A DNA stretch of 64,000 bases from the human T2T-CHM13v2.0 reference genome, Homo sapiens. The stretch is taken from assembly GCF_009914755.1 (NCBI RefSeq), contig NC_060927.1. The stretch is one strand, 5' to 3'. The notes under the pieces were generated by a model. That model searched no databases. It was not told the origin of the DNA and worked only from the letters and a program-made list of their open reading frames with translations. Below are positions 1-64,000 of the stretch, piece after piece; positions within the stretch are counted from its first letter, which is position 1; each line of letters starts with the position of its first letter. The position numbers were made by a program, and so were the translations under genes.

Positions 1-191
1 AGAGCAGGAGCTCTACTGTGAACTGTGCATGGGAGGGATCTAGGTTGTGTGCTCCTTATGAGACTCTAATGCCTCATGATCTGAGGTGGGACAGTTTCAT
101 CCTGAAACAATCCCCCATCTGCCTCTCCATCCATCGAAAAATTATCTTCCATGAAACCAGTCCCTGGTGCCAAAAAGTTTGGGCACCACTG
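1..191. mobile_element. MER1B-like hAT DNA transposon remnant (runs off left edge)
   Basis: Resembles recalled MER1 consensus (gggatctaggttgtgtgctccttatgaga...atgaaaccagtccctggtgccaaaaagtttgggcaccactg). Confidence 0.7.
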
Positions 192-1639
192 ACACAGATG
201 GTAGATCTTGACCTCATCTGTATTTTTGAAACATCTGAGTTACTTACACAAGTGCTATGCCCCATGGCCACATCCCAGAGCAATAGAATGCCACCATTAA
301 CATGCCAAACTTAACCAAACTTAACATGCCACCAGAATCACTAACTTAAGGCACAGATGTATTCAGAGTTGAGAAGTTGCCTGAGGACTGAATCTTTGAG
401 ACTCCTTACTCAGATAGGTACAAATATTAATGTGATGTAAATCACGTGGGGATGGTGCTCAAATGCTGATGCTGATTCAGCAGCGCTAGGGCCTGAGATT
501 CTACATTTCTCACATGCTCGAAGTTGATGTTGCTGGCCAGTGGGAGGACTGCATTTTGAGTACCATGGGCTCAGAGGTCCAGAAGATGAAAAAGCAGCAG
601 AAAGATAATTTCTACTAAATTTCTACTAAAGCATTTTCCAAGTCATTACAAACTATTTTTTAACTATTGTTTTTAATATTTAGATATTTCATAGAATAAA
701 TAGACCACATTTTTTCTCTTAAACATTTCCTACTGTTGGCCATTTAAATTGTTTTCAATTTTGCTGTTGTAACTAAGGAAGGAGAAACCTCTTTGTGCAT
801 ACTTCTTTGTCCTCAACTTTTAAATGAGAAACTAATAAAGGAAAATGATGAGTAGTGGAGCAGGCCCCAGAGTAACACACCCCTGAAGGCCTGACTTCCC
901 TTCCAACATGTGCCAGTGTTACTGTGTCCTCAGGCAAGCTAAGCAATGTTTCTTCACCTCAGTTTTCTTTGCTACAAAATGGGCTTTTTCTTTTCTCATA
1001 TCCTTGAAATAAAGGGCGTTCATAAAATTATCTGCAACTCAGAACTCCCTCTGTGGAGCTACCGTGTTATTTTTTTGTCACAGCTCAGGGACAATGACCA
1101 GGTATGCCAATGGTAATTGCTGGGGCCACCCTCCCCCAAAGCCAACCCAATACAGAACTGCTGATGCCACAGTCATAAACAAACCCTAGGATGTGGCCCA
1201 CCCTTCAGTGTTTGGATTTCAGTGCCAGGGGTAAGAAATATGAAAGACATGGAAAGAAGCAGCTGCGTTCCAAGACACTCCTTCAGATAAAGTTTCCTTT
1301 AAAACATTTTTACCATTCTTCATCAATATTTATAAAGAGATGAATAGATACAGCCACATTCCTCCTGGGCTGTGTCTCAGACACACCTATAATATCTGAT
1401 CAAAATACAACTATTGTTTGTTGGTTCGGGGAGCACTTTTATTGGCAAGCTTCTTTGAAAATGAGGAGCCAAGTCAGCCCCATGTAGCAAAAAAATAAAA
1501 TCAAAATCAGTTACATGAGTACAAAAAGATGGATGTAATTTTTTAAGGGCAACATGATGTGGCAGAAAGAGCATGGAATTTAGATTCCTGGATGTGATTC
1601 TCAAATTGGTCTCTTGCTGCTAGAGACTCAGAGCAAGTT

Positions 1640-1952
1640 AATTCACCACTTTGAGCTTCAGTTTCTTCTTCGGGGGGGTATGATGAAAGTTATTATAAAC
1701 ACAGAGAGAATCAGCTTTTCTAGAAAGAGTTCATTGATGTATCTGGCCTCTCAAGCAGGCAGAATGTTAGTTAATACTTGCCAACCTGTTGAGGTATCAT
1801 GGACCCTTAAGGTTTCATCCAGTATTCATGGTTTAATCTTTGGGAAACACCATGAAGGACACCTAGCTTCTAAATAAGTCTCCCACTAGGTCCCACATGG
1901 CAACTGGAATTCCCAAATGACTTCCCTTTTGGGTTAAGGGGGGTGGTTCTCA
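1640..1952 (+). repeat. Left copy of ~310-bp direct repeat flanking HERV-H (partner 8097-8397)
   Basis: aattcacca...gggtggttctca aligns end-to-end with 8097-8397; about 10 substitutions plus indels of 2, 13 and 1 bp by eye. Confidence 0.97.
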
Positions 1953-2351
1953 GTGTGAAGAGACCACCAAACAGGCTTTGTGTGAGCAACATGGCTGTTT
2001 ATTTCACCTGGGTGCAGGCAGGCTGAGTTCGAAAAGAGAGTCAGAGAAAGGAGATAAGGGTATAGCCATTTTATAGGATTTGGGTAGATAAAGGAAAATT
2101 ACAGTCAAAGGGGGGTTGTTCTCTGGCGGGCAAAGTGGGGGTCACAAGGTGCTCAGTAGGGGAGCTTTTGAGCCAGGATGAGCCAGGAGAAGGAATTTCA
2201 CAAGACAATGTCATCAGTTAAGGCAGGAACAGGCCATTTTCACTTCTTTTGTGGTGGAATGTCATCAGTTAAGGCAGGAACCAGCCATCTGGGTGTGTAC
2301 CTGCAGGTCACAGGGGATATGATGGCTTAGCTTGGGCTCAGAGGCCTGACA
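1953..2351 (-). mobile_element. HERV-H 3' LTR (LTR7), missing the terminal ~14 bp of U5
   Basis: Matches 7703-8096 but lacks the 5' LTR terminus tttcatgtgagtct (7689-7702); AATAAA on minus strand at 1998-2003; PPT aagaagacaggaa at 2352-2364. Confidence 0.95.
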
Positions 2352-2512
2352 TTCCTGTCTTCTTATGTTAATAAGAAAAATAAAATGAAATAGTGGTAAA
2401 GTGTTGGGATGGTGAAAATTTTTGGGGGTGGTGTGGAGAGATAATGGGCGATGTTTCTCAGGGCTGCTGCAAGCGGTATTAGAGGCAGCGTGGGAACCTA
2501 GAGTGGGAGAGA

Positions 2513-2695
2513 TTAAGCTGAAGGAAGATTTTGTGGTAAGAGGTGATGTCGTGGGGTTGTTAGAAGAAACATTTGTCGTGTAGAATTATTGGAGATGGCC
2601 TGGATACAGTTTTGTATGAATTGAAAAACTAAATGGAATAAGAGAAGGAGAAAAACAGGTATAAAAGGTCTAAGAATTGGGAGGACCCAGGACAT
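2513..2695 (-). pseudogene. HERV-H env remnant (TM anchor/cytoplasmic tail)
   Basis: ORF SWVLPILRPFIPVFLLLLFHLVFQFIQ is hydrophobic and lies just upstream of the 3' LTR, where the env C-terminus is expected. Confidence 0.7.
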
Positions 2696-3327
2696 CTGAT
2701 TAGAGAGTGCCTAAGGAGATTCAGCATAGTCCTGCCAGCAAAGATTATTTATTTACTTCAAGAGTTTACAGTGGCAGTTTGGGGACAGTACCAGGAGATA
2801 TCAGCTGTGATGGCTTGGAGAAACAGTGTAAACCGGCAGTGTAAACAAGAGCAGGGCATGTATGAGTAGTTGAGAACAGTGAATAGGAGTATGACTAGAC
2901 AGAAGATAGTAGGGATGACAAGTTTTTTTGGGGCACAGTCTAAGTTGGTCTGGTGTCTGGAATGAGACTGGGGCCTAATAAAAAGGAGTGTCCATACAGG
3001 AGCTCAAATGGACTGTACCTTGTGGCATTCTGAGGACAGGTCTGACTTCTGAGAAGGGAAAGTGGTAAAAGTATTGTCCAGTCCTTTTTAAGTTGGTGGC
3101 TGAGCTTGGTGAGGTGTGTTTTTAAAAGACCTTTAGTCCGTTCTACTTTTCTTGAAGACGGAGGACCGTAAGGGATATAAAGGTTTCACTGAATACTAAG
3201 AGCCTGAAAAACTGCTTGTCTGATTTGACTAATAAAGGCTGGTCCGTTGTCAGACTGTATAGAGGTGGGAAGGCTAAACTGAGGAATTATGTCTGACAGA
3301 AGGGAAGAAATGACTGCAGTGGCCTTC

Positions 3328-4867
3328 TCAGACCCTGTAGGAAAGGCCTGTACCTATCCAGTGAAAGTATCTACCTAGACTAAGAGGTATTTTAGTTATC
3401 TGACTCGGGGCATGTTGAGTAAAGCTAATTTGCCAGTCCTGGGTGGGGGCAAATCCTCGAGCTTGATGTGTAGGGAAGGGAGGGGGCCTGAATAATCCCT
3501 GAGGAGTAGTAGAATAGCAGATGGAACATTGAGAAGTTATTTCCTTGAGGATAGATTTCCACAATGGAAAGGAAATGAGAGGTTTTAAGAGGCAGGCTAG
3601 TGGCTTGTACTATAGCATAGCCTGCCTTTGCTGGTGAGTGGCGATTAGGCCTGGTGGAACTGCCATCAATAAACCAACTGTGATCAGGGTGAGAAACAGG
3701 GAAGAAGGAAATGTGGGGAAATGGGGTGAACGTCAGGTGGATCAGAGAGATGCAGTCATGAGGGTCAGGTGTGGTATCAGCAATACTGTGGGAGGCTGGA
3801 TTGAAGTCCGGGCCAGGAACAATGGTAATTGTGGGAGACTCAACAAAGAGTGAGTACTGCTGAAGGAGCTGGGGAGCAGAAAGTGTATGTGTCAGGTGTG
3901 AGGAAGAAAATAGATTTTGGAAATTATGAGAGCTGTAGAGAGTGAGTTGAGCATAGTTTGTGATTTTAAGGGCCTCTAAAAGTATTAGGGCGGCAGCAGC
4001 CGCTGCACGGAGACATGATGGCCAGCCTAAAACAGTAAAGTCAAGTTGTTTGAGCAAAAAGGCTACAGGACGTGATCCCGGTCCTTGTGTAAGAATTCTG
4101 ACTGCACGGCCCTTCACTTCGGCTGTGTGTAATGAAAAGGGTTGGGATGAGTCAGGGAGAGCTAGAGTGGGGGCAGTCTCTAAAGCTGTCTTCAAGGAAC
4201 AGAAAGAGGAGTGGGGAAAGGATTTAGGATCTATGGGGTCAGCTAGGTTTCCTTTTGTGAGTTTATATAATGGTTTTGTTAGGATGGCAAAACCAGGTAT
4301 CTAAAGGCGAAAATATCCAACCATGCCCAGGAAGGAAAGGAGTTGTTATTTTGTAGAAGGGGTTGGGGTTTGAGAGATTAGTCCAACACGATCAGCAGGG
4401 AGAGCACGTGTATTTTTATGAAGAATTATGCCAAGGTAGGTAACGGATGGAGAAGAAATTTGAGCTTTGGAGAGGGATACCCGATATCCTTTGGAGAATA
4501 AATGCTGAAGGAGCAGAAGTGTGTCTTGTTGAGAAGATTCAAAGGAGGGGCTACAAAGAAGAAGGTCATCAATATATTGAATAAGGTGAGAAGCGGAGGG
4601 GTAGAAAGAAAGTAAATCATGAGAAAGAGCTTGGCTGAAGTAATGAGGGCTGTCCCTGAAACCTTGCGGCAGCACAGCCCAGGTAAGCTGCTGGGACTGA
4701 TGGGTGTCAGGGTCAGTCCAGGTGAAAGCAAAGAGAGGCTGGGACGAGGGGTGAAGGGGAATAGTGAAAAAAGCATCTTTAAGATCAAGAATGGAATAGT
4801 GAGTTGTGGAGGAAGGTATTGAGGACAAAAGAGTGTACGGGTTGGGCACCGCAGGGTGGATAGGCAA
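3328..4867 (-). pseudogene. HERV-H pol remnants (RT, connection/RNase H, integrase N-terminal part), fragmented
   Basis: 4346-4867: LDLKDAFF, LPQGFRDSP, YIDDLLL; 3425-4195: TAPTLALPD...WFIDGSS; 3328-3564: integrase-like CSIC and QDWQI. Confidence 0.93.
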
Positions 4868-5071
4868 AACAATTTGGGTGATAAGGCGCAGATCCTGAAC
4901 TAACCTGTAAGACTTGTGCGGTTTTAGGACAGGTAAAATGGGGGAATTGTAAGGAGAGTTTATAGGTTTTAGAAGCCCATGCTGTAGCAGGCGAGTGATA
5001 ACAGGCTTTAATCCTTTTAAAGCGTGCTATGGGATGGGATATTGGTGTTGAGCGGGGTAAGGGTGATTAGG

Positions 5072-5875
5072 TTATAATGGGATGGTAATGGGCATGTGAT
5101 CTGTTGCCAGGGAAGGAGTAGAGATGTCCCATACTTGTGGGTTAAGGTGGGGGGATATGAGAGGAAGACGCGAAGGAGGCTTTGGGTTGGGGAGAAGGGC
5201 AGCAGTGAGATGCGGCTGTAGTCCAGGAATAGTCAGGGAAGCAGATAATTTGGTTAAAATATCTCGGCCTAATAAGGGAACTGGGCAGGTGGGGATAACT
5301 GAAAAGGAGTGCTTAAAAGAATATTGTCTAAGTTGGCACCAGAGTTGGGGAGTTTTAACAGGTTTAAAAGCCTGGCCATCAATACCCACAACAGTTATGG
5401 AAGCAAGGGAAACAGGCCTTTGAAAATAAGGTAATGTGGGGTGGGTAGCCTCCGTATTGATTAAGAAGGGGACGGACTTACTTTCCACTGTGAGAGTTAC
5501 CCAGAGTGTCTGTAATGGTCTTGTAGGCTTCGAGGCGATCTGGCAGTGGCAGTCTTCAGCTGCTAAGCCGAGATCTGGGAAGCAGTCAGTCAAAGAGCCT
5601 TGGGCCAGAGTTCCAGGGGCTCTGGGAGTGGCTGCCAGGTGAGTTGAACAGTCCAATTTCCAGTGGGGTCCCGCACAGATGGGACATGGCTTAGGAGGAA
5701 TCCCGGGCTGTGGGCATTCCTTGGCCTGGTGTCCAGATTTCTGGCACTTATAGCAAGCTCCTGGGGAAGGCGGTTCTGGAGGAACACCTGGCCACTGCAG
5801 TTTAGGTGTTTGGAAGTTCTTGTGTGCTGGAGATGTGGCTGGGGTTTGTCTCACAGTGGAGGCAAGGAATTGCAA
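5072..5875 (-). pseudogene. HERV-H gag (NC)-protease remnant
   Basis: CYKCQKSGHQAKEC and CPICAGPHWKLDC knuckles; protease active site degenerate (FLINTEA instead of DTGA); flap-side motif PLLGRDIL. Confidence 0.92.
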
Positions 5876-6889
5876 CTCAGAAATATGTTGCTACTTGGCT
5901 GTCTCTATTATTGTACACCTTGAAGGTGAGGTTAATTAAGCCCTGTTGTGGGGTTTCAGGGCCGGAATTTAATTTTTGGAGTTTTATTTAATGTCAGGAG
6001 CAGATTGGGTAATAAAATGTATATTGAGAATAAGACGGCCTTTTGACCTTTCAGGGTCTAGGGCTGTAAAGCGTCTCAGGGTTGCTGCTGAACAAGCCAT
6101 GAACTGGGCTGGGTTTTTCATATTTGATGAAAGAGCCTAAATGCTCAGGATTTGGGAGAGGTCTGATGAAGAAAAAGGAGCATTAACCTTGACTATGCCT
6201 TTAGCTTCAGCCACCTTTTTAAGAGGAAATTGCTGGGCAGGTGGGGGAGGGCTACTCACGGAATGAAACTGTAAACCGGACCGGGTATGAGGAGGGGAGG
6301 TGATAAAAAGATTATAGGGTGGAGGAGCGGAGGCTGAGGAAGAATTGGGACCTAGCTCGGCCTGGCGAGGAGCAGCCTGGGGAGGAGGGGAGAGGTCAGA
6401 TGGGTCTGTAGAAAAGGAAGATTAGAAAGACTCAGCGACGCTTGGGGTTGGGACTGAGGGGACAGGCGAGAGGGAAAGAAGGAAGATTTGGGATGAGTTT
6501 CACTGGGCACAGAGACTAGGAAGGGACCGATGTGTAAAAGAATGCCTGGACATCAGGCACCTCAGACCGTTTGCCCATTTTAGGACAAGAATTATTTAGA
6601 TCTTGCAGGATGGAAAAATTGAAAGTGCTGTTTTCTGGCTATTTGGAACTACTGTCGAGTTTGTATTGGGGTCAAGTGGCATTGCAGAAGAAAATAAGGC
6701 ATTTAGGTTTTAGGTCAGGTGTGAGTTGAAGAGGTTTTAAGTTTTTGAGAACACAGGCTAAGGGAGAAGAAGGAGGAATGGAAGGTGGAAGGTTGCCCAT
6801 AGTGAAGGAAGCAAGCCCAGAGAAAAGAGAGAGTGGAGACATGGAGGGAAGGGGTTCGGGGGTTCTTACCCTCCAGAAAAGCAGGAAAG

Positions 6890-7085
6890 GGGTCAGGGCG
6901 CAGAGATATGAGGTCGGAGCATGGAAATAAGGGATCAGGAGACAGAGATATAAGAGGGTGGGGAGCGGAAATAAGGGATCAGGGCACAGAGATATAAGAG
7001 GTCGGGCCGCAGAAATAAGGGATCAGGGCGCAGAGATATAAGAGGTCGGGGCACAGAAATAAGGGATCGGGGCACAGAGATATGA
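6890..7085. repeat. 44-bp tandem repeat (about 4.5 copies) in the HERV-H leader
   Basis: aaataagggatc starts at 6925, 6969, 7013 and 7057 (period 44). Confidence 0.9.
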
Positions 7086-7668
7086 GGTTGGGGTACTTGC
7101 CTCTCCACCAGAAAAGCGGGACTTGCCACTAAGGGTGAAGGAGAAGGGATTGGGGGTTTCTTGCCCCCCAGAAAGGCAGAGAAGGGGTAGAGACATGGAG
7201 AGAAGGGGTTGGGGTACTTGCCCCTCCCCTAGAAAAGCGGGACTTGCCGCTAAGGGTGAAGGACCAAGGCAGGCATCCTTGCGTGGTCTGACACCTCTGA
7301 AACGTGGGTGAATAATCAGAGAGGTGTCCCTGCAATGATTAAACACCAAGGGAAGGCTGCCTTCCCAGTCCGTGACCGGCGCCGGAGTTTTGGGTCCACA
7401 GACAAAACGTGTCTCCTTTGTCTCTACCAGAAAATGAAAGGAATTGAAATTAAGAGAAGGGAGAGACTGAAGAGTGGAAAGGAGAAAGTGGTTGAGGGAT
7501 AGTGAGAGAGGTTGGAGAAGAGAGTAAGAAGAGGCCACTTACCTGATTTAAAATTGGTGAGATGTTCCTTGGGCTGGTGGGTCTGAGGACCTGAGGTCGT
7601 AGGTGGATCTTTTTCACGGAGCAAAGAACAGGAGGACAGGGGATTGATCTCCCAAGGGAGGTCCCCCG

Positions 7669-7686
7669 ATCCGAGTCATGGCACCA
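7669..7686 (-). promoter_or_regulatory. tRNA-His primer binding site
   Basis: Minus strand TGGTGCCATGACTCGGAT, complementary to the tRNA-His 3' end with one CpG-type mismatch; adjacent to the 5' LTR. Confidence 0.93.
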
Positions 7687-7688
7687 AA

Positions 7689-8096
7689 TTTCATGTGAGT
7701 CTGTGTGAAGAAATCACCAAACAGGCTTTGTGTGAGCAATAAAGCTTTTAATCACCTGGGTGCAGGCTGGCTGAGTCTGAAAAGAGAGTCAGAGAAGGGA
7801 GATAGGGGTGGGGCCGTTTTATAGGATTTGGGTAGATAAAGGAAAATTACAGTCAAATGGGGGTTCTCTGGCAGGCAGAGTGGGGGTCACAAGGTGCTCA
7901 GTAGGGGAGCTTCTGAGCCAGGATGAGCCAGGAGAAGGAATTTCACAAGACAGTGTCATCAGTTAAGGCAGGAACAGGCCATTTTCACTTCTTCTGTGGT
8001 GGAATGTCATCAGTTAAGGCAGGAACTGGCCATCTGGGTGTGTACGTGCAGGTCACAGGGGATATGATGGCTTAGCTTGGGCTCAGAGGCCTGACA
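7689..8096 (-). mobile_element. HERV-H 5' LTR (LTR7), complete
   Basis: Starts TG at 8096; TATAAAA at 7817-7823; ATTAAA variant at 7747-7752; followed by the PBS. Confidence 0.96.
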
Positions 8097-8397
8097 AATT
8101 CACCATTTTGAGCTTCAGTTTCTTCTTCGGGAGGGTATTATGAAAGTTATTATAAACACAGAGAGAATCAGAGCTTTTCTAGAAAGAGTTCATTGATTTA
8201 TCTGGCAGAATGTTAGTTAATACTTGCCAACCTGTTGAGGTATCATGGACCCTTAAGGTTTCATCCAGTGTTCATGGTTTAATCTTTGGGAAAGATCATG
8301 AAGGACACCTAGCTTCTAAATAAGTCTCCCACTAGGTCCCACATGACAACTATAATTCCCAAATGACTTCCCTTTTGGGTTAAGGGGGTGGTTCTCA
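8097..8397 (+). repeat. Right copy of ~310-bp direct repeat flanking HERV-H
   Basis: Begins at the first base outside the LTR TG terminus; aligns to 1640-1952. Confidence 0.97.
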
Positions 8398-8425
8398 TCC
8401 CTCACTTACATAAGAATTGCCTGGG

Positions 8426-8553
8426 CTACTCGAGAGGCTGAGGCAGGAGAATTGCTTGAACTTGGGAGGCAGAGGTTGCAGGTTGCAGTGAGCCGAGATT
8501 GCACCACTGCACTCCAGCCTGGGCGACAGAGCAAGACTCCATCTCAAAAAAAA
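8426..8553 (+). mobile_element. 5'-truncated Alu (right arm) inserted in a MER5-like element
   Basis: Alu right-arm sequence plus A tail; TSD gaattgcctggg at 8414-8425 and 8555-8566. Confidence 0.9.
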
Positions 8554-9576
8554 TGAATTGCCTGGGAAGAATTTTTTAAATGCCAATGCCCAGGCCTTCC
8601 CTTCAACAAAGGCCATGCTTTAGTATTGTGTACAAATCTCCCAGGTGACCCTATTATATGGCCTGAGCTCAGAACCACTGAGTTTGGTCTTAAGACACTA
8701 ATTGAAAATCCACGGCTGGTAAACCTGTAAGCCGTTTTTCTTAAAATGACCCTTGTTTCAAGAAATGTATCAGTTTAGCCACTCAGTTCCTTGGGAGTGC
8801 ACCACGGGGACATAAATGGGTGATTCTGGACATGCAGATGATGTACAACAGAGAAAACCCTAGAGCACTATAGAAGCACTGTGGCCCTACACCAAGTCTG
8901 AGAAAAGGAAGAGGTAACAGTGATAATAAACTCATTCATCAGCAACGTCACCATCAACTACCATTTACAGAGTCACTAGTAGTTGCCAAGTACTGTATAC
9001 CAAGCATTTCACATTTTATTTTTATACTCATGTGGAGACTGGAGACAGGGTAGGGGTAGTAGGTGTGGAGTAGTGAGACGGTACAACTTTTCTGGAAAAC
9101 AATTTGGCAAGATGGGTTAAGAGCCCACAAAATGTTCATATTCTTTGGCCAAGGAGTTGTCACTTCAAGTGACTGTCCCATGGAAAGGGCCACAAATGCA
9201 GGTGGTGGTTTTGTTCACAAAGATGGCCATCACAGCATGGATTATATTAGTAAGTACTGGGACTAACCTAAATATACAACAAATGAAGGGTGATTACATG
9301 CATATTACTACCTTACACACTGGAGTATAGAATGTGACCATGAAAGATGTTTTCCTCTATGAATAAATTTTATAACAAGGAAAATTTACACAACAAAATA
9401 TTAAGTAAAATAAAGCAAGACATAAAGTAGTATCTACAGTGCAATTCAAAGTTCCAAGAATGGCATATATCTGTAAAACTTGTTACATTACAAAGTTGGT
9501 TGCAGCTGGCAAGACTCCATTTGTATCCATATGGTCTTCAGAAAACACCCTTCAAATGGTTAAAAAGTATATTGCT

Positions 9577-10273
<697 letters not shown>

Positions 10274-13200
10274 TTAGTTCGTGTACTAAGGCTTGACTAC
10301 ACATTCCCCCGCCTCCAAATAAAGCCAGGCAGGGAGGCAGATGTAAATAGTCAGCGGAAATGGGAAACAAATGACAACCGATTTGTAATACAACAAAAAT
10401 ATTTGTTTCACAAGTTTTTCTCACTACTGGAATCAGGTTTCTCCCTGGGTGTGAAAAGATGAAGAACTGAGAAAGAAGGAAAGATGAGCAGAGGGGAAAC
10501 CAAAAGGAAGTGGAGAATGTGGGAGGGGGTAAAGCAAATAGAATTACAATTCCGCCTGTGGAAGGAATTCCAAATCTCCCAGTCTATGGCAGAATCTGGT
10601 TTTTCCTCACACAGCCAGCTTTGCTTTGAGGTTGTTGCTCATTTGCTGTCACTTTGCTTCACTGTCCTAGGGGGAGCCTAGCCCAAACTAACCCCACACA
10701 TTTGTACTGGGGGCGGGGGGAGATGGGGGCACATTCTCCTGTTGTCACTTTCTTTTTCTCATCCCTAATCCCAAAGCCAAGGCTTACCCGGTCTTCTGGC
10801 CACCTAGATCCTTCCTGTCTCCTTAGCTTAGGACAAGGCTCCAGTTCCAGGTCAGACAGTCCAAGCCTATTCCAATCAGAGGTGGTTTTTTTGTTTAAAA
10901 AAAAAAGTTTAAAAAGAGGGGGGAGGTGGAGAGGGAGGATGCCATCTATTAGCATAGTGATACTTTTATCATCCAGTGATTGAGAACATATAGAATGACC
11001 AAAGCTACCATATATTCAAAATGGATATTTTTAAAATTACATTTTAGGAATCATAACAGCATCCACAGACTTTTGAAAAATGAAATAGGTGAGGCATTTT
11101 GTTCATGTAGCCTATAGACAATGCTTGGCATTTAAAAGGTTTCAAAGACAGGTCAGTACTCTACCTGTGTAGCACCTTCATCTCTATCTAGCCTACTTTC
11201 TCACAGTCTGGAAATGAGATCAGCCCTTGTGTTCCTATCCTGCCCCTCTTTGTGAGCTTATGAGTAACCCAAAAGGACACCAAAGGGAGAAGGACGTTAA
11301 CATTTACTGAACCTGCACTGAATGCCAGGCACTGTGCTGTGAAATAGTTACACTTACCTCCATTTTATAGGTGAGAACAGTGAGGCTGGAGATATTAAGC
11401 TAGTAAATGGTAGAACTGGGATTTTGTGACATCAGAGACCTCTTACAATGCAACCCGCTTAAATTATCTAATGTGTTACCTTCCTGAGTAAAATAGCCTT
11501 TGTCCTAAGGAAGAAGTTGGGCACCTTAGCAGAACTATTTTTCAATTCACACCACAGACATGGGTATCTAGCTTCTGGGCCTGCTCATTGCAGGCTTATT
11601 GGGCTGTTGATTCAGGCTATTTTTATGATATATACATGACATGCCATATAGTAATAATATATATGATAGTGATATAATAGAGAATAATACTATGACAAAT
11701 ATGATATATCATAAAAATAGGAGACACACTTTAATTCTACAGTCTGGAAAGGTAGAATTCAATGAGGGCAACTTACCTAAAATTATGGAAAAGCAAACCT
11801 CAAAAAATAAAGAAATTATTGATCCTGTGTCAGGTTGCTGTGCATTTGAATGCTGAAATTGCTCTGTAAGTATTTCAGAGGCAGGCAGGTGATTTTTAGT
11901 CTAAAAACCAACTGGTTAAGTTAAATCGGACTCTGTGGTTCTTTGAGAATACCAACACTGTTTAAATATTTCCTGTAATCCAGATGTTTAACTCCTTGCT
12001 CAAATCTCTTTGATCAAGGTGAATCCACCTAGGAACATTACAAAATGCAGCCTTTCTTATGACGTTTTTATTGAATATATTTTTTCATCATATCCTGAAG
12101 TCACCTCCTGGTGACTTGACTCTTAGTATAATAGCTCTCTTGTTTCAAGACAGATCATATGTACATTTAAATAACTTATACGAGTTTATAAAAATTGCTT
12201 AAATGATCCAACTCTCTTCTCTAGCATTAAGAGGTACCACTATTCTCCAGCTTTTGGAACCAATTTTGTGTTTAATGGTTAAAGAACTATTATAGCCTGT
12301 AAGGAACTCAGTGCTTTCTACAATTTTTATATTATTTTCACACTCACTTATCACCTCTCACTCCAAACCTCCACTCCTGGTCTCATTTCCATCCCCTCTA
12401 CTTTTTGCATCACTGCTCTTATCAGCTGCTATCCTCTTCACTACCACTTTGTTCCCATTACAGACACACTACTTTCTTTCTCATTCTCCAGGACATTTCT
12501 GTTTTGTATAATAAACTTTTACTGAATGTTTGGAGGCAACAAAGAAGAATCATAGTACAAATTTTAAAATAACTAAAAATTAAATATGCAACATCAGTGT
12601 TCTTGAATTTCCTTGGGCATCTTGATAATGCCTTCCTAGCTGGCTTTCTTGGCATCTGTTGAAATGGAATGGAGAGAATGAGTCTAAATAAAGCCATCAC
12701 CACTACTCTAAGACCAATTTTGTGTTCCTTATCAATCCTAGAACCCATGTGACCCAGACTCACATGGAATTACAATGAAAGAGACAGTTCAGGAGTAAAA
12801 GTCACTTCAATCTCTGATTGTATCTGTTGAAGGCTATGAAAGACATTTAGTCCATAGTCTACTGAACCTTTCTTCTCTCTTCTCCTCCTGACCTTCTGCC
12901 GTGATTCCAGATCCTCTTACTCTCTACTCTACTCTCAATTCACCCCCAAGGCTCTTTGCAATGCCTAGCCTAAGCTGATTTTTAATCTATTTCCTTTTCT
13001 TTTAACATTAATTTACAGCAATTTAGCCTCTCAGGCTTCCTGTATTTTCTGTTTCGCCTAATTGGAGGTTTCAACATATTAGAAAAGAACCTGGGAGCTG
13101 ACTGTTAAGCCAAAATCTTTCCCCAGTGAGAAAGGGAAGGGGAAGAGGAGAAGAAACAGAGGGAGGGAGGAGACATTTGAACACTGATCATTCCTGTCCC

Positions 13201-13329
13201 TATTATGCATTAATGGACTTCTCTGCTATAGTCCAGTAGACAAGCCGTCCTTAGGAGTTAGGAACATGGTAATGGCCTGTTAGGAAAGCAGTATCCAAAC
13301 TGTCTCTATCTAGTGGTGGAAGTTTATAG

Positions 13330-13512
13330 AGCAGGAGTTCCCAAAGTGTGGTCCCTGGACCAGCAGCATCAGCATTGCCTAGGAACTTAGAAATGCAAAC
13401 TGTCAGTTCCCTTTCCAGACCTACTGAATCAGACACTGGAGCTGGAGCCCAGCACTCTGTTTTAACAAACCCTCCGGATGATTTGGAAGCAGCTAAAGTT
13501 TGAGAAACACTA
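13330..13512. mobile_element. MER5A
   Basis: aaagtgtggtccctggaccagcagcatcagcat...gacctactgaatcaga...ttttaacaa...agtttgagaaacacta. Confidence 0.85.
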
Positions 13513-14114
13513 CCCTGGACTTCTCCAGGCTAAGAAGCCCATTGAGCTGGATTTGGGCTTGGGATCTGCCTTTTTCTTCCTCTGTGACCTCTGTCACATC
13601 ACTTAACCTCCCTGAGTCTGAGAGGAGATCTCACTGGAGGACTTTCTGCTGCAGAATCCCAGAGCTCCTCGTGTCAAAGGCTAGCCCCTGACAAGGTTCT
13701 CTTTTTTGATTTCTACCCTCAGCGACTCAACCTGCTTTTTCTCTCCCTGTGTCTTTGGGAAGCTGCCATCATTTGCTCTGTCCCCAAGTCTGGACACCAT
13801 TTTAATAATAATAATAATAACAACAGCAACAACAGTTCCCATCTCTCTTGGTGATAGTTACTGGATACCCCTAAGAGCATGGTTTATATTCCTGAAGTTA
13901 GGGCTCACTAATGCCACCTTCCCTAGACACCCCCCAAATGAATTACTCAGTTTGTCCACTAATAAATGTATATTAGATGAACAGCTTACAGAATTAATTT
14001 TAGTTCTTCCCTCCAAATGGTCAAAATGATTGTTTGCGTGTGTAGATACAGCTTGAACAGACAGCTTGAACTTCTCCAGACTTTGGCTTCAAAGGCTCAT
14101 TCCATTTCGTTGGG

Positions 14115-14675
14115 CTGGTATTAATCGTGCCTTTTTATTTTTATATTTCTGATGTGTTGACATTTTCAGGCCTTGCTGACCCTGGAGGGACTACCCCTCC
14201 CAAGGTTAGCTAATTACTAGAGAAAGCAGACAATTAGCTTGTGAATGCGCCTTTTACATACAAACCAACCAATCCAGAGCCCAAACCCACAAACACCTCC
14301 TTTATTGAACTCTCTCAGGATTCTTACACTCTGGGACCTGCCCTAATCACCCCAGGGCCAGCTACAAGACAGCTTGACACAGCTCCCGTACCCCAGAGCT
14401 CATTGAAAGTGCTCAAATTTGCCACGAACCTGCCTACTCAGCCTCGCCTGGTCCTTCCTGTGAAAACCACAATCGAGGCTCTTGCCTGTGTTTTCCTGCT
14501 TCCTCTGCCTCTTGAATGCTTCCCTATGTGGCCCTGTGCAACCTGCCACGCCTCCTGTTTCTAGGGATCTGTGAGCATGAAAACTTCTTCCTTCAGGACA
14601 GTTGTGTCCGTGTCTACGTTTCTGACTATACCTGGTTAACAACAAATCCTTTCTACCCTTAAAACAGGCACACAC
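14115..14675 (+). mobile_element. Old ERVL-type solo LTR (MER74-like)
   Basis: ggccttgctgaccctggagggactacccctccc...aaaccaaccaatccagagccc resembles recalled MER74/MER73 consensus; boundaries approximate. Confidence 0.55.
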
Positions 14676-15021
14676 ATTGAACTGGCAGTCCCAGGATCCA
14701 CATAGTCAGCTTGCTCTTGGCCAATAGTGGGTTCAAATTCACTACTGGTATGCAAGCGCACTCTGAAAATCATCACTGTGGAACTGGGTAAAGCACTTTC
14801 CCATACAGAAATTGTTAGGTAAGTGGCTTACCTGTAAATAGAACAGTGCCCCAGCAAGGCCCACAATGTTTCTATTTTAAATACATCTCTCTTTACTCGT
14901 GTCACTTCCTAACCTCTCCTTTTTTTTTTTCCAGCATGCTCTTATTAATTATGTGTTAGAATCCTGAGCAGCAAGTTCTTTCATTTTAAGTCATTAAAAA
15001 CTTGCTCTAGGAGTGCTGTGA

Positions 15022-15760
<739 letters not shown>

Positions 15761-17945
15761 TCTAGAGAGCAGAGAGGTACTCTGGTACTGACCCTTCTGT
15801 GTGCTGGAAGGACGAAAGGCAAGAAGCAGAAAGCTATCTCCATGCCCTGGAAATGTGCTCAGCAGAAAGTATTTGGTTACCTAAACCAATGCTTCCTGAA
15901 CGTTAATGTGCATATGAATGACCTGAAGCTTTTATTAAAATGTATATTTTAGACTCAGCGGGTCTGTGGTGGGCCTGAGTTTCTGCATTTCTAACAAGTG
16001 ACCAGGTTATGCTGATCCTGCTGATGCACAGACCACATGTTGAGTAGCAAGGACCTAACTACTCCATTTGTGAGGTCCTTGGCTAAGAGGAGGAACTGTA
16101 ATAACACAAGAGACTAATTAGCTGGGAGTAACAGTAAGCATTTCTGCTGAGTGTTATCATCAACCTCAACAGTGTAAGTTGTTAAAATATTATCTTAATT
16201 TGGAGTCTGTTTGTTTTCACGTTTTTCGGAAAACAAAATATTTTAAGTGGTATGTGTGTGTTATTGTTTTGTGCATGAGCATATGTTATATTTTCCCTTT
16301 CTTAGCCAAGTTTTTGCTTAAGTACAAAACTACTTCCTAGGGAGCATGACACGGGGGGATAAGCAATACTCCTCACCATGGCAGTGGTTCAGAGGCAGAG
16401 CACAGAGTTGAGAACCAGACAAGGCCATGAAAAGGCATGGAGGAATCTTTACCCATCAATGCTTCCCAGCCTGGGCCAAGCTGTCTTCCAAGATCTCATC
16501 TTGACCAGTCCTTCTCAGACTTGTTTCAGAGGCTGAGTGCTCAGAAATCACGATACTCCCTGCAAGACACAATGGGTAAAATGCTGGTATACGTATGTAA
16601 TGATGATACAACTTCACTGACAGAAAATATGGCTCTAATAAGTGAATGTAACAAAATAACACCTACCTCTAAGTCCTTTTGGAAATGAAGCTGAGTTTCA
16701 TTATTGGTAAAATGAAGGTAATAACCCCTATCTCACAGAGAGAGACCACTGATCCTTCAGTTCGAATCAAAGATATGCCAAAGATTTTTGCTTCTAGTGC
16801 TTGTGTAGCAATCACCGTAAGACAAATGGCACAGCAAGCAGGACTTCACTGTTACTGGCTGCCGTTTATTTAGCATCTATCATACACCAGATACTATGCT
16901 AAGGGCCTTACGAACCTCTCATTAAATGTGACAAGAACTCATTTAGGAAAACATTTTTCTCTATTCTAACAATGAGAAACGCTGAGATGGTGGTATCTTG
17001 CTAGCTCGCTAGAAATTTACCTTTTTTATCAAGAAATTAAGATGTAGCTTTTGACCAGACACATCCCCATAGCAGTATTTCTTAATCTTTTTTTGTGTGT
17101 GTGTCACAATCCCTCTGAAAATCCACCAAAGGCCATAAACCTTCCCAGAAAAATGCACATAAGCAAACACAGCACTTTGTATTCAACTTCAGTGGGCTCA
17201 TGGGCCCCAAGAAAGGACACGGTGCTGCTGAGTGGAAGACGAGGAGGGCTTTAATAGTCTTCAGGCTGAACTTGAGCTGTCCTTTCAAGCACTGATCTGA
17301 AATGTTTTCCTTAGCCATTTTCCTGACTATTATATTTTTCAAATATTTATATTGATAAAAGATAAAACAAACCCTAAAATGTCAAAAATACTCTTTGGCA
17401 ACAGGTAGCCTATAGAGTTTCCCCCCTTTTTTTTTAAACCATCAGTCATCAAAAAGACTTTCTATTCTGAATAGACAATACCAGTTCAGATTAGCAAACA
17501 ACCCAGAGAATACTTGTTTCTCTTTCTTAGTATCTGAATGAAACAAGATACTTAACACAAAACAACATTGTTGCTCCCTCCTGGTTTCTTAACATAAGAA
17601 GAGGCTTGAGCTGTTGACAAAAAAATACAGAGGTGAGAAATATAGTTGGTTTCTATAACCCCCAAATATGAAGATAAAAAATGTGGGAGGTAGGAGGAAG
17701 GAAGAAAGGGAGGGAGGAAAGAGAAATAAGAAAGAAGCAACCAGATATTTACATTTAGACTAATTTGAAATGGACTTTTATCATACATCTTGTAGATCCA
17801 CATGTGCTCTCTGGACCAACAAAGTGTGCTTGTTGGACCAGCAGCATCAATATCTCCTGGGAACTTACTAAAATGCAGATTCTCAGGTTCCACCCCAGGC
17901 CTTTTGTATCAGAAACTCTGGGGGCGAGACCTAGCAGTCTGGTTT

Positions 17946-18933
17946 CTTTTTTTCTTTTCCTAAATAAGTTTATTTCCTAAAGACTCAATGTTTTAGAGTA
18001 GTTTTAGGTTCATAGCAAAATTGAGAGGAAGGTACAGAGATTTCCTATATACCCATTGCCCCTACAAATGCATAGCCTCTCCCATTATCAACATCCCCCA
18101 CCAGAGTGGTACATTTGTTACAATGGATGAACCTACATGAACAGATCATTATCACCCAAAGTCCATACATTACATTAAGGGCTCACTCTTGCTATTGTAC
18201 ATTCTATTGGTTTGGACAAATGTCTAATGACATGTATCCACCATTGTAGTATTATATAGAATAGTTTCACTGCTCTGAAATTCCTCTGTGCTCTGCCTAC
18301 TTATCCCTCTCTCCCCTTTACCCTTAGCAACCACTGATCCTTTTACTGTCTCCATAGTTTGTCTTTTCTAGAATTTCCTATAGTCGTAACTATACAGACT
18401 GTAGCCGTTTCAGATTGGCTTCTTTCACTTAGTAATATGCACTTAAGTTTTCTCCAAGTCTTTTTATGGCTTAACATTAGGTTGGTGCAAAAGTAATTGT
18501 GGGTTTTGCCATTAACCATATAAATAATGTCAAACATCGCGATTACTTTTGCACCAACCTGATAGCTCATTTGAATGGAATGATATTCCACTGTCTGCAT
18601 CTACTGCAGTTTATTTGTCCATTCACCTGCTGAAGGGCATCTTGGTTACTTCCAAAGTTTAGCAATTATGAAAAAAACTGCTATAAACATTCATATGCAG
18701 GTTTCTGTCTAGACATAAGTTTTTAACTCCTTTAGGTAAATACCAGGGAGCATGATTGCTAGATTGTATGGTAAGAGTACACTTAGTTTTGTAAAAATTT
18801 GGCAAATTGTCTTCCAAAGTGGCTGTACCATTTTGCATTGCCATCAGCAATAAATGAGAGTTTTTATTGCTCCACATCCTCACCAGCATTTGGTGTTCTG
18901 GATTTTGGCCATTCTCATAGATGTGTTATGTTC
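17946..18933 (-). mobile_element. L1MC-like 3' fragment inserted in MER5A (MER5A halves ~17800-17945 and 18934-18990)
   Basis: Old L1 3' UTR motifs; flanked by agcagtctg(g/t)ttt duplication at 17933-17945 and 18934-18946. Confidence 0.75.
18477..18562. mobile_element. MADE1 (Hsmar1 MITE)
   Basis: TIRs ttaggttggtgcaaaagtaattg ... cgattacttttgcaccaacct. Confidence 0.92.
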
Positions 18934-20628
18934 AGCAGTCTGTTTTAACAAACCCTCAAGGTGATTCTGGTGCACTAAACATTGAAAACCATGACTGTGG
19001 ACAGATCTTCTCTCATAGAAGTAGCCCTCCCAGCTGGTCCTGATTCAATCTGCTGACCTTGTAATGAAACAGAATAAAGAGGAGGACAATGGGGAGGAAA
19101 GCAGTGTTTATTGAGCGACCACAACATGCCAGGCACTGTATCATTATAATTTCATTTTATTCTTCCATAGAAGCTAAGAAATTTTTACTCTTGTCCCCAT
19201 TTTAAAGATTTTTTGAAATGAGATTCCAAGCCATAGTAATGTTTAAGCTTACAGACCTACTAAGTAGTGAGTTCACATTAGGGAATTTGAAAAGTACAAA
19301 AGTTATAAAGAAGAATATAGGAATTACCCACAACCCCATTCAAAACAACATTATTATTTAGTGTAAGTCCTCACAGTATTTTTTTTTTCCTGTGTAAAAC
19401 TCCTTTGGATTTCAGGCTGCTCTGTGGTCTCTCATAGAATTTAGGCTCCAGAGTGGGTCCTTTGCTCTGAGATCTGAAGACCTAGGAACTAATGCCTCCA
19501 CCTTCAGCTTTGTTCTAATCTCTCCTAAAAGCAAGTATCTAGATCCTTTTATTCTCCCTACATCCCTACATTTGATAATATACAGAAGCAAGAGCTTAGT
19601 AAATCAAACAAGTGAGCTGAAGTAGGTGCTGAAAGTTGACCTAAAACAAACTGGGAGCTAAGACTCTACTCCAAGACAGAACAGAAATGGACTTGGAGCC
19701 AGATATAGAACAAGTTATTTATGCTCAGTTCTCTAGGAAAAGGATGGAGGCTTGTTCTGAGATGTGTGCATCTTGTGCTGGGGGCTGGAGGGAGCTGCTG
19801 TTCCTGGAACACTCTGCAAGTGTCTGTTCTGGGAGGGGCATCATGGTCGCTGCATCCCAAGCCAGGCATATTGTGCATCAGAGTCAACGAATGGAAGTCA
19901 TCAGAATTCTGGATGACACTCTGTGATGCTTGGATGGTTCTCTACTTAACCCCCTGTGGAGGCTGCTGTGTATCTGTTTCATGCCAGACTCGGAGAAAAT
20001 AGTAAAGATAAAAGACAGAAGGCTTATAGCTGTTTTCATAAAGTGTTTGTTTTCCTTGCTGTTAAGACCACTTGTCCAAGTGAATCATTTGGGGTTATAT
20101 TTTACTAAAGCACCTCAAAAAAAGCCAAAATATTTTTAGAATCTATAGCTGTGGGTGATCCAAACATAATGAGCTTCCTCCTTCTGAAAAAAAAAAAAAA
20201 AAAAAAAAAAACAGAAAGAAAAGAAAAAAGGAAAGCCTAGGTTTTTTTTCCTCCAACCCTGCCTCTGAGTTTGAAACCTACAAGCAATTGCTGCCCCTCC
20301 CTCCCAAACCCTTAGTTTTTACCCAACATAAAATGAAAATGAAGATAACATGGAAGGATTTCATGACAGAGATGTGTCATATTCAGGCTGTGGATAATTG
20401 AAATTTACGATTAACAATTTTGTCAGAAGAATGCCTTTTAGTCCCCGGGGTCCTTTATTGTGTATGCTAATAGGACAATTTAGGATAAAGACAGGGAGTG
20501 GGTTATAAAGAGAAAAGCTTCATTATGTAAGTTAAGGAGTAATACAACGCATTCACTAATGAGAAGTTTTAACATATTTTACTTATCTACATTTGAACAG
20601 ACAATACATTCATATAGTTCAAAACTCA

Positions 20629-20938
<310 letters not shown>

Positions 20939-21245
20939 TCAAACTGTATGAAAGGATAGGGAATGAAAAGAACCCTTTCACATCCTTGTTCTTCACCCCC
21001 AGCTTTCCTGAGGCCATGAGAGCTACCAGAGTGTTTGGTATGCTGTCAGATGTGTGCTATGGATAAACCAGCAACACACACATATTCTTATACTCTGTTT
21101 TTTAATGCAAATGGCAACATTCACTACACTTTGTTCTATGCCTTGTTTCTACACCTGAGGATGTCTCTTAAATGTTTTTGTTTCAATGTATAAAGAACTT
21201 CCACGTACATGAGCCCTACCTTAGAATCATCCCCCATAGTAGAGG

Positions 21246-21575
<330 letters not shown>

Positions 21576-22103
21576 TTATTGTTTTCTGCCTCTGCTTTCA
21601 TTGTAAGCCTTCTTTAGTATTCATCTTTTATTTCATCCGGCTTAAAGGAAGAAGACCAGATCTTTGTGCAGTAGGGACCCTAAGCTTTGAAGAACTCTAG
21701 TGATAGCAGGTCAGAAGAAAATTCCTGAGATTGGGAGCTTGCACCTTTCTGAAGAAACAGACATGCAACAGGATGTAAGGAGAAAGGAGTAGAGACGAGA
21801 CAGGAAATGGAATCAAGAAGAAAGACAAAGGCAGTGGGAAAGAACCAGGCATTTGCAATAATATAGATAATTTGGGTGACTGAACTAGTAAAAACCTGTT
21901 TTTCTGTGTGAGAAGTCTGTGTTAAATGTATAGAGGCAGCTAATATATTAGAGCAGTAGAGAGGAATTATGCTGATGTACAGACTGAAATGTACATGATT
22001 AGCTCTAGAGATTAATATAGTCTCTATAGATGTGACTGTACGTTGATGCAGTTCTAATGGCTGATTTGGAAAATAAAATCAAAATGATTAAAAATGTACC
22101 TGA

Positions 22104-22243
22104 GGCCAGATGCAGTGGCTTACACCTGCAATCCCAGCATTTTGGGAGGCTGAAGTGGGAGGATCGTTGAGGCCAGGAGTTCAAGACCAGCCTGGGCTAC
22201 ATAGTGAGACCTCATCTCTACCAAAAAAAAAAAAAAAAAAAAA
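22104..22243 (+). mobile_element. FLAM/AluJ left monomer
   Basis: Single Alu arm plus A tail. Confidence 0.8.
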
Positions 22244-22528
22244 ACCCACAAAAAACACCCACAGTATAAAATTGCCCATAAACTGCAATTATTTTAAGGA
22301 AACAATAATGAACAAAGTTGTCACATCATTTACAAAAGCAAAAATTTAGAAACATCTAAATATCCAATGTAGTGGGTTAATGTAGTAAATTATTGTGTAT
22401 CCATAAACTGAAATACTATCAGCTATAAAATATGTGTTTACAGGTATGGGAGAATGTTCTCCATACATTTCTAAATTAAAAGAATAATTATACAGCTAAA
22501 AGGCTACTCTGTATATCTATTTTATTGA

Positions 22529-22830
<302 letters not shown>

Positions 22831-23966
22831 CTATATATTTATTTTAGTATATTAATAATAGCAAATGTTTATTGAGATTCACCATTTACCAGAAGCTCTT
22901 TGTGGTGTTTTAAACTCATTAAAACTTACAATCCATAAATTAGGAGCTACAATAATTTCCAATTTGCCCACAAGAAAACTAAGGCACAGAGCAGTTGAGC
23001 AACTTGAGTAATAGTTGGCACGTGGAAGGGCTGCATCTTTGACCCTGCTTTTCTAGCTATAGAGCCAGGTCCACATGTGATAATGCCTACCTGTGTAGTG
23101 AAAAACCTAGGTAACAAAATAGAATTCGGTTTTTGAACAGTGACCAATGCGGGGGATAATGTATCTCTGCATGGGAAGAAGTTATCCTCAGTGGGGGACT
23201 GAGGAGGTGGGTGTGAGGGGATTTTGCCTGTGTTGCAATGGTTTATTTCTGATAAGCCTAATATGGATAACTAAAATCAAGGGTAAAAAACTAAATTTAA
23301 GGAGACCTGGAAAGGACCAAAATGAATCAACTTAGTATCTTAAAGATGATATAATCACAAAATATGCCATGAAAGCATTCAGATTTTTTAAAACAACAAA
23401 CAACATGCAAGTGTTAATAAATCTGAACTTGCAGTGATCTACTGTTTATTCATATGATAATTTCTTTAGTTTAAAATGATTGCTTAGGATTCATTTTATA
23501 AGTGTGCTCTCCTCAAGCACTTTAAACTAAAATATTAAAAATAAAAGAGTAAAACGAGGCTGTTACAGACAAAACAAAGTCCAAAAACATCCCAATATTC
23601 AGCTTACATATTGAATAACTGTGTGGGAAGACATTGGCCATCTTTTGTAACTTGTCCTTGGAAGTGCTTTCAAAACCACTTTCATTATTAAGTATTCCAC
23701 GTTGTTTTTAACAAGATTATTTCACCTACACTATTTACCATACTTGTCACCAAATGATTATGTTTCCAGAAGTTCAACCTCACTGAAAATGATGACAATT
23801 TGTCACCACAGAGGATATTTTAATAAATGGACTTCAGTTTTCAAGATTCAAAGCAATATTTCCATAATATATTTAGTTATGTCAATATTGTTGGAATATG
23901 TATATCTTTCTAACATGGCTCCTGACAAATTCTGACATTTTTGTTTAAAAACAAAGCTAGTTACAT

Positions 23967-24517
23967 TGTCAGAGGTATTTGAATCAGAGCAACTCCATCT
24001 TGAATAGGGGCTGAGCGAAATAAGGCTAACACCTGCTGGGCTGCATTCCCAGTAAGTTAAGGCATACTTAGTCACAGGATGAGATGGACAGTCAGCACAA
24101 GATACCGGTCATAAAGACCTTTCTGATGAAACAGAGTGCAGTAAAGAAGCTGGCCAAAACCCACCAAAACCAAGATGGTAATGAGAGTGACCTCCAGTTG
24201 TCCTCACTGCTACACTCCCACCAGCACCATGACAGTTTACAAATGCCATGGCAACATCAGGAAGTTACCCTATGTGGTCTAAAAAGGGGAGGCATGAATA
24301 CTACACCCCTTGTTTAGCGTATAATCAAGAAATAATCATAAAAATGGGCAACCAGCAGCCCCTAGAGCTGCTCTTCCTATAGAATAGCCAGTCTTTTATT
24401 CCTTTACTTTCCTAATAAACTTGCTTTTACTTTACTGTATGGACTCACTCCAAATTCTTTCCTGCATGAAATCCAAGAACCCTCTAGAGTCTGGATCAGG
24501 ACCCCTTTTTGGTAAGA
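23967..24517 (+). mobile_element. MER41A-type solo LTR
   Basis: TGTCAGAGG...agagcaactccatcttgaatagggg start, aataaacttgct poly(A) signal, ggtaaga end; 4-bp TSD ACAT at 23963-23966 and 24518-24521. Confidence 0.88.
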
Positions 24518-24535
24518 ACATTGCTTTATGTAACT

Positions 24536-24537
<2 letters not shown>

Positions 24538-24585
<48 letters not shown>
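24538..24585. repeat. (GT)n microsatellite
   Basis: Pure GT run of about 24 units. Confidence 0.97.
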
Positions 24586-24589
<4 letters not shown>

Positions 24590-27500
24590 CATACATTGAG
24601 CTACATTTATGTACTCATATCCAGAATTTATGTTAAGGCATGTGGGCACAGTACTCCTTAAAGTACAATAAACACTATTTACCCCCTCATTGCGTAATGG
24701 CCTGGAGCCTAGAGCAAACTAAAATAAACTACACTAATTTTTCAGTTGTATGTTAAAACCTTAAATTCACCACATAAATATCCCAAAACCAACTCAGAGC
24801 AGTAAGCTGATGGCTGGATAGAAGCACAATCAGAGGGATTATTCTGAGGGAGCAGGGGAAACGTGTTTCTTGACCTTCTGTTCTGAAAGGCTTCTTTTCA
24901 TCTGGTTTCAATTCTCTTGTTTGTGCACCTTGCCATATTTATTATTGAATTCCTGGTTTCTTCTTGTTTTATGTTCCATGTTCCAATGATTTATGAGAAA
25001 TTGCTGATCTAGATGTTATCTTTGGCATTCAAAGAGTGCACAGAGCCCCTTAAGAATGCTGAGAGAATAAATGTGTTTTGAGCTGCACAATACCCAAGCT
25101 GAACAGATGTCCATCAATTCATGAAAAATGCCAGCTGAAGATGCTTTAATAAGATGCATTTTTCTTCAACACAGCAGCAGCAAGAATGTTTTCAAAATCG
25201 CAGATAATTTTCCCTCTTTGGTAGATGATTGTGGTTAGAAATGATAAGACTTGGTTCTAAAATATTCATATGAGAAAAACTCTGGTCAAAGATAGATTTT
25301 TTTTTTTTAGCTCAGAATAAAGTGGCACATTTTTTACATCAGGGAATTGTCTTGTTAGGTTGACTAAGAAATGGAATATGCTAATGACATTTCAGTTAAT
25401 TTCTAAACATCTCCATGAAGATGATCTAGTTTAAGTGAGTAGGGGGTGAGAATTTCTTTAATGGTGACCAGTTTTTTTCTTGCTTAACTAAGTGAAAACT
25501 AATTAGCAAGTCAAATGTGCTCAGAAGAAGTCATCTAATTAGATAAATTTTACAGACTAATCAAAGTAGTTAGGGAATTTTCCCTAGACTTCCTTCTCTC
25601 CACTATGGGAGGTTAAACACATCCCCAGAAAACATTGCCCTTACCAAACTTTATCATCCTATGCAAGTCTTTCTGTAATCAAACTTGCCAAAATATTATA
25701 TCCAATACTGTAATGCAGACATGTATGCAGATTCCTTCATGGGCTTAGTGTTCCGTGAATTTTCCCATAGAATTTAATAATTTTTAAGAAGGAGATGTGT
25801 CAATATATCAAGTCCTAATTATTTAAAATTACATTCTTCATTCTTTTCTATCTTATTTTTCAGAGTTAAATCAGAAAAGTAACACACAGAATAAAGAAAA
25901 CATGTAAAGAGGTTAAGAAAAACTATAATAAACAGTGTACTTGCCATAAAAGGTGTATAATAATAGGAGAAAAGATGTCTTTTTATTTCATGACAATAAG
26001 AGAGAGAATAGATACCTTCACCTGTTTCATCACACACATGAATCAGCTATGATGGAACACCTAGAGTAGTCAATACTTTTCTTGTTAGATAGTTAAACAA
26101 ATTTGGCAAGCAAGTAAAGATTATCTTAATAAATCAAATGTTCATTTCTGCAATTCCAAATACTGAAATCACTGCGTATCTAAGGAATAATATAAAAGAC
26201 TGTAGGGTTCCTCTGTAAATTTCAAGAATTAAAGGATATATATGTACATATATCTCAATCTTGGCTAAGGACCAATTTTTTATTTTCAGGGTTGTCCTTA
26301 TAGAGCTCATCAACTTAGTTTCCAAAACCCAAATGTTAAATATTCTATGGTGTAAAATGTTTATATCTAGATGGTGAGATTAAGTATGGTTTTCAATTTC
26401 TTCTTTAGGCGTTCCCATTTTATATTTTTAAAAAACTAGTCAAGTATGGTTGTGGGAGGAGACAATGTTACTCAGCTTAACAATAACCCAGCACCCTCAG
26501 ACCAACTATTTTGTATTGTTTTTATGGTGTTTATTTTTATAGTGCTTATTACTTTTATAACTAGGAGGAAGGATATTGAAAAGAAAATCCTGGGCTATCA
26601 AACACACATGGAAGTGCACAATGATGAGTTTTGAGACAGATTTTCACGAGGATGGCTTCTTACCTACTCTACGTTCTGGGATTCAGAAACTTAGCCATAA
26701 ATGTAATCCTGTATCCATCTAAGTTAGGTACCTAGATGTATTTTCTAAGAATTTTGTTAAAAAGTTTGATTAAGAACTGATCCCACATTAAGAAATGATT
26801 TATGATAAAGTTAATAAACATTTGAGCCAAGCCCCAAAGCAAAACAACAACTATATAGTTTACAAACACTACTATATTCCCCCAAAACTGTTTACTCTAG
26901 GATACAGATGAATGATCCACCATAAATGGTTATAGAAACTCCTATGGAAGCCCCGGTCCTGTCCAGATTTTTGTATTCTCTCATAACCTAGTTCAGTATC
27001 ATCCACAGCTACCTCTGTATGCACAATGGACCGTATCACATGGCAGTCTTGAGTCCTCACGATAGCACTTGATTTCTTTATATTGTACTTGAATCCTTAG
27101 TATTTCTGTCTCCAATTGTCTAAATCTCAGACTTTAAGAAACAATGTCTTCTTTAACTTTGTTGCTAATTGCCAGCTACTTCAATCTCTAAATGCTGTAT
27201 CACAGACCTTTGCAAATGTAACACTGTTCAAATGCTATAAATGTCCACTCTTGTTCCCTGTTACAAAATACCTCCTTCTCTCTCAGACAATGGATGTAGA
27301 GAGATTTTTAGACCTCCTTGATTTGCCAGGCAGTGGACTGTTTTCATTTATAATGAAGATAGAAGCTGTTACTCCTTCTTTACAAACTGACTCTGTTTTA
27401 GCCTAATGCCAGTAAGAACTTAGGCCTCCACACCATTTTTACATAAGAAACACAATCATTGTCAGCATTTTGAGATTTTAAAAAATAGACTTTATTAAAA

Positions 27501-27982
27501 ATTTCAAAGACGAAACACAGAAGAGGTCTTACATCACATATCCTCATCAAATTGTTTCAAACATCCTCATCAGAGCTAACTATCCTCCCCCGACTCTCCA
27601 ACTTTGCTGCCAGCTGGGGTTTTCCTTGTCCCCTTCAACCCTCATAGAGCCCCCAGCCCCACTGATTCCTTTTCCTCCCTCCAGTCTATCACCTGCAGCC
27701 TGCATAATTATACACCCAGTTATCAGCAAATTAAACTTCTTTAAAAAGTGAAGGGGGTTAGGAATAACAATGTTATTTTCCTCTATTCCATTCACATTAA
27801 GTGCTCACAACAAGCCTTTGTGATAGGTTTCATCACCCCAAGTTTGCATTAAAGAATGTCCAGAGTACAAGCCAAGGTTCTCTTCAGAGTTTCATTCTAA
27901 ACTATTATATCATGTCATTTCCTCATACAGTCATAAGACATCTGTCTAACCCTCACATAAATGTATGCAAAATGCCCAAACA

Positions 27983-28072
27983 TCAAAATTCAGATAGCTA
28001 TAGATACAGGGATGGTTTCCAAAATTCAGACAGCTATAGATAACAGGGATGGTTTCCATAATTCAAGACAGG
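27983..28072. repeat. ~36-bp tandem duplication (about 2.4 copies)
   Basis: caaaattcaga.agctatagata.cagggatggtttc repeated. Confidence 0.9.
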
Positions 28073-28879
28073 AAATAACCACAGAATTGGTTTTGTTTGT
28101 CTTTTTGTTTTAATAATGAAGGAGAATATCTCAATGTAAAATCCAACTTTGGAAGTTGCCTCTTTCAAAAAAAAAATTAGGACAGCTTATCTATCCCATC
28201 TATCAGAGTCACATTGAAAAAACAATTTTCAGGCATCAGATATTTATGCAGAGTAACATAGAATGAAATATTCTTAACCCCCAGCATTTATAAAGATGCA
28301 TGCAGCAGCAGATAAACTGTGTGGTGGGGCCATGGAAGTAGAAATACAGTTAGTAAAGATTCTGTAGTTTAAAATTTGGTCTTGAGAACTGCAAAAAGAG
28401 AAAGTGAGAGAGATCTACATTGTTATTATTATTCTTTATCAAAGGAGGGAACCGTGACTTGCCTGAGTTGTGAACAACTATGGGATTTGGAAGGATAACA
28501 ATGAATGAACCTGAGTGAAGGAAAAATGGGGGCCAATTGCAGTTATGGGGAAATACTAGTGAAATGAGTCCTGACATAAACTCTCAATGTCTTCCCTGCT
28601 TCATACTCCTAGTTGTGTTCTGCATTCCTTGCATAAAACAAAAAAGAGATTCCTTTTTCTTACCTTTGAACAGAGGAAAGGGTTGCCAAAGCAAAATCTA
28701 GGTATGGTATGGTGAGAAGAAAAATGGCATGTGCTCTTTGGAGATGAAAAGGGCTGTAAAGGCACTGGAGGTGGAAGTTCCTAGGAAACTATCCACAGGA
28801 ATGAGACTACACACATGTTTTGACTCACCTTAGGTGGAGAAAGAAACCATTCTCCCATATGCAGTTGAATTGTAAGGAG

Positions 28880-29287
28880 TGTATCAGTCAGTATGGGCTA
28901 GATTTTGCTGCATAAACAAACAACTTTAAAAAAATCTCAGGAGCTTAAAATGACAGATGTTAATGTCTTGCTCACACTTATATATCCACTGCAGATTGGC
29001 AAGGATGTTCTGCTCACTGTAATCTCTTAGGGACCCAAGCTGATGGAATCTTCATTTCAACATGTGCTTCCACAATCACCAAGGCATGAAAAGATAAAGT
29101 GGCAAAATACACACTAGCTCTTAAAGTTTCCACCCAGAAGTGACCTGTGTCACTTTACTCTCACATTTCAATGGCCAAAGCAAGCCAAATGCCCACAGTT
29201 AACTTTAAAGGGAGCTGAGAATGTGCAGTCTCATGTCCAGAAAGAGGAAAAGTAGGATATTTGAGGTCAGATCCAGTGACTACCACA
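28880..29287. mobile_element. MLT1-type (MaLR) LTR
   Basis: tgtatcagtcag...gctagattttgctgc...cacatttcaatggccaaagcaag...gactaccaca; subfamily not assigned. Confidence 0.65.
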
Positions 29288-30857
29288 AGGAACTGCAATG
29301 CTAAGTTAATAAGGGAGGGCTAGCAGGTTGTCCTCCCTCAATTTCTCTGCTTCCAAAGTTCACAAAGGCTGTCCATGTGCCTCCATGCAATGTATCAGCC
29401 ATTTTGATTTAGTTTCACTATGGATTTCACCATTCAGTAATGAAGAGGTATTAGAATTAACATCAGAAACTCTCTGTACTTGTAATTCTATGTTCGTTAA
29501 AAGCCACAGATCAATACTGGGTTCAGTAAACTGCATAATTCATTACAAAGGTAAATTTAGCCATTTTCAGGTAATGCTCTTAGCCATCTTGAAATAAAAA
29601 TCTCAAGGAAGAGAGTCATATGAAAAACTAAAGAAAAGGATCACCTTATTTAGGTACCTGATAATTGCAAGCAAGACTCATTTTAATACACTGCTAATGA
29701 GACTATAATCTGACACAATCCTTTTGGGAAAAAATGCCACACTACGTATCAAGAGCCTTAAATTATTCCTCATTCTTTTACCTCACAATTCAATTATTGG
29801 AAATCTATCCTAGAGAACCCTAAGTGTTTAAAAACCCAACATGATGTTCACTGCCAGACTGTTTATAGTAGTAAATAATTTAAAGTAGTTTAAATGTTCC
29901 ACGACAGAGGAATGGTTTAAGCAAATTATGGTAAATCTACATGAGGGACCTATTGAAAGTTGTGTTTGTTGGGAAAATGATAACATTATAATATTAGCTT
30001 AAAAATACAAAATTACAAGATTTTGTAATTATAACAAAATTTATAATTTGCAACAAAAATATAAAATTATTCATATACTGTAGTCAAATATGTGTTAAAT
30101 GTATCTATATCATATAATATATATTTTTGTACATATTTTGACATCCATTATGAATAGACCATTTCATACAATGGCACTAAACAGACCTGTTTCCCTTTTG
30201 ATACTATGCATTTTATACATGCGTGACCAAAGGACTACTATTATTTTTTAATTAACAAGACAGATCACCACAAACTTGCTGACAGCACAAGGGTATAATA
30301 AGATTTTGAGTTGATTTTAGAAAGTTGGAAGATATAGGCAAAATGCATGCATGCATGTGTGTGTGTGTGTCTGTGTGTTTGTGTGTGTGTGTGTTTCTTT
30401 GTAAAAGAAAAAGAGAATATTAGGGAAAACGCATTTTTCAAAGTTATTAGAAGAAACTGATTTGATATAAAGGGACTTAGCAGAAAAAAACCTAGTGAAC
30501 ACATTGTAAAGACTGAGACTGTTTTGGAGCATAATTCTTGGGTGTATATTAACTGCAGAGAGGTAATCCTATATATTAAGCTTTTAATATACTAATGCAT
30601 ACAAGACTAATGCTAGTTGTTTTAGAATAATAATAATAATGTTTGAGAAATGGCTACAATGGAAAAATTCTGAAGGGAATTGAGGTGATTGAAACTGGAA
30701 ATAGAAATCTGAGGAGAAAACCAATACGTATTTAATGAAGTAAAAGGCATATTTGTGAGAATGTTGGTAAGCAGTGCTTTAATGGTCATCAACATTGATT
30801 CTATTAAACATGTACTGAAAGCAGACAGATTTCAGACAAATTAGAGAGCATTTTCCA

Positions 30858-31169
<312 letters not shown>

Positions 31170-31423
31170 CACTTCCTAGGTAGCAAAGTAACAACATTCT
31201 GGGATATAATGTGAAGACATTTGGGGAGTCTTCTTTCTCAGGGTTTGTTTGGCTTGAAGGAAAGAAAAAATGGCCACCTATCTTTTGGGGTCTGTGGTGA
31301 CTTTCCTTTTGAGGAGGACGATGGTTTCTCCTTTAGTTCTTTCAGTTTGGACTGTAGGTTCCTTGTCTCCCTTATTCTTTCCCTGACTTCTTTGAAGACA
31401 GCAAAAATTAAGAGACTCATTTT

Positions 31424-31639
31424 CTTTTTTTTAACTTTCAGTTCTGGAATACATGTGCAGAACATGCAGGTTTGTTACATAGTTATACATGTGTCATAGT
31501 GGTTTGCTGCACCTATCAACCCATCACCTAGGTTTTAAGCCCCGCATGCATTAGGTATTTGTCCTAATGCTCTCCCTCTCCTTGCCTCCCACTCTCTGAC
31601 AGGCCCTGGTGTGTGATGTTACCCCCCCATGTCCATGTG
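31424..31639 (-). mobile_element. Short L1PA 3'-end insertion
   Basis: L1PA 3' UTR (atacatgtgcagaacatgcaggtttgttacata); TSD taagagactc on both sides. Confidence 0.85.
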
Positions 31640-32063
31640 TAAGAGACTCTTTTAAAAAAGAAATAGATGGTTATTTCCAGTCCTACTAATGATAATGAAG
31701 TAATTTTGAAATTTTAAAAATTTCTTACAGCACTCTCGGAAATAACTTCTTGCATATTTATTTTTCTTGCTTACAAAGGTAGAAATTTATTATAGGCCCA
31801 CAATCTCTTTTCCAAAAGTATTGGAGACAAATATATTTTGGAATTCCTTGCTTTTTTATTCTAAAAAGATAATACGGTACAAATATCAGGGATTATGTAA
31901 CATTCCCAGTGGAATCTGGAGCAGTACCCATTACTGAAAACATTAATACATATAATGTACAGTAATACATATAAACATTCACACAAAGTAAAGACGATAA
32001 ATAGCCTCACCTCTAGGTTACATTTTGCCATAAAATAGTTACAAAAATCTTAGGTTTTTAGAT

Positions 32064-32450
32064 AGGGTTGCAAGATAAAATACAGACTGCTCAGTTAAAT
32101 TTGAATTTCAGATAAACAACAAATAATTTTTATCGTTGTGGTTGCTTTTGTTTTTTGTGGTGGTGGTGGTGGTGGTGGTGTAGGAACAAGTAATTTTTTA
32201 GTATATGCCCCAAACATTGCATGAAACACACTTATACTAAAAAAAAAAAAAAAATACATATTCAGGCCAGGTGTGGTGGCTCACGCTTGTAATTCTAGGG
32301 CTTTAGGAAGCTGAGGTGGGAGGATCACTTGAGGCCAGGAGTTCAAGATGAACCTGGGAAAAATAGGGAGACCCTGTCTCTACAAAACACACACACACAC
32401 ATGCACACAAAATGTTTAAGTAGAATTCAAGTTTAACTGAATGTCTGTTT
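32064..32450. mobile_element. MER53 interrupted by (GGT)n and a FLAM monomer (32265-32385)
   Basis: gggttgcaagataaaatacag...gttaaatttgaatttcagataaacaac and the reciprocal aattcaagtttaactga end. Confidence 0.75.
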
Positions 32451-33077
32451 TTTTTAATTTATGAAATGTGCCTCTTTTAATTTGAAACTGCAAATAAAAG
32501 ATTGTAGACTCGTATTTAAAAATATCCTAATTGAAATACTATTAAGAGCTACTATTCCAGGAGTTGAGTTTGATTTGGGCCTTTTTGAAGGGAAATACAG
32601 AAAACAAAGTTTTATTAAGTATGTTTATGTCCACACAGTATGTGAGATATAAAGCCTGTGCAAAGCCAAACAGATGAACAACTCAAGATATTTAAAGAGT
32701 TAGAAATAACATGGCTATTTTAGAAACAATTTATATCATGCATTTTAATAATGGTTCTTTCCTGTTTCACTGGAAAATTCATCATCTATAAAATATCCCT
32801 TTTAGAAAGTTATAAGAAGTCTCCTTAACAAAGATATAGCTCCATCTAATGGGAAAAATATCAAATTACAGCCTATCATGCAGCTAGGAATTAATCCAAT
32901 ATTTCTATGAGTGCTAATAATAATTATATGTGTATGTAGTTTATACACACACATACACAAATACTGGATGTGTTTCTGTGCTTCTCCTTTTTTGCAGCCA
33001 GATAGGATCTAAAAGTTCCTTCAAGAGCTGCTCTTTTCCTTGGATTGAACTAATGTAAATGTATTTTTATTTTTATA

Positions 33078-33361
33078 TTTTAGAGACGGGGTCTTGCTCT
33101 GTTGCTCAGGCTGGAGTTCAGTGGTGCAATCATGGCTCACTGCAGCCTCAAACTCCTAGGCTCAAGTGATCCTCCCACCTCAGCCCCCCATGTAGCTGGG
33201 ACTAAAGCACGCACCACCATGCCAGGCTAATTTTGTATCTTTTGTAGAGACAGGGTTTCACCATGTTGTCTAGGCTGGTCTCAAACTCTTGGGCTCGAGT
33301 GATCTTCCCATCCTGACCTGCCAAAGTGTTGGGATTACAGGCATCAGCCATCATGCTCGGC
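33078..33361 (-). mobile_element. AluJ
   Basis: J-type dimer; TSD tatttttatttttata. Confidence 0.88.
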
Positions 33362-36300
33362 TATTTTTATTTTTATAGTTCTTTCAAGAGCATCTCTTTT
33401 CCTTGGATTAGACGAATATAAATATATTTTTATTACGTATAACCACCCACACCCTAAGCTCATTCCCACCCTATTAATCTACAAAATGTAACCTTAAGAG
33501 TGTTTAATTTTCTGCCCTTGAAAATCATGGCCTCTTCAAACGTGGAAAGGACATTAGAGATTATCCAACTTGTGGTTCTCTACCCTGGCTAAGTATTAGA
33601 ATCATCTGGGAAAGTTAACAAAAATACCCCTGCCTGAAACCACCAACATAAATTCTTTTTTAACTGGTCTGGGTAAGTCCTGGGCTTGGGTATTACGTAA
33701 AAGCTCTCCCAGGAGATTCTAATGTGCAGGTGATTCTAATCCCCCAGCTGACTTTAACGTGCAGCCAGGTTTAGGCCCTGGTGAATTTTAAGACAGCCAA
33801 CATATTTTACGATAGAGGAAACCAAGCCCCACTGAAGAGAAGTGATTCTATAACTAGAATGTTAGAGTCTCTGACATGTAAGAAATCACAATTCTTAGAA
33901 ATAGATAAGAAAACACAATCATCATAGTGTTCTTGCCCATCCTTTCTTTTATGTAAAACTTTCTTCTATGAAGATACAGCAGGAAAATGTCTATTTCAAA
34001 ACTCAAACTCAATGACATCAAATCAGAGATATGAATTGTCCTCACTTCTGAGAATCTGACCTCCAGGTTCAAATTATAGTCTATTTTATCTCCATTTTTC
34101 TTTCACCCCTCTCTCCATTTCATCATCAAATCCTGTTAGTACTTTTTGTAAGCTCAATGACAGCAGAGCATGGGTCTATCTTGTTCACTGCTGCAGTCCT
34201 AGCCCTGAGCATCATGTTGGCTCATGGCAAGCACTCTATACGTATATGCAAAATTAAGCAAATGAAGTCAGGTTCTCTTGCATCCATCCACTCCTTCATC
34301 TCAAGACTAAACCCTCAATTCCTCCTGCCTGGGTAACCATTCAAGTCTCTTTGCTAATTTTCTTTGATGATTTCCTAGGGTTTCCCCCACACCAGACATC
34401 AGTCTCTTTCAACTAATATATTTTACATGTTACTTTCAGCCTTCATCATTTCATTCCCCAACATACACATCTCTGTTTCAATTTCTTCCTTACTCTCACT
34501 CCACTCTAATTTTTCAAACTTTTCCTCCAATGTTCCCCATACCCTTCCACTCATGCCATGTACTATAGCTCTATTTCCTCCTGCTCATACCTTTCTGCTT
34601 TGAAGAAGTGGAAAAAACAGGCTGTGGAATCAGACCAATTGCAAGTGGTTCCAATTCCAGCTTTGCTATTTAGTCATTCTGAGTCTCAATTACTTCATTT
34701 ATAAAATGTATCAGTAGAAAATAAGATAATATATTTAAAGCACCTGGTGCTACATCTTGTGCATAGTACTGAACCAACCCTTTATAGTCTCTCTGTCAGC
34801 ACCACACAATCTTGATTACTATAGCCATTTTTCACACCATTTAGAAGAGAAAAGCTTTAATTCTAGAAGTACTTAAGTAGACATTCTGCTATACTAATTT
34901 TATACACAAATAAGCTGTGTCTTCCTTGTTTAAGGTATTTGAGTAAGAACAGTTATAATCAAAGGTCAATTTATCCTGAATTTATTTTAAAGATACCTCC
35001 CTCTTGAGGGCATTACTATATATGACTCAGTATACTGTGAACTTGAGCACCGTGATATATATATTACTGGGTGGAAATGGAGGTAAACTAGTACAGACAT
35101 CTTGGAGGACAATTTGGCAACATCTATTAACATTTAAAAACCCATGAGCATAAAGACTGTACAAAAACTGTACAAAAACTGTAAACTGCCTAAATTTCCA
35201 GCACTAAGTGACCAGGCAAATAACACACAGTAAAACACACAATAAAATAACATGTTACTACTAAAAATGGAAAAATCTATATATACTTACATGGATTATA
35301 TCCAAGACATATCTGCATAGACATACTTGTACACACATAAAATAAAAATACCTTCAGATGAATGCTGGTAATAGTCATTGTCTTTGAGAGAAGAAACGGG
35401 TCAGTAGGCTTCAGGGAAAGGAAGGAATACTTTTCACTGTGTACTCTTTTACAATAGAAACTGATTTTTAAACCACCTATATGCATTATATATGCATATA
35501 TAATATTTAAATTATATATAAAATTTTTGAAATAGGACTTACACATAGAAAGTGAACAAATCATAAGTGTTAAGAACATCTTTTTAATAAAGTTAACATA
35601 CCCACCTACAAAACACTCATATCAAGGAGAAAAGCATTACCAGTATATGTTTACAGGAAAATTCTGGTATTAATTTACCTTTACTACTTCAGTATGTATA
35701 TCAAAACAAACTAAAAAATAACAGTAATATCATAATCACACTGAGTAAAATGAACAATAGTTAGGTTTTAGAATATGTAATGCTTATATTTTTTAATACC
35801 CAGTTCATGTTCAATTATCTTTGCTTATCTCAAAAATATCTATTTGCATTTGGTTTGTTTGGATCATTTTCCAAAAAGTCCCCATATTACATATGGTGAT
35901 TTTTCTCTTAAATCTCTTTTGTTCTATAACTGGCCCACCCTCTTCTGTTAATGCTATTTCTTTGTCATTGGAGAAACTGGTCATTTATCTTGTAGAATCT
36001 CTTACATTCTGGAATGGCTGATTAAATCCTCCTGGTATCATTTAATATGTTCTTTACCCACTGCATCTTTTGTAAACCATCAGTTAGATCTAGAAACTCA
36101 TATGCTTTCTTGAGTTGGTAAATAAAAGTACTCTATGATCCACTACATTTGAGCAAAGCTACATATTTGGGGGAACCGATGCATGGAGAGTCACAAAGAC
36201 CTGAAAAATTCCCAAAGCAAATAAATGTTTAGTTTGCTTAACTGTCCATTTCCCATGTGTTATTTTGTTGTTACTGTACTACTTACTATGTTCACATGGA

Positions 36301-36397
36301 ACTACAGTCCTGTTTTATGCACTTTGATAAACACTGGAGCAAAAGATCTGTATGGTCTTCTCAAAATCCTATGACTTTTCATGGTATGAGACATATT

Positions 36398-36706
36398 GGC
36401 TGGGCACAATGGCTCACTCCTGTAATCCCAGCACTTTGGGAGGCTGAGGCAGGAGGATCCTTGAGCCCACAAGTTCAAGACCAACCTGGGGGATATAGCG
36501 AGACCTCATCTCTACAAAAAAAAAAAAAAAAGAGAGAGAGAGAGAATAAAAATTAGCTGGGTTTCATGGCACATACTTGTAGTCCCAGCTACTTGGGAGG
36601 CTGGGGTGGGAAGATCCTTGAGTCCAGGAAGTGAAGGCTGCAGTGAACTGTGATCTGCACTCTAGCCTGAGTGAGACAGCGAGACCCTGTTTCAAAAAAA
36701 AAAAAA
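36398..36706 (+). mobile_element. AluJ
   Basis: J-type dimer with expanded A/GA linker. Confidence 0.85.
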
Positions 36707-37033
36707 GAGAGACAGAAAGAGACATACTGCAGATGCTCATAAAAGTTCGCTGATTGATTAATCCAGCAGTCACGTGTTGTGTTTTCTATTTATAGTGTAC
36801 TGTACTCGAAACCACTATTCCTGTCCTTAAGAAATAAGATTGAGTTGATAAATCAGCATGTGTTCAGGCAATAAACTCACATGCTTATTTAAAGCATATG
36901 GCAGTTTAAAAAAAAAATCCACTGTATGTGTTGTGGATTTATGGAGTGGCCTGTTGGGTTTCATGAGGAAAGCTCCAAAAGAGAGGTCAGCCTTGGAGTA
37001 CATCAACAAGCATTCACAGCAAGTCAGACCTGG

Positions 37034-37035
<2 letters not shown>

Positions 37036-37089
<54 letters not shown>

Positions 37090-37096
37090 CGAGAGA

Positions 37097-37128
<32 letters not shown>
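37036..37128. repeat. Compound (CA)n(GA)n microsatellite
   Basis: Directly visible. Confidence 0.97.
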
Positions 37129-39616
37129 AACAGAAATCTGCTGGTTTAATCTCTTAATTTATAGAAAACAGGAAGCCTAAGGACAGGAAAGGATTCTTAT
37201 AGCTGATGAGACCCAGACATTCCTGCTGGTAAGCTTAGTGCACTCCCTTAGTAGGTCCAATTCAAGATTATTTTTTTGTAGGTAAACTGTTTTGTTTTGT
37301 TTTCTCTTCCCTCTGGAAGCTTTTGGGATTTTCTTTTTATCCTTTGGAGTACTGAAACTTCTTCAGGAAGTTATGAGCTTTTCCCTTCATCCTACCTGGC
37401 CTACCTCGCAATATGAGGATCCAGATTTTCTTGGGCGGAGGGAAACTTTCTTCTGCTACTTGCATATCTGTCCTGGGTCACTTGTTTTAATTTGTTCATT
37501 CCAATCATTTTCTTTGATACTGTTGGTTCTACTCATTTTGAGTGAACCTTGGTTGCCTTTCTACATTTATGAATGAAAGGTAATGTTACTAATTATCTGA
37601 CTTGGGATTCTTTTGTAGTTATATGGATTTGCTTACCCAGAAAGGCACACAGAGATAAATTTGACCTGGTTTTTAGCCTCGAAGTATTTACAGTCTAGTG
37701 AGGGAGGAAAACAAATAAACCAAAAATTCTGTCAAAGTGTCAGAATGTTTATGATATAGCTTAAACAAAAAGGCAGTGGTATTAGTTTGTGTACCAGGGA
37801 ATTCCAAGGTGTGTACCTCCTCCAACTTCAATAGGCTGCCTCTGGCTTCTCTGGGGTTGGCCTTGAAATGAGCAGGGTCTGGGAGGCAAAAGGAAGGGAC
37901 AGAAAAGGTCTGTCTCCACCACTACAGTTTGGTGATGTGGCTTTCTGGGCTTGAAGAAAGTTCAAGGCTTCTTCTTTCTCTTGAAGTATACATTTCTGGA
38001 TTTCTCAAAGATTTATCACAGAGAATCTTTTGCTGCAACATTCGTGACATAAGCAATGCCATTTCTCAGGATCTTCACTCACTACCTGTAGCTCCTGAGC
38101 ATGTGGTTGTCCCTTATACACAGACTCTTTCTGTTTGGGGTCCCACTTCTCTCCCAAGCAGTCCTCTTAGGTGAACAAGAACTCAACCCAAGCCTGGTCC
38201 TTCCCCGTGCACTACATCTGTGGACTACATCTGGTCCAGGGGAAGCACCTGTGCCTCCTTGTAGCTATGGAAATGTACCCCTCATTGCTCTCCCGTAGGC
38301 AAACTGCTCCAGCCACTGCCTTTGCCTTAGTTTTTCTCAAGGATGAGTCAAATGCCTAAAAGTCTTCAATTTCTCATGTGTCCTGGAAGTAGGAAATGAA
38401 CTAAGTCTTAGAAAACTGGAGCTGGAGCACCTCCTTTGTAAGCTCTGCATAGATTTGGAATGTGGGAATATTTGGCACCTTAATTTTGTTCTCAGTTCTT
38501 GGAGTCTCAGCTGAAATAGGAGAGAAAAAGTCTCATTGGAAAAGTCTGTTTCATACCTCAATGAAAAGTACAGGGGTGATGAAATAAGGAATCTTCCATG
38601 CTGTTTCTTGAAGGCAGTAGGCCGTCTCCTGTGACTGGCCTTCTTACAATAAAACTGTGCGTCAGAGAGCCCTCTGTTAAGCCAGTTTGTGGTTCTCCAG
38701 AAGAGGAAAAAAGAAGCTTGGTTCTCTTCAAAAGCTAGATTATTCTTAGGCTTGGTTCTCCTAAGGAGCCAGCTGAATGTGCATCACTGTGAGAAAAGAT
38801 TGCCTGGCAGGGAGAAATTTAGAAACATTTTTTTACACTAAAGCATTTACAGAGCATGAGCATTGAAGCCAGAGAGATCTGAATTTAAATTCCAATTTGG
38901 AACTTATTAGCTGTGTGGCCGTAGACCGACTGTTTAGCACTCTAAGCCCTTGGTTTTCTGATTTGTAAAAGGGGACTAATAACTAGCTTGAAGGGTAGCT
39001 GTGGAAATTAAATGAGATGTAGTATGTAAAGATTCCAAAACAGATGCCTTCGATGAGTAGTAGCCACTATCACCATTCCTCCTCAGCCTGGAATTCTCTC
39101 CCTCTTCTTCTCTGCCCCATCAATTCCCATTCTTCCTTAAAGAGAAGTCAGGGTAAGCCACCTCCTGCAGAAGGCCTTCTTGGATTCCTTTTCCCACTCA
39201 TTATGGTATTGGTGCTTCTAAAGCATTTTGTAATATCTCTATTACTGCATGAACCACACTTACCTAAAGTCATTTGTACCCACATTTGCTCCCCTCGTTA
39301 GAACTGGGATTTCCTTGAGTGCAGAGAGTATATATAACTCACCCATCATCTCCCATGACTGCGACTGCCAAGGCAGAAATCATTGACCATATATTTGTGA
39401 CATGTATGGAATCTGTAATTCACACCTCCCCATCTCAGAGAAAGAGGGAGAGAGGAGTTGCAGTGTTCCCTCCCTTGGGAGAAAACATATCTATTCCATC
39501 ATAATTGAGATAGCAGATCATGATTCCCAGTTTGGCTCATTAACTCATAGGATTTTAGGACAGAAAAAAAAAGCCTTATCATGGGGGAAGTATGTTACTC
39601 TCAAGAAGCTTGTGTG

Positions 39617-39879
<263 letters not shown>

Positions 39880-41622
39880 TTATGAGTTTATAGTGGGAAA
39901 ATTATCCCAAAAATCTTACTTTGTTTTGTTTCAGAATAGAAAGCCCCAAAATACCTTGGTTGGTGGGGATATTTATGCATCAGTTATATCACAGGGTGGC
40001 AATTGGAACTGGGAACAAGGAACATGAGAAATATCTGTGTTTATCAAAAGGAAGCAGGTGTTACTAAAGCCCGAGAAATGCTGACCTATTTTTAACCACT
40101 TCTTTATATACAGAAGGGGAAACTGAGGCCCAGAGGGTGAAGAGATGTGTCCAAGGTCACAAAGCTAGTAGGCAACAGAGAGGCAGGATGTGTGACATGG
40201 CCCCGTGTGTGGGAGGAGCACTGGGTGAGGAGTGAGAGGTGGGTGCCATGGTGTGACCATGGGCAAGCCAGTAAACCTGAGACCTGGTTTTTTCATCTGA
40301 AAAATGGGAAGATAATATTGTGCCACAGAGGGCTGTTAAGGGATCAAAAGAAAAGAGAAAGCCATTTGTAAATGCAACACATTGTTTAAAACTGGCCTTC
40401 CTGGCATTTTAATCATCCAGCTTGTAAAAGAGCACACACTGAAGCTATATATCTAGACTCCAGTCCCTTCAGCATGACCACATACAAGGGTTTCCAGACA
40501 GTAAGTAGGAAAACCTATGCTAAGCAAAACTTCCTGGGAACTTTTTCATCAGGGGTAATGGTATAGGTGGGTAGTCACATGGGAAAAAGGTATAATTGGA
40601 TCCACTTCTCAAATTGTAAACCAGGATAAATTCCAAATAGAATAGAGACCTACATTTTTTTAAGATGAAAATATGTAAGTACTAGCAGAAAACATAAATG
40701 AATTCTTGATAACGGGGAAAGCTTTTCTAACCATGGCAATAAGAAAAAAGTTAATTGATTTAATTACATAAAAATAAAAATAATGCTTCTATAGCAACAA
40801 CTACAACAAAACAAAATGAAAACTAGTAATAAAACAAAAGAAAAATAGCAGCTGGGTATGGTGGCTCACACCTGCAATAATAGCACTTTGGGAGGCTCAG
40901 GCAGGAGGATTGTTTGAACTCAGGAATTCAAGACCAGCCTGAGCAATATAGCAAGACCCCATCTCTACCCAAATTTTTTAAAAAATGAGCCAGGTAGTGG
41001 TGTGTGCCTGTAGTCTCAGCTACTCAGGAGACTGAGGTGGGAGGATGGCTTGAATCTACGAAGTCAAGGACGCAGTGAGCCATGATCCAGCCTAGGCAAC
41101 AGAGCAAGGGCTTGTCTCAAAAAAAAGTTAAAAAACAAAAATACCATAAGTAGGGGAAAAAGACAAATGAGAAGCTGAAAAAAGAAATTGTAATTTACAT
41201 CACACACAAGGAGTTAATAGCCTTAACATAGAGGGAGCTTCTAAAAGTAAAAAATTAAAAATAAAAACAAGAATTCCACAGATATATATTAGAGATATAA
41301 ACAGGCAGCTCACAGAGAAAGATATGCAAATGACCCTTATTGACATTCAACCTCACTCACAAATACAATGCAAAGGAAAATTACCCTGAAAACCAGGTCT
41401 CACCTGTCAGTTAAGCCTCAAATTGGACAAGGTTATCTCTTGGTGTGTCTACAGGAAAACAGATTTCACAGATTGCTGGTGGGAAGGCTAGTGGGAGAGC
41501 AAAATGCTACAACCCCTGTAAAGGGAAATTCAGCAATATCTAGAAATTACACATTCATTTATCTTTTGACCTGTAAGTCTCAGGTTTACAACTCCTCTCT
41601 AGGGGCTGGGCACGGTGGCTCA

Positions 41623-41966
<344 letters not shown>

Positions 41967-42477
41967 TTACAGAATTATAAAAAACAAAGTGGGCTTAAGC
42001 AAACTTTTTAATCAAAAGCAAAATGAAACAAATGACTCTGTGTATCAAGCTTGTTCTACGCCCACACAGAGATGAATCATTTCTAGTGACTTTAAAACAC
42101 GAAACTTTGTTCATTTCTAGTGGGATATACCATAAGGACAAAAAGAACTGCAAAACAATCTTAAGCTGTAAAGTCATTATATTATAGGTAGTTTTGTTGG
42201 TATTATTTTATTGAAACTATTATGTGTATATTGTGAGATAAAGCAAATGAGCATTTGTGTTGGTGTCATTGAGAACTGGAACTTTCAGCATGGGAAAAAA
42301 GAGATATGGTCATACAATTGATGAAATAAAAACTCTTTTATCCTGATTTTGAATTGGAAGCATCAGAATAAACATATCATTTCCTCTTAAGAACAAAAAT
42401 GTATTCCTTCACTCTGTCCACTCAAAAGGCCTAGAAACAAACACCACCCCAGTAATGACAAGCATCTCCAGCACCTA

Positions 42478-42690
<213 letters not shown>

Positions 42691-42693
42691 TCA

Positions 42694-42879
<186 letters not shown>

Positions 42880-43008
42880 CTATTATACCAGAAACCAAAT
42901 AAGCAATAAAATCCAAATAAGATCATGCCAAAAGGATACAAGAGTCAACCTGAAGAGGCTCCTATTGGCTCAGTATGAGACCATTTGCATATTAGTAAGT
43001 GTAACTAC

Positions 43009-44462
43009 CAAAACTAATAAAACAAAAGAACTGCCAGACTGCCCGAAGAAACCTACAAAGGGGCCTCTTATAGTGACTTCAGTTTTATGGGATAATTGTA
43101 ATGCTTCCAAAGCTGTTGTGCTCCAAAGTCTAGCCACGGGTATTGCTATTGATTGGGCTCCAAAAGGGCATTATTCGCAAGATTGCTCCGGCAAAAATAC
43201 CTCATGCTCAGAGTTTATTTATTTATTAGATTATATGGAGAATGGATGGCAGTCTTACAGGCTGAGACAATGGGTGTCTCCTTACCCATTCAAATGGATG
43301 GACGGATGCAGGCATTGCTCCTCCTAGACCAAAAATGATTCATCCCTTTGTTACCCCAGAACATCCTGAACTATGGAAATTAGCTGCAGCCTTGACAGGA
43401 ATAAGGATATGGAACACTACCTATCAACTCCTTCGTACTAATACCAAAACACCCACATTCAACATCACCTTCATATCTGAACGGGTGATACCCATCAGCA
43501 GCTGTGTCAAACCCCCTTACATGCTGTTGGTTGGAAATATAATTATTATTCCTAATACACAAACTATACAATGTGATAACTGTAAGCTGTTCACGTGCAT
43601 TGATACTACTTTTAATCCCACTACAAGTATTCTCTTAGTTAGGGCTGGAGAGGGGGTATGGATACCAGTTTCTTTACATCGTCCATGGGAGTCTTCCCCC
43701 TCTATTCACACAGTCAATGAAGTTCTTAAAGGTATCCTCAAAAGAACAAAGAGATTTATTTTTACTCTTAATGCAGTCCTTGCAGGACTAATTGCGGTTA
43801 CTGCAACAGCGGCAACTGCTGGAGTTGCCATCCACAATTCTGTTCAAACTGCTCACTATGTTGAAGCATGGCAAAAAAACTCCTCCAGACTTTGGAATTC
43901 TCAGGCTCAAATTGTTCAAAAATTAGCTAATCAAATTAATGATCTCCGCCAAAGTGTAACCTGGCTGGGAGATAAAGTTATGAACTTGGAACACTGTATG
44001 CAATTATAGTGTGATTGGAATACTTCTGATTATTGCATAACGCCTTATGCTTATAATCAAGATCAACATAGCTGGGAAAAGGTCTCAAGACATTTAAAAA
44101 CCTGTGATGATAACATAACGTTGGATATTTCACAACTTAAAGAGCAATTCTTTGAGACTTCACAAGCCCATTTATCCACTGTTCCTGGCTCAGATATTTT
44201 TCAAGGCATAACTAAACAATTATCTGATTTTAATCCCTTCAAATGGCTCAAACCCTTCGGAGGATCATTGTTGTTACTGGCATTATTAATATTGGTATGC
44301 TTATGTAGTCTCCTTTTAGTCTGCAGATGCCTCCAAGGAGTCCGAAACCAAGTCCGAAGTCAACGACAAGCAATGATGGCGATGGCGATCCTAGTTAATA
44401 AAAAGGGGGGAGATGTGGGCTGCAAGCCACCCAGGTGCCGAGGCAAGAGACCGAGGACATGA
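43009..44462 (+). pseudogene. HERV-K-class env pseudogene (C-terminal SU plus TM)
   Basis: HPELWKL, furin site RTKR, fusion peptide [43 protein letters not shown]; in-frame TAG at 44007-44009 then CDWNTSDYC; TM anchor; frameshift near 43300. Confidence 0.93.
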
Positions 44463-45417
44463 GCTGTTCCAGTATAATAAAATATAAAACAAGAATAGTT
44501 ATACCAGATATAGATCTTAGATATGATTATATATGAATATAATTAATCATTAGTTTGTGGCAATTACTCTTTATTCCAATATTATAATAATCCTCGCTCT
44601 ATAATCATAACCTAGGAAAAACCAGGCCATACAGAGATAGGAGCTGAGGGGACATAGTGAGGAGTGACCAGAAGACAAGAGTGCGAGCCTTCTGTTATGC
44701 CCAGACAGGGCCACCAGAAGGGCTCCTTGGTCTAGCGGTGACGCCAGTGTCTGGGAAGATGCCCGTTGCCAGGCGGACCGAGGTCTAGCGGTAGCGTAAG
44801 TGTCAAGGGAAAACACCTGCTACTTAGCAGACCGGGAAAGGGAGTCTCCCTTTCCCCGGGGGAGTTTAGAAAAGACTCTGCTCCTCCACCTCTTGTGGAG
44901 GGCCTGACATCAGTCAGGCTCGCCCACAGTTATCCAGAGGCCTAACCGTCTCCCTGTGATGCTGTGCTTCAGTGGTCACGCTCCTAGTCCGCCTTCATGT
45001 TCCATCCTGTTCACCTGGCTCTGCCTTCTAGATAGCAGTAGCAAATTAGTGAAAGTACTAAAAGTCTCTGATATGCATAAATAACGGCGTAAGCTGTCTT
45101 TCTCTTTGTCTCCTCTCTCTCTCTGCCTCAGCTGCCAGGCAGGGAAGGGCCCCCTGTCCAGTGGACACGTGACCCACGTGACCTTACCTATCGTTGGAGA
45201 TCACTCACACTCTTTACCCTGCCCCTTTTGCTTTGTATCCAATAAATAGCGCAGCCTGGCATTCGGGGCCACTACCGGTCTCTGCGCATTGGTGGTAGTG
45301 GTCTCCCGGGCCCAGCTGTCTTTTCTTTTATCTCTTTGTCTTGTGTCTTTATTTCTACACTCTGTCATCTCCGCACACACGGACAGACCCACCGACCCTG
45401 TGGGGCTGGTCCCTGCA
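44414..45417 (+). mobile_element. LTR13 (3' LTR)
   Basis: TGTGGGC.GCAAGCCACCCAGGTGCCGAGGCAAGAGACCGAGG start, AATAAA at 45241, ends ggggctggtccctgCA; 1004 bp. Confidence 0.88.
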
Positions 45418-46053
45418 AGTAAGAGTAACTACAATGGATTAGAATATAACATATCTTTTTCATCATAGGTTCAATATGATACTAAAACAAAGAAACTGAA
45501 ACAAAACCAAATAACAAAAATAAAACCCTCACTGATCACCTTTAGAGAATATCTGATTGGGAATTAACTTGAAAAATTATAATATAGAGGAAAAGAAGCA
45601 TCATTTATCCTATCTTTCTTATGTGAACTGTACCTCAGGGTTGACGAGAAGTACCTCTTTATAGGGGTATTCTAGTTACTAAGTGAAAAAGGAATGATAG
45701 AGTATTAACATTGGGCAACATTTAGGGAAACAATGATCTAGGCAATGGTCATCAATGGCTGCTAACACGACAGAAGAGGAAACTAGACATTACATACTTC
45801 TTAAGAGATATACACAATGGCACTTTTAAGTATTCAGGTAAAAAAATATCACTTGAATCTGATATTGATCAAACTTCTAGATCCGACCATCAATTTTTAG
45901 GAAATACAGTGGACAGAGGACCACATTAAATGACACTATGGGGAGGGGAATTATGAAAATCTGAATTGAGAAAATTCTACAGGACAAATGACCTAGTGTG
46001 ATAAACAAAGAAATTGGGATGGGGGAGTAGAGAGAAATAGAGTGAGGGCAAAC

Positions 46054-46108
46054 TTTTTTTTTTTTTTTTTTTTTTTTGAGACAGTCTTGCGCTGTCGCCC
46101 AGGCTGCA
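46054..46108 (-). mobile_element. Extremely 5'-truncated Alu (about 30 nt plus A tail)
   Basis: T24 then gagacagtcttgcgctgtcgcccaggctg; TSD gggcaaactttt. Confidence 0.85.
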
Positions 46109-46576
46109 GGGGGCAAACTTTTAAAGGAGGTTTAAGAGACATTTAATTGCAACTGTGGACCTTATTACAACTGTACTTTGTACAAAGCTAAAAATTGCCA
46201 GATATTTGGGGAAATTTAAGCACTGAGTGGGCATTGGGTAATACAGGAAATTATTGTTAATTTGTTTGTTATAGGTGTGATAATGGTATGGCAGTTATGT
46301 TTAAAGAGTCCTTATCTTTTAGACACTACATTTAGAGATATAAGCATAAGTTTATAGAAGAAATGATAAAATGTTGGGAACTTGCTTCAAAATAATCTGG
46401 GGATGTGGGAGTAGAAGGAATATAGATTAAACACATTTTTTCTACTTACATATGTAATTGAAATGTTTCATAATAAAAAGTTAAAAATAAATAAAAACCA
46501 TAAAAAGTTAAAAAGAAAACAAAAATTTGCCCAGCTCTTGCAGAGACTGCAAGGCAAGAAAATCTAAGAATCTCTT

Positions 46577-46736
46577 AGCCCTTCAGAATAAAGTCAGCTT
46601 CACGACTGTGAAGTCACATTCTCAAAATGGATAGTCTGATTGAGATTAAGAGATTCTCTGCATTCTCATTCCTTCTTGTCATAGACTAACGAAATACTTC
46701 ACTGTAATCTAAAATATATCAGATCATGACATTTCT
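46577..46736 (+). repeat. Source copy of ~155-bp local duplication (partner 48193-48346)
   Basis: Near-identical alignment: 3 substitutions and one 6-bp indel by eye. Confidence 0.95.
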
Positions 46737-48192
46737 CTGCTCAAGTCTATCTGTAGCTCCCCAGTACTTTATATGTACCCAGAAAAACAGCTGATGCCCT
46801 TGTAATAGCCTACAGAACTCTCCCTACTTGATATCCCCTCAGTGGTAGCCAGCCCCCAAGATGGCCCCCCAAAATGATCCCCACCTCCTGGTATTTGTTA
46901 TTCTCTTCCAAGACTGGTCTATGTGATCAGTAAAATAAAGAAAAGGTGATGACATGTTACTTCTGAGATTCGGTTATAGACACTGTGGCTTCCATCTTGG
47001 TTTCTTTCTTCCTCCTCGGATCACTTGCTCTGGGGGAAACCAGCTGTCATGTCATCAGCAGTGTCATACAGAGGCCACATAGCAAGAATTCCGGCGAACT
47101 GAATTCTCCTGCCAACCGCTCTGTCAGTGTGCATGGAGGCTGATCTTCCAGCTTCAGTCAAGCCACTTTTTTTAAAGGGTTGGATGGTAAATAGTTCGAG
47201 CTTTGCAGGCCATGTGGTTTATATTGCAACTACTCAACTTTTCCATCATACACAACATGAAAATTAACGTGTTCCCAGAAAATCTTATTTACAAAAACAG
47301 GCAGTAGTTTGGTAACTCTCCCATGACTTCAGTGCAGGCTCACAGCTTGATTGCCACCTCATGAAACCCTGAACCAGAGCTATGCAGATAAGCTGCTCCA
47401 ATTCCTGAGCCTCAGGAAATGTGAGATATATTTCTTTCAAGTTGCTACACTTTAGTGTAATCGATAACTCATATACCATCATCCCACTCTCCACACCCCA
47501 TGTATACCTCTTTTTACTTCTCTAATCTCTACTCTCCACCATTCATTCAGCTCAGGTCATAGAGGCCTCCTTGTTGTTCCTTGATTATACCAGGGGTGCT
47601 CGTGCCTTCGGGCCTTTGCACTTGCTATTTTTTATGCCTGAAGTACTTCTCCCCAAGACATCTACTTGGTTAGATTCAGTATCTCCTTTAGGTCTTTACT
47701 CAAATGAGCCTTTCTCAGTAAAGTGAGGAGGGGAATAGTGAGGATGTTCCCTCATCCTACTTATAAATGTAACACACCTTCCTTCCTACATTCCCTATTT
47801 CCTTTATTTTTCTTCATAGCATTTACCACCATGTAACATACACTTTATTTATTTTATTGTCTGTCTTCCTCCACTGGATTGTAATCTTCATGAAGGCAGG
47901 AGTTTCCATTTTGTTTACTTCAGTATCCAAAACAGTACCTGGCCTGCAGTAGCCCTCAATAAATTTTATTATTTAACAAACCTCCCAACACCTTAAAGGC
48001 ATGAATATCTTACTTGACATAATATACCCAGTCCCTGGCACATAATAAATATTAAATGCTAAATTAGCTTTCAAGAATTTTAAACATGTGAATATCAGAT
48101 GTGTTTTTGAAAGATCACTCTAGGAAAAGAATGGAGGAAGCAATTGGTGTTTGTCAATACTTGATTCTCATTTGCTCTCTTTCAGAATATTC

Positions 48193-48346
48193 AGCCCTTC
48201 AGAATAAAGTCAGCTTCACGACTGTGAAGTCACATTCTCAAAATGCATAGTCTGATTAAGAGATTCTCTGCATTCTCATTCCTTCTTGTCATAGACTAAC
48301 GAAATACTTCACTGTAATCTAAACTAGATCAGATCATGACATTTCT
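48193..48346 (+). repeat. Second copy of ~155-bp local duplication
   Basis: Aligns to 46577-46736. Confidence 0.95.
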
Positions 48347-48604
48347 GTCAGGCAATTTCACCCATCCTCACTGTTCATTACTTCCTAAATGCAATTTAAC
48401 CTTAAAATTTGCATTGTCCCTGTCCGATTTCCCAAAGCTACCCTCTTTCTCAACTTTGGGTTGCATAACTTACTGTGTGACTTTGGACGAATTACTTAAC
48501 TCTATGTTCCTCAGTTTCCCTAGCTGCCAATGTGGATATTAATACTTATCTCAAAAGAATGTTATGATGATAAATGATTCAATTCATGTAAAATACTGAG
48601 AACA

Positions 48605-48953
<349 letters not shown>

Positions 48954-50211
48954 TCATCAGGTCACGTTACTTTCATTACAAGCTCCCATTGCCCTCAAGA
49001 TGAAAACATGGACTTCAGTCCTGCATTGGCTAGCTTCTACTTTTCCAGATTATCCTCATGATCACATCTATTCCAGAATGTACTCTGGCCAACCAGACTC
49101 CCAATGCCCTGAGAACTTCAGAAGTGCTCCTCCCTCTGTCTGGAATGCCCTACTTTCCCCTTCCCAGATACTGCCTACCTTCCCTGTTCTATAAAGTGCT
49201 CACAAACTTCATTTGCCTTCCCAGATGAAATTCCTTTTATTAAGCCCTCCCTTTTGTAGCAGTAAATTTGTTCACATGTGATTTGATCAGTTTCCGTCAT
49301 AATACTAACACAGCAGAGCAGGCTGGGTGTTTTTACTCATCACATACATCCTCAATGCTCTGCAGCGGTGCACAGTAGTAGGTACCTGGTTAACTATTTG
49401 TGAAAAACATGAAAAATGGGAACAATGGGGCAGAGCCAAGTTAGGAAGTTCAGTCATCCAAGAATCAAGGAGTTGCTGCACTGAGGTATTGCACGATGAT
49501 GGGGGCACTTAAATTTTTAGGAAAACGAATTAAAACATTGAATTAAACAATAATTTCAAGCAATTCCCAAACCAATTAATGCATAGATTAGGTTGTAACT
49601 GTCCAGATATGTTTGGCGACACAATTCTATTAGCATCAAGACTCATCTAAGTACCTGAAGTAGTGGCACCACCATCAGGCTCAGCAGTACAAAAAGGCAC
49701 ATCATTCTTGTCCTCCCTAATCTCCTGCAGTATGGATTTTGCCAAACCATTTCGATTAGAGCTTTCAAAGGCCAGTTTATTCGGGAGAAAGGGTCCATCC
49801 ACTTGTAAGTTTCAATAGACAACCAACACGCCGGTGTTGGGGTAGGGGCTTTTGAGAAAGAGATGAGGATGCTCTGAGACAAGATTCCAACCGAGTGAAC
49901 TAATTTTTTCAGACAAGGACCACAGTAGATTCTGTAGCTGAGTTGAGATTTGGTTTTGAGTTTCTGGTGCCTACAAAGCAGGTGGTTAGGGCTTTCTAAT
50001 AAGCAGTTTAACATTGGTTTACAGCAGGCCTCACACCCAGAGTCTTTGGGCTAACTATAAGAGCAAACTACAGAGCAACTTATATGTAAGAACTGTTCTA
50101 AGCACTTGAGATTACATTTACAAGCTATTAAAAACAGTATTTGAGACTGTCAAGACAATCATATACATTTTATACAGCTATATAAAAAATTGTTCTACAG
50201 TAAGATTTCCT

Positions 50212-50442
50212 GGCCGGGCATGGTGGTTCACAGCTATAATCAGCACTTTGGGAAGCCGAGGTGGGTAGATCACTTGAGGTCAGGAGTTTGAAACCAGCCT
50301 GGCCAACATGGCCAAACCCTACTCTACTAAAAGTACAAAAAATTAGCCGGGCATGGTGGCTCACACCTGTAATTCCAGCTATTTAGGAAGCTGAGTCACT
50401 GCACTCCAGCCTGGGTGACAGAACGAGAGTGTCTAAAAAAAA
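50212..50442 (+). mobile_element. AluS with internal right-arm deletion
   Basis: gaagctgagt joined directly to cactgcactccagcc. Confidence 0.85.
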
Positions 50443-50618
50443 GATTTCCTATATAACGCTACTTTTACCTGAGTACATAAAAGATTTTGGAAATCGTGGG
50501 AAAAAATTATACCAGCTATAAGCTATTTAAATACTGTTGATAGTTATCAGAGGGAAATCAAAATCATATAAACAGCATACTCAAAAAAATGAGACAAAAG
50601 TTCAAGAGTATAATATTT

Positions 50619-50684
50619 TTTATTCACTGATAAACTAAAAGCCAATTTCTTGGTATTTCTCATGTATACTTCATTTATTTTATT
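50619..50684 (-). terminator. RPL22L1: RPL22L1 poly(A) signals
   Basis: Overlapping AATAAAATAAA at 50674-50684 and a further AATAAA at 50619-50624, downstream of the stop codon. Confidence 0.8.
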
Positions 50685-50716
50685 AATAAGCAAAGCCCTG
50701 TAAGGGGAGCCTTTGC

Positions 50717-50861
50717 CTAGTCCTCCGACTCTGATTCATCTTCATCTTGACTAATCTGGAAGTAACGAAGTTCGTAGGTCTCCTTGTCAGATGCAACCAC
50801 TCGAAGCCAATCACGAAGATTGTTCTTCTTAAGGTATTTCTTGGTAAGGTATTTCAAATAC
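50717..50861 (-). CDS. RPL22L1: Ribosomal protein eL22-like 1, exon 4
   Basis: ttttaaaag|G TAT TTG...: (R)[47 protein letters not shown]; 145 nt. Confidence 0.98.
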
Positions 50862-52347
50862 CTTTTAAAATAAAAACATAAATTTCATTAAGAAATACAA
50901 TTCCTACTATGTAAAGGTTTACTATACGAAAAATATACATCATCATATTCATCTTTTCTGTACCTAGCTTCCTCCAAAATATTTCATCCTTCCATTCACA
51001 GGATGTATTGTGTAAGACTGTTAGGGTAGCATCCTCTTGTCATACTGCCACACTATATATTGTTCAAGATTGTTAGGGTAGCATTCTCTTGTCAAACTGC
51101 TACAGCCAAATTATTTAAGCAATATGATTTCACTCTTCAAATATATTATCTGTGTATATATATGTGAAAACGTTAACACCTCCTTCACCACTATCAAGCC
51201 CCCTAGCTCCCAATCCCACCCCGGCTCAACAGGCAACCTATTAATAATAGGGTTAAACCCATACTATGCTCATTAAGTCTCAACTTCTCTGAAAATTCTT
51301 GGGCTCTCTCTACATCTAATGTAACTAGAGTTGTATTTTACAATAATTATCTGATTATCTGTAAGATACTTGATTTACAGCTACTACAGCTACTACATTT
51401 TTATCTCTGAATCCTTAGTGATTATAATCTCAGTTAACATGTACTGCAACCACTAGTCCAAGCCATCATTGTCTCTCACTGAAATTAGCTCTTACATCTT
51501 CAGTTTCCACCAGATGTATCACCCTAGTCTTTTTCAGCCACAATAAACAATTGCTTCCCATTACACATCCCATGGCTTTCAAGATCTGCTCCCCAGACAC
51601 CCTCCAATCTCATGCATTCCTCCCAGAACACTATACCCCAGACACACTGGCTTTGTTACTATTACTTTAATCTGCCAGGCTTCTGGTTCATCCTGCCTGT
51701 AACAACTGCAAGGCTCACTTCTGCATTTCATTTCCTGACCAACTTACCAACGTACCCAAAAACTCTGCAACTAGTTTTATGCCCTTACAGCACTTATCAC
51801 TGCTTGATTAATTCCATTTCACTCTCTCTTCTCCACTAGAAGTTTCTTGGTGGTGGGTAAACTGCCTGCTTGGTTCACTGTTGGGTTACCCAGTCCTGTG
51901 CTGCCCATGTAGTATTTAATATTTGGTGAATAAATTCAACAAATAAAAACTGGCAGCAAGATGTTAAGACTTTGACTTTAACTGGCTACCTCTACTGAAT
52001 AAATAACTTGAGACAATTCTCCTATGTACACATCAGACATGTTTCTTGCAACATACTCAAATACTAAAGTACTCAGCATTAAAGGTTATATACAATTTGG
52101 ATTTACAGGGCCTATAATTTACTGGACTGGGACTGTGGACACAACTGGCTCATATTCTAGCAATAAATGACACTTACAACTAGACTCAGCAATTGGCACT
52201 CATTTACTGAATTTCCCATTTATGTAGGCCTTTAGTCTAAAGTTCATATTTATTCTTGCATATAAACAGAATACATGTAATAACTACATATTCTATGAAA
52301 TATTCCAAAACTACTATAGTTTTATTAAAATTTGCAAAAGTACCAAC

Positions 52348-52469
52348 CTTTTAGAGAACTGTTTCTCAGAAACAACTGTGATTTTATTCTTGAAGCGTTC
52401 AATGTGAACAACATTCCCGAGATTTCCAGTTTTGCCATTGACTTTAACCTTCTCCCGTAGAAATTGCTC
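52348..52469 (-). CDS. RPL22L1: Ribosomal protein eL22-like 1, exon 3
   Basis: aaaatag|GAG...AAAAG|gttggt; [40 protein letters not shown]; 122 nt. Confidence 0.98.
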
Positions 52470-52632
52470 CTATTTTAAAACAGAAAAAATGCAAAACTAG
52501 GGAAGAGAACCCTAGATATTCACTAGGGAAGGTACCCTAGGAATAGAGCTTAGGTTATTATCAAATACTATATATTTAAACCATTATCAATAACTCTGAT
52601 TACAAAAATAAGCCGAGTAGAATGATACTTAC

Positions 52633-52725
52633 AAAATTTCCAGAATCAAAAATTCCATCTTCTACTGGATGAGTAAGGTCCAAATTAAACCTCCAGGTTG
52701 ACCTCTTGGGCTTCCTGTCTTTCTG
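52633..52725 (-). CDS. RPL22L1: Ribosomal protein eL22-like 1, exon 2
   Basis: atgtag|CAG...TTT|gtaagt; QKDRKPKRSTWRFNLDLTHPVEDGIFDSGNF; 93 nt. Confidence 0.98.
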
Positions 52726-53189
52726 CTACATAAATGAGAAATAATTATGTAGCTATATAAAACAACTTATTCAATTTATATAAACAATTTTAAAGTTTGT
52801 ACCAATGCAATCTGTACAATGTACTGTTAGGTTACATATACAGAAATGTAACAATAAATAAAAAAACACCACCACTACCCACGCCGGGGTTGATTTGAAC
52901 CTCTAACCAAGTCCTAATATGTTCAAGTTGTCAAAAAGTTACGGACTTTCATTGTTTTCTATACTACCAATGATCAATTTTAAATTATCGTGCTTTTCTG
53001 CCACCCCACTGCAGATGGGAATAGGTTAGTATACTGCCTAGCCCAAGCTCAGGTAAGTGCCAGAGCTAGGATTCCACCCACCTATGTCTAGAAAATTCAA
53101 TTCTTACGTTATTATAGGCAAGGGAAGGGGACTTTGGTAAAAAAAAAAAAAAAGAAAAGAAAAGAAAAAGAAAAAATAAAAATAAAAAA

Positions 53190-53463
53190 GGCAAGGTGCC
53201 GTCCCAGCACTTTGGGAGGCTGAGGCAGGAGGATCACGTGAGGTCAGGAGTTCAAGGCCAGCCTGGCCAACATGGTGAAACCCCATCTCTAGTAAAAATA
53301 CAAAAATTAGCCAGGTGTGGTGGTGCATGCTTATAATCCTAGCTATTCAGGAGGCTGAGTCGGGAGGATTGCTTGAACCCGGGAGGCGGAGGTTGTAGTG
53401 AGCCTGATCATGCCACTATACTCCCACCTGGGCAACAGACTCTGTCTCAAAAAAAAAAAAAAA
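53190..53463 (+). mobile_element. AluS in RPL22L1 intron 1
   Basis: Dimer with 5' deletion, preceded by a long A-rich tract. Confidence 0.88.
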
Positions 53464-54489
53464 CCTAAAAACCAACACCGTGGAACTTAAATTTTCCATA
53501 TCCAAACCTTTTATACCAAGACCATATAATATGGCTACATAAGCAAAATGTTACTGTGGCCAGCAACCATGTACATTCACTGCAATATGAACAAACAAAT
53601 CTGTATTTATCAGACTATAACCTCCAATTTAGATTCACCCAAGTGGCTACCAAGTATTACACATTAGTTTGCTTTCTCAGGTAGCATGGTAACATGTGCC
53701 AAAAGATAATTACCCAGTTGGCGCAGAAGTTAATTTGGGAGACACAAACAACTTCTGTCTAATGGAACAGATAACCCTATAGGGTTTATGGCCATGCTGG
53801 GCATTACCCAGTTTTGTAGCTAGCCCAGCAATTTTATCCTAACTTTATTTGTAAATTGCGCATGTATATCTAGCTTTTCAGATATTCTTAGGAACATTTT
53901 AACATCTTACTGGTTCCCTTACTAATGACTTAAGTAAAACATCTGAAGCACGTTTATTTCACATTGCTGGAATCTAGACTTATACTTTTCTAAAAATTAC
54001 TTCACCGAGAAACTTCTTCCCCAACTGAAAGTTCTCAAAAACTTGTGATGTCGGCCATCGCGGGAGCTGAGCGCCTAGGAGCTCCCTCTGGCCTGGCAAA
54101 GGTCGTCAGACCGGCCCGATTACCCACCATTCCCCTACCCAGTGCTGAGTGGCAAAAGCATTATCAGGCGCGAGATAGTAAAGAAATGGCTCAGATTGCA
54201 GTACCACCGGCCCATTTACAGTTGTGCCTCCCTCTTTCCCGCGTGTCCAAAACCACCCATCCTAAACCAATTCCGGGCCCAGCTCCAACTCCACTAGACC
54301 TCATGGCAGCTGCCAGGGAGTCTCGAAAAACAGTTCAGGATCCTCGCGTCTTGGTTGTGTTTCTGACCCAGACTTCACTACTCCCCTCCCTTTATCTTGA
54401 CTGAGACGTCTCCACTCGACAGATGCAAAAATCGTTACAGCGGAAATCATTAAATTGCCACACAACACTCCCACCAAGACATCGCTCAC

Positions 54490-54830
54490 TCACCGGCGCC
54501 ATCTTGCGAGTCGGCCGCGAGAGCAGAGAGGAAGCTACGGCCGCGCGGTCTGCATTTATATCAAAGCGTGCTGCGTCACGCGCTGAGAGCGTCAGATTGT
54601 CGCCTCCCGGAAAAGAAAGCGGGAGGAGCGCTGAGGCCGGTAACCCAGGAAACCAGTGCGCTGCCGGACGAGAGTAGGCCATCGGCTTTCCGCGGGCACA
54701 CGCGGGTGGCTGTGGTTGAACTGACTCTCGGGTTTCCGCTCCTGGCTGTTCAAGCCGATTAATTGCAGTGGCCTCTACAGTTACCTAGTGGCTGCTCCCG
54801 GATACGGACGCACGCGAGGGATGCAGGAGT
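54490..54830 (-). promoter_or_regulatory. RPL22L1: RPL22L1 CpG-island promoter with TCT/5'TOP start, TATA box and YY1-type motif
   Basis: Minus strand CTTCCTCTCTGCTCTC starting at 54534; TATAAA at 54555-54560 (about -26); CAAGATGGCG over the start codon; TGACGCA half-CRE at 54572-54578; CpG-dense. Confidence 0.88.
54494..54502 (-). CDS. RPL22L1: Ribosomal protein eL22-like 1, exon 1 coding part (MAP)
   Basis: caagATGGCGCCG|gtgagt; exon sum 9+93+122+145=369 nt = 122 aa plus stop, frame conserved. Confidence 0.97.
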
Positions 54831-55044
54831 CATCTTTCACTAATCACCGGAATCCCCTTTCCAATCAGGGCAAGGCAGTGTCTCAGGTTGCTTTGGGATC
54901 TCCTTTTATTGCAGTTATAATCCTCCAGCGAAAAAGTTATTTGTTTGTGTTTTGTCTGTGAGCCTCGTTTTCTAAATGACTGTTGAGGGAAATTGGTGCT
55001 TCGGGGACCAGGTCCTCGGGAAAAAAAAATCATGTATATATATG

Positions 55045-55326
<282 letters not shown>

Positions 55327-56264
55327 GGGAAAAACACGTAGTGCTTGCTTCTTGTTCATTCGTTTGGTATAATTTATCATGGGTTTTACAGTTAATCCCA
55401 GGTCTCTTGATTTCCATCCAAAATGCTCCCAGTTAAAATTCAATGAATGTTTGCTGTGACCTATCAGTATGTACAAGACACACGAGGGTGGAAGTGTCTT
55501 GCTGACAAAAGGAAAAAGTAGCTTTTGAGCTTTGAAGGATTGTAAATTGACATCAGATCCGAAAAGTGGCATGCTGAACCGCTTGGGTTTAGCAGTAATA
55601 TGTTTTCGTGGAGATGAAATTATCATACCTAGGGGTAGGGGTAAGGGATGGGGTGGACTTTGTTGTTAATTTGAAGAATGACCCCAGAAAGTAAGAACTG
55701 TTCGTGGCCTTTATGCCAGCAAGTAGTTATCGTGGAAACTATGCTTTAATAGAGCATATGACTTGTAGAGTCTGAAGAGAGGCCCTGAATTCCTAGAAGA
55801 AATCCATTTCAACAAGATTTTTTAGTTGTCTGCCTTAAGAGCTACAATAATCACATTTCTCTTTCCAAACATTAAAGGGAGCAATTGGCATTTCCTCCTC
55901 AAGGGCTGCCTAAGCTGAGGGGCAGAAATGATTCTATTTTGCTTGTCTTTAGCAGTCTTCCATGTCTTGACAATAAACTCCTTAAGCACTATTAAGCCAT
56001 TTGTACAAGGAGGATATGGAAACATACCTGTTTCACAAGAACTAGTAATCACCAAATAACTAGTTAGAAACTGTAATGGGGGAAAAATGTTTGTCAATTA
56101 GAAAAAAAAACAAGAATATTAGCGAGAAATGTGCAGATGGGAAGACTAAAAGTTGTAAATAATTCAGTTCTTCCCAAACTGTGCGTGTGCACACGTATAT
56201 AGTAACACAATGCTAGTCAATACCCTATAGTTATTTTTTAAAAATTTGACAGCTAATTAAAAAA

Positions 56265-56597
56265 ATTTTAACATTTATTTTAGATTCAGAGGGTACATGT
56301 ACAGTTTTGTTACATGAATATATATAATGATGGTGGGGTTGGGGTGCGATTGATCCCTTCACCCAGGTAGTGAAAATAGTACCCAATAATTAGATTTTCA
56401 ACCCTTCCCCACTTCTAGTATTCCCAGTGTCTATTTTTGCCATCTTCATGCCCATGAGTATCCAATGTTTAGTTCCCACTTACAAGTGAGAAGTACAGTA
56501 TTTGATTTTCTGTTCCTGCATTAATTCGCCTAGGATAATGGCCTCCAGCTGCAGCCATGTTGCTGCAAAGTATGTGATTTTGTTCTTTATGGCTTGT
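56265..56597 (-). mobile_element. Older L1PA 3'-end fragment
   Basis: L1PA 3' UTR; TSD ttgacagctaatt. Confidence 0.82.
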
Positions 56598-56859
56598 GTT
56601 GACAGCTAATTCTAAAACGTATGACACAATAAATGTCTGAAAAGAGCCAAGACACTCTAGACCAATGAAAGGGAGTATGCCTTTCCAGCTCTTCCAATAT
56701 AAGATATAATAGATGATAGATATGTATTTAATATATTATAAACTTCAGTCATTGGATCTACATGATGCTGAAGCCTTAGTAAACAGATCAGTAAGCAAAA
56801 AAACACAGAAAAACCCCTCCATATGTAACTACCTTACCAATGGCTAAAATATAGTTTTA

Positions 56860-57184
<325 letters not shown>

Positions 57185-57442
57185 TAATTTTTTAATGTAT
57201 GGTTGAGCTGGTGGAAAAGTAAAATAATTTTTAGGGGCAGAAATGACAAGCAATGATCATACATGTTTGGAACTTGAATTAGCTCTGCTCAGATAGCATG
57301 AAAAAGCTCCAAACTGAATATGTAGTTTAAAGTGTGCTTGTATTATTAACACCAGACAGAAGCAAGGGCAAATACTCTCTGGAGAAATGCATTTTAGATC
57401 CAGGTACAAATAATTCCCTGAGATAAGCTTCAAGAAATATGA

Positions 57443-57743
<301 letters not shown>

Positions 57744-57759
57744 AGAGCTGACAGTTTTT

Positions 57760-60190
<2,431 letters not shown>

Positions 60191-60518
60191 ATTATTTACA
60201 ATCATTCATAAATATATCCATAATGTAAGTATCTGTGTATTTTGAACTATGAAAAAATGCTGTGACATTTAGGCAAATAGTACTCTAAACAGAATTCTCT
60301 GTTGTGGTCCTTTTATATGTCATACATCTTGTCTTTCTGCAGCTCTGTATCTGTCCTGGGTTTGTGCATCACACAAGGTTTCTTACAGGAGCAGATGGTT
60401 CACCTTATTCTGTAGTGTTGTCTTTTGGAAGACCTCAGCTCTGCTAACAGCACAAAGGATCACACTGTAATGTAGAAAGTAGACAATGTGTGCATCTCTG
60501 AAATATACTTGTTATTAA

Positions 60519-60827
<309 letters not shown>

Positions 60828-61615
60828 AGCTCATCTATTTTCTAGAAGCTGATTTGGAAAAAAAAAAAAAAAGAGAAGTCTCTAAATTACCCTTTACCCA
60901 AACTTCCAGTCATCAAAGTTACCACTGTTTAAGTATTGTAAAAAAATATATATAGATTTTATATGTGTAGCAAACAGCATTCTATTTCTTTCTGTGCCAT
61001 GTGCTACAAAGTGGAGCGTGTTGAGCATCATGAGGCATTGCACTACCATTTCCGGGAAAATATACTTTAATGACATTGAAGTGCAAACAGTCTCATGGAA
61101 GCAAACTGTGCAGCTTTGGCTAAGAATGGGCTGAAGCCCTGTGCAAACAACAATGAGATACTGAGGACAATCTTAAAAGTACTGAAGAATATTGCTTTTA
61201 AAATCCCAAACCTATGTATAGTTCTTTGTTATATACTCATTAATGAAAGCTAAGGGGACCAGGGAAGGGAAATAGGGACTTAAGTTACTGCTGCTTGCCT
61301 TTTCTTTACTAATTAGATTCAAGAGCATTAAAAACTATGATTAAAACGTGTACGCTTGCTTCATTGCATCTTTTGTCTCAATGTGTATTTAGGAAAACCT
61401 AAGTTATTTGTTTTTATTATTTTTAACAAATTGCAGTTTCATCCAAGTAATATTTTCTTGTTGTATAGTGCCACAGGAATTCTGAACATTGATCAGTCTT
61501 TAAAATGAAAACAAGTATCTTTTTTCATTGCTTCATTTTATTTCTTGTTATTTTCAGCATATTGGATGGATATTTAGATTATCCCATTTTTTCACTATTA
61601 TAAACAATGTTTTGA

Positions 61616-61914
<299 letters not shown>

Positions 61915-62677
61915 AGAACTTTCTTAATTAACAAAATTATCTTATGTGAAAAGAAATGTTCATGCAAGAAAATATAGAGAAACCAAAAATATAATGCATA
62001 AAAATATGTAAAACCCCACTTGCTCAGAAATAGCTATTAAATGCTTTGGAGATGTGCATGTCTGTAAACATGTCTGTGTGCATCTGTCTATCTACTTACA
62101 TCTATCTATCTATCTATCTCCTTTAGATGACATAAATTTATAAAGATTGGATGGTACTATATATACTTTTTGAGTTCAAAAAATTTTATTTAGAAGTAAT
62201 TTAAACGTTATAAAAGATTGTAAAAACAGTTCAAAGCACACACACACACACACCCTCCCTTTATCCAGATTTTTACTTATTTTGTCCCACTTATTTGTTC
62301 TCTGTCTCACCAACACATATACCTCTTTTATTGTTTCTGGACTTCCAACCAGTTTTGTTAAAGCCAGGTTACAGAGGAAGTCACTCATGTTTTCTTCTAG
62401 GACTTGTATAGTTTTATTGCTTTCATTTAGATCTCTGCTTCATTTGTAGTTTATTCATATGTATGTTGTATGGAATTCATCTTATTTTTCTAGTTGTCCT
62501 AAAACAATTAATGTATGTCAATCTTTTTTTTTTTTGTTATAAAACTTATGGTTTTATTTTGCAGCAACCAAATATTCCTTATATAAGCAACAGATAAACA
62601 GAGTACTTTAAAATATTTGTTTACAATAAAATTGGGCTTCCCTTCATATGTTAAATACAACTTATGTGCCAGAAAAG

Positions 62678-62885
62678 TGTGAAAGGAAAATAGAATCTTG
62701 GGACCCCAAACTCACTATGCCAAAGGAGAAGTTAAGCTTGGGAACTGAGTCATGCAAAAACTGCCTTCCTTCTGTCCCCAGACAGATAGCTGTAATTTCA
62801 CATATTTACTTTCTCTTATGTAAAATATAGATTTATTGAGCATGAGAGGAATGCATAATTGACTTATTGTTCTACTCCCTTTCTT
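62678..62885 (+). mobile_element. MER4-group LTR 5' part, interrupted by L1
   Basis: TGTGAAAGGAAAAT..atcttgggaccccaaactcact start typical of MER4 LTRs. Confidence 0.75.
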
Positions 62886-62889
62886 TCTT

Positions 62890-64000
<1,111 letters not shown>

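What the first reader, a model, noticed from the sequence alone, without database searches (positions are those of the whole stretch)
1640..8397. HERV-H provirus flanked by a ~310-bp target-site duplication, with a clipped U5 end
Seen: 1640-1952 (313 bp) and 8097-8397 (301 bp) are direct repeats abutting both proviral ends. The TG (U3) end at 8096 is intact, but the 3' LTR lacks its last ~14 bp at 1953. The left copy continues outward from a MIR-like sequence and the right copy continues into a MER5-like sequence, so the empty site held one copy. By-eye divergence is about 10 substitutions/299 bp between the repeats and about 9/280 bp between the LTR U3 regions, so both look the same age. Established: HERV-H normally makes ~5-bp TSDs, and retroviral DNA with one defective end can integrate aberrantly with large host duplications. 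Inference: a germline fossil of one-ended integration completed by host DNA synthesis and repair.
Basis: partly seen in the sequence, partly recalled or inferred. Interest (0 to 1): 0.85.

Follow-up and report, generated by a model that had tools for sequence, protein, structure and literature searches.

The report
HERV-H provirus with 310-bp target duplication
An ancient retrovirus copy in human chromosome 3 is bracketed by a 300-base repeat of host DNA and has one clipped end, the scar expected when only one viral end was inserted properly and the cell patched in the other; such scars are already known for another human retrovirus family.

Summary
Observation confirmed. A 6,144-bp HERV-H provirus (minus strand, 1953-8096) lies between two direct copies of one host segment, 1640-1952 and 8097-8397. 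The copies match at 289 of 299 aligned bases. The CHM13 genome holds this segment nowhere else.

- **Ends:** the U3 tip (TGTCAGG) abuts the right copy exactly. The 3' LTR stops 14 nt short of the family's normal ...CATGAAA tip (11 nt if a 2-nt microhomology was used) and abuts the left copy.
- **Control:** of 15 other HERV-H elements, 13 have a 5-bp duplication (11 perfect). All 15 have full tips. None of the 11 proviruses among them has a long abutting repeat.
- **Reading:** the anatomy matches experimental aberrant integrations, where integrase joins one end and host enzymes join the other, often truncated, with duplications of hundreds of bp. It also matches published HERV-K(HML-2) loci with 61-450-bp duplications, for which this explanation is already in print.
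- **Verdict:** interpretation supported (about 0.8). It is a new member of a known kind; I found no HERV-H case in print.
- **New here:** the LTR clock is compromised. The 3' LTR has exchanged sequence with the 3' LTR of a HERV-H 145 kb upstream, which explains its discordant R region.
- **Not done:** the outgroup test, because no primate genomes are held.

The parts
1640..1952 (+). Left copy of the duplicated host segment A (313 bp). It is continuous leftward with unrelated host DNA, and its right end abuts the clipped U5 end of the 3' LTR.
   Evidence: 289/299 identical to the right copy; only two copies in the genome.
1953..2351 (-). 3' LTR, 399 nt. It starts TGTCAGG at 2351 and stops at ...CTTCACAC at 1953. 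It lacks the last 14 nt of U5 (11 if a GA microhomology was used).
   Evidence: Normal tip ...CATGAAA in 27/28 and 11/11 other LTRs.
1984..2007 (-). R-region stretch of the 3' LTR that carries the 'type II' haplotype. It is discordant with the 5' LTR at 7 alignment columns (LTR positions 344-357).
   Evidence: 11 of 11 other provirus pairs are concordant in type.
2352..7688 (-). Internal proviral region. It has a polypurine tract next to the 3' LTR (2352-2366), broken gag-pro-pol remnants, and a primer-binding site at 7669-7686 two bases from the 5' LTR.
   Evidence: Pfam on 6 of 26 stop-to-stop ORFs found zf-CCHC + RVP (5072-5890), RVT_1 (4346-5026) and RT_RNaseH_2, the last below its cut-off (3425-4300); 3 ORFs had no hit.
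7689..8096 (-). 5' LTR, complete (408 nt), TGTCAGG...CATGAAA. Its U3 tip at 8096 abuts host DNA exactly.
8097..8397 (+). Right copy of host segment A (301 bp). Its left end abuts the intact U3 tip, and it is continuous rightward with unrelated host DNA.

Best explanation
This is a germline fossil of an aberrant, one-ended retroviral integration.

Proposed sequence of events:
1. Integrase joined the processed U3 end of a HERV-H DNA to the window's + strand, between what are now positions 1639 and 1640 of the empty site.
2. The U5 end was not joined by integrase.
3. The free host 3' end at the nick was extended across about 313 nt of host DNA.
4. The U5 end, trimmed by 14 nt (or 11), was joined by host end-joining, with 0-2 nt of microhomology, to the other strand 313 bp away.
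5. Fill-in then gave a 313-bp target-site duplication in place of the usual 5 bp.

Shown:
- the two exact abutments;
- the clipped U5 end;
- the uniqueness of the duplicated segment;
- the absence of a 5-bp duplication;
- the normal behaviour of other HERV-H copies.

Inferred:
- the order of strand events;
- that the clipping happened at insertion.

Later, the 3' LTR exchanged sequence by non-allelic gene conversion with the 3' LTR of a HERV-H provirus 145 kb upstream.
For: - **Geometry.** Homology between the flanks starts at the base next to the U3 tip and ends at the base next to the truncated U5. The segment occurs only twice in the genome, both times here.
- **Family norm.** Of 15 other HERV-H elements (4 solo LTRs, 11 proviruses), 11 have a perfect 5-bp duplication, 2 have one mismatch, 1 is degenerate and 1 has none. 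All 15 have complete ...CATGAAA tips. 0 of the 11 proviruses has an abutting long flank repeat.
- **The U3 junction is of the integrase type.** TG sits directly on host DNA. The two extra bases that an unprocessed end would carry (AA in proviral sense, read from the base pair before the 3' LTR) are absent.
- **Age.** The flank repeat differs at 10/299. LTR positions 1-281 differ at 9/280 (Fisher p = 1.0). The unconverted middle of the LTR differs at 10/175 (p = 0.24).
[quoted passage not shown] The same paper describes ASLV vectors with one bad end (passages).
- **Germline HML-2 precedents** are.
Against: - No outgroup or pre-integration allele could be examined, so a single-copy empty site is inferred, not seen.
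- The wild-type rate of such events is low: 0 of 99 and 0 of 85 proviruses in unperturbed HIV-1 vector infections (PMC5041404, section 10).
- The LTR clock used for the 'same age' argument is disturbed by gene conversion.
- The 3' LTR shows signs of recombinational activity, so a DNA break at this LTR after integration cannot be ruled out from the sequence alone.
- The sample of other HERV-H elements is small (15) and was chosen by similarity to this element's LTRs.
Confidence: 0.8

Rival explanations
1. Normal integration with a 5-bp duplication (AATTC on the + strand), followed later by a replication or repair accident at the U5/host junction. The nascent or broken host end, ending in the 5-bp duplication, re-primed on the second copy of those 5 bp at the other side of the provirus. 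It copied about 308 nt of host DNA, then switched back 14 nt inside U5. This would be a template-switch or microhomology-mediated repair event.
For: - It yields exactly the observed sequence, so the sequence cannot tell it from one-ended integration (reasoning).
- The 5-bp duplication would supply the priming microhomology.
- The same LTR shows recombinational exchange with a neighbouring LTR, so it has been a substrate for repair.
Against: - It needs two switches whose end points coincide with the two ends of the provirus, one to the base and the other within 14 nt. By my rough estimate from established rates (not a tool result), this is orders of magnitude rarer than an aberrant integration among the >2,000 HERV-H LTR loci (2,305 first-look candidates).
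- The duplication is not detectably younger than the integration.
- The exchanged LTR tracts look younger than the duplication: 2/221 against 10/299, p = 0.08. This argues weakly against one common event.
Confidence: 0.07
2. Non-concerted integration. Integrase joined both ends, but independently and 313 bp apart. The 14 nt of U5 were lost in a later deletion.
For: - Long duplications flank HML-2 solo LTRs (PMC5488345, Table 2). I did not check whether their tips are intact.
- The polarity of the duplication fits.
Against: A later deletion would have had to begin exactly at the LTR/host boundary. The left copy of A runs to the very base at which the right copy ends. The coincidence is not needed if the end was trimmed before joining.
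Confidence: 0.06
3. A tandem duplication of segment A existed before the virus arrived. The provirus landed at the junction of the two copies (the 'pseudo-TSD' model discussed for HML-2), and a small deletion followed.
For: The model is raised in print for long HML-2 repeats (PMC5488345, section 13).
Against: - It requires insertion at the junction to the base, loss of the 5-bp duplication and loss of 14 nt of U5 without loss of any A sequence.
- No other copy of A exists in the genome.
- The two copies are no more diverged than the LTRs, so the duplication would have had to arise just before the insertion.
Confidence: 0.02

Closest known systems
Experimental aberrant integrations: ASLV/RCAS vectors with a mutated end, and HIV-1 vectors with sub-optimal integrase inhibitor or weakened integrase (PMC5041404: passages and section 10 read. 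Oh et al. 2006 is known to me only through citations in PMC5041404 and PMC4422153; the paper itself is not held)
   Same: One end and its host junction are normal. The other end is often truncated and joined by host enzymes. The flanking host DNA is duplicated over hundreds to thousands of bp instead of 4-6 bp.
   Different: Those are somatic events in cultured cells, produced by crippling one end or the enzyme. This is a fixed germline event about 8-17 Myr old (with assumed rates), in a family whose normal copies integrate cleanly. What made the U5 end fail here is unknown.
HERV-K(HML-2) loci with long target-site duplications: 7p21.2 (250 bp), 6p25.2 (111 bp, truncated provirus), 21q21.1 (450 bp, 3'-truncated provirus), 4q32.1 (206 bp), 4p15.32 (96 bp), 16q23.1 (61 bp) (PMC5488345 sections 11-13; PMC4422153 passages)
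   Same: A germline endogenous retrovirus is flanked by direct host repeats of 10^2 bp. At least two of these are proviruses truncated at one end. PMC4422153 attributes them to 'inefficient integration' and cites the RSV U5-mutant work.
   Different: This is a different genus-level group: a gamma-like HERV-H rather than a beta-like HML-2. It is older, and it is full length apart from a 14-nt clip, so both junctions can be read to the base. My four searches found no HERV-H case in print.
Ordinary HERV-H integration
   Same: LTR sequence 91-96% like other copies. Polypurine tract, primer-binding site and gag-pro-pol order as in other copies. Length 6.1 kb, against 5.6-6.1 kb for the five other proviruses measured.
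   Different: No 5-bp duplication, and the U5 tip is missing.
Non-allelic gene conversion between LTRs of different proviruses (recalled from the HERV-K literature; no paper read here)
   Same: The identity between our 3' LTR and the 3' LTR of the provirus 145 kb upstream is mosaic: 0/124, 13/177 and 2/97 differences in the three thirds. The neighbour is the sole sharer of three rare states.
   Different: This is a side feature of the locus, not the cause of the duplication.

Membership tests
HERV-H provirus (the labels 'HERV-H' and 'LTR7 group' are recalled names) | LTRs that begin TGTCAGG and end ...CATGAAA, like the many other genomic copies | tested here: met
   The 5' LTR is complete. The U3 part is 95-96% identical to the 39 other scored copies that match at that level (2,305 first-look candidates, 40 scored). 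The 3' LTR meets the start but not the end.
HERV-H provirus | Primer-binding site two bases after the 5' LTR and polypurine tract before the 3' LTR, as in other copies | tested here: met
   TTTGGTGCC... follows the 5' LTR as in 10 other 5' LTRs. ATAAGAAGACAGGAA precedes the 3' LTR as in other 3' LTRs. The assignment to tRNA-His is recalled, not tested.
HERV-H provirus | Retroviral gag-pro-pol domains in order on the LTR strand | tested here: met
   zf-CCHC and RVP, RVT_1, and an RNase H-like domain (26.7 bits, below the 29.8 cut-off) on the minus strand. 6 of 26 ORFs were scanned and 3 had hits. Integrase and env were not looked for beyond these ORFs.
Concerted integrase-mediated integration | 5-bp target-site duplication directly abutting both tips | tested here: not met
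   Host bases next to the U3 tip are AATTC (+ strand). The bases next to the other end belong to the far end of segment A. Norm: 13 of 15 other elements have a 5-bp duplication with at most one mismatch.
Concerted integrase-mediated integration | Both LTR tips intact | tested here: not met
   The U5 tip lacks 14 (or 11) nt.
Aberrant one-ended integration completed by host enzymes | One viral end and its host junction normal | tested here: met
   TG of U3 sits directly on host DNA, with no unprocessed extra bases.
Aberrant one-ended integration completed by host enzymes | Other end abnormal (often truncated), joined with little or no homology | tested here: met
   The junction reads CACAC|TGAGAACC. 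Compared with the normal LTR and the uninterrupted host copy, there is 0 nt of shared sequence, or 2 nt if one base changed later.
Aberrant one-ended integration completed by host enzymes | Direct duplication of unique flanking host DNA, hundreds of bp long, bounded by the two viral ends | tested here: met
   313/301 bp; 2 copies in the genome.
Aberrant one-ended integration completed by host enzymes | Pre-integration site holds one copy of the duplicated segment | not testable with these tools
   No primate genomes or human haplotypes are held (one search states that the assembly has no relatives here).
Aberrant one-ended integration completed by host enzymes | Duplication formed at the time of integration | tested here: inconclusive
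   10/299 against 9/280 (p = 1.0) and against 10/175 in the unconverted LTR middle (p = 0.24). This is compatible with equal age, but the intervals are wide (1.6-6.1%) and the LTR clock is disturbed.
L1-mediated retroposition of a HERV-H transcript | Copy starts at R, ends in a poly(A) tail, lacks the 5' U3 | tested here: not met
   A full U3 is present at the 5' end, and there is no A-run at the 3' end.

The most novel reading that the evidence does not exclude
The locus is one visible member of a class. In every complete copy I read, the HERV-H U5 tip ends in AA where retroviruses canonically have CA (the CA rule is recalled). If that makes U5 the weaker integrase substrate, HERV-H would be prone to U3-anchored one-ended integration. 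A measurable share of its >2,000 insertions would then carry a clipped U5 tip plus a 10^2-10^3-bp host duplication. Such long flanking repeats can later recombine and remove the provirus cleanly, producing a false 'empty site'.

A bolder variant: the mosaic 3' LTR is itself a scar of the host-mediated completion, which used the neighbouring provirus as a template.
Probability: 0.12. Interest if true: 0.6.

Novelty: new member of a known kind. Interest (0 to 1): 0.4.

Why it matters
- **A clean natural example.** Both junctions can be read to the base. This shows that the aberrant one-ended integration pathway, defined in cell culture with crippled viruses or drugs, also operated in the primate germ line for HERV-H, a family other than HML-2.
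- **Provirus loss by recombination.** A 300-bp direct repeat at 96.7% identity around a 6-kb provirus is a substrate for recombination that would delete the provirus and leave a site indistinguishable from the pre-integration allele. This bears on the use of ERV presence/absence as homoplasy-free phylogenetic markers. PMC5488345 (section 13) raises the same issue for HML-2.
- **LTR dating.** Here LTR-LTR divergence is a poor clock, because the 3' LTR is closer to a neighbour's LTR (15/398) than to its own partner (25/394).

Tried and rejected
- **Repeat labels.** Own-genome searches across the X|A and A|B boundaries found only the two local copies. nhmmer within the window gave only a weak hit of the right outer flank (8554-8800) to 33569-33718 on the minus strand (E = 1.3e-4). 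'MIR-like' and 'MER5-like' therefore stay untested. By my recollection of the MIR core, the stretch across 1639/1640 does look MIR-like; if so, the left junction would be ancestral. That is recall, not a result.
- **Wider sample of proviruses.** Five regions were obtained. No genome-wide screen was possible.
- **Which R-region type is native to this provirus.** No U3 column separates type I from type II within the group of LTRs most like ours. The 5' LTR shares a rare base plus type I with one LTR on another chromosome (L031). The direction of conversion in the R region is therefore undecided.
- **Exact donor.** No LTR is 100% identical to the last 88 nt of the 3' LTR. Twelve loci are listed at 155 bits / 99%, eleven of them other LTRs. 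The last 88 nt of the 5' LTR have no match above 95%, but that stretch includes the CpG-rich tip, so the two figures are not comparable.
- **Unequal crossover between two proviruses:** rejected, because both flanks are the same host segment and it has only two copies.
- **DNA-level copy of the neighbouring provirus:** rejected. The two differ by 6.7% overall, and their 5' LTRs differ at 29/394.
- **Strand-biased C-to-T changes and the clustered CCC-to-TAT change in the 3' LTR as a repair or deaminase scar:** considered, but there are too few sites (8 rare-state columns) and no formal test was made.
- **Papers.** Oh et al. 2006 is not held. The supplements of PMC5041404 and PMC5488345, which list the individual aberrant junctions and the HML-2 repeats, were not opened.


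Full report
**What is there**

The window holds a HERV-H provirus on the minus strand, from 1953 to 8096 (6,144 bp).
- The 5' LTR is 7689-8096 (408 nt). It begins TGTCAGG at 8096 and ends ...CATGAAA at 7689.
- Two bases further on lies the primer-binding site (7669-7686).
- The 3' LTR is 1953-2351. It is preceded by the same polypurine stretch as in other copies.
- The internal part carries broken gag-pro-pol remnants on the minus strand. Of 26 stop-to-stop ORFs of 70 aa or more, I scanned 6. Three gave Pfam hits: zinc knuckle plus retroviral protease, reverse transcriptase, and an RNase H-like domain just under its cut-off.
- The names HERV-H, LTR7 and tRNA-His are recalled labels.

**The flanking repeat**

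- The repeat finder reports the flanks in pieces.
- A gapped alignment with extra context shows one continuous homology, 1640-1952 against 8097-8397. It starts at the base next to the U3 tip and stops at the base next to the 3' LTR.
- It has 289 matches in 299 aligned pairs, 10 substitutions (6 transitions, none at CpG) and three indel events of 2, 13 and 1 bp.
- A search of the whole CHM13 assembly finds this segment only at these two places. It is unique host DNA, not a dispersed repeat and not an older LTR.
- Left of 1640 and right of 8397 the sequences are unrelated to each other and to the provirus. The simplest empty site is therefore X-A-B with one copy of A.

**What normal HERV-H ends look like**

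I took other copies from the same genome: 29 loci most like our U3 (2,305 first-look candidates, 40 scored), 11 most like the end of our 3' LTR, and five 10-kb regions.
- 27 of 28 other LTRs, and 11 of 11, end ...CATGAAA. The exception (L022) is an LTR fused to a second LTR.
- Four solo LTRs and eleven proviruses could be scored for target-site duplications. Eleven have a perfect 5-bp duplication, two have one mismatch, one is degenerate and one has none.
- None of the eleven proviruses has a long repeat abutting its ends.
- Our 3' LTR reads ...CTTCACAC and then host DNA, where the others read ...CTTCACAC GGACGCGCATGAAA or close variants. So 14 nt are missing.
- Comparing the junction (CACAC|TGAGAACC) with the normal LTR and with the uninterrupted host copy gives no shared bases. 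If one base changed later, there would be a 2-nt GA overlap and 11 nt missing.
- The U3 junction is exact. The two bases that an unprocessed viral end would carry are absent.

**Mechanism**

The strand whose 3' end lies at the U3 tip is the window's + strand (...CCTGACA-3'). It is joined to the first base of the right copy of A. That is what integrase strand transfer does.
- To reach the present structure, the host 3' end left at the nick must be extended across A.
- The other strand must be opened at the A|B boundary and joined to the trimmed U5 end.
- The result has the polarity of a normal target-site duplication with the stagger enlarged from 5 to 313 bp. This part is inference from established integration chemistry.

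It matches the experimental class described by Varadarajan et al. Aberrant proviruses have one normal end. The aberrant end is often truncated. Most commonly the host DNA is duplicated, with repeats of hundreds or thousands of bp. The second end is thought to be inserted by host enzymes (PMC5041404, passages and section 10). In unperturbed infections the same authors saw 0 of 99 and 0 of 85 aberrant proviruses, so the event is rare per integration. With more than 2,000 HERV-H LTR loci in the genome, a few such fossils are to be expected.

**Age**

- The flank copies differ by 3.3% (K2P 0.034). LTR positions 1-281 differ by 3.2% (9/280; Fisher p = 1.0).
- With assumed rates of 1.0-2.2 x 10^-9 per site per year, the duplication is about 8-17 Myr old.
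- The last 113 nt of the LTR pair differ by 12.4% (14/113; p = 0.0013 against the first part).

**Why the LTRs disagree**

The excess sits in the R region. The 5' LTR carries one family-wide haplotype (type I) and the 3' LTR another (type II), differing at seven alignment columns. Both LTRs of a provirus are copied from one template, so they should agree. In 11 of 11 other provirus pairs the type does agree; four of these pairs differ only by single bases.

The explanation is a neighbour. A 6,088-bp HERV-H provirus lies 145 kb upstream on the same strand (C3:173,456,492-173,462,579; L045).
- Its 3' LTR differs from our 3' LTR at 0 of 124 positions in the first third, 13 of 177 in the middle and 2 of 97 in the last third (outer thirds against middle: p = 0.0009).
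- Among 38 other LTRs it is the only one that shares three rare bases of our 3' LTR (positions 51, 304, 320), and one of two that share a fourth (position 69).
- Overall, our 3' LTR is closer to it (15/398) than to its own 5' LTR (25/394).
- The two proviruses as wholes differ by 6.7% and their 5' LTRs at 29/394, so this is patchy non-allelic gene conversion between the two 3' LTRs, not a DNA-level copy.
- The direction in the R region is undecided.
- The exchanged tracts look younger than the flank duplication (2/221 against 10/299, p = 0.08).
- In the unconverted middle, the LTR pair differs at 10/175. That is not significantly different from the flank repeat (p = 0.24; p = 0.47 if a clustered triple change counts as one event).

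**Rivals**

- *Later template-switch repair at a normally integrated provirus.* This would give the identical sequence, with the 5-bp duplication serving as primer. I rate it low because both switch points must coincide with the proviral ends, and because the duplication is not younger than the LTRs.
- *Independent integrase joining of both ends, followed by a deletion.* The deletion would have to start exactly at the boundary.
- *A pre-existing tandem duplication.* The insertion would have to hit the junction to the base, and further losses would be needed.
- *L1-mediated retroposition.* Excluded by the full 5' U3 and the lack of a poly(A) tail.
- *Crossover between two proviruses.* Excluded because both flanks are the same segment.

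**Comparison with what is known**

- Long direct repeats around germline HERV-K(HML-2) elements are documented: 61-450 bp, including a truncated provirus at 6p25.2 and a 3'-truncated provirus at 21q21.1 (PMC5488345, sections 11-13).
- Macfarlane and Badge attribute such repeats to 'inefficient integration' and point to the RSV vectors with a mutated U5 (PMC4422153, passages).
- Four full-text searches found no HERV-H example and no mention of this locus.
- The finding is therefore a new member of a known kind. It is a clean, base-resolved HERV-H instance, plus a documented case of LTR exchange between neighbouring proviruses that spoils the LTR clock.

**What remains open**

- No outgroup or human haplotype could be examined.
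- No genome-wide screen could be run.
- The repeat-family labels of the outer flanks could not be checked.
- Supplementary tables of the two key papers were not opened.

Noticed in passing
window 1953-2351, and the provirus at window -143508..-137421 (L045; its 3' LTR is L042): Patchy non-allelic gene conversion between the 3' LTRs of two HERV-H proviruses 145 kb apart on the same strand. Differences are 0/124, 13/177 and 2/97 in the three thirds, and three rare bases are shared by these two LTRs alone among 38 others.
   Followed up: yes
window 2062-2064: Three adjacent bases of the 3' LTR (CCC to TAT in proviral sense, just after the TATAAAA motif) differ from the 5' LTR and from nearly all of the 38 other LTRs. 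At most one other LTR shares any of the three. This is one complex mutation of unknown cause.
   Followed up: partly
window 8426-8553, with 8414-8425 and 8555-8566: A 5'-truncated Alu-like insert (right arm plus A-run; the label is recalled) flanked by a 12-bp direct repeat GAATTGCCTGGG. It lies 17 bp to the right of the duplicated segment. It is present only beside the right copy, as expected, since it lies outside segment A.
   Followed up: partly
window 6902-7121 and 7061-7263: Inside the provirus, near its 5' part, there are four tandem units of 44 bp, read as overlapping 88-nt copies (60-82% identity), and a 121-bp-spaced repeat pair (84% identity) (families D2 and D9).
   Followed up: no
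other HERV-H copies: L004-L032, L034-L049: All complete HERV-H U5 tips read here end ...GAAA, with the 5-bp host duplication starting right after. The processed U5 end is therefore AA where retroviruses canonically have CA (the CA rule is recalled). This may be relevant to which end fails in one-ended integration.
   Followed up: partly
L022 (G000:C23:136580501-136580780 and the match 23 bp further down, at 136580205-136580478): An LTR broken off after about 300 nt and fused directly to the start of a second LTR: a tandem or rearranged LTR.
   Followed up: no
L046 (G000:C1:76731908-76741907): A HERV-H provirus with complete tips but no matching 5-bp duplication (GATAA against TTGTG). Its 3' flank begins with a primer-binding-site-like TTGTGGTG. 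This is possibly a recombinant between two proviruses.
   Followed up: no
window 1928-2505 (hub annotation): The RefSeq 'enhancer' feature spans the aberrant junction, the whole 3' LTR and the start of the internal region. In other words, it is essentially the clipped LTR.
   Followed up: no

What the first reader, a model, noticed from the sequence alone, without database searches (positions are those of the whole stretch)
52497..52540. Four-block CUAGGG/CCCUAG hairpin array in RPL22L1 intron 2, each loop matching the eL22 binding pattern
Seen on the RNA: CUAGGG-UACCUU-CCCUAG-UGAAUAU-CUAGGG-UUCUCUU-CCCUAG. It can fold as two 6-bp hairpins (1:2 and 3:4) or as one long hairpin (2:3 plus 1:4). 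All three possible loops are 6-7 nt, closed by G-C and end in U. Established: eL22/RPL22 binds short stem-loops with a G-C closing pair and a 3' loop U (EBER1-type) and represses its paralogue RPL22L1. Block 1 contains the AG of an alternative acceptor. Inference: a conformational, possibly cooperative RPL22-sensing splice switch. The regulation is known; I cannot tell whether this two-state architecture has been described.
Basis: partly seen in the sequence, partly recalled or inferred. Interest (0 to 1): 0.75.

Follow-up and report, generated by a model that had tools for sequence, protein, structure and literature searches.

The report
Known RPL22-binding hairpin pair in RPL22L1
The four-block repeat is real and forms the pair of RPL22-binding hairpins at the alternative splice site of RPL22L1 that three groups have already described, while the proposed flip between two folds is not supported by folding calculations once neighbouring bases are included.

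Summary
[quoted passage not shown] Block 1 holds the AG of the exon-3A acceptor. It is not chance: 0 of 300 window shuffles give such an array, and the three-block pattern is unique in the 3.1-Gb genome.

It is already in print. Three groups (Jansen, Fan, Weinstein) show predicted RPL22 stem-loops in RPL22L1 intron 2 at this alternative acceptor, and one reports an RPL22 GoldCLIP peak there.

With 5 nt of flank, hairpin 1 extends to 11 bp. Tandem P is then 0.95-0.96 in 54- to 163-nt contexts and nested P is at most 0.004. Both folds bury all four AGs, so they expose the same splice signals. The alternative pairing looks like a by-product of duplicating a ~25-nt hairpin.

One new lead: the validated RPL22 element in MDM4 intron 6 has the same same-stem a-b-a-b layout, and its two folds are predicted to be nearly equal in energy. 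Vertebrate conservation could not be tested here.

The parts
52535..52540 (-). Block 1 (CUAGGG), the 5' arm of hairpin 1. It contains the AG (52538-52537) of the exon-3A alternative acceptor. With the next base it reads UAGGGU.
   Evidence: annotation row 'exons of other transcripts 52348-52536'.
52529..52534 (-). Loop of hairpin 1 (UACCUU), closed by 5'G-3'C, with U as its last base.
   Evidence: flagged as fitting the eL22 motif in the MFE of the 183-nt context.
52523..52528 (-). Block 2 (CCCUAG), the 3' arm of hairpin 1.
   Evidence: I10.
52541..52545 (-). UAUUC, the 5' strand of the 5-bp extension of hairpin 1. It is also the 3' end of the pyrimidine tract of the alternative acceptor.
   Evidence: extended hairpin 1 is -13.6 kcal/mol against -8.3 for the core.
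52516..52522 (-). Spacer UGAAUAU. U52522 is bulged, GAAUA (52521-52517) pairs with UAUUC, and U52516 is the 1-nt linker. In the nested fold this stretch would be the apical loop.
52510..52515 (-). Block 3 (CUAGGG), the 5' arm of hairpin 2. With the next base it reads UAGGGU.
52503..52509 (-). Loop of hairpin 2 (UUCUCUU), closed by 5'G-3'C, with U as its last base.
52497..52502 (-). Block 4 (CCCUAG), the 3' arm of hairpin 2. It directly abuts the polypyrimidine tract of the canonical acceptor.
52470..52536 (-). The 67-nt exon-3A extension used when the upstream acceptor is chosen. It shifts the frame and gives a 64-aa ORF.
   Evidence: This agrees with the 'putative 64 amino acid product' quoted.
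52472..52496 (-). U-rich polypyrimidine tract of the canonical acceptor, followed by the canonical AG at 52471-52470.
   Evidence: and the annotation (exon 3 begins at 52469).
52554..52563 (-). Cluster of branch-site-like motifs (UnAy) with candidate branch A at 52555 (in UAAUAAC), 52558 and 52561. These lie 19-25 nt upstream of the exon-3A start and 86-92 nt upstream of the canonical exon start. No UnAy match lies between the two acceptors.
   Evidence: This is a motif scan only; no branch points were mapped.

Best explanation
The array is the pair of juxtaposed eL22/RPL22-type stem-loops in RPL22L1 intron 2 that is already described in print. It most likely arose by local duplication of a hairpin unit of about 25-26 nt.

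In the free RNA it is predicted to sit almost entirely in the tandem fold: hairpin 1 extended to 11 bp, a 1-nt linker, then the 6-bp hairpin 2. That fold presents two G-C/U loops.

The element lies between the alternative acceptor (inside block 1) with its branch-site-like cluster, and the polypyrimidine tract and AG of the canonical acceptor, which begin right after block 4.

Shown in print: free RPL22, which rises when rRNA synthesis or ribosome assembly is disturbed, occupies this region. Use of the canonical acceptor then falls relative to the upstream one.

Shown here from the sequence: the upstream acceptor adds 67 nt, shifts the frame and gives a 64-aa ORF.

Inferred: RPL22 on the hairpins, above all hairpin 2, hinders assembly on the canonical 3' splice site 27 nt downstream. 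The block does not work by refolding the RNA. The nested fold is a geometric by-product of repeating a stem and its complement.
For: Sequence and fold:
- establish the blocks and the extended hairpin 1.
- Tandem P is 0.95-0.96 in 54- to 163-nt contexts.
- Hairpin 1 has P 0.99 in every context longer than the bare 44-mer.

Duplication: direct repeats of 10 nt and 7 nt at spacings of 26 and 25 cover 17 of the 19 hairpin positions.

Identity with the published sites: refolding the stretch defined in the Jansen preprint legend (10 nt of exon 2, intron 2, 10 nt of exon 3) gives 5 hairpins. Exactly 2 fit the eL22 rule, and both are in this array.

Literature:
[quoted passage not shown] - Predicted hairpins next to exon 3A.
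- WDR5 WIN-site inhibitors deplete transcripts using the distal (canonical) acceptor, while the proximal-acceptor isoform is insensitive, and RPL22 knockout blocks the effect. This points to repression of the canonical site.

Frame.
Against: - A second CLIP data set found no peak in RPL22L1; its authors blame low RPL22L1 mRNA levels.
- No mutagenesis of these two hairpins appears in the passages and sections I read. The cis requirement rests on an intron-less cDNA only.
- A simple occlusion model does not explain how the upstream AG is used. It sits in the middle of an 11-bp stem with P 0.99.
- Hairpin 2 drops to P 0.10-0.15 in two longer in-silico contexts and 0.75 in a third.
- Branch points are not mapped. 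No UnAy motif lies near the canonical acceptor, so the step that is blocked is unknown.
- All folds are nearest-neighbour predictions for naked RNA.
- Conservation was not tested.
Confidence: 0.8

Rival explanations
1. The array toggles between two tandem hairpins and one nested long hairpin, and RPL22 binding, possibly cooperative, selects one fold and so sets the choice of acceptor.
For: - The bare 44-mer folds nested: MFE -17.6, nested P 0.75 against tandem 0.16.
- If the pyrimidine tract 52550-52541 is held single-stranded, tandem is 0.37 and nested 0.23.
- MDM4 intron 6 has the same a-b-a-b layout. Nested P is 0.74-0.86 in contexts of 47-87 nt and tandem P 0.65-0.75 in contexts of 260-568 nt.
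- Such arrays are rare: 5 of 1000 shuffles of that 3-kb locus and 0 of 8 other 3-kb loci have one.
- The yeast RPL22 intron is reported to behave as an Rpl22-responsive allosteric switch.
Against: - In context the nested fold has P 0.0002-0.0044, a gap of 3.3-4.4 kcal/mol.
- The direct-path barrier estimate from tandem to nested is 22 kcal/mol, and a four-way-junction intermediate lies at -5.7 against -22.0.
- The extended hairpin 1 is complete before block 3 is made.
- Both folds pair all four AG-containing blocks, so they give no different read-out at the splice sites.
- RPL22 has two sites in the fold that already dominates.
Confidence: 0.06
2. Attenuator-like variant. Hairpin 1 masks the upstream acceptor. 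When the upstream 3' splice site is engaged and block 1 is pulled single-stranded, block 2 pairs with block 3. RPL22 on that 2:3 loop keeps block 2 from re-masking the AG and so favours exon 3A.
For: - With 52550-52535 held single-stranded, 2:3 has P 0.69 against 3:4 at 0.26.
- The 2:3 loop also fits the G-C/U rule (sequence).
- The model predicts the published direction, in which RPL22 raises 3A use.
Against: - A lone 2:3 hairpin is -7.7 kcal/mol, against -22.0 for the 54-nt tandem fold. This is a gap of about 14 kcal/mol that the binding of one protein is unlikely to pay.
- RPL22 should bind the 1:2 and 3:4 loops as well.
- One search reports the proximal-acceptor isoform as insensitive, which argues for repression of the canonical site and not activation of the upstream one.
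Confidence: 0.05
3. The functional read-out runs through hnRNP A1. Blocks 1 and 3 with their next base are UAGGGU, the high-affinity hnRNP A1 motif. The hairpins, and RPL22 on them, control whether these single-strand sites are available at the two acceptors.
For: - UAGGG[A/U] is quoted as the SELEX consensus, and the same review lists Rpl22 as cooperative with hnRNP A1 at zebrafish smad2 exon 9.
- Two copies lie 25 nt apart here.
Against: - The window holds 29 UAGGG[A/U] on the - strand, so the motif is common.
- Both copies are paired with P 0.99 and up to 0.97 in local contexts.
- No hnRNP A1 data for this site were found among the 7 papers listed for RPL22L1 plus hnRNP A1 plus alternative splicing (listing only).
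- The primary zebrafish paper was not held.
Confidence: 0.07
4. A neutral local duplication with no function. The RPL22 response is mediated elsewhere, for example by an exon-2 hairpin as reported for zebrafish rpl22l1.
For: - The eL22 rule is loose: 11 of 224 random 6-bp hairpins in the window fit it.
- One CLIP study saw no peak in RPL22L1.
- In zebrafish the tested site is in exon 2.
Against: - A GoldCLIP peak lies over this splice site.
- The array sits exactly on the regulated acceptor.
- The hairpins keep 17 of 19 positions alike, while about 1 of the 7 positions behind them match (aligned by eye).
- An intron-less cDNA is not repressed.
Confidence: 0.03

Closest known systems
L22-binding stem-loops in MDM4 intron 6 (preprint 10.1101/2023.12.29.573614; CRISPR deletion, reporter mutagenesis and RIP are quoted)
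   Same: [quoted passage not shown]
- Found here: hairpins within each gene share one stem sequence (CAGAG/CUCUG at intron +35/+49, +142/+155 and +172/+184). Blocks 3-6 form the same a-b-a-b array.
- All five loops start and end with U.
   Different: - The MDM4 element lies downstream of a 5' splice site and drives exon skipping, not acceptor choice.
- It has three hairpins, not two.
- Its tandem and nested folds are predicted to be near equal and depend on context, whereas RPL22L1 is locked tandem.
- The MDM4 2:3-type hairpin does not fit the eL22 rule: with the bare 5-bp core its loop ends in A, and by my reading of the sequence the stem extends by two U-A pairs, making the top pair U-A. The RPL22L1 2:3 hairpin does fit.
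- The stem sequences of the two genes are unrelated.
Yeast RPL22A/B intron regulatory element (PMC4838235 in listing only; PMC13630204 abstract and passages)
   Same: Rpl22 binds an intron of its own paralogue and reduces productive splicing. A two-conformation (P/I) allosteric model with mutually exclusive stems has been proposed. Human RPL22 partly substitutes in yeast.
   Different: The yeast element acts on 5' splice-site use and stalls spliceosome assembly before step 1, and it needs the whole intron. Here the element sits at a 3' splice-site choice, and the alternative fold is not predicted to be populated. No sequence or structure comparison with the yeast intron was made here.
EBER1-type / SELEX eL22 stem-loop consensus (Dobbelstein and Shenk 1995; Toczyski and Steitz), known to me only as quoted
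   Same: [quoted passage not shown] Both tandem loops and the 2:3 loop meet the rule.
   Different: These are viral Pol III RNAs and in-vitro ligands, not a splice-site element. The rule is loose: 4.9% of random 6-bp hairpins in this window fit it. notes that the ribosomal 28S site looks different.
Zebrafish rpl22l1 exon-2 hairpin (PMC3750023, passages)
   Same: Rpl22 binds a consensus hairpin in its paralogue's RNA and lowers its expression.
   Different: The zebrafish site is exonic, acts on mature mRNA abundance, and was tested by UV crosslinking and reporter assays. The human element is intronic and acts through acceptor choice.

Membership tests
eL22/RPL22-binding stem-loop (Dobbelstein-Shenk consensus) | Short stem-loop predicted to form | tested here: met
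   Extended hairpin 1 is -13.6 kcal/mol and hairpin 2 is -7.7. Both appear in the MFE of the 54-, 163- and 183-nt contexts. P(1:2) is 0.99. P(3:4) is 0.95-0.97 locally but 0.10-0.75 in longer contexts.
eL22/RPL22-binding stem-loop (Dobbelstein-Shenk consensus) | [quoted passage not shown] | tested here: met
   Read from the sequence. Flagged for 2 of the 5 hairpins in the 183-nt MFE. The 2:3 hairpin also fits.
eL22/RPL22-binding stem-loop (Dobbelstein-Shenk consensus) | RPL22 actually binds the site | not testable with these tools
   Literature only. A GoldCLIP peak of RPL22-Halo lies over the variant-3 splice site. A second CLIP study found no peak in RPL22L1. I saw no hairpin-resolved binding or mutagenesis.
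Ribosomal-protein paralogue control by unproductive splicing | The regulated isoform is unproductive (frameshift and premature stop) | tested here: met
   The extension is 67 nt and the ORF stops after 64 aa, against 122 aa for the canonical protein.
Ribosomal-protein paralogue control by unproductive splicing | The regulator protein shifts the isoform ratio | not testable with these tools
   Literature only.
Protein-responsive RNA conformational switch (yeast RPL22 intron P/I type) | Two mutually exclusive folds of comparable free energy in the native context | tested here: not met
   Nested P is 0.0002-0.0044 in all contexts with 5 nt of flank or more. The folds are comparable only in the bare 44-mer, or when 52550-52541 is forced single-stranded.
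Protein-responsive RNA conformational switch (yeast RPL22 intron P/I type) | The two folds expose different functional signals | tested here: not met
   All four blocks, each carrying an AG, are paired in both folds by construction. Only the spacer and the loops change state (sequence).
Protein-responsive RNA conformational switch (yeast RPL22 intron P/I type) | Covariation supports both folds across species | not testable with these tools
   No vertebrate genomes are held. Within this genome there is no second copy: one search finds none, the RPL22 intron lacks the array, and the processed pseudogene lacks the intron.
Protein-responsive RNA conformational switch (yeast RPL22 intron P/I type) | The ligand stabilises the minor fold | not testable with these tools
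   By motif count, the tandem fold offers two sites and the nested fold one. This is inference only.

The most novel reading that the evidence does not exclude
Same-stem a-b-a-b hairpin arrays may be a recurrent RPL22-sensing module. Both RPL22-responsive pre-mRNA elements examined here, RPL22L1 intron 2 and MDM4 intron 6, are built from repeats of one stem and its complement, so each can re-pair between a tandem and a nested fold. In this reading RPL22, which recognises the hairpin loops, selects the tandem conformer. In MDM4 that fold alone shows eL22 loops. In RPL22L1 the balance would become open only when the pyrimidine tract of the upstream acceptor is occupied. RPL22 would then compete with 3' splice-site factors through RNA refolding.
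Probability: 0.12. Interest if true: 0.65.

Novelty: already known. Interest (0 to 1): 0.3.

Why it matters
RPL22 loss is among the commonest lesions of microsatellite-unstable tumours, and RPL22L1 then becomes a synthetic-lethal dependency. The cis element through which RPL22 silences RPL22L1 is therefore of practical interest, for example for splice-switching oligonucleotides.

This check shows that the element is the published one and that a refolding mechanism is unlikely at this locus. It also sharpens what is still missing. Nobody, in the texts I could read, has mutated these two hairpins or mapped the branch points. And it is unexplained how an AG buried in an 11-bp stem becomes the preferred acceptor when RPL22 is high.

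The recurrence of same-stem arrays in MDM4 and RPL22L1 is a cheap, testable lead on how RPL22 reads pre-mRNA.

Tried and rejected
- Tandem Repeats Finder on 52300-52800 at minimum score 30 returned 0 rows. The duplication is too short and diverged for it; the repeat finder shows it.
- Rfam gave 7 matches at E 1.6-7, all far below their gathering scores and none credible.
- Paralogue test: the 3' end of RPL22 intron 2 (L006) has no CUAGGG/CCCUAG array (read by eye).
- The RPL22L1 processed pseudogene L004 derives from the canonical isoform and carries no intron sequence.
- A 201-nt DNA search of the genome found only the locus itself. The tool warns that it skips common words.
- A long-range pairing of loop 3 plus block 4 with exon 3 (52460-52451) appeared at P 0.6-0.8 in the 378-nt fold. 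Its duplex energy of -9.3 is matched by 308 of 1000 shuffled exons and 452 of 1000 shuffled queries, so I rejected it as chance.
- Print check of the two-state idea: 1 paper holds RPL22L1 plus 'RNA switch', and it is the yeast paper. In the passages shown it names RPL22L1 only in its reference list. The 15 rows listed all have 0 RPL22L1 occurrences, so that search is uninformative. None of the 7 papers listed is about this element by its title; only the first (the yeast paper) and the second (the WDR5 paper) were also read in passages for the fold question.
- The Jansen preprint has 0 occurrences of 'repeat', 'identical', 'palindrom', 'alternative structure' and 'refold'.
- The journal version of Fan et al. 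(PMC12277005) and Zhang et al. 2017 (PMC5234864) are not held.
- Figures and bioRxiv supplements were not visible: Fig 4E-F of Jansen, Fig S6A of Fan, Figs S5-S6 of Weinstein. They may show more than the text says, including the extended hairpin or alternative folds.
- UBAP2L, the third reported target, was not examined because no anchor sequence was available in the text.

Full report
**Observation.** On the - strand the window reads, from 52540 down to 52497, four 6-nt blocks: CUAGGG, CCCUAG, CUAGGG, CCCUAG. The repeat finder lists the perfect inverted pairs 1:2, 2:3 and 1:4. Each of the three possible hairpins has a 5'G-3'C top pair and a loop of 6-7 nt ending in U. The AG at 52538-52537 precedes the annotated alternative exon start at 52536.

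**More than chance.** None of 300 dinucleotide-preserving shuffles of the 64-kb window contains a non-low-complexity same-stem four-block array, while the real window has one. A three-block pattern is found once in the 3.1-Gb genome, with 1 hit for the reversed control. A 201-nt search finds no second copy. The eL22 rule by itself is loose: 11 of 224 perfect 6-bp hairpins on this strand of the window fit it. Only one tandem pair of such hairpins exists.

**Fold.**
- The 44-mer alone folds as the nested long hairpin: -17.6 kcal/mol, z -2.77. The nested fold has P 0.75 and the tandem fold 0.16.
This extends hairpin 1 to 11 bp with one bulged U and takes it from -8.3 to -13.6 kcal/mol.
- With only 5 nt of flank the MFE is the tandem fold: -22.0, z -4.97, 0 of 200 shuffles as good.
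- In constrained partition functions the tandem fold has P 0.95-0.96 and the nested fold 0.0008-0.0044 in 54-, 64-, 84- and 163-nt contexts.
- Hairpin 1 keeps P 0.99 in every context longer than the bare 44-mer. Hairpin 2 is less robust: 0.75, 0.15 and 0.10 in the 263-, 378- and 161-nt contexts.
- Growing-chain folds show the extended hairpin 1 complete before block 3 exists.
- A direct-path estimate puts the tandem-to-nested barrier at 22 kcal/mol, and a four-way-junction intermediate lies at -5.7 against -22.0.

**Origin.** Direct repeats of 10 nt and 7 nt at spacings of 26 and 25 nt mean that the two hairpins are alike at 17 of 19 positions. The 7 nt behind them share about one (my own alignment by eye). 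The array therefore looks like a local duplication of one hairpin. Any such duplication of a stem and its complement creates 2:3 and 1:4 pairing automatically. Because the stem starts with C and ends with G, the 2:3 hairpin also gets a G-C top. Only its terminal loop U is an independent coincidence. The paralogue RPL22 has no such array at the end of its intron 2. The RPL22L1 processed pseudogene on contig C4 derives from the canonical mRNA.

**Splice anatomy.** The upstream acceptor adds 67 nt, shifts the frame and gives a 64-aa ORF. This matches the 'putative 64 amino acid product' in the Fan preprint. Block 4 abuts the U-rich tract of the canonical acceptor, whose AG is at 52471-52470. A motif scan finds no UnAy branch-site match between the two acceptors. 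The nearest are A52555 (in UAAUAAC), A52558 and A52561, which lie 19-25 nt upstream of the exon-3A start and 86-92 nt from the canonical exon start. This is a motif scan and not a branch-point map.

**What is in print.**
- The preprint 10.1101/2023.12.29.573614 (sections 8 and 12 read in full, other passages; figures not visible) states that L22 depletion raises the coding L22L1 mRNA and lowers a non-coding variant. [quoted passage not shown]
- Refolding that same stretch gives five hairpins, of which exactly two fit the rule, and both belong to this array. So I equate the published sites with the finding. That equation is an inference, because I could not see the figure.
[quoted passage not shown] It also reports an RPL22-Halo GoldCLIP peak there, not shared by RPL22L1-Halo, and loss of repression for an intron-less cDNA.
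- Weinstein et al. (PMC12035866 and its preprint, passages) show predicted hairpins next to exon 3A but found no CLIP peak in RPL22L1.
- The eLife paper PMC11057873 (passages) reports that nucleolar-stress-inducing WDR5 WIN-site inhibitors deplete transcripts using the distal (canonical) acceptor. The proximal-acceptor isoform is insensitive, and RPL22 knockout largely blocks the effect.
- O'Leary et al. (PMC3750023, passages) tested a different site, a hairpin in exon 2 of zebrafish rpl22l1.

**Mechanism.** Binding of RPL22 to this region and the shift in isoform ratio are shown in print. The unproductive frame of exon 3A is shown here. I infer that RPL22 on the tandem hairpins, mainly hairpin 2, hinders assembly at the canonical 3' splice site that starts right after block 4. 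This fits the selective loss of the canonical product. It is unexplained how the upstream AG, paired in an 11-bp stem at P 0.99, comes to be used. If both acceptors use the 52555-52561 branch cluster, the hairpins lie between the branch point and the canonical AG. The step being blocked would then be different. Only branch-point mapping can tell.

**The two-state idea.** It fails two defining tests here. The folds are not comparable in energy in context, and they do not expose different splice signals, because all four AG-bearing blocks are paired in both. Three results count for it:
- Holding 52550-52541 single-stranded, as a protein on the upstream pyrimidine tract would, gives tandem 0.37 and nested 0.23. 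Also holding block 1 open gives 2:3 at 0.69 against 3:4 at 0.26.
- The validated RPL22 element in MDM4 intron 6, located with a published primer, consists of three hairpins sharing the stem CAGAG/CUCUG. Blocks 3-6 form the same a-b-a-b array. There the nested fold has P 0.74-0.86 in 47- to 87-nt contexts, both folds are populated at 131-175 nt, and the tandem fold has P 0.65-0.75 at 260-568 nt.
- Such arrays are rare. With 5-nt stems, 5 of 1000 shuffles of that 3-kb locus, 14 of 100 shuffles of the 64-kb window and 0 of 8 other 3-kb loci have one.

The recurrence (2 of 2 elements examined) can mean repeated local duplication of a binding hairpin, or it can mean selection for re-pairing. I cannot separate the two.

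**Print check of the two-state idea.** 1 paper holds RPL22L1 plus 'RNA switch'. It is the yeast study PMC13630204 (abstract and passages), which proposes an Rpl22-responsive P/I switch in the yeast RPL22 introns. In the passages shown it names RPL22L1 only in its references. Searches added nothing on the human element. The Jansen preprint contains none of five words that would signal repeated stems or alternative folds.

**Verdict.** The feature is real and functional by published evidence, and it is already known as a pair of RPL22 stem-loops. Three things remain open: vertebrate conservation and covariation (not testable here), the unseen figures and supplements, and the third target, UBAP2L.

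Noticed in passing
L016:1605-1758 (MDM4 intron 6, +35 to +188): The three RPL22-type hairpins of MDM4 intron 6 share one stem, CAGAG/CUCUG, at intron +35/+49, +142/+155 and +172/+184. Blocks 3-6 form an a-b-a-b array whose tandem and nested folds are predicted to be near equal and to depend on context. Only 5 of 1000 shuffles of the 3-kb locus give such an array.
   Followed up: partly
window 52503-52534 (-) and L016:1610-1753: All five loops start and end with U: UACCUU and UUCUCUU in RPL22L1, and UGGCCCCUU, UGAACCUU and UUCCAGU in MDM4. Three of them end in CCUU followed by C. This could be an extended RPL22 loop preference, but the sample is very small and two of the loops are duplicates of each other.
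   Followed up: no
window 52534-52539 and 52509-52514 (-): Blocks 1 and 3 with their next base read UAGGGU, which is the hnRNP A1 SELEX consensus quoted. The same review lists Rpl22 as cooperative with hnRNP A1 at zebrafish smad2. The window has 29 such motifs on this strand, so this may be coincidence.
   Followed up: partly
window 52557-52569 and 52583-52595: A second direct repeat in the same intron (13 nt, 85% identical) has the same 26-nt spacing as the hairpin duplication and carries the UGAUAAU branch-site-like motif. The 3' half of intron 2 may have grown by 26-nt duplications.
   Followed up: no
window 52491-52498 and 52428-52435: There is an 8-nt perfect complement between the end of block 4 plus the start of the canonical pyrimidine tract (AGUUUUGC) and exon 3 (GCAAAACU) (I5). 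It was not tested on its own. A neighbouring pairing of block 4 with exon 3 was no better than shuffles.
   Followed up: partly
window 52720-52728 (-): The exon-2 acceptor is a tandem UAGCAG. This fits the annotated alternative exon start at 52722 against 52725, a 3-nt NAGNAG choice.
   Followed up: no
L004:1500-1530 (contig C4, RPL22L1 processed pseudogene): The pseudogene joins exon 2 directly to exon 3 (canonical isoform). Compared with the parent gene it lacks a short stretch of exon 3. The protein match covers 102 nt against 120.
   Followed up: no
L006:1640-1700 (-) (RPL22 intron 2, 3' end): RPL22's own intron 2 ends with a short direct repeat (GAGACAGAU twice, about 24 nt apart, seen by eye) behind Alu-like sequence. 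It has no eL22-type array there.
   Followed up: no
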